This document shows positions 1 through 64,000 of a stretch of DNA of 64,000 nucleotides, in pieces. The stretch covers positions 4,898,001-4,962,000 of the forward strand of contig CP075496.1 of the NCBI GenBank assembly GCA_021613535.1, in the 5' to 3' direction. The notes beneath the pieces are model-generated. The model ran no database searches and was not told where the DNA came from. It saw nothing but the letters and a program-made list of their open reading frames with translations. The number at the start of each line of letters is the position of its first letter. Within the stretch, counting starts at the first letter, position 1. The DNA comes from Adineta vaga (Eukaryota; Animalia; Rotifera). The translations under genes and the position numbers were made by a program.

Positions 1-1044
1 GAAATTCTAGATGCTGTCGCTGGTCCAGATGGTGAAGATGCTACTTTAATATCGAAATCATTTCAACCATTCAAGACATTACGAAATCATCGAGAGAAAA
101 ACGAAAAATCATTATTGGTTTACCTGATGTGCGTAGTCTCGTTTTCTTTTCATTTAATTTTGATTCATTGAATGACGTATAGGATTATGATATTAATGCT
201 CTATCAACAGAATATCGTTCATGTTGGCAAGATCTTGTACATCAATTGACGGAAACAGGCGAATTTGCATTCAGACGAGTACAGATACCGCATAAACCAT
301 ATGCGAATGCAGCTTATACAATTCTCAGTTCATGTGAAATTGCTTCAAATATGTCTCGCTTTGATGGAATTAAATATGGTAAAAATAGCTGTGAATTTTA
401 ATCTGTAAGACTTATTCAGTTAATATCTTAGGTCATCATACGGAATATTGATGCGAATAAAGGAACATATGAAACAATTTTAAGAAACACACGTGATGAA
501 AGTTTAGGTGAACGAGTTCGTGGTCGAATTCTGGCTGGAAATTATTATTTACTTGAAGAGTAAGTGAGAATTATTTTATTGGATTTATTAATCGATTCTA
601 TTTTGATTTCATTAGAAATTATGATAAATATTATGTGCAAAGTCAACGGGTTCGACGTGGTTTAGTCAATGATTACAAGAAGTTATTCGAAGAAGATAAA
701 ATCGATTGTTTATTAGCACCTGTCGTGTCTGATGATCCAATAACGCTTGCTGAGTATGAACAATCAGATGAAATTTTTAGTGGTGATGATGGATTAACTG
801 TAGATGCTAATCTAGCTGGTAAATATTTTTCAATAGTTTTGAGAAAACTGCTTCTAGTTACTACGAATTCTCTTTTTTAGGTCTACCAGCACTTAGTTTT
901 CCAGTTCGAATATCAAGTAAAGGATTTCCGATTGGTTTACAAATAATCGGTCCATTCATGCAAGATCAAGCAGTACTTTCTATTGCTCAACGTATTTGTT
1001 CAACATACCATTTCCCTTTTCTTGATCTTAGCATCCAAATGTAA
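1..1044 (+). CDS. QRSL1: Glutamyl-tRNA(Gln) amidotransferase subunit A, mitochondrial (3' part, multi-exon; 5' end outside window)
   Basis: Spliced exons give LDAVAGPDGEDAT, YTILSSCEIASNMSRFDGIKYG, LGERVRGRILAGNYYL, ANLAGLPALSFPV and GFPIGLQIIG, which are amidase/GatA motifs. Stop TAA at 1042-1044. Two apparent 1-nt frameshifts (about 74 and 442). Confidence 0.92.
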
Positions 1045-1147
1045 ACTCTATATTTTGTAAAACAATAAAACGAGAAAAAAAAACACCAAATGAAAATAGT
1101 TCAGATTGTTTAATATTCTTTTTCTCAATTGAAAGTAAAAAAATTGA

Positions 1148-2040
1148 TTATGCAGTACAATAACGTGCACTACAAATGTTTAACGGTGGTAGGAGATAAA
1201 TAAAGAAACCAGTGCAACTCATGACTTCTATTCTATATAAGTTAACCAATGCCTGGAGAGAAGTTTAATATTATTGTTCCATTAGACGAAGAACCAGGTG
1301 AAGCAGGTAAAGTACCGTTGAGCCAAGTTGATATATAACCGCCACAGTGGCTCCTACCAGGGGGTGAAATGGCCATTGTTGTGCCACCAGTACCAATAAA
1401 GCGTATCCAAGAACCACGGCTAGTCGCATTGAATAATGATCCGCTATCACATGCGGCAGAAACTGTAGTATATGCAATATTTCGTGTTGGATCATTAATG
1501 CTTGTATAAGATAAACAAGGAGGACCCACTTGGCTTCCTATGCTAATAGTACTGGCCATAACGGATGATGCTGTGCTTGATACTGCAATAGCAAAAAAAG
1601 CAACATAATTTGTTTTAATTATATATTTATGCAAAACCGAAAGAGACATAATACTGACATGAGTTTATATTATTAGTGTTTGTTTCTGATTCTGATGTTT
1701 TTTTTCGTGAATTAATTGTACTAATTAATACACCAAGAGTGATCGCTACAACGATAATAATTAAAATGATAATAAGAAATGTAATAATTAATGCTCGACC
1801 ACTACAAAGTATGTTTTCATTCTTGTATGGTGATCTAAAGAATATCTTCTGTTGAAAATCAAATAGTGAGATTTGATCTTACTCATTCGCAAAAATATTT
1901 GATGTTGATGAGTTTATATTTGCATCTTCAAAAATTAATCTTGGTGGTTCAATTGTCGATGAAACTTGTTGTTTTGGATCTTCAAATGCTTGTTGTTTAC
2001 TATATCGTGGACTACAGTGAAAACGAACAATTTTGTGCAT
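1148..2040 (-). CDS. Type II membrane protein with C-terminal UMOD/GP2/OIT3-like D8C domain (3 exons, one apparent frameshift at about 1252)
   Basis: ATG at 2040 (MHKIVRF). Exon 2 has a TM segment ALIITFLIIILIIIVVAITLGVLI. Exon 3 reads CLSYTSINDPTRN..CD..WIRFIGTGG..CGGYISTWLNGTLP, and after a frame change IEVMSCTGFFIYLLPPLNICSARYCTA*, the D8C pattern. Confidence 0.75.
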
Positions 2041-2403
2041 CCTGTTTTTTTCGTGACTCTTTCCCTGCTAGGTCAGTTGTTGTTGAGAAACACTCGTGTA
2101 TTAGAAAGCAACTTTTGAATTGAATCTATTTCAATAAACTTATTTTTCTTTCTCCTCTGTACAATGTACATATAGGAAATTAGATGAAATCTTATCAAAA
2201 CTTTTTGTTATTAAAATTTTTTGAGAAACTCATTTTCTGATTCCATACAATGTATTGCATTTTTAATAATGTTTTTGTGAGGTAATCAGTGAATTCTTTA
2301 TTCATCCTATAAACAACGTTTTCTGTAACTCTGCCAAGTAAAATTCCGTTCAACTAATAAAAAATACTCTGAAATAAATTAAATTTTACAATATTCACAT
2401 TAG

Positions 2404-3529
2404 AATCATGTCAATGTCCTGAATGAAGTGGTTTTTGTCAACAGATCCATGGTCATATAGAACGTTATCATAGTACAAATACTCGTCAAGTAAAGTATTT
2501 TTTCATATGTACAAAATTAAATATCAAACAAGTTAATGGTTTATTTAGAATAAAGAATGTAATATATTCGTTTCTCAACGTGATGATAATCAATTAATTC
2601 TTGTTAGAAATGAAGGAAAAGGGCGAGAATATAAACCAGATGAATCATGTAAACCTGAAGTATGTACTGAATCATGTGAAGGAAAAGGTCGAGCATATTT
2701 TCATGTAAAATTATGTTCTAGAAATAAAAACTGTGCCGCTAAGCTTTGTGTCTACGTTAAACGTTCATATGATCGATGGCATCCATTTATGATTATTTGA
2801 AGCATGTTAATTTAATTTCCACTTTTGACTTTTTTTGTCTCATTCTTCTTCAATCTAGATTGGCATGTTCCATATAATGATGATATTTGATCCATCAGAA
2901 ATAAGTGTTTATATATTATTACCTTTAAACAAAGATATTGTTTTCTTTACTATGTTACAATTGAATCAAAACAAACCGTTTGACGTGTTATTGAAACATC
3001 AAATATTATCAAAGATGTTAAATTTTATTTTATTGCTTATCGTGATCGTCCATCTGAAGATGAAAGTTATGTAATCAAATTTAATCCACATAACTTAACA
3101 AATGATTCTAATATCATCAACTTTCTCGAAGTATTAAATGATGCTGATGAACCTAAAGTACTGGTTTCAATAAAAACAAATCTATTTTAGATTGTTCTCG
3201 ATGGATTGTATGATAAAATGATGAATAAAAACTGACGCGAAAGTAATACTTTAAAGTATATTACACATATTGCTGATTCATCATCACATAGACAGCAATA
3301 TGTTAGTTTTGAACATGATAATTGGCCAGGAGGATATCCATGTGATAAAGCTATAGAAGATAAGTTCTTATCAAATGTAACTTCAACAATTTTTCAAAAA
3401 CATAGTACATACTTTGAAGAAAATTATTTAAATAGAACATTAGATCTTGGTACAAAATTTCTCAGTATTCTATCTCGTGATCTTCTAGCTAAAGAAATCG
3501 ATAGTGAACGTGGATTGTTGAAGTTTTAA
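2404..3529 (+). pseudogene. Degraded Cys/His-rich plus VWA (VwkA-like) domain gene
   Basis: Fragments SCQCPE*SGFCQQIHGHIERYHST, CTESCEGKGRAYFHVKLC, KFYFIAYRDRP, LDGLY and KYITHIADSSSHRQQY..DNWPGGYPC resemble the YRD..DGL..HIADAPPHG..P.G.PC VWA type. In-frame TGA at 2424, 2888 and 3233, plus frameshifts and apparent deletions. Confidence 0.6.
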
Positions 3530-3904
3530 AGTTTTTTTTATTCATATATTATTTTATCCAAGATGCTTCTCTCATGTTTTCAAACACTTCGTAATAAAGC
3601 TTGTTTTACAGTAGAAAAGATACGGTATGCATTATTATCATCATCAACAACAACAACGGTATCTTTCGAAATATATGTGATGGTCGTTGTCTTTTTCGCT
3701 TTTTTCCTCTTCTCTCTTCTCTCTATCAAATAAAAAAAAACGTTAGTGGGCCGAGCAAGAAAAGGTTATCTAACATAAATGTAATGCGATGCGCAACAGA
3801 TTATTATATACATCACTCTTTTTTTCTTCGTTATAGTTGTGTGATTCAGCAGTGAAAGTAAAAACATTAACTACATATACTAGATTTTTCTTGGATATTC
3901 AACA

Positions 3905-4470
3905 ATGGCAGGTGCAAAACGATCAGTCGATTTAAGTAATGCAGATATTCAACAAGCTTGGCAAGATGTTCGAAATGATGCTGCAGATACTAATTGGTAT
4001 TCAGAAGAAGAATATACTCTAAAGAATATGTATTATTTTAAATATTTAGGATTTTATTGACGTATGCGGATAACGGTGATGTTGTACTTAGTGGTAAAGG
4101 TACAGGTGGTTTGACGGAAATGAAAGCACAAATGAATAATAATCAAGTTTATTTTGGTGTAGCTCGTGTTCGAGCTGTTGATGATCATGGAAGTAAACGA
4201 GCAAAATTTGTTTTTATTACATTTGTTGGGGCAGGTGTAGTAAGTATTATTCAAATCGATTTTTCTTTCTCATATATATTTCTATTGTATTAGCCTGCAA
4301 TACGTCGTGCTCGTGTATCAACACATAAACCTGAATTTGAAAGACTTTTTAATGGTTATCATATTCAAGTTTATGCAAATTCCGAAGATGAATTATCCGA
4401 AGAATCAATTACAGCTTCCTTACATGCATGTGCTGGTGCACATAAACCACAAGCTTATGAATTCTCTTAA
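3905..4470 (+). CDS. Coactosin-like ADF-H actin-binding protein (3 exons)
   Basis: Spliced product MAGAKRSVDLSNADIQQAWQDVRNDAADTNWILLTY..GKGTGGLTEMK..YFGVARV..GSKRAKFVFITFVGAGVPAIRRARVSTHK..AGAHKPQAYEFS* matches the coactosin consensus. Confidence 0.88.
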
Positions 4471-4874
4471 TTTCGTTTTAGCTTCTTTTTTTCTTTGCTT
4501 CTATTAATTTTATCTGTTAATGTCTTTGTTATGCATTGATATTTTCTTATATGTAACAGATCAATCGATTTTTGACAATTGTAATAGAAAAATAAATATA
4601 CTATAAATCGATCAGTCGTTTCTTTTCTCCTCATCGTGTATTTATGAATATAATAATCCTATTATCGTAGGTTATCACGTCTTTTTTAGATAATTACAGA
4701 TGGCGTTATCTATCAATTCATTTTTTTTTTGTAGATTGTTATTTATTGGAACAAACCAAAGTACAATAGAAACACGAGAAAAAGAATCGTGATGCAGTCA
4801 ATCACGTTTCGTTCCGAATTTAAATTGTTTAATGTAAAAGATTTTCGTAGTCCCATCCTAAGTCTGAAAAACAA

Positions 4875-7800
4875 ATGACTTCGTTTATAAGTCGTGTTTT
4901 TGGAAAAAATACATCGTCATCGTCGAAAAAAAATGTACCATCTGGAAATACAACATCATCATCTTCATCACAATCACCATTAACTAGCTCAACACTTCCT
5001 TTAACTCCTCTTGACCTTCCGTATGTTTATGAATAATCTGATAATTATCTATTCTGCTTTTATGTTTCATATAATAGACGATGGGTGCCACCAGATTTTA
5101 ATCGTGATAATATTCGTCTTTTGGTATTTTCTGATAGTGATGATACTGGATTACAACTTGTATTTGATTCTAAAACTTTACGTATTGTTCCAACAGCTGA
5201 TAATGAGAATTCAGGTGCTAAATCATCGATAACAACAAATCCATACTCAACATTTTCTGGAGCTTCTCTAACAACTGTAAGAATAAATGTTTTCTTCTCA
5301 ATTACGTTTTTAATAATCTATTTTAAGAATCCAGCAAGTAAACCACCAGCTGGTCCAAGTGGTGTTCGTGCTCGTCCTGCTATAACGCGTTTTACTTATA
5401 AAGGAAAACAATATGAGGTAATTCATAGTATAATTACATAATCTTTTTATCAATTATTTTCCATATATTAGCTATTGAAAGCTTCCAATGATACGCGTAC
5501 CTATGCTGATTATATATTTGGTACTATGCCATTACTACACAAAGGTACTGGAATGAAAATTCATACAAGCAAGTAAGTTTATTTTCTCATTCAGATATTG
5601 AATTGTTTATCTGATTTTTTTTATAGATCACCATTACAAATAATGATGAGTCGAGTTTTCGCTATGAAATTGCCGGAACGGTATTAAATAAAATTGAAAT
5701 TCTTTCATTTCCTTAACATGTTTTTTTTGTACAGTCCCGATACAATGATTAATACGAGTACTACATCTGAACCAGAATCTGCACCAGTCAATCCTATAAA
5801 TTCATTTATGATAGCAAATCTTACTCGGCCATGTATAATATTTAAATTCTTATTCTTAAACTTGAATTTCTTTTTTTCTCATTCGTTCAATTTAGTTAGT
5901 TCAAGTGTGAGTGTTGCATCATCGACTATATCTAGTATTGATATTCTTGGTGATGATTTAACAAATCAAAAATTTGGTCGACTGTATCGTCGATGGTTAA
6001 AATTTGCCAATAAAACAATGAAACAAAATCCTCGACAAGTAAAAACTGAACGATTCTATCATTTTAATTTATCTCATTCTTCTAGCCTGGCCGTCGTCAT
6101 CGTCGATGTATCGGTGTAGCATTTATGGTTACATTTCATCCTGAGGATACAGACAAATATAAGTAAGAATTAAGATTTCATTTGATGACATTTCTACTGA
6201 TTATTTTTTTCAATAGACATTTTGAAGAATTTTTTTGTACACATGCGCCATTGATTGAAAATCATTTTCAGAAAATAATGGCAGCAGCCGAAGCAAATAT
6301 TCATGACCGAAATGCAGTTGCTCCCGCACTATTGGAAGTAAGATAATGAAGAAATAAATTTCAATTAAAAGTCGAAAAATATTTGTTTAGAAACTATTCA
6401 TTTTTCGAGATGATGTTCACACATTATATACACGTCCTCGACTACTATATCCAGCATGGTTTATGCTAACACAGGAACATCTTACAATGTGTAAACGACG
6501 TCAACTAGCTCAACAGTTATGCTCAATTATTGATATATTTACAGGACCGAAAAATGGCGAGTGAGTTCATTCAATAGATGTGAAGAAATTCGTAAGATGA
6601 ACGTATTCTTGTCGTTACTAGCTTTCTCAATTGTGTATTATCAGCAGTACTTAGTTATCAATTATCATGGTTATCTACAGTTTCACCATCACTTACCAAA
6701 TCAAAACAACAAGTTTCATTCAAAACAAAAGCAGATTATGTAACTAAAACGACGCATACTTCCTCCTATTCATTTATCTAATATCTTCTCACTTTCTCAT
6801 ATAGGTTCATTCATTACAAAGTTTTCTTCAATACAGTCCTCTATGGGGACAATTAGTGTAAGTAATAAAGGACTATCTTAAATTTATTGAATTATATTAT
6901 GAATGTTTTATTCATTTAGAGATCTTTTCAGTGCGTATAGTCAACCTCCATATATCTGTCGGACAGTTCTTGTGGGTCGTGATGCATCATTACTTACTCG
7001 TTTACTTTACTTATTGAGTTTCTTCATACGTCCAAGTTATTTAAGTTATAAAATGCCGAATACAAATTTATCCGATCATAATGATGACCACAATCGAAGT
7101 TATAAAAAGATTCGTTTATATATGGATGAATTAATCGGTGAATCAACACAAATTCAAGATATTGAACCGTATTCACCTGTTCATAGTATTCATGATGAAA
7201 CTGAAGAACAAAATCTTGAAGATGATATTGATATTTTATCCGGTGATGAATCTACCAACAATAATACATCTAATAAAGAGACTAATCAAACCACATTACT
7301 TACGGAATCCAGAGATTTCTATCAATTAACATTCACATCTGATGATCTTGAAAGTACTAGTGTTGATGAAAAAGAAATATCACAATTATTAGATTCATTA
7401 GTCATCCATATCGATCAAATCATTCTTAATGAATCTCAAGCAAAACTTCAGTAATTTCATTTCCTTTTGTTTTCCATCTTATTATTCAAATTTTCATTTT
7501 AGATCACCTATTAATTCGAGTGAAACTGTTCGCCTAGCAAATACTTCTTCTCCAGTCAAACCAGTTGTAAATTCAGCACCTTCAAAAATTCTTATGAATC
7601 TTCCATTATTTGAACCGCATCATCTTGGTCATGAACTTCAATATCTGAACAATAATTATCATTTAGATTTAGCTCTGTCATTAATATCATCAGTTAGTAC
7701 AAATTATTCACCTGATTTTATTCTGCAAGCAATTGAAACAAATCATACAAATGATATTATTCACTCCATATGTGCACAACATATTTCTGATACATCAGAA

Positions 7801-8571
7801 ACGGGTGGTCTTTTTCTTGATGGAGAACAAATCGATAGTTCAATAACAATATTAATCAATCTTGATGATCTATCTGTAAATCTTTATTCGAGTAAACATA
7901 ATGATATAGCTCGACGACAAGAACGTACAACATTGATTCAACCATTAATTGATAATGCTCATTTAGCTAAACAATTATTACCAGCTGATTTTGTTCTTTT
8001 AAACATGGAAGATAGTTTACAAGAAATTTATTTTCAAGCATTGGCAGTTCTCAAATATATGAAAGCGAATAATAAATCAGTAAGCACACATACACTAACT
8101 GTCCACACAGTTTTCTAACTAATACTCATACTCACAGGATCATTTGTTCCGTCTAAATGAAGAGATACTTTTTCCAATTTGACGCAATTTTCTTCATCGT
8201 TGCGTCAAACATATGTTCCATTATTTTTTTCCATCATTTAACGTCTTTATAATATTGAATTCTATATTTAGACCTATAATCAAGAAAGCACCAGTTCGTT
8301 TGGTGATTCTGCGTCAACGGCAAGTGTAGCAAGTGGGGATACAGATGATAAACATAGTCGAGCAACAAATCATACAGTAACAGATTTATCTCCTCAAACA
8401 TTAACAACTCCATCAATAACAAATGAATCACCATATACGTCATCAGTTGATAATAGCTCAGAATTGGTACAGAACATTCTACGAAGATTTCATTTACAAC
8501 GATCCGATTACATGTTCTTGAAAAATATCTTACGTGTTCTTGAAACTGAACAAATGCAAATGATTGGTTAG
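4875..8571 (+). CDS. FNIP: Folliculin-interacting protein (FNIP1/2-like), multi-exon
   Basis: WVPPDFNRDNIRLLVFSDSD..LVFDSK (FNIP_N), YIFGTMPLLHKGTGMKIH..PLQIMMSRVF, LSAVLSYQLSWLSTV, YSPLWGQL, CRTVLVGRDASLLTRLLYLLSFFIRPS and EDSLQEIYFQA. The last exons are uncertain (possible frameshift at about 8160). Confidence 0.85.
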
Positions 8572-9184
8572 AAAAGAAAAGAAGCAAAAACCTTGAATTG
8601 TAATTTTGCTTCAGTTGTTTTAACATAATCTACACAGCATTTTGTACTCAGGTTAGTTTGCAGATGTAAAATACATTTTAAAACATTCAATAATAATTTT
8701 AATTAAATGAAGTCTAATGAGTAAACAGATTCTTATATTTCTATCAGATTCTAAGTATCATTGCGTTCAAAAGATTCAATATTTCCTGACACATTGAAAA
8801 GTAAATAAACGGATGTGTTTCAAAATATAGATCACTTCAATGAAATTAAGAAAAAAAAAGCTCTATATATATATATAAACTGCTAACCAGTTGTATCTGA
8901 TTGCTTGATTCATCTGTTTTTCTTTATTCACGAAAGATTTTACAATTTAGAAGAAAAGTCGGAAATAACAACAGGTAATTAAAGAAAATTAAGATCTAAC
9001 TGTTGATCATCTGATCTTTTTATTTTTCCTGTTCTGATCCTAACGAATGCATCGAGACATATACAGACACACACACACACTATTGCATGATATAAATGAA
9101 AAAATAGATTGAATGATACATTGATTTTTTTTAAAGAGAATTCATTTGCAAATTTCAACTGTTTTCGAATTGAAATTTTCTTTA

Positions 9185-9709
9185 TTATTTTCTGAGCTTA
9201 TGCACAAAAAGCATTTGAACGGCATCTTTGAAACATGTTTCACGTTCATCACGTTTTGGTAATTCACCACATCGTTTATATGCAGCAATAAGTGGATTCC
9301 AATGTGGTCGACTATTACGACGTTGTGGTAATGGTTTCACCGAACGAATTTTATGCGAATTCGATTGTTGCCATACAGGTTGTTCTTTCATGTCTGATAA
9401 AATTGATGACCATGATGACAATGGAACATTATTATCATAAGAATCCTTATTTAAAATCACATTTTCATTATCATATCCAAGATATTTTAATGGAAATTCT
9501 TGACTAAGTTCATCATGTGCAGGAGACGATACTGAATGATATAAAGAATTCAATTGCTAAAAAAGATAATCAAAGAAATGAATCGAGAAAATGATGAGAA
9601 TTTGTCGGCTTACATTATCGTCCAATGTATAGATTTTATAAAGAGAAACAGATTGAATAAGTATGAGAAATATGATGAAACGATGGATTGAAATAGATAA
9701 CAAAGCCAT
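9185..9709 (-). CDS. Putative secreted peptide/neuropeptide precursor (2 exons, intron 9557-9613)
   Basis: Signal-peptide-like N-terminus MALLSISIHRFIIFLILIQSVSL, a phase-0 GTAAG..TAG intron, an acidic spacer, then dibasic sites RR and KR flanking NSRPHWNPLIAAY and CGELPKRDERETCFKDAVQMLFVHKLRK*. Confidence 0.7.
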
Positions 9710-10244
9710 TTTTGTTGTTTGATGGACAAGGAACAGAAAACGAGTATCTAAAAGAAAGTTTTTATATCGTTTGAGCAATATGTGAGAAACTGAAAAAGAG
9801 AATGAATGAATGACTTGACTTCTATTAACGTGTAGAATAGTATTAACGAGAATAAGAGAAAACAAAGAACAAGTGTAAAAAGAGAAGGAAAGACCTTTTT
9901 ATAGATTCTATGAATATGAAAAAAATAGTCAGTTGCGTTACGAGAAGGAAAAGTAATAATCATGACGTATTATCATTGAAAAAAAATGGCAAAATTATCC
10001 ACTTAGTTTAATTGTAATGGCACGATTTTGACTTCTGCAACTGCAATGCAAATGTTATATGAATATTAATATATATATGCATGAAACACCATAACTTTTA
10101 GCTACTGAAGTTGCACGACTTGATGAACTCCATCACAATATTGACTCATACAAGACCCTTTTCATCTTTTTCAATAAAATTAATATACAATCTCAAATAT
10201 AATATAGTTCAAGAATACACTAATGTCAAACATGAATATTGATG

Positions 10245-10265
10245 ATATATATATATATATATATA
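10245..10265. repeat. (AT)n microsatellite
   Basis: Perfect AT dinucleotide run. Confidence 0.9.
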
Positions 10266-12534
10266 GTGAACTAACAAGCTGACATACCACCTTCGTCTCT
10301 TGTTTGCCCAAAAATTAGTTCATATTATCGTATTTGGAAATGTTCCGGTTCTTAGTTGAAAGCATTAACAACAAACGGATGTTCACAAATCATGTTAGTT
10401 CATTGTGTTTTATCAAAAAAGAAATGCTACGAACACCCACGAGTTCATTAATGAACACTTGAGAAAGAAAACTCTCTAAGTTAATCTAATTGTTTAAAAG
10501 TAAAAAAAGGAACGGATTCTACTTTTAACTTGATTTAAATCTTATAATCTCCTCTGATATGTCAATTAATCATGTCTATCTATCAACAGCAGAGTACAGG
10601 TATAGTATAATGAAGGTTCGTCTCTATAAGATGTTAATTAAATCCATGATTTCTGTCTAACATTGGATATATATATATATATACATATATTCAGAACGAG
10701 GTTAGTCTACTTTTAATCACATGCCATTCGAGAGGTTGTAACTACATGATCTTTCAAAATCAGCCACATGCTGAAAGAAAAAGATGTGACATACACAGTG
10801 TAGAGATCAATGTCAACAAATGAATTGAAAATTACAGTATTCACAGAGGGATATCTTTGTCTCTTCACGGAAATAACATTTCATATGGTAAGCAGCTGAG
10901 TATTTCTCAAACGGATCAAATAACGGAAAAAAAAACTTACTTTTTAATATTGATGTAAGATTATTTTCATATGTTCTATGATAATATTGTTAAAACGTTT
11001 TGTTACAAATAAAGTCTTTCTATTCTCACGTAACAATGCAAACAGTTGACTTCTTCATCTACATTTTTTGACTGTAATTTAAACTAAATAAATATCGTAA
11101 ATCGATAAAAGATATCAAGTAGTTAACATTACTCATATTGTATAAAATATTCTTAAAACTATCTCTTTACAAATCTATACGACATCAAGATGACAACAAC
11201 TTTTATCTTCGATGAAAACTGAGAGAAAAAATTCAAAAAATCGTGATTGTCATAATGAGTAAAGATATGTTTAAAAAGAAAACCTGAATAGTTTATTTAA
11301 TATTTCACCCACGTAGTGTAATTTGCATGGATAAACATTGTAATGACAAACAAAATCATTTCTTTCCTATAATAATTTAAAATGAGAAAATGTCATTTCC
11401 GATCTTTAACTTACTTACATTTCTACATTCAGCAAACAATGTAGGAGGAATACAATGACGTTGACACGCAGTATTTCATCATATATATCCTTCTATCAAC
11501 AATCGTTTAATTTCCTCAAAATATGATTTGATGTTTTTCAACCATTTCGTTCCTAAGAAACATGCAAACTAGAATGTCATTATTGACAGTGCATTCATCA
11601 GATTACTTGATAAAAAAACTAAATATGGTAGAATAAAACGCGAAAAATCATTCTTTTTCTATGAAATCATATTGCAAATATATCTTGTAACCATTGCTTT
11701 TACACTTCATTACTTTTTCTAATAAAGAAAATTCAATAAAATACCAAGACAAATTATTCATTGCACGAAATGATTTAAATCTAACAATAAAGTTAGTTTA
11801 CAGAAACAAGTTATTCTTTCATTTCCATACTAAATTTAATGGCAGATGATATGATTAACTGATTCAGTTTTGATATTGATATGTTGATATTTGTAGTTAA
11901 AAACAATATGTCTTTGATTAACCGATCTGTCTCAATTTTTCTTTTTGACGTAAGATAGAATGTGATGACAAGTCATTTTTAATTTTAATTAAAGAATGTA
12001 CAACGCATTATGATACTATTCTCATCTTCAAAATATATCTGACTTTATGTAAATTTAATCGTTTGTAAATAACGTCTATAGACAGTACTAATCAAATTGC
12101 AGAGATTTTATTTTTAATACAAACATCTCACATATATGAGACTAAACGTTTGAAATATGCTTCTAGACATAGATGGTGAAATTAATTATGAATTTTATCT
12201 AAAGATATCGAATGTTTCATCGAAGGTTAGTAAGTTCCATGCACTGTAAATATCGACAGTCTGAGTTGACTTGTGTACGAAAAAAGAATATGGCTGATGA
12301 TCTTTTAACAAAGATCAATTCACTTAATATTCAATTATTTGTTGTTTTTATATATGCAATTGCAGACTTAATTCTTGATTAAAATTCAATTTTCCAGTTA
12401 GAAATATATTCAAACAATCTATCTGACATATTTATTTCATAAGAATACAAGATATTACAAAAAAAACAAAATATCTGATTAAATTATACGATTCTTTTCG
12501 TGTCACCATTGATAGAATTACTGTATTGAAAGAC

Positions 12535-15293
12535 TTAATTGATACCGGCCGATAAAATTTCAAAATCAGACCATTGTAAAGTACAACCACGAAAACTAAG
12601 ACTATGTCGAAGACTAGAAACAATATAAGATGAATCTATACTCTTACATACAATATACAATTTATGATCACATACCGACGATTTGAATTACATTCATCAG
12701 CACGATTCTGTTCACTTTGACAAATTTGTCGAATATAAGGTCGATAATCAACATAAAATTCGGAATAATCAATAATATTTCTAATCTCTTGTTCTTGCAT
12801 AAACAATTTGAATGTATCATACAATTCAATTCTATTATTATTTCAACAAAAATAAATTCAAATTTTCATTTAATTTAAGAATATTCACCTACCGATTTGC
12901 ATTATTTTTACTTTGATTAACTAATAACAAATGAGATTGTTCATATTCTGATGCATATTTACTTGTTAAATCATTAAAAAATTCTTTTAATGATGAATCA
13001 TTCCGTTGTTCGTTCAAACGAGAAAAATACATTGCATCAAATATCCGAGATGATTGCCATTTGGGTAGTGAAACTTCTGTTTGTTTTTCATTGGAAGAAT
13101 GATCGGAAATCTTAGTATTATCCGATGATTGAAGAAGAAATTGAAGTGTTAGTAAAGTTCGACGTAAATCATAAGAACAAGATTGAAATAATAAAAGAAG
13201 ATCATCGAAGGAAGGTATTTCGAACATTTCAATTAGAAGTATTAAACGAAGAAAACAACAAACGAGTTCCTATTAAAGAAAATTCAAATTAAATTAAAAA
13301 CTTCTTAGAAGAAATGAAATATTTACAGGTTCATTTTGTTCAAGATGAATTAATTCGTAATGACCAATCTTGGATAAATTAATAATTGCATCTTCAGGAT
13401 TTGTTCGACTATTAGATGTAAGAATGATTGGTTTTTTTGCGGTTTCAAGTAATTTTTTCAAACATGACCAAAAATTATCATCACTCGTCAATGTTTCGAT
13501 CTAGTTCAACAGAAAATCCAACACTCAAGAGAAACGATAATGAAATAAATCCTACCTCATCGAAAAAAATTAAAGATGTTTTCTCCACGTGAACGGATGA
13601 TACAAATTGATTTTCGACGGGTGGTGATACTTCACGTTTAGTTTTACTTCTTCGTTTCGGATTATTTGTTTGATTCGTTAGTTTTTTTGTTGGTTCTTCT
13701 TTCACAACAGGCAATGTTGATCGTTGATGAGATTTATTTTCTTTTTGTTCATCATCATTTTGATCAAGTTTTTTCTTTTGATTAAAAAACGATACTATTG
13801 AACCATTTTCATTTTTGACTTTTTTCTTTGCAGGCAATGGAGATGAGATTTCTTGACTTGGCTTTTCTCCTTGAGATTGAATCGTATCGGATGGACAGCG
13901 TTTGAACGAGAGATGATGATGACTAGTCACTTGTTCCAATTGTTTGAGTAATGGTGTACGTGCACGTGATTGAGATCCATTGATTTCGGTAATCTAAACA
14001 ACAAAGAATGAACGTTCTATAAAATGTTGTTGTTATCTGAAATTTACTTTAAAATTATGTTCTTCAGCAAGAGCATGTACGAGTGATGTTGTGCCTGAAC
14101 CATGAATAAAGATCAATTGCGAATGTTCTGGTTTTGAATAACCACAACTATCATAAGACATACCTAATAATGAGAACAGTTGAATGTATTATGATTTATA
14201 ATTAAAGATAAATGAAATTTGATGTCTGCTCGTTATACCCAGATATCATTTTGATCTGTTAATGATCTAGACCTTGTCGAGCAAATATTCCAAGAATATA
14301 TTTTATTTATTTTGGTTAATATTATATTTTATCAATCAATGAAAAAATCTGATTGATTATGAAACAATATTAACCGTGAATATCTTTTTGTCTTTAGAAG
14401 ACATACTTGAATTATCGTCGAAATCTTCGTTTGCATTATCATCGTCATCGTCGTTTATTGCACGTTTACGTTTTATGCCAGTCATTTTTTTCGGTTGTTC
14501 ATTATGCAATTTTCTTGTCCAATATGAAAACCATTCATTCAATCGTTTTATTTGTCTAGTATGATTACCAAGATATGCTTTCGAAGTTTTTGGACGATAG
14601 ATATCAGTCCATAATAACTCTCACATTGATCTAAAACATAGAATTCGAATTTTAAAAAGAAAAGTAAAAGAAACAGTCTTTTGATTTACTTTGTTCGACT
14701 GCTTTCGTTCGATAATCTTGTAGACATTCAAATATAGATTTCCAATCAATCATTGATTGATCATTGGTATATTGTTGAAATAATTCCATCTGACGTTCAG
14801 CCGAAGATATTTTCGTAAACTAATCAATATGATAAATGTATTATATTAATTTTTGTCACTGCTGCTTCGATAAATGAAAAAAACAATAGTGAAAAAGCGT
14901 ACTTGAAATTTTGGCACTGAACTTTGATAGTTAACGATAGTTGGACATATACGATAGAAGTCTTCAGTAGAATAAGATACATCATCATCATCATCCGTTA
15001 TAGTTGTATCAAAGAGCAAATTGTTGTTGCTGTAAGATTCATTATTTGATTGACGTATATGAACTGGTATAAGATAATCCTGTTGACGAGAATATGTTTT
15101 TGATTGATTACATGAGTTTTGCGTTTGTGAATCAGATAGACTAGATTCTAATATAGAAAGTTAATATAAACTATTGAATAATTTTTTTCAACTACATCTT
15201 CATTAGTCTACCTGACGGAGGGGTATTAACAATGGGTGATTGTGGACGAGATTTTTGAAAACATTGGAAAAGTGTTTTTTGTGTTAATTTCAT
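12535..15293 (-). CDS. ATAD5: ATAD5/Elg1 PCNA-unloader large subunit, multi-exon
   Basis: LWTDIYRPK..YLGN..RLNEWFSYW, SLVHALAEEHNFKITEINGSQSR, SLIFFDEIETL..DNFWSCLKKLLETAKKPIILTSN, DLRRTLLTLQF and VDYRPYIRQICQSEQ..RRLRH follow the ATAD5 motif order. ATG at 15293 (MKLTQKTLFQCF). Junctions around 14170-14630 do not resolve cleanly. Confidence 0.85.
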
Positions 15294-15634
15294 ATTTCAA
15301 CAAAAACAAAAAAGAAGTAAAGAGAAGAGAGAGAAAGTAACGATAAATAAAGAAAGAAAATAATCTCTTTCTGATTAGTTCATTCTTTCTACCAATAACA
15401 AAGTCATGTATCCTACAAAATAAATTCATTTATTTTGCAAGAAAATCTCGATCAATATTTTGCGTAGACAATAAACATTAAATCTATTGTAGTAAAATAA
15501 AAACAAAATTTTCATTGATACTAGCGACAAGATTTATTAATTTTCATATTAAGATAATCACACGTGTAAGAAAAACAACATTACTATTTGTTTATCGTCT
15601 AAAAAGAATGTTTTATGAAACGTCATGATCATTC
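15294..15634. promoter_or_regulatory. Probable bidirectional promoter between ATAD5 and UBL3
   Basis: Head-to-head start codons about 340 bp apart, with a CCAAT at about 15392. Confidence 0.45.
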
Positions 15635-16226
15635 ATGGGAACGAAATCTTCATCGTCTGATATCGTAAGTTGAATGAAAAGTTTACACGATTATTTTATT
15701 AATGATTATCTATAGATCAATTTGAAATTGATCCTTGTAAGTGGTAAAACTGCTGAATTTCAATTTCCACCAACAACAACTGCAGCAGATATATCGAAAT
15801 ATGTATTCGAAAATTGGCCTGAAGGTTTCAAAGATACTAACTAGTTTAATAAAAGTCTTTTCTTTTCGATTTTTATTATTTGATTAGATTGGGCCAATGA
15901 AGAAAAAGCTGATCGTTCTGAAGTTTTAAGATTAATTTATCAAGGTAGATTTTTACATGGCAATGTGACATTAAGTGCTTTACATCTACAACAAGGTAAA
16001 TTCTCTGTTGTTCTAGTTTTCTAAATCGAATACAAATTGTTTATTAATTGATTCAATAGGCAAAACAACTGTGATGCATCTTGTTCAACGTGAAAATCTT
16101 CCTGAACCAACCAACAATGATCAAAAACGAAAACATAGACAAGACAATAATCAAGAAGGAGCACCAGTACAAACTCTCTCATCGAATCCTACTCCTGGAT
16201 GTTGTGATGCATGTTCCATACTTTAA
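15635..16226 (+). CDS. UBL3: Ubiquitin-like protein 3 (membrane-anchored, CAAX), 4 exons
   Basis: INLKLILVSGKTAEFQF..AADISKYVFENWPEDW..VLRLIYQGRFLHGNVTL..GKTTVMHLVQRENLPEP; ends CCDACSIL* (CAAX). Confidence 0.95.
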
Positions 16227-16479
16227 ATTCAATTTAAATCTTCTGTCAGATCAAAATCTGAACGTTACATAATGTATTTTATTTCCTTGAAACTGAATTA
16301 TTACAAAATCTAACCGTCCGTGGTCATGTTTATTTCTAGCCGGTGGATTTTTAGCGTCTTATATCAATGTATTCACAATCGCTTCTTTTTTTCGTTTCTT
16401 TTGATAAAATATATTTAATGTTTTGCACCTATTTTAAATTATCGATGGTTGTTGTTATTGTAATTTATCAAACATGCAC

Positions 16480-16510
16480 TCATTCATTCATTCATTCATT
16501 CATTCATTCA
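16480..16510. repeat. (CATT)n microsatellite in the UBL3 3' region
   Basis: About 7-8 perfect CATT units. Confidence 0.9.
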
Positions 16511-17772
16511 TATATATATTTACATTTTTTCACATTATTTCATTCTCTTTTATTAAAAATAAACACAAAAGAAAATAAAAGAAATATGTCTGAAAATAAC
16601 ATTGTCAAAAGCAGAAGAGGAGATAGATGATATTGAAAATATCAAGACAATTTGCAATCTTGTTTGCGTTTCAATGCATAAAACTACTTTTTAGATAATG
16701 AAAGCATCTAATACGGCAAGATTTGTCATCACGTTTTTGATTAAATACATTTTCATTAGATGAGCATCCTTTCTACTCTTTTGTAATCTCATACATATAA
16801 AATCTATCTATGAGGTGAAATAAACAAAAAATGTTGAACAGTGAAAATTGTAGTGCGAGATATCATATTTTATTTCATTGATAAATCTAATTCTGTCAGG
16901 ATGTTAGAAGAATCTGCTTGTGATATGTTCTAATAGTAGGAACATCATTTCAGATGTCATTTTTATCATCAGAATGATTTCGTAGATCATTATAAACTAT
17001 AGAGAATTAGTTATGTCTTACCTTTTGAGTTTTAGAAATCGATCAATAGTTGATTTAGGAGTGGAAATTCATACTGAAGACGTGTTTTTTTTATACTAAA
17101 TATCATAATACCATCGCAATTGTCATAGCGATTAAATAATACTTTGAAAATTGAATTAAATAATCGTCTTATACACAAGGGCGATGATTTCAAACTAGGA
17201 CTTAAAGAATTAATTAAAGAAAATAAAAATTTACAAGAACAACTGAGTTTTTTTCACAAGATGGCATTGCTTTGAAACCATAAGTTTCAAAACTGTAAAA
17301 AATCGACAAGTTATACATATATGTCTTACATAAGAAAACAAATTTATATCAAATTGGTAGTAAACGAAGAATAAGAATTGAGACGATAGTTTTTATTTAA
17401 GAGAAATTTTGTGGATGTTAATTTCTTTTGCGAACATATCAAATCTCTTTCTCATTCACTTTATCCGAATTGTTGGAACAAGTGTACACGATATAATTAT
17501 TTCATCCATTCCTCTCTTTTTTTGTCGATATGCAATCTTTCAGTTCTTTGAGTTCTGTATTTAATCACGACTAATATCAGGTTAGTTAAAAAAGTAAATT
17601 ATCTTGTTACATCAGTTGATCGTTCTCATTCATTTACAATTATAGCATAGATTATTCTGATACTCTTCATGATCGTCTTATCTACTTCATTAGAAACTAA
17701 AGAATAATAAAATCAAATTTATATTTCAATCGAGAATAAAACAAAAAAGAAAAAATAATGCGATAGAAATTA

Positions 17773-20700
17773 TCAGTGATCAGTATTTGATTTTTCTGTC
17801 GTTTGATTTGCATCATTCTGATCCATATCATTAGTAAATGGTACTTGTAAACCATCACGTTCACCCAATAGCCAGTACGTTAACATTTCACCTTTACCCT
17901 AGAAGAATATGTCAATAACAAATCTTAAGATATTCGAGACAAACAAAGTCTTACTTTAAGATTAACTTGTCCACGAGCTTTAAATATAAATGTTTGAAAT
18001 GTATCTAACAATGCTTTTGTAAAGGGTGATACATGTATTCTTAATGCTTGTCCATTTGATTCCATACGTGATGCCACATTAACGGTATCACCAAATAGAC
18101 AATATCTAAATACATATACGAAAGAAGAAAAAAAACACATGTAAATCTTTCATTCTTTCTATCTTTTTCAAAGAAAAATCGTTATTACCTTGGCATTTTT
18201 AAACCTACAACACCGGAAACACATGGACCTAATATATTTAAATAAATATCGATGCAATAAAACAGAACGCAGACAAATTCATTCCTACCTGAATGAATAC
18301 CAATACGAATTTTCAATTGTTCATCAGGTCGATGTCGAATACGAAAATGTATAACTGCATCAAGAATTGATAATGCCATACGTGAAATTTCACGTGCATG
18401 TAAATCACCATTACGTGTTGGTAAACCACTAACAACCATATAAGCATCACCAATGGTTTCAACTTTATAAACATCAAATGCTTCAATAATAGAATCAAAA
18501 CATGTATAAAGATCATTCAGTAAGGAAACAATCTAATCAAAAAGTGAAAACATACAATGAAATTATTTGAGAAATTTCAAAATGAGTTTTACTTGTAATG
18601 GTGTACTTTCCGCTGATATTCTTGTGAAACCAACAATATCGGAAAAATAAATTGTTACAGATTCAAATGATTCAGCTGTAACTTGTTTACCAGCCATTAA
18701 TTCAGTCGTCACAGATCTTTAACAATAAAAATACAAGATACAGTTGCGTTATCTTTCGATTATACATATATATATATATATTCAAATCAAATCGTGTATT
18801 ATATGACTTTATTCTCAATCTAATTTAGAGCACCTTTTGTTAGTTATTGTCGAGATGTACGCAATGGTTTTTCTTGAACCTAACAAACGAATTCAGTACT
18901 ATATCAAATATAATTTTGCAGATTATTCATGGAAATAATCGTTAACATTTACAACTATGATTTACTGATGTTAACTTTTCTCGCTTGACATATCTATGTC
19001 AGTTAAATTGCTTAATGAACAGTTTCTTTTTTCTATTTGACTTATTACAATTTGATTAACATGCAATTCAAATTTTGTCATATGATGGCCTAATCCCTTT
19101 TCCTTTTTATAGTAATACCAAAATGATTTAATATTAATCTTTTCTATCATATTTCATCAGACGAAGCTTAACAAATTTCTCATAAGAACATTCTTAGAAT
19201 TCAACGTAGCTATCTACTTACTGTGGCAATAAACGATAAAGTAATTCTTCGGCTTTTTTCTTTTCCAATAAATAGTCATTAGTACGCTCTTTAACAAGTT
19301 CTTCAAGATTATTTGTATATTGTTCCATACGTTGTAAAAGATTATCAACAAGATTTTCATTATCATATTTCCTAGTGAAACCATATAGTTTATGAAATAA
19401 CATCTTGTGATATCGTACTTGCTTAGTTTTTTAATTGTATTAGAAATTGATGTAAAGTCTGGTCGATCAACAGGATTTTCTTGCCAACAACGTTTCATTA
19501 GATTTCCGATTTCAAAGAGAGCGTTATCACTAAGAAATGGAGGTCGTATTTCATTGCCAAATTTGATCGAATTAAATATTTCTTTTGGTGATATACTTGT
19601 TTCATTCATTGCAAAAAGGCCACGCCGATAGATAATTTCATGAAGTATTATGGAAAAACTATATACATCTCCTTTTTGTGTACCTGAGATTGGAGCTTGC
19701 GGATCGCGTATTACTTCTGGTGGTGACCAGAGTAATGCTAAAATAACAAGTGATTGTCGTGTTATTGGTACATTCAAATCAAAGATAATTTACATTTAAA
19801 ATATTGTTCACTATTAAGAGGATATTTTTGATGAAGAGAAGTACGTAAAGATGGAATGCCATAATCAGATATTTTAATAACAAACTAAAATATAATTGAG
19901 ATAAGAAATATGTTGACATGAGAAATTTTAACTTACTCGATTACCAACAAGACAATTGGTACTTTTTAAATTTCCATGTGATTGAAGTTCACTATTATGA
20001 ATAAATGAGATTCCCTTTAAAATTGACAATAAACATGATGGAATATGAGATGTTTTATTTTTACAAAAGTTTACTTTAACAATATCATGAATAATGGAAT
20101 ATTTAAACATATCATCAAGTTTAATTTGTGAATTTTCTAGTAAATCCTAATAAAGAATATATATAATTTGAATTTAGCAACAAAAAACCTCATTAAATAA
20201 CCTGTAAATTTCCTTTCGAACAATATTCATCAATCAGAAAAGGTGGATCAAGACAGGCACCAATGAATCGAAGAAGAAATTCACTTTGCATATCTTTAAT
20301 CTATAGATTAACATGAAAAAGAATAGATAATAATCCATCTACATATGAATACATATATATATATTTACAGTTTTAACTTGCATTAAGAGATATCGATTAA
20401 CATCAATTCTTGTTTTCTGTGGAAGGAATTTGAGTGCTACCATCGAACCCTAAAATATATTATGTTTTGAAAATCGATTCCTATATCAGTATCATGTTAT
20501 TCAATCAGACATAAGTCAAGATCTCGAGGTTTTTCTTCGTACATTAGTTATTTTTGTATAGCTAATTGTCGAGTCTTTTCTTCCTGTCAAATGGAATAGC
20601 ATGAGTAATAGTAGTTATATCGCGTTGTAATTATCATCATCAATACGAAATTATACTATATCACGTTTCAGAAAAGCATCCGGAAACGATATAGTTCAGT

Positions 20701-22973
20701 TATCTATCATTTTCTTTTGTAGTTGTGTGAGATTAGTTTCGAAATTAGTTACTTTATATCGAGCTTTCTTCACTACACCACCATTTTCTATATCATTTTC
20801 TTCTTCCATTAATGCAATATGATGCATTGAAACACGCTAGAATAACATATGAATGTTAGTTCAAACAACCTTGATCGTTTTTCTCATACTTTATGTCGAT
20901 CTCGTTTGACAAGTTTATATTTAAAACCAAAATCTTCTGTTGTAAATAAATCATCAGGTTCAATAATCCAATTCATTGCTTTAAGTTGAGCTTCGAAACT
21001 AACACGTTTAAAATACCAAAAAGCAGCTAACATTAAAAGTAATACAACTGCTGGTACACTTGCACCAAAATAAATCCATGGTAATGCAGGATCTTCAAGA
21101 AAGAAAATAATGAAATTAATTTGAATTACAAAATTTCTTCAAACATACTTTTATATACATAACATTTACTTCCATCAAAACCACAATACTAAAAGTAATT
21201 GAATATAAAAGAAAGTTCAATATCTCAACTATCTTACAGGAATATCGACAGGAGTTGTTTTATTTCGATCAATCCAATAGATATCTTTGGAAAGTATAAA
21301 TGATGAATTAACACCAAAATAAGTCCCCACTTCCTACATACACAAATTATTTCTTCTATTTAAAGATTATATCAACGAATTACTTCAAATTGACCATTTT
21401 TGGGATCAAGATCAAATAATGAATAATCACTAACGCGATCACCTGTTTCACTAATCTGTACTATACCATTAGAACCTTCAAAACTAGCATTCCACATTCG
21501 TTGTATAACTGCAAATCCATCACTAGAATTTTGATTTGCTTGTACAGTTCGATTTAATCCATGTGCATAAAGTAGAACAGCATCATAGAATGTTGCAACG
21601 TATGGATTGACCTTTCATAAAAAGAAATAGAAAAAAATAGAACACAAAATCCGGAAACATACAAGCTTTTCCATCGAACCACTTTCATTATTTATTCCTG
21701 CTTGTAATGCATTAACTTGATTAGAAAAATGTCGGTATCGTTCTGTGTCCGGTTGTTTTACAGCAACTATAAGAACTGTTTCATAAGCACGACGTGCTTT
21801 TTTATTTTCTGCTTCACTTGAATCATTTTTATGCCATGTTATTAATTTCATATCTTTTCTATTAGATAAAAATTTCAAAACATGCAAGATAATTCTGTGA
21901 TTATGAGAGAAAAACTTGTACCTCATCAATCGAAAGATATCGAGATAGACAAAAACATATTCGCCATTGATCATATCCAAATCATAAGCCATAAGAAGAA
22001 AATCTCGAAATAAACTTGAATCCATACATATAAATAGAACTAAACAAGATTTCAATGAATATGAACAACAAACGAGAAGAAAATATGTACTTCTTGCTTC
22101 ATTCTTCGCTTCATTTAATGTTTTTCGTAATTTTTCTTTTGTTTCATTTTTTCGATCAACATCAAAGATTGAATGAGAACATCTAATCATGAAGAATAGA
22201 ATAGAAGGATAAAAAAAACTTCATTGATGATCTCACTAACGTGTCTTTTGGTTCGCCTCTACTATATGGATTACGTAGAGATCGACATAAAGCACCCATT
22301 AACATATAACATTCACTCTAAGTTTATATAAATAGAAGTAAATTGAATGGAATTAAAGTTGAATCCTTACCTGTGCTTCAAGTATATTTCTTTCAGCAAT
22401 TATTCGAACACTAGTCCAATTAAAGTGAGGCAAAATAACTCGAGATATAAATTGAACGATTGTTTTCGATGAATGAAGCATCCGCGTTAATAATTGATAC
22501 TCACGTTTATTATCAAAATGATAATTAAAGCCACCGCCTGGTGATATGACAGGTATTCGCCAATGTGGTGAATATCTAATTAAGTTAATAAGTTTAGAAA
22601 TAGAATTCGAGAATAAGACGACACAAATGTATTACCTTGAAACAGCTGCTAGACCAGGACCATCAACAGGTCCTAAGAATACAGCCGCTTGATTTTTAGC
22701 ATAGAAATCAATTGCCAATAAAGGTCCAACAATATACGATGAGTTTGTATCACCATAATGAACATCAAGAGATTTTCCTTCGATTAATAAACGACGTTTA
22801 TGAACTTCGATAACTGCTAGATCAATTGCAGGTTTAACTTTTTGCATGGCAAATGGCAACTGTGGATCCGTTGGTAATAGAACAGCTATTTGAACAGTAA
22901 CGTTGCAAAAGCTGATCTTTATTTTTTCAGATGAAAATAGAAAAAATATTATTGATATTGTCGTGAATTGCAT
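17773..22973 (-). CDS. Receptor guanylyl cyclase, natriuretic-peptide-receptor type (signal peptide, ANF-receptor ectodomain, TM, kinase-homology domain, cyclase)
   Basis: PAIDLAV..VFLGPV ectodomain, [124 protein letters not shown] and [13 protein letters not shown]. Confidence 0.95.
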
Positions 22974-23146
22974 GATTAATCACGTTGAGTTGGAATTGTT
23001 CGTAGGTTCTTGAATGACGAAAGTATACAAAGTTAACATATTGTTTCGTGTGACATCTTAGTCAACAACAGTATACGTCGACAACCGGAAAGTTCAACAT
23101 TTCCGCTATCGGGCTTTTTAATTTCTGTGTTTTTCTCTTCGCTCAT

Positions 23147-23174
23147 CTCTCTGTCTCTCTTTGCCTCTCTCTGC

Positions 23175-23203
<29 letters not shown>
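23147..23203. repeat. (CT)n/(GA)n microsatellite in the 5' region of the guanylyl cyclase
   Basis: Long CT dinucleotide run with imperfect flanks. Confidence 0.9.
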
Positions 23204-23205
<2 letters not shown>

Positions 23206-24336
23206 TCTTATCAAAAGAGGACGACAACTCAATGATGAGACAGTTCTTCCCTCTTTTTCTTTGCTCTCGTGTAAAAAAAGGGAAAAAAAGAGAAGGAAAT
23301 AATAGATTTAGTAATCATCTGTCATATAAAAAAAAGAAAAAAAAGATATGAATGAAAGTTCTACCACTTCATCACACGTTCTCATATTGTTGAAACTAGT
23401 AGGCTAACTATGAAACCTTTTCATAGAAGATTTATTCGACCTTAAATACTATTATTATTAACAAACATATAGCTATATACGTAAGAATAGAAGATATTTT
23501 TCTCTTCGCTAAATACACAATACCTACTCATCAAATATAAAGCGCAATTTTTCAAGCATAATTGGAGCTTTTTTTTTAACCGGCACTATGACAATCATGA
23601 ATATCATTGAACAATATCTTATATAATCTATTATTGCCATTAGTGCCCGGAAGCAATACATTGAATCCATATATAACTAAATAAATAAATTCATCGAAAA
23701 AAAAACAGAAATTATTTCTTTTTCTTATCAGATCTTTTTTTTCCTTGGAGATAATAACTAATACTCGTTGATAAATTTCTCGTTTTTTCGATTTAATGAT
23801 TCTATACATCACACAATCGTGTAAGATTGTTCTCTTTTCTTCCATGCATATGAACACACATTTATCTATTCATCTGGGATCATTTTTATTATTGAGAAAA
23901 ACACTTTGCATACAGTGATGTGTCAAATTTGCCAAAAGCAATATTTTATATTATGAATGGTAGGCGTAGTTCTAAGTATACTGCAAAGACAAGAACTTTT
24001 TCTTTTCATATTCTCTTTGTCATGTCGAGTCAAAGCTTCTGAATAGTCTGTATACCATAAATCAAAACTTTTCCTGTTTTTTTCTTCCTTTCACTCTTTT
24101 CTTTCATTACGTATGTATATAAACAAGTATTTGAAATAAAGTTTTCATCATTAAAATTTACTTTCTTTCTTCTCGTTCTTTAGTTGTCGACTAACAAAAT
24201 CAGTATAGAAAAAAAAGTACGCAAAAGAACAGATGACTTAGTTGATTGGTAGGATTTAAGTTACATGAGAAAGAAAAAACAAAATCAGCCTTCGATCAAA
24301 AGAAAGTTGATTACTGTGATTACATACATAAAGAAA

Positions 24337-25056
24337 ATGTCCGAAGCAGAAATGAACTCGAGAAGTGTATTAAAAGAAGAAGTGTTCTTAAAAGATATTC
24401 AACCTGACATTGTACTTTCGAATCTTCCATTCAATGTCAATCAATGTCCATTGTTTATATCAGTAAATGGTAATGCAACAGCATTATATCGTTATTCAAA
24501 TGTTGGCCCATTCATTGAATTATTCGATTCATCAAGTAATAATCTTCTTCCCGCATTGAAATATTCAATTATCCAAGGAATATTTTGTATAATAAATTTT
24601 GGTTTTGTTGAGAATCTTGATCAAATTTCTCAGATGTTAGATGAATTTCAAAAGCGTTGTTCATTGATTCATCGTGATTTATATAATCATATTATAAACA
24701 ATTCTCTTATGAAACAATCATTCGATACTTTCATGTCATTAATTCCATTCGATCCAATTTATGAAATGGTTCCCGAAATCTATCGAAATAGTAAAGCAAC
24801 ATTTCGTTTTCTTTTCTTTGTACAACTTGAAGATTCAACTCTTTCATTAAAAAATCATCAAATTTCTTCGATATTTCATTGTATTCGTGTTAAAACATAA
24901 AAATCTTTATTTTTATTTCATTCATTTCTATTCAAACACCAAGACATTATCATTCTTTCTTTGACATTCTAAGAAGGAAAAGAGAAGCGCGGACGAAAAC
25001 GCGGAAGAAAAGTACAAGAACAGTTAGACAATCAATCACAGAAAACAAATTTGTAA
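24337..25056 (+). CDS. Uncharacterised protein with basic C-terminal tail (probably 2 exons)
   Basis: ORF of about 185 codons from MSEAEMNSRS. A phase-1 GTGTTA..AAG intron (about 24888-24973) would add GKEKRGRKRGRKVQEQLDNQSQKTNL*, followed by AATAAA at about 25059. No family recognised. Confidence 0.6.
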
Positions 25057-25253
25057 TGAATAAATGAAATTCAATAAACGAGAAAACATATGTCACTGTT
25101 CAGAATACGAAAAACGAAACAAATTGCTTGAGCTGTGGATACATATGACCAACTACGATGCGTGAAAAAGCCATTATTTTATAGAATATATATTTATAAA
25201 TATGTATATACGATATTTCAATCACAACTGAGAAAAGAAAAAGGAAATGAACA

Positions 25254-28200
25254 TCACACAGCATCAATATTTGTACAAAGTTCTCGAAGGACTTGTAAAT
25301 TTTTTGGCGACACCATTGAACTTGAACTTGCTTTATCAATAAGAACAGAACCAAGTTCAGTATACAGAGCAGTTGTTAATGTATGAATTGAAGAATTTAA
25401 ACTATTTGAACCACCAGCAGATGAAGTTATTGCAGTGGAGTTTTGACCACGTAATAAAGCTAATAATTTCCAATAAGTAGGTAATAGATGAATTTCAACT
25501 TGTTTCGGTTTACGTTGACAAACACGTGGAACAAGAGCTTGAACAATAATCAATAGAAAAAGATTGAACTTAAGAAAACAATATGACTTACAAGCTAGTT
25601 TCAAAACAATTTCGGGTCGAACACGTAGATTGCTATTTTGACTTAATGTACAAAGTGGTTGTAATAGGTAACCACTATCTATAGAACCAAAAAAAAAACC
25701 AATATTGTGAAAATGAAGGAGAAGAGAAAAAGATTGATTTTCTATACCGATATATTCAATTGCAACATCAATGATTTCTGAAGCTAATTGTGAAATTTCT
25801 CGATTTTTCGAAGCAATACTTTGTGCAATGATTGGTAATGTTGAATTAATCACAGTTGATAATGAATCAGCTAGGATTGGAACAAGTTGATGCATAGTAT
25901 TTAATGCTTTTAAAACCACTTTAGAATTCATATCTGCTAAACATTCATGAAAGCCATCGAAAATTTGAACGAGTGATTGAATAGCGATTTCCGTTTCTAA
26001 TTCACATAATTTTTGAAATTCTTCAATACCATGTAAACGTTCACGAAAATCTGAACTACGCATTTGTTTAGTCATTTTACGAATTTGTTCAGTTTGATCT
26101 GCACTGTTTAGTTTACGAATTGCTGAAAATTGATTGTTTATATTTCTAAAATATCGAATTACGAAAAGACTTATTCAAAGGAGATATTCGTTTTTCTTAC
26201 CCAGTCGTATTAATCTTATCTGATGATAAAGCACGTCGTCCATTATTTCTTGCAGATTCACTTGGAGTTTCACCTACTCCTCCCTAAATTTTCAATAGAA
26301 TCTTAATTTTATTCAGAACTTCAAACTTACTTTTGTACGAATATTATCTAAAATCTCACACATATGTGAATAAACAGTTGGATTAAGATAATGTTTCATC
26401 AATGGATCGAGTTCATCCGATGACATTAACATATGATAAATTTTTTTACCATACCATCTAATTAAATTATCATATACTTTTGTATGAATGTATTATTTAC
26501 ATACCTGATTTCGGGTGGTCCATCAGATGCAAATGTAGCAGCTACTTGTAATACACGTTCCGTGATATCACGAATGCCACTTAAAATTTTACTTGCACCC
26601 ATTTTTTCACAGACAACATAGATGTATTTAGCTGATGTTTTTCGTACAGCTGGACTACGATGACTAATAGACAAGAATAAGAAGAAATATGTTCACATGT
26701 TACCTATTTCTATTCGAAATTCTTACCTTGCTCCACCGGCTATTAATGCTTGTAATGCTTTTTGAAGTGTAACATTTTCAATCATTGTTTGAAGACATTT
26801 TTCAACATCATTTCTAAACATAGAAATATTTGACGTTTGTTTTCATGCAATATTTATAATACTAACCGAAAAAATTCATTACACTCTGCACTTTTTTGCA
26901 TGACAGCTTTGACTGTAATGTCTAATTCAATATCCATATTTCGTTTTAAATGTTTAAACATATCACAATATGTTGATAAGGCAAAACGAGCAACTTGTGA
27001 TCGAAGGTTTTTTACTTCTTGATTAAGTATAAGAACGACTGGATGTAAATTTTGAATGATTAAATCGGGATATTGAGCAATAAGACGTTGAAGTAAACCA
27101 AGACCAGAACATTTACGTTCCCAATCATCATTAGCAACTGATTCCATTGCTTCTCGAAAAACACCTCCAGGATTTCTTAATTGCTCAGTTACTCGATCTT
27201 CAGATAATGGTCGATTGAATGGTATACGTTGATCCGTTGATGATAATTCACGTTGATTATTAAATGTTTGAGATCGAGCCATTCTTTATATAATATATAT
27301 ATATATATATCGATAGAATATCGAACTATGAATTGTTACTTTTACTTACGTATTTTTATTACCACGTAAACGTTGTTGTGATGGAACATTTGGTAATATT
27401 GAAGTTATATTGGATTCAATTGGTCGTCGTGGTGTTGGTGGAAGTTCATTACCAACAGATGAAAGATCCGGTTGAGATGAATATCGACTTGTTGAAGTTG
27501 AAGATGTTGGAAGATCATTATCATAGACATTCTCTCCATTAGTATTCTGTTGATGAAGATGAACATGCCGACGACTTTGTTCTCGATCTTGACGGCGGCG
27601 CTCTTTTTGTTCGATTTTTTCCTGAGTTTTCTGTTGAACACGTAAACGAAATGATGCTGATAATGTTTGTCCCATATTAACAAACTGAATGACATCGTTG
27701 TTTATCTCATCTTTTGACAAATAGTTTTTCTTACTTGTTCATTTTCTTTTGAATCGCTATCGTATTCATCAGAAACCATTTCAAAATCTTCATTTTCTTT
27801 ACTTAATTGATCCATAAGTGTATTCATATTTTGAATTTTAGTCACATCTGATTCCATTCGTGTACGTAATGGAATTTGCACAGCTAAAATTTGAAAAAAA
27901 AGATGTTTTTCCTCTTTTCTAATTGCCATTGCAGGTTCTTACCTTTACCAACGACTCCAATATCTTGTCCATCATCAAAATTAGATGCATCTTCTAGATT
28001 CACATTTGTATGCGTTGCATTATTCAAAGGCGTGCTAATAACTGAACCTAAATTTTAAAAATTATTTCGACATTATTTTTAAATGAAGGGGAGAAAATGA
28101 AGAGTTCTCATTTGGTTACTTCTTCATCAAAATATTTTTTAATATGCTGAGTGAAAGACAAGGAAATATCATTGTTTAATGGTTGAATAAATTCCAAAAG

Positions 28201-31200
28201 AATAGAAAGAAAAAGAAAGATTGTTTTTATTTTTTTTCTTAAACTTTTGAGAAGTAAAAACATCATTTCTAATTTGAGATAAAGCTAAAATCTAAAAACA
28301 AGTTTTTACTGATGTACGCAAATGCGTAGAACTTTTCAAACCTAAGCATGTATGATTAAACTGTCTGTCTCTATTTTTATTATTGAAATGAAGAACGCAA
28401 AAGAAGTATTGTATTTTTATCTGGGTACTGTAGAAGAATCTTTCTGATGATAATCTTGGCTTCATGTTCCGAACATTTTTCAAATGATCTCTTATAGATT
28501 AAGGAGATGAAAATCTATTCTACTCTACGTTGTTGAGAAATGACGTTTTAGTAGGTCATTTTACAAAACAACGGAGGTTGTTTGTAATTATTCTTTGAGA
28601 GTTGATCATTGAACTATGAAATAGAAAAGCGGGATAAATATCTGATTACCTTTAATAAGTTTAGCTCGAGGTTTATTTATAGCTGGTTGTTTTTCTTCGA
28701 TGAATTCAGTTGATATCTGTTTAGTAGAATTTTTTTCTTCCATATAACCTATTCCAATTATTCCAACGTTTGGATTTGATGGTCGATGTGTGTTTCCACC
28801 ATTGGAAGCATATTCATTTGTATGTCGAGCTGATGAGGAAGGATCCGTTGGTGGTAACTGAGATTTATCAATTTTCGATTTCAAAGCTGAACGTGCAAGA
28901 CGTGGTCTAGTAGAAAACAATTGATCGTTATTATTCGATTGTATTGATCTAATAATGTAATAATTAAATAGAAAATTTGATTGAAGAGAACATGTATATA
29001 TATTTTATACTTTGAACTTCGATTTGTATCGTTTTCAATTTCACGTCCCGATTGAGAATAAACGCCACTTTCGTTGCTATTTTCTGGTGTTAAAGTTCGT
29101 GTTGATGCTAATTCTATTTCACTACCAGTACTAAATAATCGTTCAGCTTTACGTCTCGTTGAACTACTATGTACTGATCGAACGGGCTTTTTCGAATGTT
29201 GATGATCGTTCTAAATGATCAATTGCTTGTTGTCTTTTTTCTACTTTAAGAACATGATATCTTTACCTCAATTACACCGTCATCTGATGTGTTAATTGAT
29301 AGAGAACGTGATTCTATTGCACTTTCAATTCCTTCATCATGATCGAGTTCTAGTTCAAAATGACGTTTTGTTTGTATTGGTTGTTCGGATTGATGATGAA
29401 CTTGGGATGTAATTAAAAGACTGTGGGCAACTGGAAATCGATTTAATGATGGACGACGTGGCGCAGATGAACGAAGTTGAAGGATGTTGTTATGGTGATT
29501 TTCTACGCAATGATATATGTTTAGATATTAAATAATAGATGTTGCATAAAATGAAATACATTAAAATTATTCTCTTTTCAAGTATTCAGTTTATTCATCA
29601 AATAAAAAGGTTTTTCTTGTCGATCGCAAAGAAGTGAGGAAAAAGAAGAAGAAGAAGAGGTGTTTTTTATCCTGTATCATTAAGTTTAATTGATATACTG
29701 TGCGCAGTAACTTCCAGAAGATAATCTTTTCAAAAAAAGAAAGACTTTATCATCATGAGAAATTGATACTGAGGATATTCAGTAGAGAATTAATGAAAGA
29801 AGACTCTTATACCTTTAGAAAGAAAAAAACATCTAATTAAATTCATGAAGTTCGTTTTCTTTTGAAACTTTTACAAAATACAAAAAATTCTTTGCATTTT
29901 AATGAATACCTCCTACTGTGAAAACATCTATTTATATTATAAATAAATAATTGAAAGAAGATAAATTTCTCGGGGAAAAAAAGACACAAACCTTGCTGAC
30001 GATTGATTATAATCGATTCTTTTCGATGATTATTATTAGTTGATAATCTTTTTGTCCATTCATCAGAATGAACTTTATCTGCTAAAATCAATGGACGATA
30101 ATTTTTATTTCCAGTAATAGTAAAATCAAACGGTGGTGCACCGGATGGTACAATTATTGCTAGAAAAAAGTTCAGTCAAAATCTATCGATTTTAATCAGA
30201 CAACATCGAAAAATGTAACAGATATTATGCATCTTTAAACATGATTCAATATTCTTGCCTATATAAATAATGTTTATATATGTAGGTCAAATACTTCGTT
30301 TTGTCAGTGATATACATAAACAAAAGAAAATTTCTTGAATCTGTCAATGTCAGGTTTCATACTCGAAGGGCTACGAAAGATTAAAGTGAACATTTATGAT
30401 ATTTTTAATAGTATCTCTAAAAAACAGACAGCCAGAGAGGGGGCGAAAGAAAATTTAGACAAGGTCATGGACTTTTTTTAGTTATAAAATGATGAGATGT
30501 AAACAAGTTGGAAATTCATCATGTTCTCGTTCTCTACTACTGACATTTTGTTGACAAAATTATTTGTTTGTTTAAATATACCGATCGCTAGTCGTCTGAT
30601 GTGTAATTATAGAAGGAAAAAAATGAATCAACTTAGAGAAATTCGATTAAAAAAAGAGAAGCATTGATATTAAATCGAAGACTTACGATTTTTTGGTGGT
30701 TCATAATGATGATTCGACGAAGTAAATCGATGTAAATCATGATCAACATCAGATGCTTTCAATGGAGGTATTTCACGACTACGCATAACCTAAGAAGAAA
30801 ATGCAATGTGAAGATAAATGTTTATTTCTAACCAATAGAGATGGACAGCTTCTATTGAAGATCTGTTTCAGAAAATTATTCAATGTATCCTTTTACAAAT
30901 TGATATATTAATTAAAATCTTTCTATAAAATAACTACTAAGTAAAAAAATATGACATTTCAAAGACGTTTCTCTTTCTAATCATCTGTAATAACGGATGT
31001 AATGAATTTTTCTCTATAATAATCACAGATGATGTTCTTAGAAAGGAGAGGAAAAAAAAACCCTAGTCTTTGGTGAATCGAAATCCTATAGAATAATTGA
31101 CGTTCATAAGGATCTTTCTACAATGAAAATAATATCATGTCAACTATTAAACAATCAAAGAAAAATATTTTTTGAAAAATTTAATTAAAAAAATCCTTCT

Positions 31201-34200
31201 TGTAGCATAAAATGAAACTACAATCATCTGCTTGACTGCGAGAAAACTTGTCATCTTCGTATTTTGTATTAGTTGTTATAGCGACAAATTTCTTTCCGCT
31301 TCAGAACCCAACTACTTTCATTAATAAGAAACGTTCTTAATGACTGTAAAGATTTCTTATTCATTTTTCTTTGCACTTTCATCATTACAACAAAACATTA
31401 GGATATATTATTCATCATTGTCAAACTCTACAGCTGCAAACTATGAGTAGACATCGGCATTTCTCTCATGTTTAGTTTAATAATTCCTGATCAAGGTAAA
31501 AATCCTTTTTCTATCAAAAAGAAAGATGAGTTCGTTCGTTTTAACATGGATCTTTATATCGATATATATTAAATAAATATTAGAAAACTTACAAGAGTCG
31601 TCGAAGTGCGTGCAGCATGCATAGTAACGTCAAAGATGACCTGTCTGCTATGCTTCTAGCTCATTCGAAATGCACGCATGAGCATACAATTTATGATGAA
31701 ATGAAGAAACGAGTTGATATTTCTTTCTCGCTTCTTTTTTTTCTCTCTTTTTCTCGCTCATATTTTTTGTTTTTCTATATCCGGCTTACCAGTAATGTGG
31801 ATCGCCTAGACCAGTAAAAAAGATCTTCATCGTCGAGCATGAGCATCTCTCATTTAACACGCACAGATGTCAAGTCTAGTTTTTCAATAAGATCAATTGC
31901 CACAAAGAAAACACCAGATGACGATAATGATAAAGAAAAGAAAAAAATCGTTGTTTTTCTTTCTCTCTTTTCTAAAAAGTTTTCTTCGTAGAACTTGTTC
32001 ACTTAATAGAATACATGTCTCCGTAAAACAATAGCAATAGAGTAAAAATTGCAATCCTTTTTTTGTAACACACGTATGAAAGGCGACGACAACGATTGTC
32101 CTCCGGTTTTTTTCTTACTTCCTTCTTTCTTCATTTTGTATTTGGCAGTGATTATAGTCAGTTTTTAATAGGTTGAGGACGAATAGAAAGAAAAACATGA
32201 TAAATTAAAATAACGAGTAGATGAATAACAAGCTATTTTTGTTTTGAATTTTTAATTTACGTGGGCAACAATATTTTCTTTCAATGCTAGAGGCATGCAG
32301 GTGTGTTATATTATCGCTAGATCAACAGTTCTACGCATTTTTTATTTGAACATCTTGTTTTTATTGTTAAGTACTCTTAGTGGATACAGCATCTGTTAAG
32401 TTATCTTAACCTAGAAATTTAACCTTAAGTACTACTCATCTGTCAGGTATTTTCTCTCTAGTTCTAATATATACTAAATGGAGTATTAAATCGTATTTTT
32501 CAGATTCAATGAGACACAAATCTTTCGCATTCGACAGGCAGCAGATGAAAATGATCTAATCCTATTTACATCTCCATCTCGATCAACAATGCCTTTTGTA
32601 TCCGATAAAAAACTCAAACATTTATCTATAATCCTTTGTAAAATCTGCTTATGATTAAAACATAATCCTCGAGTCAAACGAGAAATCTTATGATGAAAGT
32701 CGAAATACAACAAAACTTACTGTGTCATTAGAAATTGTTTTGGTTGTTGAAGTTGCATAGGGCATTGTTAATTGAAGTAATTTATTATGTGTTGGTGTTA
32801 GTTTTGTTGATGATGGTGATGATTCAAGTGTTGTTGTTGATAATGTTCGTGGTGTTGGTGTAGAATTATTTGCCAATAAGATAAATTTTGAATCAGGATC
32901 ATTCGTTGTATTCGAATCACATACTAAACCTGGTGTGATATTACCTTTTCCAGTTAAGGATGGAAGTATATTTCGAAGTAAACGAAAACGTAATGCATTC
33001 AATGCATCCAAAGAAAGATTTTCAATTGATGATAAAAGTAAATTTATCGAATGATTCATTTCAAAAATGACAGTTGTCATTGGATTATATGAATTATGAT
33101 AACTGCATATAACTGTAAAACATTCAAGAGCGCCATGACGTAATTCACGACGAGTAGATATTAATAATGGAAGAAAATAAGTGGAGATTTTTGGTAGATT
33201 ATCATACTGATATTGACGATATTTTAATAAAGTTGCTGTAACAATAGCGAGCATTTCTAATTGAATACGATAATTATAAGAATGAAAATGATCATCGATT
33301 AATTCATTTAGAATTAATGGTGGTTGTACAAAGTTTTCGAGTAGAAGAACAAGACTAACACTTAATTTCTAGGAAAAATACGAAAAAGAAAAGTTATTTT
33401 CTTAGAAATAAGTATTACTATCATTTGTAATAGACAAATGATCTATTCTTTGGTTTCAATGTCCTTGAAGAAAGAAATTGACCTTGTCTCAAATTTCTCT
33501 CGAGAACATTTACGAAAATGTTTGTCCATGAAAAAATGATTTTGTTTTCCATTAGATTAAAAAAAGAAGTAAAAAACACTTACTGCTAATTGTCGATTAT
33601 TCGATTGACCATTGAGAAGAATATTTTTAAATGTTGTACAAATTGTTTGAAAGTTTTTTTTACAATACGTTACTTGTGCATGTTTTATAAGCCAACCAAG
33701 ACATGTGGAGAGAACGAGTTTGATTTTAATTGATGAATCAAATTCAATTGAAGTTAAATATGATAAAAGATCGAGTATAGTTGTTAGAAATGTATGTAAA
33801 GATTGATGAAATTCGAATTCATGATTCGGTGATAAATATTGTGTTCGAATCATTTGTAAATATTTCTCACAGGATTGTTTAAATTGTTCAAGATAATCTA
33901 AACGCATTGTTTCCAAAGCAGATGACCAATTTGAACGAATAGTATCAACAGTAGAATAAAAATCTACGCTATTATCATCGATAGTGGAAGTAGACTTAGG
34001 CATTGGAGATTGTAAACGAGGTTTACGATTGGATAATAAACTGTGAGTATTAGTAGAATTATGATTTGTATGTAAAAGAACAGCATTCATTTCTAAGTCA
34101 GAGAAAGTTTGTATTTTGTTTTCTCCGAAAAAAAAATATCATTTTTTACCTGATATATCTTTTATTTGAGTTGCTCGTGGAGTTTTATCATCATCTTCTT

Positions 34201-35064
34201 CTAAATCGGTATCAACAGAAATAATCTGTAAATGATCATCAGTTCGTGGTACATATGTACGATAGGCTTGCTGTAAAACAGATGAATAATTTGTCAGATA
34301 AGTATTGATACAATCTGTTCCTAAGATTCGTCGTATATGTTGAATGGAAGTTATTAAGATATCTTTATATGTTGGACGAAATGTATTGTCTTGTAAATGT
34401 TGTAGAAGAACTTCAAATATGGATGAAAGATTTTCATACTGATGTATAGTATTCAATAATTCTGTTAGGGATTGAATGGATATTACACGAACTCGAATAT
34501 TAGAAGATTTTAAACCATCGTGAAGATAGATATATAGAAATGTTCGAACATCTTGTGTTAAACGTATTTGTTTGCTTAAAATTTGAACTGTTAATGATTG
34601 AATATCATTAGATGTTGACGAGAAACATTGAATAATTTCTAGAGAGAAAAAATGAAAAGATTTATCATTGAAATAGGCGGGTTTTTTTCCCTGAACAAAC
34701 CTGGAAGATAAGTACGTTGATCATAATGATAAATATTCGATTGAATTTCTGATATAAGTGTTAAACAATTATATTGATATTCGGAATTATTCGTCTGTTG
34801 AAGAGTATTTATTAGAGATAATAAGATATCATGTCTTTGTGAAACGTCAAGTATTGTAGAGAGACGATCTCGTCGTGTATTTTTACACCAACGATTAACG
34901 GTTTGAACTTTATGTTCATGATTTGCCTCATTGAGAAGAATATCAATAAGTTGACTATCAGGTATAATTATATCAGTCTTATGTAGAAGGAATGCATTGG
35001 ATGAGGAAGAAGTCGAAGAACCGGAACCAGTTGACATTCTAGGAAGCGATGAAGCAAGAGCCAT
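25254..35064 (-). CDS. TOGARAM1: TOG array regulator of axonemal microtubules (crescerin/FAM179B-like), multi-exon
   Basis: C-terminal TOG3/4: NDDWERKCSGL..EVKNLRSQVARFA..KSAECNEFFR, ALIAGGASHRSPAVRKTSA, DGPPEIRWYGKK, SSDFRERLHGI..IFDGFHECLADMNSKV. Divergent HEAT-like N-terminal exons (32721-35064) join in phase through low-complexity linker exons. Confidence 0.85.
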
Positions 35065-36012
35065 TGATGGCGATTAACATGAATGATCTGAAAGATTTCT
35101 TTTGTACAAGAAATAATGACGTCGAGCAACAAACAACATGAATGTTATTTCTCTTCTTCTTCTTCTCCTCAACACTTACTGTCTTGTTTATTCTACAAAC
35201 AAAAGAAAAAACAATACGAAAGGTAGCATAATCACTATGATGTAACCTTGGATAGATATTAAGAATGAGTTTATTCTTTTTATAGAAAGAAATCAGACCT
35301 TTCGAACCTTCTTATATATGATCAAAAGCAACAACACAAGAAAAAAGAAAAGAAAAAATGGTTTGTGAAATATGACGCGTATTCTTCACATTTAATTTTT
35401 CTTTTCTTACGAATTAAGATATACGGTTCGATATTCTGTTTGTTTCTTTAAAGACAACAAACGACAATAAAAGTGCTTTTACGGCATGACAGATATTCGA
35501 GTGCATAGCGACCGTGCCTAATACCTCTCGAAAGAATGCTAAAATCAATAGACAACTGTCGACCTCTATCCATAAATGAAAATATATCATTACTCATTGT
35601 ATCTACTTGCTCTTTTTAATCAGTATATATCTACTGAATTCTTTGTTATCGTCTTGGTAAGATACGTTTCATTGAAATACGATTCATTGATCTTTATCTT
35701 GCCGAAAATGAACACCGATGTCTCAGTTAAAAATATCAGAAACGATGACATAATTGTTAAACAAGCAAACAACAATAGTATGAATCGTGTTACTTTCAAT
35801 ATTCATTGCATTTCATTTATCTTCATACTAAAGAATTCTTTATCAATTCAATGCTAGTTTTAATATAGTCAAGTTTTGACTGAGAATAGAAGAATACAAC
35901 AAAATGAGTAAAGCTTGAATATGAAAAGAGAGAAAACCATAGAATTTCCTGCAAATGTTTGACGCCGGTAGTAAAACAAACAATCAGATCAAAATATTCT
36001 ACGAAAAACTTT

Positions 36013-36747
36013 TTATCGTCGCTTTGTCGTTGATTCTTCAGTTGGTTTAGCACCTAACCAACTAAGTAAAAGACCCATTGGAGTTGCTTGTAATGAAAGA
36101 CTTTCTACTGCATTTTCGGCTTTATTTTGTAAAGTTTGCGTTCGAGCTGTTGCATGACCAACAATCACTAAATAAGAATGAGATATAAGTGATCAAAGAA
36201 ATTCTTTCTATGCAAATAACTTACATGATAATGGAAGAGCAATACCAAGTAAAAAGATAAATACCGTTCCAAACATTTTAATAACCATAAATGCTATTAC
36301 GAGAAGTACTAGAAGCACTACAATGGGTCGATCATGAGCAAGTACTGTTAATGCAGTTCGTTGTTTAGTTGTAAAAACAAAACCAGCTAGAAGAACAGCA
36401 AAAACAGCAAGACCAAAAATTATTGCCGCTGGACGGAAGAAACTAAACATTCAAATAAAAATACAAAAGTTTTTTTTCAATATGATATAAAGAGAACATT
36501 ACGCGACTAATAAAAGAAAAGGTATGGCAATAGCGCCATAATTTGATTGATAATAAATCATATTTGCAATGACTTGGTTTTGTAATTCACCAAATTCACG
36601 TGGATTAAATGTTGGTTTTGACCATTCATTTCCTCCAACAAATTCACGTATGGAACGAATCTATTTGAAAATAAAAATACTTTTTTCCACAAATTTCTTG
36701 CTATAACTTACTGGTGGAATACGAAATTGATGTTCAGTATTTGCCAT
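36013..36747 (-). CDS. PRA1-family protein, PRAF2/PRAF3(ARL6IP5)-like, copy A (4 exons)
   Basis: PPIRSIREFVGG..QVIANMIYYQSNY, four hydrophobic segments, GHATART..LQATPMGLLLSWLG. Confidence 0.85.
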
Positions 36748-36915
36748 GATAGGGAGACAGGAAAATAAACAATTATCTAGAATAAAATGACTCTCGTTAG
36801 AAGAATAAAATCAATCATATGATAAGTATGATATCGGAAGACAAAACACAAAAGAAAGTATCGATAAAAAATAAAAAGGAAAAAAAAGTCATGTATGGTT
36901 TTAATTTGATTTGAT

Positions 36916-37635
36916 TTATTCTAATAAAGATGGGTTACGTAAACCAAGGGCACTAAGAAAGATACCCATTGGTGTTGCTTGAAGACTAACTAGATCAATT
37001 TTATTTGCAACTTTATTCGCTAAATTTCGTCGTCGTAAGGTGGCATGAAGAATAATTGCTAAAAAATATAAAAAGTAATTCAACACTAATATGAAAGTAT
37101 AAAATATACCTTGAATTGGTAAGACAATACCAAGAAAGAAAATAAATAATTTTCCCATAAAACTTAAAATGAAATAAGAAACACCAAGTACAGCAATAAG
37201 AACAATAATTGGTCGATCTTCTTTTGCTGAACGAAAGAAGTGTTCAACTGATGCGAAAGTATTATTATTAATTCGAGGTGATGATGATATATAAACAAAA
37301 CCCATTAATAAAGCTGAAACAACGACCAAACCGAAAAGAAAATCCACCGGATAGTTAATTCTAAAATAGAAAATTTTCAAATTGATATTCATTGCTATAA
37401 AAAAAAATATTTACCCGACTAGAAGAAATAGAGCAATACCAAAAACGAAATAATTTGTTTGATAGTAGATTAAATTACTAACAATTCGATTATTTAGTCT
37501 TGGAAAATCGGAAAAATTTGGTACATTCCATGTTGCATCCAAAAGAAAATCGTTTATTGATCGAAATTGTGCAAAACGTAAATCATTGGGTGAATTGATT
37601 TGATCTCGAATTTCTCGTGTTATATCACGACGCAT
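36916..37635 (-). CDS. PRA1-family protein, PRAF2/PRAF3(ARL6IP5)-like, copy B (3 exons)
   Basis: FRSINDFLLD..PNFSDFPRLNNRIVSNLIYYQTNYF and ILHATLRRRNLANKVANK..LQATPMGIFLSALG. Confidence 0.9.
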
Positions 37636-37802
37636 ATTTATCTGAAAAATAGATACATACATTTGAGGAATGAATGAGTATCTTTAAGATATTTCTTTTC
37701 AAATAAACATAACAAGAAATAGGTCAAGAACAACAATAACAATGACAAGAACAAAAACGAAATACATACAGTCATCCGTTTGTACAAATAAATAAAATTA
37801 TA

Positions 37803-39623
37803 TTACAATGATTCAATAGTAGATGATTGATTTTCAACAATACCAAGATTATGATGAATGATATCAGCTGATATCACTTGTTCAGGACCACTTGATGTAA
37901 GATGAGTCATATCACTTAGATTATGAAGAACTTTATCGGCTAAATCATATTCATTGACAGGTTCATTTGATTGTTGTTGAGAAGAATTAATAATTTGATG
38001 AATTTTATTTGCAGGTTGAGATAAACGATCATATTGAGCTTGACGTAATCGAACAAGTAATTTCGCATTCTCATCAAGTTTCATATCTAATTGATGTTGA
38101 AGATTTCCATTCATTGCTATTTGTAGTTCAGATTTAACGGAATCATTTGATGAAACATGACCTGAACCATTGGAGAGAACTAAAATCAACTTTTATATCA
38201 ATCTACAACTTTTCAATAATACACCTACCATTAGTATTTGATTCTTGTCCGTCTTTTCCATTTCGTTCATTCGTTAATGAAGATAAAAAACGATCAACAT
38301 AATCCAAAGCGATATCTCCCGAATCTTTAACATAATCAACTAATGAAATGGCATGTTGTGCAGAAAATTCACTTCCATATGTATGAACTAATAAATCTAA
38401 ATCATCTTTGGACAGAGAAGTAAATGATGAATCATATTGTGGTGCATGTGATGAAAATGATCCATAATCAAGAAAATATCTTGGTAATAAATGATTTCGT
38501 TTTTCATTTTCATTAACAATTGGTGTTGTATGTGAATGATAAGACTGGGAAGATGAAGCACCTGTATTTGATGACATATTACTTAATTCACCAATTGTAA
38601 TAGTTCGTGTTTGAGATTGTTGTTGATTAAGATCATCTTGATTAAGAAAACGAAGTGACGTTGTACCATTTGTTCGTTGACAAGATAAAGTATAAGCTGA
38701 TATTGGACGACGTAGACTTAATTTTTCTCGAGTACATTGAGCAGCTTGTTGAGCTTGCGAAAGAATTTCTTCAGGAGATAGTTCTTCGTCTTCTTCTTCA
38801 TCAGCAAGTAATGTTGGTAATTTTTCATAATATTTTGGTAGTTTTAAACCTACTTTTAATTTACGTTGAGTCGATGTTTGATTATCATTTTCATTTATGG
38901 ATGTATCCATTTGTTCTTCATTCGTATGATTGACTACATCGAAACGAAAACCAAATTCTCGTTCGGTCAGATGAGAAAAACATTCCATTGTTCGACGAAG
39001 ATTGACTAATTTCTCTTTTGCCATTAATTTAGTACCTGTCGATAGTAATTTCTTAGCTGCTTGCCAATAAACTGTTTCTTGCCGATTATATTTCATGGCA
39101 TTATTACACATGAGCTCAAAATCAGCAGAAAATTCTAGAATATTGGAATATTCATCATGAGTGATTTTCTTTTTCATAGTAGAAAAATCCATTGGATGTG
39201 TTATAATTTGAGAATAACCAGGTGCAAGCTAAAATATTGAAAATGAACGTGTTTTTTATCGATTATAAATTTGATTCCGTATGTATTTACTTGATCAGTA
39301 ACAGGATATTGAAAGAAACCTTCTTTATCTTTAAGTATTAATGAACGTAGGAGATGATCAAGACATGTATTCAGATTTGTATTATCTTCATTGGAAGATT
39401 TTGGAAAAGATTGTTGAATACGTTTGAATCGATCAGGAACAAATTGATGTTGAGAAGAATTATGTTGATCAGAATTGTTAATGGGAGTTTCCGATTGTTG
39501 TGAGAGGGAATTTTCATCATAATCAGGTACACCAAGTCCGGAATGATTTGATGAATCTTCATTTTCGAAGACAGGTTGACCGCCAACACTAAAACGTGGA
39601 CGTTTTGCACTACGACGACTCAT
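37803..39623 (-). CDS. BRD7/9: Bromodomain-containing protein 7/9-like (3 exons)
   Basis: KDKEGFFQYPVTDQLAPGYSQIITHPMDFSTMKKK..DFELMCNNAMKYNRQETVYWQAAKKLL bromodomain, then the DUF3512-type LDYGSFSSHAPQYDSSFTSLSKDDLDLLVHTYG and LRQAQYDRLS. Confidence 0.93.
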
Positions 39624-39699
39624 GATAATATCAGATTATTCTTCTATTTATTAAAAAATGTATATTATGATTAGTCAACACTCAACAATTGTGTTGTCT

Positions 39700-42600
39700 C
39701 TGTGTCTTTTATTGTATTGTATGTTATTTACGCGTCGCAGATGCAAAGCTATCTATCTGTTGGCCATATAAAGAACAAAGATACCTCTAAATATACGATA
39801 TTATCGGATAATTTATTTAAATAAAAAATAATTAATTCATTCGTAAATGAAGATGTCATCAGAATTAGTAGAAGAAAAACATTACGTTTGATATTTTTCA
39901 GATGGCGCCACATGACAGCACATCGGTTTAAAGTATTATAGCATTCAAATATTTTATATCTTCACTTTTAAATAATTTCTTCAACAGTTTATCTATGTGA
40001 TTCACTAATTGTTCTTAGTCTTATTTTATAATTCTTCCAGTACTCTAATCAAGTTTCATTCATTCATTGCTTCAATTTGACTAATTCAAAAATGAAACGT
40101 ATCCATCATGAATTTTGTTTTGTCTCTCTGAGATGAAAGTAGTACTAAAATGAGCGTGGATGGTATCTTTATCTGTTCATGCACGCGAGACGATAGAGAT
40201 ATATGTGTGCCTAGCTGTTTTAAAACAAAATAATTTACAGGTAAACGAAATATGAGAAAGACAAATCGATTGTTGACGCCGCCCTTCGCTTTCATTCTTA
40301 TCTGATATGTTCAAAAGAAGCCAAAATTAATTTCACTGGTTATATCTAATGAAGATGAGCAGCGTGATTTATGATCTGTAACTTCGTTTGAACATAGATT
40401 TTCCATCGAGAAAAAAAAGAAAATAAATATCAAATAAGTGTTGACTCTGTCTTTTTATTTTATTTATATCCTTGACAAGATCACGAAGAAAAAAAAGTAG
40501 CATTTTATTCTATTTTGAATATCAACCAAATAAATTTCTATTCTCAAGGACTGTCACTAACTTTTGATTGTTTGATCTCTTTCGGTAAGATGCAATCGAC
40601 CAGTAACAACATAACACATGTCATTTGCGTGTGTATGAATCCTTTGATTGAAATGTGTAACGACTCTTGACTAAACGTGTTAATCATAGAAACTTTCGCT
40701 CCCTCTCTCTTTTTACACTTGTTATTATTGTTTTCATTTGTATGATGACTCTTGAGAGTTTGATGCGCATGTTTAAAATGAAAAGAAAGTTGTAAAATAA
40801 ACGGACATAGAGAAAAAAAGAAAATTACCATTTCAAACGGAAATGAAATGATGCAGAAAGAACATGGAATATAAAACGTTTAGTTCGATTAATTTGTTTA
40901 AATGACATCACGAATTTGTTGCCTATCTTCTCTTCTTTTTTCAATCAAATAACCGAACAAATCATTTCCTTGTGGTATTCAAATAGAATTCAATCGTGCG
41001 TAAAATAGTTGTTGATATCAATATATAGACTTCTCACACCTCATGATTGGTGTTGAAAATTATTGAATGAGCAAATCAAAATGTAAAGAAGAAAAAGAAG
41101 AGAAGTGAACGAGAAAAAATTTATTCCATCATAAAAATCATCGAACATATACATACAATTTACAATCATAAAATCATCATCTTTCCTCGGTCTATAAGCA
41201 TTATGGGTTTCAATAAGCAAAATCATCCAAATTATAACGATGTTTCTTTTACATACAATGACGACACCAGTATTGATGAATGTAAGTTTCTACTTGAAAT
41301 ATAGTTGTGTCTTAGAAATAGAACGAACAGAATATAGAATAGGTGCTATTAGATCCGTTTCTAACAGATGTTGAGAAGTAATTGAAGACGACAATAACAT
41401 GTTCTTCAATAATAGACACTAATCGAAACTTCCTGAAAGACAATCTATCTCTTCTTACTGTTATAATAATTCGTTTATTAGTTGAGAAAAAGAAAAAATC
41501 TTTATCTTTCAATTAAATCTATTTTTTTGTGTCTCTTTTGATCGGCTTCTTTCGTGTTTTTCAATGATCGATTGGATCGTTAGCGGTAAAAAAACGAAGA
41601 TGTGAACAAAAGACAAACTCTAAATAAGCAAACATTGACATGTGAAAGTGAATTGATGCTACTGCTGCGTTGATTTTTTATAACAGTTACACATATGTGA
41701 GAAAAATGATTGAAGTTAGTGAGATGTTAAACTGTTTTGTTATTTTATTTTTATTTTTATGTTCGATTCGATCATCGACTAAAACGATTGAGTTTCTTTT
41801 TCGTTCGTTATGAAAGTCAATTTTGTTTTAATGTTTAACCTTTACAGATCAATTATAAATGCCATCATATTAATGTGCCAATCGTTTCTTTGCATAATAG
41901 TCAAGTGTCGAGAAAATGAAGATACTAAACTACGTACTTTCTTCGATAGAGTTTGTCACGCGCACAGAAAAAAAGAAATATGAATAGAAGAGAGTATGCA
42001 ATCCCTGAAGTCTCTTTGCTAATATATAAATAGGTAGAGAGAGAGAGAGAGAGAGAGAATGAGTAATTGACTTTGATCTTTTGATAGTAAAGTAATCTAA
42101 TAATAAATGGCATATGAAATCAATCTGAATAACAGACACCTGCGTGTTTAATCAATACAAAAACTATGTTTAATGAGATTAGAAGAGAACAAAAAATAAT
42201 CATATTTTTCTTCTTCTTTTTTTTTAAATAAAAGAACGGAAAACGATTTGTTTTAAACGATCGTAAGGCGGAGATCAGGTGAAAACGTGTGATTATCTAT
42301 CGTTGATTAACGACATACCATTTTGTGGCTTGAGGCAATCTAAAATGAATGTTTATTGACCCTTAAAAATGTAAAATGGACATCTATAACTATCGCGTGT
42401 ATATTCAATTGTCGAATGTTCGATTTGATTTTCGTTGAAAGAAAACAAACGTTTGTCAAAAAAACAAAAAAAAGGGCGGACTCGAAATGATGATACTTAG
42501 GCCAATTAGCCGCATCCGATATTCGAAGACAGTAACAACGACATTTATATTCGACTTTCTAGTGATTTCTTTACAGTTTTATTTATAATATGTCTCATCT

Positions 42601-43060
42601 CTATTGTTCATGCAAAGTCTTATCCGTTTGACGAGACAATATCTGTTTACATTAAGTCCGATTTTCCTGAAGAAATAAACTGTTAATTATGCTTCTCATT
42701 GTTCACACCTCACGTTCATTCTATATTTAATGATATTAGCAATTATTTGCTTTCTTTTTCTTCCTCATCGACTTGATCAAATTAAAACAACGACGAATAG
42801 TTGACCAGTCATTGTTCTTAATGATCGTCGTCTTATTCTTCTCTCTTTCTCTCTCTTTAATCAACCAATCGAAAATCATTTTATTTCTTTCTCTCTTTTT
42901 CACATTCAATTATTGATCGAAGAGAACGAATAATCGTCAGGAGAACGCGCATGATAATGAAGATGAGAGAGAGAGAGAGAACGAAAAAAAATCTAAAGAG
43001 AGAATAAGAGAAATCGTCGACAACTGATAATCGAATATTTCATTTGAAGAAATAATAACC
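39700..43060. promoter_or_regulatory. Extended non-coding region upstream of even-skipped (shared divergently with BRD7/9); probable cis-regulatory DNA
   Basis: About 3.4 kb with no credible exon in an otherwise compact window. Contains GA tracts (42036-42058, 42965-42980), a GC box GGGCGG at about 42474 and a CCAAT at about 42502. Confidence 0.45.
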
Positions 43061-43924
43061 ATGATGTTAGGTAGTAATAGCTCATCAACATATCTATTAG
43101 GATCTAATTCACGAATACTTTCGGAAGAAAGTTTTTCGGATGATAATGGTAGGATGATATAAAGTTTAAATATGTATTATTATTCTTTTATCTTTTTGCA
43201 TTAGATGATTTAACAAATTCAAATGGAAATTTAACAAATCATATGAATAATAATATGAATTCATGTAATTCAAATGATGATAATATTCGTCGATATCGAA
43301 CAGCTTTCTCACGTGAACAATTAGCACGACTTGAAAAAGAATTTCTTCGAGAAAATTATGTTAGTCGACCAAGACGTTGTGAATTAGCAGCAGAATTACA
43401 ATTGCCAGAATCAACAATTAAGGTAAAAATTTCAATGAAATCCAGATCAATGAAATCATTGAAAGTATTGTTTTCATTAGGTTTGGTTTCAAAATCGACG
43501 AATGAAAGATAAAAGACAAAAACTTGCATTTGCTTGGCCAGGTTATCCTGGTGATCCATTCTCATATTTTTCCTATATGTATGCTGTTGCTGCCTCAGGT
43601 TATTCTTCTCCTGCTTCTCATGCTCCAAATCAATCAGGTATAAATCCTATTATTCCTTCAATAAATCCATTAGCAACAACTCCTGTTCGATTAGCACCTA
43701 CAAAAACTCGCTCTATCTCTACGACACACTTACTTAATGGATCAACAGATACAGTAACATCATATTCATCAGCATCATCACCAACATCATCCAGTTCATC
43801 ACCTAAACATACTCACATACAACATTCACCTGTTAAACCAACGATTAATTTTGCTTTACCAGCTATGGGTTTAGCATCATTTTTACCCAATGCAGTGAAT
43901 GACTCAGCAACTACAAATTCTTAA
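43061..43924 (+). CDS. evx: Even-skipped homeobox transcription factor (3 exons)
   Basis: [45 protein letters not shown]|[20 protein letters not shown] is the diagnostic Evx homeodomain; C-terminal FALP motif. Confidence 0.97.
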
Positions 43925-44609
43925 GAAACGAACATCTTCATTCTTCTCATATATTCTAGTCGAACAATGATTTTTTTTCTTCTTGGCCGTTCAAATCGAT
44001 ATTGTATAATAAAAATAAACAAACATTGATTTCTTTTTCTCTTTTGCCTTTGTCTTGTGTTTCATTTCAATTATCGTAAATAATAATAAAATTTACCTAT
44101 CGTAACACTTAATAAGAAAAAGAAGAGCTTTTCTGTCGGCATCCTTGTTGATCGCATCATCATCATGTCATCTATGATGAAGAGTTTTCTCTCCGATGTA
44201 TCATTAGTCAATTGCTTGTTAATCACCATGTTCACTCTTCTCATGTAATAATCAATAAATTCTATCATTTTTCAATGGATAAAAGAACGAACGACATAAA
44301 TCTTATCAATCACTTCTTTCACTCATTTGAGTTAAAATGTGTTCATATTAAAATATGAACAACGAAAAGGTGCCAATTGATAACGGCACACATCGTAAAA
44401 AACTAAAGAATTAAACAATCTCTTTCATGTTTCTATCAATACTTGAAACATCTAAGTGAAGTTTTATGATATTTTCTTCAATTTTTACATCATTATTATT
44501 ATCATTGATTTCTTTTGTCTGTTACCTTTCTCTTGAATGTTTATTTTCTCATTTAAAATAACAATAAAAAGAACAACAACAATGATAAAATCAGTTTTTT
44601 TTCTCGTCT

Positions 44610-44837
44610 TCACGCTTCTTTTGATGCCATATGACGTAAAAGACTTGCCATAAATTTCTCCGCCTTTTTCACATCTTGAGCATATTTTGTTTTATATTGT
44701 AGACAAGTTCGATTATCAGTTAAACGTAATATCAACTTTTCATTACGATATTTCAGACAAAGACGACAACCCATTGGATCATTGAGATAGAGTCGTTCAG
44801 CTTGCTTAGCAAATTCTTCCCACGATTGGATAAACAT
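44610..44837 (-). CDS. SRP9: Signal recognition particle 9 kDa protein (intronless CDS)
   Basis: MFIQSWEEFAKQAERLYLNDPMGCRLCLKYR..LILRLTDNRTCLQYKTKYAQDVKKAEKFMASLLRHMASKEA. Confidence 0.96.
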   Translation of the reverse strand: MFIQSWEEFAKQAERLYLNDPMGCRLCLKYRNEKLILRLTDNRTCLQYKTKYAQDVKKAEKFMASLLRHMASKEA

Positions 44838-45330
44838 CTGAAGAAATGTGAATATGCATACAGATATATATGAAGAAAGAAGTTATTCGTATAATCCTTT
44901 TTGTTTTGTTGTGTGTATGTGTGTGTGTATTTACTGTTAAGAACACAAGACAAAAAAAAATGAAGAGAATGATAAAAAGAAAAAGTTCTCATTCTGATGT
45001 ATCGATCTGAATGGATGAAACTAAAATAACTACAGAAAGAAATTATCTGAGAGTAGACAAGTACAAGATAGTAATATGATTACTTTATTTTCAACAAAAA
45101 AGACAGACTGAGAAAGAAGAAGACAAAAGAAAGTGAAATTAATCATACACACACACACACACACATAGAAATACACGATGATGATGATGATCATATATTG
45201 ACAATTAGACAAACTGAGATTGTGTTCTAATAATAGTATAAGAAAAAGAAAAAGAAAAACTTGTTTGCGAATGAATGTATGACAGATAAGAAAAGTATTG
45301 ACGAGAAAAAATGTTCATAATGATGATAAT

Positions 45331-46850
45331 TTAAAGTAATTGTAAATCGGAAAAACAACGTTCCATTTCATTTTGAAGATTTTTACAGCGATCACGTTCG
45401 GTTTGTAATTCTTCTAAAAAAAGTGCAAAAGAAAATATTTTATTAATTATTCATTTCATATTGAATAGTTTTAATCCGATCCTGTCATTTTCATTCTCTC
45501 CTATTCATTGTTTAAATCTTCAACTTTGAAATAAATGATGCAGAAAATTTAATATGTTAAAACGATGTAGATGAATATAAATTGTTTTTGAAATAAGCGT
45601 GTTAATAACCATATCATAACGTCTCTCGTGATTTCTCATTACAAACCTTCAAGTGTATCCACTTCACGCTGTAGTCGTTGAACTTGTTTGGTAGAATATT
45701 CGGCGCGATTTTCAGCCTAGACATGCAAACACAGCAATCAAAAATCATGCGGGTAGGAACAAAACAAAGACATAACAATGAAAGAAATCCTCTATTGAAA
45801 AGTACCTGCAAGATATTCTACTACTTTTTGTAGATCATATCGTTCAACAAAAACGAGATCTGATCGTCGTTCAGCCTATTAGGATTTCTTCCAAAAAAGA
45901 TAACTCACAAAAAGAATATTTCATCACTTACGTCTTTTAAATGTTGAGTAAGACGACGAACTTGATCTTCAGATATTTGCTCTTTATTTTGTGCCTATGA
46001 GAAAGAAAAATTCACAGAATTGTAGATTTAAATTTAAAAATTAGTTTTGACTGTCTTACATCGTCAATACGAGCTAAGAATGATTTTAATTGATGATGAA
46101 GATTTTTCATTTCTTGTTCCAATTCAAGACATCGTCTGTAGATAAGAAAAATAGTCAACTATTAGAATTTTGTTTTGAAGGATTTAACTTACGTTTCGGC
46201 TCGTTTAGCACGTTCTTCTGATTTTTCCAATTCATTTTCTTGAATTAATAATTTTCGTGCAACTTCATCATATTTCTTATCCGATTCTGCTGCAAGTGCC
46301 CGAGCTTCTTTTAATTGCACTTCAAGTATTTCTGTACGATCACTACCAAGATTTAATTGATTTTCTAACATTTTTCTTGATCTGTAAAAAAGAAATGTTA
46401 TTCTTATAATTCAAAATCCGAGAAAATAAACTTCACTGACCGTTCTCGTTCATCAGCTGTATGTGATGCTTCCTCGAGTTTAGTGGTTGTTTGTGTTAAA
46501 CGTTCTTCTGTTCGTTCGAGTTGTTCTTCAAATGAATGAAGTTTACGGGTTAATTGACTAACATCAGTATCTGCCTATGAAATCGAATAATAAAACTTAA
46601 GTTTAATCAAAGAAGAATTCAATGAAGAAAATGTTCAACATACAACTTCTCGGCCATGTCGTTCTTTTTCTAATTCTTTTCGTGCACGTTCTAAATCATC
46701 TTTAACTTGTTCAAGTTCATCACGTAATTGTTGCATTTTTTTTCGTAATGCATCAGCTGCTGCATTGTTCACTGTGGAACGTTGTAATGTACCCATAACA
46801 TTACTTGAATTAGCTTGAGCTGATGGTGATGTTGGAAGAAAACTTGACAT
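45331..46850 (-). CDS. Tropomyosin (low-molecular-weight type first exon; alternatively spliced)
   Basis: DALRKKMQQL, ADTDVSQLTRKL..LERTEERL..KLEEASHTADERER, LKEARALAAESDKKYDEVARKL..ELEKSEERA and LKDAENRAE: heptad coiled coil with the tropomyosin signature LKxAExRAE. Confidence 0.93.
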
Positions 46851-48477
46851 GATAAATATGTTTTACGGTTTCTATTTAATAATAAGACTAATATTCAGTC
46901 TATTTATTATGCATCTGAAAGAATGATAATAATGTGTATGGTATGAAAAAAATGAAATCGAATAATTTTTCTTTTCAAAAAATAAACAAACAAAATTAGC
47001 CAATCGGTCGATGGAATGGTAGCGACATCACTAGAGTGCAGAATCATTCGGAAAAAAATATATCGATTTAAAGAACATAACCGGAAATGTTGGTTACGTA
47101 GTTTAATAAGAAATCTGTTGATCTTCTACAGATGTTGACTTTTTTTTCATCTAAAAAGACCTTTTGTTTTTGTTTTGAAGAGAAAGAAAAATCTTATCGT
47201 TGATAATAATTTTCTTTTCGATGATGATGATGATGATGTAATAATATGAATCCAAAAGAAAAACATTCTAATGAAAAAAGTCAATCAACTTACGTATAAT
47301 TCAATGAATTCTTTACAAATATACATTGTCTAGTTGAATAAAAGAGAAAAATAACGGAAAGAAGAAGAAGAAGAAGAGTCAAGTTGTGTTTGACTTGGAA
47401 TCATCATCACCCATCCATCATCGCTGTCTCAACGAACGAAGAAAAGGAGAAAAAGAAAGACTGAACCAAACGATCTACTACTCATAATCATTGTTGTATC
47501 GATAAAAGCAGAGGGGGCAAGCAACTTACTCTTCACCATATGTACACCGATAAGGGCTTGTTTTGGTCGTTGTCCTTCCGTTCGTTCTTCTTTCTATGTC
47601 TTATTCTTTTCTTTTTTCCTTTTTCTCTCTCTCTCACGCATGTACTACCATTATTACTACGCAAGAAATAAGAAGTTTGCAACAGCACATATGTAGATTA
47701 GCTTCTTTTTTTATCATCGATAATAGAAGAGAAGAAGAAGAAGAAGAAAAAAGGAGACGCTTGCGTGAGTCAATGACCGACCACTGGTACTAAACAATCA
47801 TCTTATGCACGTTCTTTTTTTCTTTTTTTACTTCTGTTCAATTGACGAAAAAGCTCAGAAAAGAAAAAAAGCAGCTTACATGCAAGTGAATTGAACACAT
47901 ATGAAGAAACTTACTCAGTTTGTTGACGCGTACATGCGTAATCATAATACATGTCCTCACAACGAGAAAAAAAAGAGAAACGAAGGCAACATGAGTGACG
48001 AGAAGAAAAAATGTTACATATAAAATCGTATTTTATGTGTGTATGCATATATATATATATATACGAGCATATTCGGCACTATCGCATTGCTGATACATAG
48101 ATATTGAAGGAATTTGATGTTGGCAACATTATTATTACACACTCCTACTCTTATTTTCATCATTCAGCCTACACATTAAAAAACGTGTTGCTATTCGCTG
48201 CGTTATCAGAACGTGACATTTGACGAAGTAAATGAAATTTCAGTTCCTCTCTCTCTCCCTCTCTTACATCTGTATATACATGATCATGACATCGGCGGGC
48301 TTTTTTACATATATATATGTATATATACCTATACTAATAAACGAAAATGTACATTTATAATCGAAACAACGCGATGTACATAATTCAAGGATGGTTATAA
48401 ATAATAGGACTGACCTCTTCGTACTGATATGATTATTTGCATAAATATTTTCACCATCAATCGAATGTGTTAATACT

Positions 48478-48505
48478 TGAATGAATGAATGAATGAATGA
48501 ATGAA
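48478..48505. repeat. (TGAA)n microsatellite
   Basis: About 7 perfect TGAA units. Confidence 0.9.
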
Positions 48506-48908
48506 GGAACGAATAGACAGAAGCCGAATAAACTGAAATCGCACGTCAAAATGGAACAGTGACACTTTAACGAATACATCGAACAAAAAAGAATCCATAA
48601 CAAAACTTGTTCTTGTCTAGTCCAGATAATAAAATCAAGAAATCTTATTGATTTTAATCAAGGTTTTCAAAACAAAAGAGTCGATGAAGATGAGACCTTC
48701 CGTTTCGTTTTTTTTCAATGTACATCGATTACATTTATACGGCGCGTTTTTTTTAAGGTTACATTAGAAATACCTTTTCTCATTGAAAGAAAAAAAACGG
48801 AAGGAGAAAAGAAGAGATGTAAAAATAAATTATTTATTGTTGCTTCAAGTCTAAAAATGATAATAAGAACAAAAACAATACGACTAAATCTCGACTATTG
48901 ACAAGAAG

Positions 48909-50628
48909 ATGATTGTTCTATTGCCCGGTGGTAAAATTATTGATTATAAACGTTTTTTGTTTTGTAATTTTTTCTTTCCGGATATTTAGGCAAAAACTTA
49001 ATGCTAGTTGTAATCGTTTTAATAAATTCTTTGCCAAATGTTATCCTAACTGATTGTCCATTATTACGTAGTTTTATCAATGATACCGGTATTCTTTCGG
49101 TGAATAAAATGATATTAACACATTCGGAATCAACTATTCAATGTCAATGGTTAATAGTTGGTTCAACACATCAGGTTATATAATTTCTTCTTGTTCATTT
49201 TTTTGTTTTATAATCAAAAGTTTTAATTACATAGCGTATTGTTGTCGAATTCGATTATATATTAATTCCTGTTCCAATCGAAGAATATTTAACAGCACGT
49301 TGTCAACGTGCTTCAATTAATTTATGGACACCAGGATTAGAACATGAAAAGGTTCAATTATGTGGTGATCGTCGTCATATTCGAGTAGGTGGAGTAGGAC
49401 AAACATTGATGGTTCAACTACAGATTAATGATAGAAAACTTGATGTAAGTTTTCATATGCATTATCAACTTATTCAAATAGAACGTAAAGTGTTTTGTTT
49501 TCATCAATCATTTGTTTATTTAATTGATTTGTTTTGTTATTAAGAAGCATTAAGTACACCATCTTATTTGAGTAATCCATCGAAAGTATCAACAGAAACC
49601 TATGCTGGTAACTAATATGATTTCAAAATTTCTCTACACAAAGATTTGATTCTTTCAAATAGAATGTGGAATAACTTCGATCAAAGATTCTACAAGTTTT
49701 CGACGAGTTTCTAGTCGTATTGTTGGTGGTCGTCAAGCAGTACCACATAGTCATCCATGGCAAGTTCTTCTTAATATCTATGGCAAATTTTGCGGAGGTT
49801 AGATTTAATTTACTCTATTTATTTTATGTTTCGTATGTTTCATTTAGCTGCTGTTCTGAATACCAATTGGATCATAACTGCAGCACATTGTGTCAATGGG
49901 TATTTTTCTTTTCAACGCATAAAAATCAATATTACTCTCTATTCAATATAGAACCAATCCAGGGAATGTTTCAGCAGAGTTCGGTATTCATGATCGATAT
50001 ATTACAGAACAATCACGAATAACAAGAAAGATCAAACGAATTGTTGTTGTATGTATTCATTCGAATCGTTTTATTTTTCGTTATGTACAATTAAGTTCTG
50101 ATTTTTTAAATAGTATCCATCCTATTATGGTAAATCTACTCGTTGGATGCATGATATTGCTTTACTTGAACTATCCGAATCACTCGTATTTAATTCATAT
50201 ATTCGATCGATTTGTATTTCATCAATTCGTGATTTTGTGCATGTTGGTAAGCGAACATTGGTGACAGGCTGGGGAGAAACTCAAGGTACGGGAAATTTCC
50301 GATATTTACGTGAAGTAGAAGTACCTATTCAATCGAATGATCAATGTGGTCTGGAGAGCACTCTTTGGTCGACAACTTTTTGTGCAGGTTTTTGTGCAAA
50401 TTCAACTTGTGATGCATGTCAAGTATGTTTCTGCCGAGGAAAATAACGATTGAAAATAAATTTTTAAATGATTTGTAGGGTGATTCAGGTGGACCAATGA
50501 TTGTTTTACATAAAGATCGTTGGCATTTAGTTGGATTAATATCATGGGGTTTTAGTTGTGCTGGTCTTGGTGTATATACAAAAATATCTTATTATACTGA
50601 ATGGATTACAAAAATTGTTTATCGTTAA
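48909..50628 (+). CDS. Secreted CUB-domain trypsin-like (S1A) serine protease, multi-exon
   Basis: Hydrophobic leader, CUB-like CQWLI..RIVVEF..LCG, activation site R|IVGG, HSHPWQV, TAAHC, HDIALL and DACQGDSGGP. The catalytic triad is intact and the S1 Asp is present. Confidence 0.93.
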
Positions 50629-50750
50629 AATATCAAATATGATATATTGCTTGAGTAGACATATTTATTGATGTAAATAATAAAACTATCGATGAGAATC
50701 TATCAATGATCTATATAAGCGAGATTAAATGTTAGTTATCTTGTTATTTT

Positions 50751-51305
50751 TTAAGTTGTAGCTTTGAGGTTAACATCAATATTATTGCGTGTTGCATCTA
50801 GATAAATCAATGTATAGTCGAATGTTTTGTTTCTGAAGTATAACTTACGAGAATAAGGACAGATTTGATGTGCTACTTTAACAATAGCATCTGCATCTGC
50901 TTGACTAGCACCTGGCAGTTTTGCTGTTAAGTCAACCTTCAAACCTAAATTTCCATTTGTATGTTTACCAATACTCACAGCTGCACTAACAGTTGTTGAT
51001 TTTGGTAATGTTTTTTTCAAATTTTTTGCTGCTAAACCCATAGCACCTAAGAAACAACCACTATAACCAGCAGCAAATAACTCTTCTGGATTAGTTCCAT
51101 CATTACCACCAGAACCACCGAGTTCTTTTGGTTTAACTAATTTCACATCTAAATGTGATGGATTATCATCACATTTAGCATGACCATCTCGACCACCAGT
51201 AGATGTACAATGTGCCGTATACAAGACTGAATAGGCACGCATTGATCCACCGATTGGATTAATACCACGAAAGGATGTTAATGAACGAAGAATATTCTGA
51301 GACAT
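50751..51305 (-). CDS. ohr: Organic hydroperoxide resistance peroxidase (Ohr/OsmC family) with mitochondrial-presequence-like extension; one intron at 50798-50848
   Basis: VLYTAHCTSTGGRDG, PKELGGSG..GTNPEELFAAGYSGCFLGAM, VSIG and AHQICPYS|HATRNNIDV. Both catalytic Cys, the Arg and the Glu of Ohr are present. Confidence 0.95.
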   Translation of the reverse strand: MSQNILRSLTSFRGINPIGGSMRAYSVLYTAHCTSTGGRDGHAKCDDNPSHLDVKLVKPKELGGSGGNDGTNPEELFAAGYSGCFLGAMGLAAKNLKKTLPKSTTVSAAVSIGKHTNGNLGLKVDLTAKLPGASQADADAIVKVAHQICPYSRKLYFRNKTFDYTLIYLDATRNNIDVNLKATT

Positions 51306-51395
51306 CTAAAAATATGAGAAAGATTCGATATGAGTTTTGTTTTTACTAACAGATTAATTGATTGTAGAAAAAAAAAATATGAAAGATATAGATGT

Positions 51396-54300
51396 TCAAG
51401 TATGAATTATCATATCAGAAGTATATTCATGAAAATTAATATATGGATGTTGATTTAATCGTTGTATAATCTCTTCCGATGATGGTTCTGTTATATTCGA
51501 TCTGAAAAAGATTATATTTCATCAGTTTTAATTTCAAAGATAATCTTTGCTCTCATACATACCGATATATATCATACATATTCGAGACAAGTAATTCTTC
51601 CTGTTGATCAGCTCGTTTTTTTTTCGCATCATGAATCTGAATGCAATGGAAATTAATGAAGAAAATGAGTCGCTGTAAACTTACATCACCACTTAATGCT
51701 AGACAAATATTCAATCCAATATTAGTAACAAATAAATACCAGAAAATAAAATATAATTCACTCCATCTATGACATATTTGAGAGAAAAATCAAATAGATT
51801 AAAAAAAAAGAAACATTCTTTTACTTTGAATTGGTAGCATCACGAAATCCATTGACAAAGACAAACCATTGATTAACAATCATGATATGATATAATGTTA
51901 CCATGGATGACTATAATATTCACATATGTATATCAAACAAAAACATGATAGTCGAGATATACGTACATAAAAATCATCGAATCCATTTGACCAATATCCC
52001 AATTGTTGATAACTTCCACATACACTAAAAAATTTCGTTTTTATATGATAGAACAATCTATAGAATTAACTTACGTTTGATTCGAGAGATTTGAACGTTT
52101 ATAAAGTTCGTCAACAGCACCACCAAATAATTCCATTCCAAGTATTGAATAGGCATAATAACAACTCTAGAAAGTTATAGTTCTACGAATTTCTCTCGAT
52201 ATGAAAAATATTCTACAAACAAATAGAACACCAAAGAAAGCTCCACCATTTCGAACTTCATCAATTACAGTTCCAACAATAATTCGAATATTTTTTGATG
52301 CAGGTAGAAAACGAATCAATCGATAGATAAATAACATATTAAACGTTTTAATTCCTGCCCAAAGTGTAAAAACAGATCTTTCTTTTTCTTTTGAATCAAC
52401 ATGTCTATTCAATAAACAAATGAACAGTATAATCATCGAATTCAATTCACTTTCTTACACTAATGAAATCACTGGTGTTCCATGTATCATCATATAAATG
52501 ATTTGTAAGATCTATTTAGATTAGATATAAACATAGTTTTTCGATAAAATAAATAAATTCAAATTTCGACTTACTAAACATGAAAATGCAACAGTTGCTT
52601 CTAAAATATGTATAGTTGATGAACGAAAGAATTTACTTGGACCATATGCCCATGCTTTAACAATGATTTCCAAGACGAAATAAATCATTAAACTTAAATT
52701 AACAAATGCTAATGGTACAATATACATAATAATATCTCGATAATTAGTATTTAGACGATGATTACTGATTTCAATCTATGAAAAATAAATTCCAAATTTA
52801 AGTATTCAGTTGAAAATAAATATTTAACTTTACTGTAACAAGTAGAACACTTAAGATAGCAAATATAGTTCCGATTAAATCAAATGCTTTCGATCGTCCA
52901 ACAGTTTTCAATCGATCAAGTAAAGTTTCGTTTAAGCTTTGAATTGGAATTTCCTTCAACGAAATACATTCAATTTATTCTTCTACTTTTCAATTCATTT
53001 TCTTACTGGCATCAAATTTGGATTGAGATCTAATAATTGCATAATTCTAGAATATTGATCCAAACTAATCGTTTCATCTGCATGTCGGAATTCATTCAAA
53101 TTCTATATGAAAATAGATCCATCGATTATAACTCTCTCTCTCTTTTTCTGGACGAACTTGATTAATTAAATCAAAATGCCATTTGTTCATTGATACAGAT
53201 TCTAACACTGTTTGTATGACTGATATTGGTACTGTATCTCTATAGAAATCAAAATCATGTTTTCAATAGTATAATCTCTTTTCTCGTCATGGTAATACTT
53301 CGTTTCGATTGATCCATTTGATAGGACACGTTTTTTCAAAATTTCAAACGATGCTCGTATAGCAATTCGTCGCCGTAATAAAGAATTAATAATTGAATTT
53401 AGAAAATATCCTCGAAATGCTCGATAAACAACTGCAGTAATGATATTTTGCAAACAATAGATGCCTGAATGAAATCAAAATAAATTTACCATTCTGATTA
53501 TCATGTTTCCTACATTTTACCAATAATAACAAAAACGATGAAAAATAATGAGTTCAATCGTCGATCAGAATATGCTGAAAGAACAATTCTAATGATTAAA
53601 AGACGATAATAAGGAGAAGAATTCTCTACCTGGCATCATAACATCAGGATTATTTGCAGTAGAATATAATACAAGTAATTGAAAGATTGAATCATGTAGA
53701 TTATCAAAATAAGTCTTATTTTGCGTATCAGGTCGAATCTAAAACAGCAAGATTTTTTTTTGCTGCGAAAGAAAATAATTGTGATGAAAATATACATCAG
53801 ATCTAGGAAATAGAAACATAGCCATAACAGCAAAGAAGAGTATATGAATCAATGCTAATGAGATACATCTAGAAAATGAAAATGAAATGATTGATTGATT
53901 AGTTTAATATTTTGAAATCTTTTCATACGCTATGATAGTTAATGATTGTTTGTGTACTGCTTTAAAAGCTTTTTTCATTAATTGTGACGATTCAATAAGG
54001 AATATTGGACGTAGAATACGTCGAAGACGAAACTAAAATATTTACATGTATTCTAATAACATAAAACGTGTACTCAATCATAATTTTTTTTACATACACC
54101 TTGATATGTTCGATTAAAAATGATGAACAATGCAAACCATTCACATAATGAATAGACGACACTAATTATAAAGATAAGTATCCAAAATCGCTTTCGAATA
54201 TGTTTTATACCAAGACATTGAACCTAATTCACTATGTTCTTGATGAATAGAAAGCAATATTTCATTCTTACTTTTGTACAAATATACAATAGAAACCAAA

Positions 54301-54839
54301 AAAGTGTAAATCCTTCAATGATGAGAAGTCCATAATATGGAAAGACAATTCGATTGGGATGATAACGAATATCAGATGTAATACTAAATGAAGATGGTGA
54401 TTCGACTAATGCTAAACTAAGATTTATTAACAGAATAATCTGATGTAATCTAGAGTTGATCAATATTGATGAAAATATCATTGGAAATTTTTTTTCTTCG
54501 GTTTACTTTCTAATGAATGGACTTGAAAACCATCGATAGATTAATAAATATTTTCGTGTAATTTTATGTGTAATGGATTGATAATTTATAGCATCTTCGA
54601 GAAAAACAGTTGCACATAGAAGAATATTTGAAGCTATAAAAAGAAAATTTGTTTTATTTAATCATCTGATGTTCTATTCTATATGACATACGCCAAATAC
54701 ATTGTTCATTATCAAGATAATCTCCATGAAGAGATTTTGGTAAACCGAGAAATTTCTTTAGACGATCTTTGATCGTTTCAGACGGTACACGAATAATCAG
54801 ATCTGCTTGACTAGATTCAATTATTTCCTCCCTTTCCAT
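51396..54839 (-). CDS. TPCN2: Two-pore channel 2 (endolysosomal cation channel), multi-exon
   Basis: AVVFLEDAIKY-like TVFLEDAIKYQSITHK, LALVESPSSFSITSDIR, RRILRPIFL, LYSTANNPDVMMPAYS, QNIITAVVYRAFRGY, YAYSILGMELF, QQLGYWSNGFDDF, MIVNQWFVF and C-terminal EEIIQRLNQHPY typical of TPC2. Confidence 0.92.
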
Positions 54840-54945
54840 ATCTACAAATGATAAGTTTTTGTTAAAATTATTTGAAAAATTGGAATTATATTACAAAAAC
54901 AAACGAAACAATCAAAACAAAAGAATACAAAAATGGTATGATTGA

Positions 54946-56370
54946 TCAGCATTTTCTTGTTGTATTCAGATAATGTTTAGCAAGATCTTCTCGAAATTGC
55001 TCAAATAATAGCAGAGAAGTATCATCATCAATTAATTCCGTATCAGGTAATTGAGATTTAACAAGGAAACCTAATCGATAGAGATAGATATTATTCAATA
55101 CTACATAATCGTAACCAGCGACATAACTTTCACAACACTGAAATAGAGAGAATAAAAACATTGTAAAAAGAAGAATTTATTGTAAAAAAATCTTACTTGA
55201 CTAACACGAGCATGTGCATGTGCTTTAAAACGAGGATCATATGTAGGTACATCTTTTGGTCCAACATAAAATGGTTGCCATGGATGTCCATAATGTGGTC
55301 GAAAAAGAGGAACAATTTTATCATTACTTGCTTCTTGTTTCCATGCTTGATAGTTTGTTAAAAATTGACATGTTGGACATACTTCAGCTTGATACGGTTG
55401 TAATTGATGATCATTCCATAAAAGAATTAATTCATTTTTATTTTGTGGTAAAGGTGCTGAATTTTTTACTGCATCAAGATGAATTTCAAATGCTGGTAAC
55501 ACATAGAGTGTACGATTGAATTGTTCAGTTGTTTTCGTTTGAGTATAAAATGCAACAAGATGATGAAATAGATCAGGAGCAGGATATACATCAATATCAA
55601 GTGTAAGAATATATTGAACAGTTAATAATGGTGTACCAAGACGAGCGACATTACGAAGAAGATTTGATGGATATGGTGTGGAATCTGTTTCATCCGTATG
55701 ATTAATATAATTGATAAATTGACAACTAACAGCATATTTAACACTATGAGTATTATGTTGATTGGAAATTGAACCTAAATAATGTATGAGTAAGATTAAT
55801 AGAATTTATTATAGAATTGAATCGCTTACGTTCATAAGCTTTCGCTGACATAATTAAATGTACATTGAGCACTTTGAATAATCTTCGATTACATCGAAAC
55901 CATATTGATGCATAATCAATATCATCACTTGCTCGAGCACCTTTAACATATAAACTTAATGATATAGGACCATCCCATACTTTCGTGTGATTTAATAATG
56001 AATGAAGATTTTCAATATTTGTATGTAGATTTAATGCTAATAGATCGGCATTTTTCGTCAGATTACTTTGATATTGTACAAAATTCTGTACAATTAGATA
56101 ATTTCCTGAACTATCAAAACGTTTTTTCAATTCAATTGTTTTATAATATGGACGTGTGTCGAGATCATAATCAGGTTCATGAATATCTTCTTGCAAATAT
56201 AATATACTGGAAAAAAGGACACCATTAATGATATTTATAATTAAAAAACCGCAAATAAGAATGAGAAAAGCTCTTAGAATTTGTTTTAATTTTGGTCGTC
56301 TATGGAAGAGAAGATGATATCGAAGAAAATATCGTCGAATACGTAGCATATATCGTTGCGTAGCAAACAT
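54946..56370 (-). CDS. B4GAT1: Beta-1,4-glucuronyltransferase 1-like (GT49) type II Golgi glycosyltransferase (3 exons)
   Basis: N-terminal TM, WDGPISLSLY, YPSNLLRNVAR, LDID (DxD), VLPAFEI..PQNKNEL, WQPFYVG, PTYDPRF and RVSQCCESYVAGYDYVVLNNIYL. Confidence 0.88.
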
Positions 56371-56399
56371 GTTTGAATCTCAAAACACTTAATAATTAT

Positions 56400-56870
56400 T
56401 TATTTAAATGTTGATTGAATTGTTCGCGTATATGGTGTAAGTAATTGATTTAATCCAAAATCTGACCACTTATTTTGGGTTTCGTCGACGATTTCCGAAA
56501 GTAATGTTAAATCACTTTCAGATTCGTCTGGATCGTACAATAAACTATGATTATAACCAATTCCTGTACCGTGATGATTTGTTCCCGTACTTCCACTAAC
56601 TCCTGTACTATCTCCACCAGTTATATGTGGAGTTGTTCCGTGCGAGGTAGTACTTCCTGTTGCAATACCGGATGTAGTTCGTCCTGCTAAACTTACTCCT
56701 CCGCCTCCTCCTCCGACACCTATACTACTACTAGCAGCTGCTGCTGATGCAAGTAGATGATTAGCGTCTGAATTAGAGTCGGGATTTCCTAAATGTGGTA
56801 GTTCGTCGAGAATCCAAGCACGATCAATTAATGAAAATTGCCTCCCATCGGGCAAATAAATACCATCCAT
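56400..56870 (-). CDS. ANAPC13: Anaphase-promoting complex subunit 13 with a long Gly/Ser/Thr-rich insertion (intronless)
   Basis: MDGIYLPDGRQFSLIDRAWILDELP and VDETQNKWSDFGLNQL correspond to the two conserved Apc13 blocks (human DGRILDLIDDAWREDKLP and VKEQEMKWTDLALQYL, recalled). Confidence 0.85.
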   Translation of the reverse strand: MDGIYLPDGRQFSLIDRAWILDELPHLGNPDSNSDANHLLASAAAASSSIGVGGGGGGVSLAGRTTSGIATGSTTSHGTTPHITGGDSTGVSGSTGTNHHGTGIGYNHSLLYDPDESESDLTLLSEIVDETQNKWSDFGLNQLLTPYTRTIQSTFK

Positions 56871-57138
56871 TTTGAAAACATAAAGTAATAGATCTAGAAA
56901 AGAAGAAAAAATGTCGATATGAGAAATAAACATTAATCTAAAACAATATGTAGCTCTGTTTTTGATAAAATAAATAAAAACAAAAGAAACAATTTTGGAT
57001 AAAGTTTAATTGATATATATATATATATAAATCTTGTATCCGAAAATGACTAAGATAAAAAATAAATTAAAAATATCGAAACCATGCTGAGAAACGATAT
57101 ATTTTTGTCGAATATTTGTTGCATTGCGTTCGTATTCA

Positions 57139-59291
57139 TTAAGATGGATGGTTCTTTTCAAAAATTAACGGTGATGTTTTTAAACGTCGATCAACTGCAG
57201 CTACTAATGCAGAGCCTTTCGATGAACCATCTTCCGAAAGAACGGTACGATGCTATGACAAAGACATTGAACAAAATAGAATGGAATTCGTTTTTTTTTG
57301 TTGAGAACTTACTGTTCGTAGGACAAGTCGACCTAGAGTACGAGTGAGATTCTGTTTGAATTGTTCATGATGACGGAAAAGTGTGCCATCAATCGCAACT
57401 GTAACTGACGACATATTGAGACGATTAATAAGAACAGCAATAGCTAAAAACATGCAGGAAAAGAAGAAATTATTTATGCACGACTAAGTAAATCTACTAT
57501 GAATTTTATCTTAATGATGAAAATAGAATTATCGAAGAAAAGACATTCTTTATCAAGAAACTATTTTAAATAAACACTCTTTGGATTTATTCGAAGAGGT
57601 TGATTGTTTTGATTTACCTGCTGCAGCTAATTTGGCTGCTCGAAGTGACACTGTCTTGCATACTTCTCGAATGATATAACAATCATCATAGGATGGTTCA
57701 TGAATACCAATAGAAGTGAGAATTGTAGCAGTAGTTGATAGATCTTCAGCTAAAATAAATATGTCACTTTAAAAAATTCTTAAATTTTCGATTTGTTTTC
57801 TTTTACTTCGATCATTTTCAATATCAGCAACATGTTTTGCATAGAAACTTCCTAAAAAGTTCATATAAAAACTTTTTCTATTGTTTTATTTCAATGATTT
57901 TTTTTCACCTCTTAAAATGAGAAAGATATTATAATCAGGTCGAATACTCGGTGATTTTTGCATACGTCCAGGAAAAAGAATGGAACGTTGTACTAAATCA
58001 ACAATAATCAAACGAACAATTTCACCAAGATACAAAGCTAGAATAAATCACATCAGTTTACAAATAATCAATACTATCAATTAAAATTTTTGTACCTGAA
58101 ATCATTTTTTCGAAAACTTGTTGATGTGGTGTTAAACTTGACTCATCAAGTTCACGATCAATATCCGTTCGGATAAAATCTAAACATCCATTCTAAATTC
58201 AAGAACATATTCATGAAGAGAAAATATTCATATAAATCAAAATAGTTTACAAACTTTGCCTAATGCACCCCATTCTGTATTGATAATCACTTGCTTGGTT
58301 AGATCATCTCGTGCTCCTTTCCATTTTGGTACATTATCAAGATTTTCAAAATAACATGCATTCATTCCTAAAATAAATGAATCATTGAACAAAAACAAAA
58401 ACCAAACTATTGAATTTGTTTTTTATCGATTTACCAGTGCCGAGAATAACACCCGCTTTACAATCACGATATGTTGAACTACAAGCCATTAATGTTCCAA
58501 CTGTATCATTAACTAGAGCAACTACTTGAACTTTCAGACCCCTTCGTCTATTGATTGCTTGTTGTAACATCAGTACAACATCATGTCCAACAACACTAGT
58601 ACAACTAAAACCTTTTGTCCATGATACTAATGTGGCTTCTCGAAGACTTTTTTGTAGACAAGGAAAACTAAATGTAAAAGCTAAAAAAGAAAATAGATAA
58701 TCACTGAATTATAAGTAGAAAACAATTCTTACCTAAATCAAATTTATAATCAGCCGATTTAAGTGAAGATAATTTATTATCATCAATAAATCTTTGTAAA
58801 CATTCAGCAATATAATCAAATAATTTCTCTCCTTCACCTAACAATAATGAATGTGGAATGAGAAAGATTTTGTTATTTAAACGCATTCGATTTCTTCCTT
58901 CAATAACGACATGTGAAACACGAAAATTTGAACCACCTAAATCGACAACTAAATATTCTCCGGATTCTTTGCCACTTGGTCCATGATGAACATAAGTTGG
59001 AAACATAGCTAAATCATTCACTACTGGATCATCTACTTTTAATCCATTTGTCATTTCAGTATTTAAATTTGCCATAACACGACGAAGTTGTTCTTCAGTT
59101 AATTCAAATGGTCGAAGAATATTTCTGACTTCATCGCGTAGAATAATTCGTTTCGAACTTTGTGTTTGTCGATGAATGTAATATGCTGCAAGGCCAATTG
59201 TCGTTAAAACTCCTGTAGTTATTCCAACAATTTTCAATGTTTTAATCACATCTATTTTGAATTCAATGATATAATCGGATGATCTAGCCAT
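57139..59291 (-). CDS. Hexokinase (single-domain) with N-terminal hydrophobic anchor, multi-exon
   Basis: [93 protein letters not shown] and [15 protein letters not shown]. Confidence 0.96.
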
Positions 59292-59553
59292 CTGAAAAAA
59301 GTTTTAGACATACATGGAATACATAGTTTTATCTTTGATTCTTTATTTCTTAAATAGAACACACACGCACACGTAGGAGTTGATAAAATCTTTATTACTT
59401 GTATAAATAAAAATAAAAATAATATCAGATTTAGTGCGCATACATGTTATGAGAATTTTCCCCAAAAAAGAAAGAATATCACATGATAAATGAAGAGAAG
59501 ACAAAAAAATCGAAAAGCAAAAGCAATTGAAGGTATATGTCTTAATAAATCAT

Positions 59554-60463
59554 TCACGCTTCTTCCATTTGAACACCAAATGCTTCTTGATTTGGAGTTT
59601 GATGAAAAAGGGCATGGAGAATAATAATAAATACCGAAGCACCTAAAAAACGAATGATAAATTTCTGAAATATTTTCATAGCATTCACAAATATTTACCT
59701 AAAATCCAAAAGATTGCCGAACCAGCACCAACCATCAAAAGTAATGGAATACAAAGGCAAAATACTGCTAAATATTGATGAGTTAATGCAATTTGACGTC
59801 CTAAAATAAGACCAAAAATGATATATTCATTTTTATTTTACAATCAAAATCGTTTACCCATAACTGTTAGTTGACTTTCACGATTTTTCAAACTAACTAA
59901 ATAACAACCTGCACCCGTTGCTAATAAAACAAAGAGTAAAGCCGGTGTAGTGATTCTATATATAAATTACAAGTATATATTTTTTTTCTCATTGAAATAA
60001 AAGAATATCTTATCTTACATGCAATAGATTGATAAGATGACAATAACAATGAAATAATTTGTTTGAAAATGTTCAACATTTAAAACAAGACGATGTGCAC
60101 CTAAAAGAAATGATTCATCATTTTAAATACATGCAATTACAAATCATGTTACCAGCTTTCACGTTCGCTGGTAGTTTAAATTGATTGGTATTGAAAAATT
60201 CCATCCATGGACGTAAACTTTGACGTTGTCGAGTATATAAATCATTAACATTTAATTTCTGTAGATTGGTTAATGCCCAAGTTGACCTAATGAATTTAAC
60301 AAAAGAATAGCAATTATCATTAATAACATGCTCATAGTTACATATTGTTATTAGGTGAACTGATATTGTTGTCAGTTGGAGTACCAAGTGGTACTTCGGT
60401 ATGTTGCGATGATGGAGGAACGATATCGCCGGTAAGTTGTTTTGTTGCTGACATGTCACTCAT
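59554..60463 (-). CDS. RABAC1: Prenylated Rab acceptor 1 (PRAF1), multi-exon
   Basis: SLRPWMEFFNTNQFKLP..RLVLNVEHFQTNYF..IYCIITTPALL and GAGSAIFWILGASVFIIILHALF; ends QMEEA*. Confidence 0.92.
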
Positions 60464-60762
60464 TTGAAAAAAAGACGCAAATGACTAAACGAGAATGAAT
60501 AAGGTCTCAAGAGTAAATGATGACACAGTCTTGAAAAAGAGAACAAAATAAAAATAAATACAAATCAAATAGAAGTTATTTTATTGGACCAATTATAAAT
60601 GAGATATAGATGACGTTAGTAGAAACTGCTGCATCTGTTGTATAAAGTTTTTCAATACAAGAGAAAACGTGTTATTAAAAATGGAGTTGTGAATTTCTTT
60701 AGTTTTTCTTTCTTTTTCAAACTAATTATCCATTTTTTTTATTTTATAACGGAGGAAGAAAA

Positions 60763-61168
60763 TTATCGATCGATAGCAAACGGATAAGCAATATTTATGT
60801 CTTTTACACCACCACCATCACCACCAGCGTTGGGTGTTGTCCAAAAGCTCAGTCGATCCAAGCAAACGTTGAACAAGGCTTCTGATACAAATACTTGTTC
60901 ATATTCTTTTCTCTCTGTATGATTGATGAAGTAATATGTTTCTGCTACAAACCCGTCTTGATCTCCAAATCCTTCACATGAACCACAAGCATATCCATGA
61001 ATTCTATGTTGTAACATGATCACCTGTTTCACAAGGTGGATCACAAACAATAAATCTTTCGGTAATAGTCATAGCAGCAACTACAACATCTTAAGCATGA
61101 ATCACGATTAATTTAAAAAAAAATTTAACCATAGATAAAAGAAGACCGATGTAGAATAAACGACTCAT
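60763..61168 (-). pseudogene. Small Cys-containing secreted protein, reading frame disrupted (pseudogene or consensus error)
   Basis: TATATAAA at about 61226-61233 on the minus strand. Leader MSRLFYIGLLLSM..VVVAA, then TITERFIVCDPPCETGDH and, in another frame, QHRIHGYACGSCEGFG..CLDRLSFWTTPNAGGDGGGVKDINIAYPFAIDR*. The frames do not join cleanly. Confidence 0.5.
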
Positions 61169-62003
61169 GATGATTGAAAATGAATGAATATTTGGTAATA
61201 TACTATTATAGAAATTGAACACGCTTTATATAGACGACAGAGAGAGAAGGAGTGTTCAAGCTTTTATGATAACACACGTGAGATGGTAAAGTGGAATATA
61301 CAATTGTTAGTTATCTCGTCGAAAGAAAGAGAGAGATGGTATTAATTATTATATTGTTGTTTATTGAAAAAATGCAAACAGTTCATAGCGATAAGAATAG
61401 AATGGATTGATGAAATAATAACGCAGGTTCGATTACATACATAAACTGAAATATATTTGGAATATTTTTGCGAAAAGGAATTTTTATTTAAAGAGAAATG
61501 TCTATTAAAGAGAATTTCTCAATAATTTATATTCTTGTGTTAGATTTATCCTTTTGTAATTGTTTGTGGATTATAAATACAACAGGTGACATATTCTATA
61601 CTTTTCATCTTGAATTTCGATTGTTGCATATATCTAAAGAAATGACTGCATTTATTTCGGTATTATAAGTTAATAAACAAATGGCATTAAGGTTAAAAAT
61701 GAATATATACCTTCATGTATTTTATTCTAGAATAATCGCATTAGAATAAATATTCCTCTGATTTTTATTCCTCGTAGTTGTATAATACGTTGAACAAGAA
61801 AGAAACAAATATAGATAATATCATTTTTTCATTCATTCGCTCATCAATAGTCAACTTAGATTACATTCCATTCACACTGAAAAAAATTAAACGAATTAAG
61901 CCACGTGATTGGTGCATTATAACGTTTGGGGTCATACAGATGACATATAGATAAAAGAGCATATTTCGAAGTTATCAATGAAAACACGGAGATGAAAATA
62001 ACT

Positions 62004-63920
62004 ATGCAACATTCATCGGTCCAATTAAATGACTTACCTGATGAAATCCTTATAATTATTTTGAAAAAATTGGACTACGATTAAATACTCTATTCTATAA
62101 GCGGTGTTAATAAACGGCTCACTACGTTGGTACAAGATACAATTTTTACACGTCATTTAACATTGATGAAATATTTCTCTGATAATTCTTTCCAATCGTT
62201 ATCTGATACAATACTTGATCGGTTTTATTCAGAAGTTTTACCTTCGATTCATCATAAAATCCAATGGCTTGATGTTGAATTATCATCTATAGAACGTATT
62301 GTTCTTTGTGGAAATTATCCTAATTTATGCAAACTGGGTCTATATAACCTTGAAATAAAAAGAGCGAAACATCTATTTACTGGTAAGACATTTTATCTTA
62401 GTTGTCTTTGATTTCTGAACAAATAGTATGCATTGCATTCATCTCACAGTAAATTTGACAGAACTGAGTAAATCATTGAATATTGGATTGATAAAAAATT
62501 AGTTTTACCTTTGAATATAGACTCTGAATAAGAATAGAGTCTTTATCAGAAAAAAGGTTGTTTGTAAACATTTCTATTGGAAATAAGGTTTTTCTCAAAT
62601 GATGTATATAGACGATTAATTTCTTTGTAAAGGCTTTTGTATTTATATTTAGATGAAACTATTTTCAGCGACTCATTTAAAAATAAGATTATATCGCTTC
62701 ATATTAGTACAGATGAAAAGCAAAGTGCAACGAACGATGATAATACAAACTTATAGATATCTTTACCGTGTTCAACAATCTACAGGAATTCAAATTCGAT
62801 TCAAATTCAATTAATCCTATACACTCATCGTTTGATATTTCACCTCCAAATTTTATTTCTTCAACTCTGTTAGAATTACATGTTAATGTAACCCATTTCT
62901 ACGACTGTATTTGTTTACTTGATGAACGTTTTTCTCAACTTCAGGCCCTTTATGTTAACACTATTTGGATTCGTCGTTCTTCACTTCGAACAATCAATAA
63001 TATGGTAGATTATTTGCATTAATATCTAATTTATTCAAATGATATTCTATTTTTTTTAGGAAAATTTACTGAATTTAAAATGCTTTTCTTTACGTTGTGA
63101 TACTATTACAGTTCATTACGATGAATTAATTCTTCCACTTTTACATAGAATGATAAATATAGAAAAACTTGATTTATATCTTCAAATTACTGACAGGAAA
63201 ATGTATATTGATGGAAATGATTTGAAAAGAAATATTATCAGTCATATGTCACAATTAAATCGATTTAAATTTAACATTCACTCAACTGTTTATGATCATA
63301 AAGAAATTAGTTTATTATCAAATGAAGATATTCGACATACATTCAATGATTTTCAAAATAGTAAAATTATTTCTTGTGTTGATTATTTTCCCGAAATGGA
63401 ACGAGGCCAATGCCATATTTATTCATATCCGTATGAATTAAAAGAATATCACCAAATAACAAATAATTTTCCAGGTGGATCATTTAAACATGTTCGTGAA
63501 ATATCATTATTTGATGTACGACCTTTTGAACATAAGTTTTTTCTTCAAATTTCTCAATCGTTTCCACTTATCAAAAAATTAACATTGGTTAATGAGAAAC
63601 CACAAAATGATAAACGAAATACAAAATTAGATGATAAAGATCAACATTCATCAACGAGTGAATATCCACATCTTGCTTATCTTAATCTTGAGGAAGCACA
63701 TGATGATTACATCGAACAATTTCTTGTTCATACAAAGACCTTTCTACCAAATAATGTTTATCTCTCTGTCGATTATCAAGTACTGAAAAGGGTGACACAA
63801 CATTTTAAAAGAAATACAACGCGAATAAATTGCGTTAAACTAGATTATTTATGTCTAATTGGAAAATGTCGAATTCCTAAATATGTAAGAGAATATTTTC
63901 CTCATACAAAAATGTTATGA
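62004..63920 (+). pseudogene. Bdelloid-type F-box/LRR protein gene with premature stops
   Basis: F-box LNDLPDEILIIILKKL, in-frame TAA at 62082-62084, and a second stop/frame break at about 62755. Family motifs ILDRFYSEVLPSIH, DCICLLDERFSQL and CHIYSYPY..ITNNFPGG..ISLFDVRPFEHKFFLQISQSFP are present. Confidence 0.8.
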
Positions 63921-64000
63921 GTGTCATCAATGATTATTTAAATAAAATTTTCAAATGCTGTTTAATTAATAGAGAATAAAAAATATTGAAATGAAACGAG

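Follow-up and report, generated by a model that had tools for sequence, protein, structure and literature searches.

On the minus strand of the window, the 64,000-nucleotide stretch of the Adineta vaga genome analyzed here, six unrelated genes lie head to tail in the order PRA1/RABAC1, hexokinase (HK), ANAPC13-like, GT49 (B4GAT1-like), putative two-pore-type channel, and Ohr. Reading of the sequence and a script reproduced all gene coordinates and spacer lengths of the original prediction on this strand, the stop-to-ATG spacers measuring 262, 268, 29, 106, and 90 nt from 5' to 3' along the cluster. Short spacers between at least two same-strand genes, the arrangement looked for in an operon resolved by spliced-leader (SL) trans-splicing, are therefore present. 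In the same orientation, a seventh gene lies upstream (stop at 60763); it is lineage-specific and has a TATA box of its own.

The PRA1/RABAC1 coding region (59554–60463; ATG at 60463, stop at 59554) contains five introns and gives a weak Pfam match to PRA1 in one exon, its orthologues being annotated with PF03208. Hexokinase (57139–59291; ATG 59291, stop 57139) contains nine introns, begins with an N-terminal hydrophobic anchor, and matches Hexokinase_1 and Hexokinase_2. The third gene is an open reading frame (ORF) of 156 aa (56400–56870; ATG 56870, stop 56400) that has no Pfam match even at E = 1; its sole match in the PDB is human ANAPC13 (E = 0.24–0.33), with collinear N- and C-terminal segments, and the ANAPC13 label is accordingly weak. 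GT49 (54946–56370; ATG 56370, stop 54946) has two introns and matches Glyco_transf_49. The many-intron channel gene (51396–54839; ATG 54839, stop 51396) is putatively of the two-pore (TPCN) type; one exon gives a weak Ion_trans match, and orthologues of 765–790 aa are annotated with PF00520. Public bdelloid annotations merge PRA1 with HK, and GT49 with the channel, into single gene models.

The last gene, ohr (50751–51305; ATG 51305, stop 50751), is present as a single copy in the genome and belongs to the bacterial type of the OsmC/Ohr family. Its annotated spliced form has 167 aa. It matches the OsmC domain of Ohr/OsmC peroxiredoxins (PF02566) with 48.7 bits, above the Pfam cut-off of 27.5, and its top non-rotifer matches are bacterial Ohr proteins with approximately 50% identity. 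The gene has an acceptor AG abutting its ATG (51306–51307, read from the sequence), an in-frame 51-nt intron (50798–50848), and an N-terminal presequence, and no promoter is recognizable.

The A. vaga ohnologue, A. steineri, two Rotaria copies, and environmental bdelloids show the same layout with acceptors at corresponding positions, and in Adineta as in Rotaria each of the two ancient duplicates has retained the cluster. Conservation of gene order in other bdelloids, to which the original prediction had pointed as a check on the operon, thus holds for Adineta and Rotaria, but it is not operon-specific: collinearity with Rotaria runs about 8 kb past the cluster into mixed-orientation genes, and the cluster is conserved no more than its surroundings, the downstream neighbors being kept as well and only the upstream boundary varying between species. 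Such gene order needs no operon to explain it. Of the duplicated cluster, only the 'B' copy contains ohr (A. vaga C4, A. steineri, Rotaria copy B, and environmental bdelloids), whereas the 'A' copy lacks it (A. vaga C1 and Rotaria copy A). This distribution points to a single arrival or survival of the gene between the duplication and the split of Adineta from Rotaria.

Splice acceptors and RNA ends

Rotifers have been known to perform SL trans-splicing since 2005. Its operation in bdelloids, which the original prediction had presupposed, is backed by SL-capped environmental bdelloid transcripts (L028, L029) and by 42 genomic copies of the rotifer SL exon, all identical over 22 of 23 nt, found in a search with the canonical rotifer SL only (a 23-nt query; PMC3795323) at no more than one mismatch.

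The acceptors predicted at 59292, 56894, 54842, and 51306 were found at these positions, are conserved across copies, and form a pattern that is not due to chance, since only 2.9% of the window's ATGs have a polypyrimidine-AG at 0–2 nt, whereas three of the five downstream genes have one at that distance (P = 2e-4) and four of the five within 25 nt (P = 0.006). The acceptor-to-ATG distance at the channel is 2 nt in each of five copies, all of which keep TATCATTTGTAG-AT-ATG at the start (in A. vaga the AG occupies 54843–54842). At ohr it is 0 nt in three copies, A. steineri and Rotaria copy B included; at HK it is 0, 0, 0, and 4 nt, the abutting AG being kept in A. vaga C1 and A. steineri and lying 4 nt upstream in Rotaria; and at ANAPC13 it ranges from 12 to 23 nt in five copies. 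The first gene has an acceptor as well (60485–60486, 21 nt upstream of the PRA1 ATG), so that acceptors of this kind are not operon-specific.

RNA evidence consists of assembled contigs from four runs (X1, X2, X5, and X12) of three studies and covers RABAC1 to the channel. All five RABAC1 introns are removed in the four runs, and the hexokinase introns likewise. Contigs start 0–5 nt from the predicted acceptors of ANAPC13 (56894/5) and the channel (54838–54843), and the RABAC1 start also falls at an AG, one X5 contig ending exactly at 60486 and an X12 contig extending to 60497. At hexokinase, two AGs lie close together (59284–59293). The predicted one (59293–59292) does abut the ATG; the contigs of X1, X2, and X12, however, stop at 59285, at the second AG (59285–59284), which reads ATGGCTAG|ATC, and leave the annotated ATG uncovered. 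The contigs from RABAC1 to the channel merely stop at the acceptors, and no SL letters were found on them.

Upstream RNA 3' ends lie a short distance from the next acceptor. RABAC1 RNA ends at 59374, the shared starting point of contigs from X12, X2, and X5, 17 nt past an AATAAA (59396–59391) and 82–90 nt ahead of the HK acceptors, with a second AATAAA at 59347–59342 in the same spacer. GT49 RNA ends at 54896/7, approximately 54 nt from the channel acceptor. Between hexokinase and ANAPC13 the distance is about 0–90 nt: a candidate proximal poly(A) signal of hexokinase, ATTAAA (57005–57010), adjoins a (TA)n run (57011–57030) at which the X1, X2, and X12 hexokinase contigs stop, with no depth over 56896–56979, and an X5 contig of the HK 3'UTR reaches 56893, the position of the ANAPC13 acceptor (AG 56895–56894, 23 nt upstream of the ATG), where the ANAPC13/GT49 contigs start. 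By depth arithmetic, no assembled RNA covers 59286–59373 between RABAC1 and HK or 54844–54895 between GT49 and the channel, and hence no precursor was seen across these two spacers. Contig depth amounts to about 90–185 for RABAC1, 22–53 for HK, 8–29 for ANAPC13/GT49, and 9–21 for the channel, a 4–10 fold spread between genes.

The ANAPC13–GT49 RNA

A finding new to this analysis is that ANAPC13 and GT49 share one spliced RNA contig. In X2 and X12, it extends from 56894/5 to 54986 and spans both ORFs with both GT49 introns removed, a support given at the level of contigs and not of single molecules; in X1, the corresponding contig is interrupted only at a SNP. Within the 29-nt spacer region (56371–56404), an AATAAA (56404–56399) overlaps the ANAPC13 stop and precedes two weak AGs (56389–88 and 56380–79) by 11–20 nt, and the RNA contigs cross the region unbroken.

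The ANAPC13-like ORF is free of AUGs in all frames beyond +22. Five copies have 0 ATGs beyond +25 where synonymous resampling predicts 7–9 (P < 1/3000 for every copy), and neighboring exons contain 2.4–3.5 ATGs per 100 nt. Five other bdelloid contigs, which bring the number of copies inspected to ten, agree with this, and in them the first ATG past the ANAPC13 stop is the GT49 start; over the ten copies, 0–1 ATGs occur beyond +25. It is proposed that selection maintains this absence of AUGs. Together, the spliced contig and the AUG-free ORF indicate a conserved dicistronic mRNA, in which GT49 would be read by leaky scanning or reinitiation, and the 29-nt junction would, in departure from the original prediction, lie in the interior of this mature message rather than serve as a point of trans-splice resolution. 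The first ANAPC13 AUG, with A at −3 and G at +4, stands in a good context and is preceded, 8–11 nt upstream, by a uATG (56879–56881) conserved in ten copies, which opens a uORF of 10–17 codons overlapping the main start; reinitiation may therefore matter as much as leaky scanning.

Bicistronic mRNAs read by leaky scanning have been described for Drosophila stoned and Snapin, for green-algal bicistrons, and for the plant/algal CDC26_TTM3 pair (PMC11892635). The bdelloid case resembles them in its short upstream ORF with few or no internal AUGs, in the position of the second ORF at the next AUG, and in its long conservation; moreover, CDC26 and ANAPC13 are both very small APC/C subunits encoded by the upstream ORF. 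Unlike them, the ANAPC13–GT49 pair is situated within an operon-like array, and an overlapping uORF precedes its good-context first AUG.

Transcription of the array

The cluster is a conserved, dense transcription array that most likely works as an SL-type operon, a reading to which somewhat better than even confidence is attached. We infer that the leader is added at the AGs described above and that all six genes are transcribed together from a single promoter. Pol II would start downstream of a conserved block at 60588–60619 and read through the whole cluster, and the primary RNA would be cut into five messages, namely RABAC1, hexokinase, ANAPC13 plus GT49, the two-pore-type channel, and ohr. 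With every cut, a 3' end would form on the upstream message and the 23-nt rotifer leader would be added at a polypyrimidine-AG 0–90 nt further on, at or beside the next start codon. ANAPC13 and GT49 would stay uncut in one mature mRNA, on which leaky scanning, or reinitiation after the short overlapping uORF, would bring ribosomes to the GT49 AUG. The block itself (CTAAyGyCATCTrT...ATTTw..ATTGGT, with an inverted CCAAT) lies upstream of PRA1 and is a candidate promoter element of the unit; its core is invariant in A. vaga C4 and C1, A. steineri, and Rotaria, the composite pattern is found only at the two ohnologous loci in the 100.8-Mb genome, and it is the largest conserved non-coding block. 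What had been predicted of a eukaryotic operon thus stands in its close packing, its acceptors, and the RNA ends near them; since SL letters and precursors across RABAC1–HK and GT49–channel were unseen, synteny is wider than the cluster, and one Rotaria copy has two long spacers, the operon is plausible rather than shown.

The principal competitor, judged possible but distinctly less probable, is a dense tandem array without co-transcription, in which each message would have its own compact promoter in the preceding 3'UTR or spacer, the SL would trim a short outron, as in most bdelloid genes, and gene order would reflect general microsynteny. The Rotaria collinearity that reaches mixed-orientation neighbors, the unequal depths, the two spacers free of assembled RNA, and the acceptor at the first gene all agree with separate promoters, and in Rotaria copy B the GT49–channel and channel–ohr spacers, at 1011 and 341 nt, leave room for them. 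Invariant blocks in the two long A. vaga spacers point the same way: TGTGATAT in the RABAC1 3'UTR (59476–59483; a shared 8-mer confirmed by alignment, invariant in four copies) and TAGTCATTTT in the HK 3'UTR (57043–57052; invariant in five copies) could be internal regulatory or initiator elements, one of them containing an initiator-like TCATTT. However, these blocks are short and lie within 3'UTRs, and TAGTCATTTT, for which 3'UTR element, alternative acceptor, and initiator-like element are candidate roles, shows no genome-wide enrichment (36 matches versus 46 for the reversed control). The 0–90 nt from upstream RNA 3' ends to downstream acceptors and the X5 RNA that carries the HK 3'UTR up to the ANAPC13 acceptor also speak against separate promoters. 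So does the spacing, because in annotated relatives promoter-bearing gaps span 770–2165 nt, whereas most cluster gaps span 18–290 nt and are similar to promoter-less convergent gaps of 118–160 nt.

Hybrid operons of nematodes offer a model in which read-through is combined with internal promoters. At this locus, read-through from the PRA1 promoter would be joined by at least one internal promoter, situated, for instance, upstream of ANAPC13 within the HK 3'UTR or ahead of the channel. This arrangement is considered unlikely; it would accommodate the conserved block upstream of PRA1 along with the invariant internal blocks, the unequal depths, and the long spacers of Rotaria copy B, but direct evidence for internal start sites is lacking and the internal blocks may be 3'UTR regulatory elements.

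The caveat attached to the original prediction, that the AGs serve cis-spliced 5'UTR introns with weak GT donors near 59398, 54894, and 51350 in read-through or fusion transcripts without a leader, is very improbable: GTAATA donors do exist at 59398–59393 and 54894–54889, the latter giving a typical 53-nt intron ending at 54842 whose edges coincide with X1 contigs that end at 54896 and begin at 54841, but none of the contig joints reported in the four runs enters these acceptors (two unlisted joints being explained by expected coding introns), the donors are not conserved in other copies whereas the acceptors are, and RABAC1 RNA passes the 59398 donor and continues to 59374.

The SL-type operon reading can be set beside known systems. 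In C. elegans SL2 operons, tandem unrelated genes, intercistronic regions of about 100 nt, a poly(A) signal before the trans-splice acceptor, and conserved clusters are all shared with the present array; unlike there, a specialized SL2-like leader is not known here, the 42 genomic SL copies being near-identical. Tunicate operons (Ciona, Oikopleura) use a single leader type for monocistronic and operonic genes and have very short or absent intercistronic distances, with medians of 1–33 bp in benchmark sets (PMC7986045). The HK 3'UTR contig that ends at the ANAPC13 acceptor and the AATAAA close before the AGs of the 29-nt spacer recall this arrangement, whereas three spacers here leave 54–90 nt between RNA 3' end and acceptor, the leader was unseen at the locus, and the phylum is different. 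In the chaetognath Paraspadella gotoi, a gnathiferan relative, multi-gene operons were defined by SL evidence and by distances below 250 bp between genes, and they have no operon-specific leader (PMC12460157); support there is genome-wide, from SL reads and Iso-Seq. A comparison table of 2008 entered rotifer operons as not determined (PMC2481426), and no later characterization was found in the papers searched, in line with the original prediction, whose author knew of none.

If operons were documented in rotifers, one more phylum would join the few that have them; such operons would bear on whether leader trans-splicing inevitably yields operons and would correct the public bdelloid annotations that fuse adjacent cistrons. 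The ANAPC13–GT49 pair provides a clean, testable, bdelloid-wide animal case of an AUG-free upstream cistron, parallel to the plant/algal CDC26 bicistron. It is suggested, tentatively, that the bacterial-type ohr joined a polycistronic unit that already existed and became its last cistron. If so, read-through and leader addition would constitute a ready-made expression route for promoter-less foreign genes in bdelloids, a concrete possibility to which the tail position of the horizontally acquired ohr points.

Organization and conservation of the cluster

The run of six co-oriented minus-strand genes, consisting of PRA1 (RABAC1), hexokinase, an ANAPC13-like ORF, GT49 (B4GAT1-like), a two-pore-type channel (TPC) and ohr, is real, non-random and conserved. 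Minus-strand reading and a script reproduced all starts, stops and spacers of the original prediction (262, 268, 29, 106 and 90 nt), and its four acceptor-like AGs were found at 59292, 56894, 54842 and 51306. Protein searches used single exons or open frames, the multi-exon genes being taken without full-length joined models. Pfam matches to hexokinase, Glyco_transf_49 and OsmC were confirmed; single exons match PRA1 and Ion_trans only weakly, and orthologues are annotated with both families. The ANAPC13-like ORF has no Pfam match, and its sole PDB match is human ANAPC13 (two collinear segments, E ~0.3), a sequence resemblance on which the name can be applied only tentatively.

A polypyrimidine-AG lies 0-2 nt from 2.9% of the 2,966 ATGs in the window, all of which served as background, so that its presence at three of the five downstream genes has P = 2e-4. 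The acceptor-ATG distance is conserved, at 2 nt in five copies of the channel, 0 in three copies of ohr, 0, 0, 0 and 4 nt for hexokinase and 12-23 nt for ANAPC13. An Rfam search of 50-62 kb returned no RNA family.

Close protein relatives come from Adineta vaga, A. steineri, A. ricciae and Rotaria. The order PRA1, hexokinase, ANAPC13, GT49 and channel, with a convergent trypsin gene next in line, recurs in the duplicated copy (ohnologue) on A. vaga contig C1, in A. steineri, in both copies (A and B) of Rotaria sp. Silwood2 and in environmental bdelloids. The ANAPC13 protein tree gave no resolution, and single GT49 and hexokinase exons were therefore used; trees of three single exons separate {A. 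vaga C1, Rotaria A} from {A. vaga C4 (the present copy), A. steineri, Rotaria B, environmental} with 96-100% support, which places the cluster duplication before the Adineta/Rotaria split. Collinearity with Rotaria runs ~8 kb beyond the cluster into a mixed-orientation set of trypsin, an unknown gene, SRP9 and a homeodomain gene; conserved order is thus a property of the neighbourhood, which limits the operon reading.

Spacer length is less constant. In Rotaria copy B the GT49-channel and channel-ohr spacers measure 1011 and 341 nt with unchanged acceptors; the former carries a ~1 kb insertion (L025:3945-4955), and its acceptor TATCATTTGTAG-AT-ATG is intact. Public models of relatives (L011, L025/L026 and L009/L010) fuse PRA1 with hexokinase (729-734 aa) and GT49 with the channel (1162-1192 aa), the annotation having probably been misled by the very short spacers.

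The terminal gene ohr is single-copy in this genome and is found only in the group containing A. vaga C4, A. steineri, Rotaria B and the environmental sequences. Outside rotifers it most closely resembles bacterial Ohr proteins (~50% identity). The gene (50751-51305) contains a 51-nt intron (50798-50848) that is in frame and does not close the genomic ORF; its product bears a conserved, presequence-like N-terminal extension of ~27 aa that is missing from bacterial Ohr.

RNA contigs and probable processing at the junctions

Four RNA runs from three studies (X1, X2, X5 and X12), all in the form of assembled Logan contigs, were aligned and surveyed over 54580-60579, a range that ends short of the channel-ohr junction. 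Their origin from RNA is clear, all coding introns having been spliced out at GT..AG boundaries. The RABAC1 contig extends from 59374, 17 nt past an AATAAA at 59396-59391, to 60486 or 60497; the first of these two endpoints coincides with the A of an AG placed 21 nt ahead of the PRA1 ATG. ANAPC13 contigs start precisely on the predicted AG (56894/56895), and channel contigs at 54838-54843. Per-bin contig depth sums show no assembled RNA over 59286-59373 or 54844-54895, and 56896-56979 is likewise empty in three of the runs (X1, X2 and X12). In the fourth, X5, a contig of hexokinase 3'UTR sequence extends to 56893, the ANAPC13 acceptor, after which come seven unlike letters. The hexokinase 3'UTR contains a (TA)n microsatellite (57011-57030) that breaks assemblies in three runs, thereby hiding a proximal hexokinase 3' end near ATTAAA 57010-57005.

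The hexokinase start departs in part from the original prediction. The AG at 59292 is present; the RNA contigs of three runs instead stop at 59285, at a second AG (59285-84, minus strand) seven bases inside the predicted ORF, leaving the annotated ATG at 59291 uncovered. This second AG is specific to the present copy, the others having ATGGCACC, and splicing there would take away the start codon together with the hydrophobic anchor at the N terminus. The stop may reflect heterozygosity at a site or the use of an alternative acceptor.

Leader trans-splicing at the junctions other than ANAPC13-GT49 is likely. The sharp contig stops at AG in several runs would fit a branch of the assembly graph at a processing site, and the 100.8-Mb, six-contig genome holds 42 copies of the 23-nt rotifer spliced leader (SL) exon (searched with the sequence from PMC3795323), often as head-to-head pairs. 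The SL RNA genes are clustered at C5:9.88-9.93 Mb, C5:10.91-10.93 Mb and C2:8.68-8.69 Mb, many of them in such pairs ~155 nt apart, and in 42/42 genomic copies the first published position is T instead of G. Leader letters are absent from every cluster contig examined (54580-60579, four runs), SL-derived N-termini (LITTYQE and similar) from 76 ANAPC13 and 28 Ohr relatives, and an exact SL+ATGGC junction from JGI contigs, in which a search for SL+AT returned two Rab GTPase transcripts only. Logan/JGI contigs encoding ANAPC13 relatives, considered as transcripts, all proved to be DNA, with introns retained and sequence upstream of the acceptor, and are useful for synteny only. The competing explanation of the acceptors, cis introns in the 5'UTRs, is not supported, since no splice joint enters a cluster acceptor in the four runs (two unlisted joints are explained by expected coding introns), including the candidate GT49-channel intron, a 53-nt GTAATA...TAG element.

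Extent of the proposed transcription unit

Co-transcription of all six genes is plausible, about as likely as not. Most cluster gaps in annotated relatives measure 18-290 nt, like convergent gaps (118-160 nt), and promoter-bearing gaps, divergent or tandem outside the cluster, 770-2165 nt, both in a small sample. Contig depth varies 4-10 fold from gene to gene. Two blocks, one in each of the long spacers, are invariant in both ohnologues and both genera: the PUF-site-like TGTGATAT (59476-59483, 8 nt) in the RABAC1 3'UTR and TAGTCATTTT (57043-57052, 10 nt) in the hexokinase 3'UTR. Either may act as an internal initiator; TAGTCATTTT is not enriched genome-wide as a promoter motif would be. Upstream of PRA1, a 32-nt block (60588-60619) is likewise common to the two ohnologues and the two genera; as a genome-wide promoter motif it was rejected, the composite pattern being confined to the two ohnologous loci.

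The next co-oriented gene upstream (60763-61232, stop at 60763) is a small gene for a protein with a signal peptide, and has its own TATA box at 61225-61232. It is lineage-specific, missing at this position in A. steineri and Rotaria, with one paralogue on C5 and divergent neighbours beyond, and probably lies outside the unit.

Rotifer operons were listed as not determined in a 2008 comparison table (PMC2481426), and a 2025 paper does no more than mention them briefly as one of the lineages that have trans-splicing and operonic transcription, the reference there being to rotifers in general. A literature search on operons, polycistronic RNA or spliced leaders in rotifers, bdelloids or Adineta found no paper characterising rotifer operons.

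The ANAPC13-GT49 dicistronic mRNA

A dicistronic ANAPC13-GT49 mRNA is well supported. In X2 and X12 a single contig starting at 56894/5 covers ANAPC13, continues through the 29-nt spacer and takes in all three exons of GT49, whose two introns are spliced out, and in X1 the corresponding contig is interrupted at one SNP only. A 255-letter loose end at 56401 in three runs, considered as an alternative ANAPC13 3' end, belongs to an unrelated chromosome-5 contig that has an 18-nt word in common with the window. Such a pair has its nearest precedents in stoned and Snapin of Drosophila, in bicistrons of green algae and in the CDC26_TTM3 bicistron (PMC11892635).

The sequence, too, speaks for a mature message with two ORFs. 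Past +22, ~475 nt up to the GT49 start lack ATG in any frame in A. vaga C4 and C1, A. steineri and Rotaria copy A, and Rotaria copy B has one ATG inside the otherwise ATG-free stretch. Neighbouring exons contain ATG at a density of 2.4-3.5 per 100 nt, and a count of two or fewer occurs in just 0.27% of 497-nt windows. When the protein was held fixed and synonymous codons were resampled by local usage, 7.4-9.3 ATGs were expected beyond +25, against 0/0/0/0/1 observed in the five copies (P<1/3000 each); Asp and His ahead of G-initial codons are mostly encoded by GAC and CAC. The same desert occurs in five more bdelloid contigs, where the GT49 ORF opens at the first post-stop ATG. In all copies a conserved upstream ATG (56879-56881, minus strand) lies 8-11 nt ahead of the ANAPC13 AUG and opens a uORF of 10-17 codons overlapping the ANAPC13 start. 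Together, the AUG-free ANAPC13 ORF (56400-56870) and the overlapping uORF suggest that some ribosomes translate ANAPC13 and others GT49.
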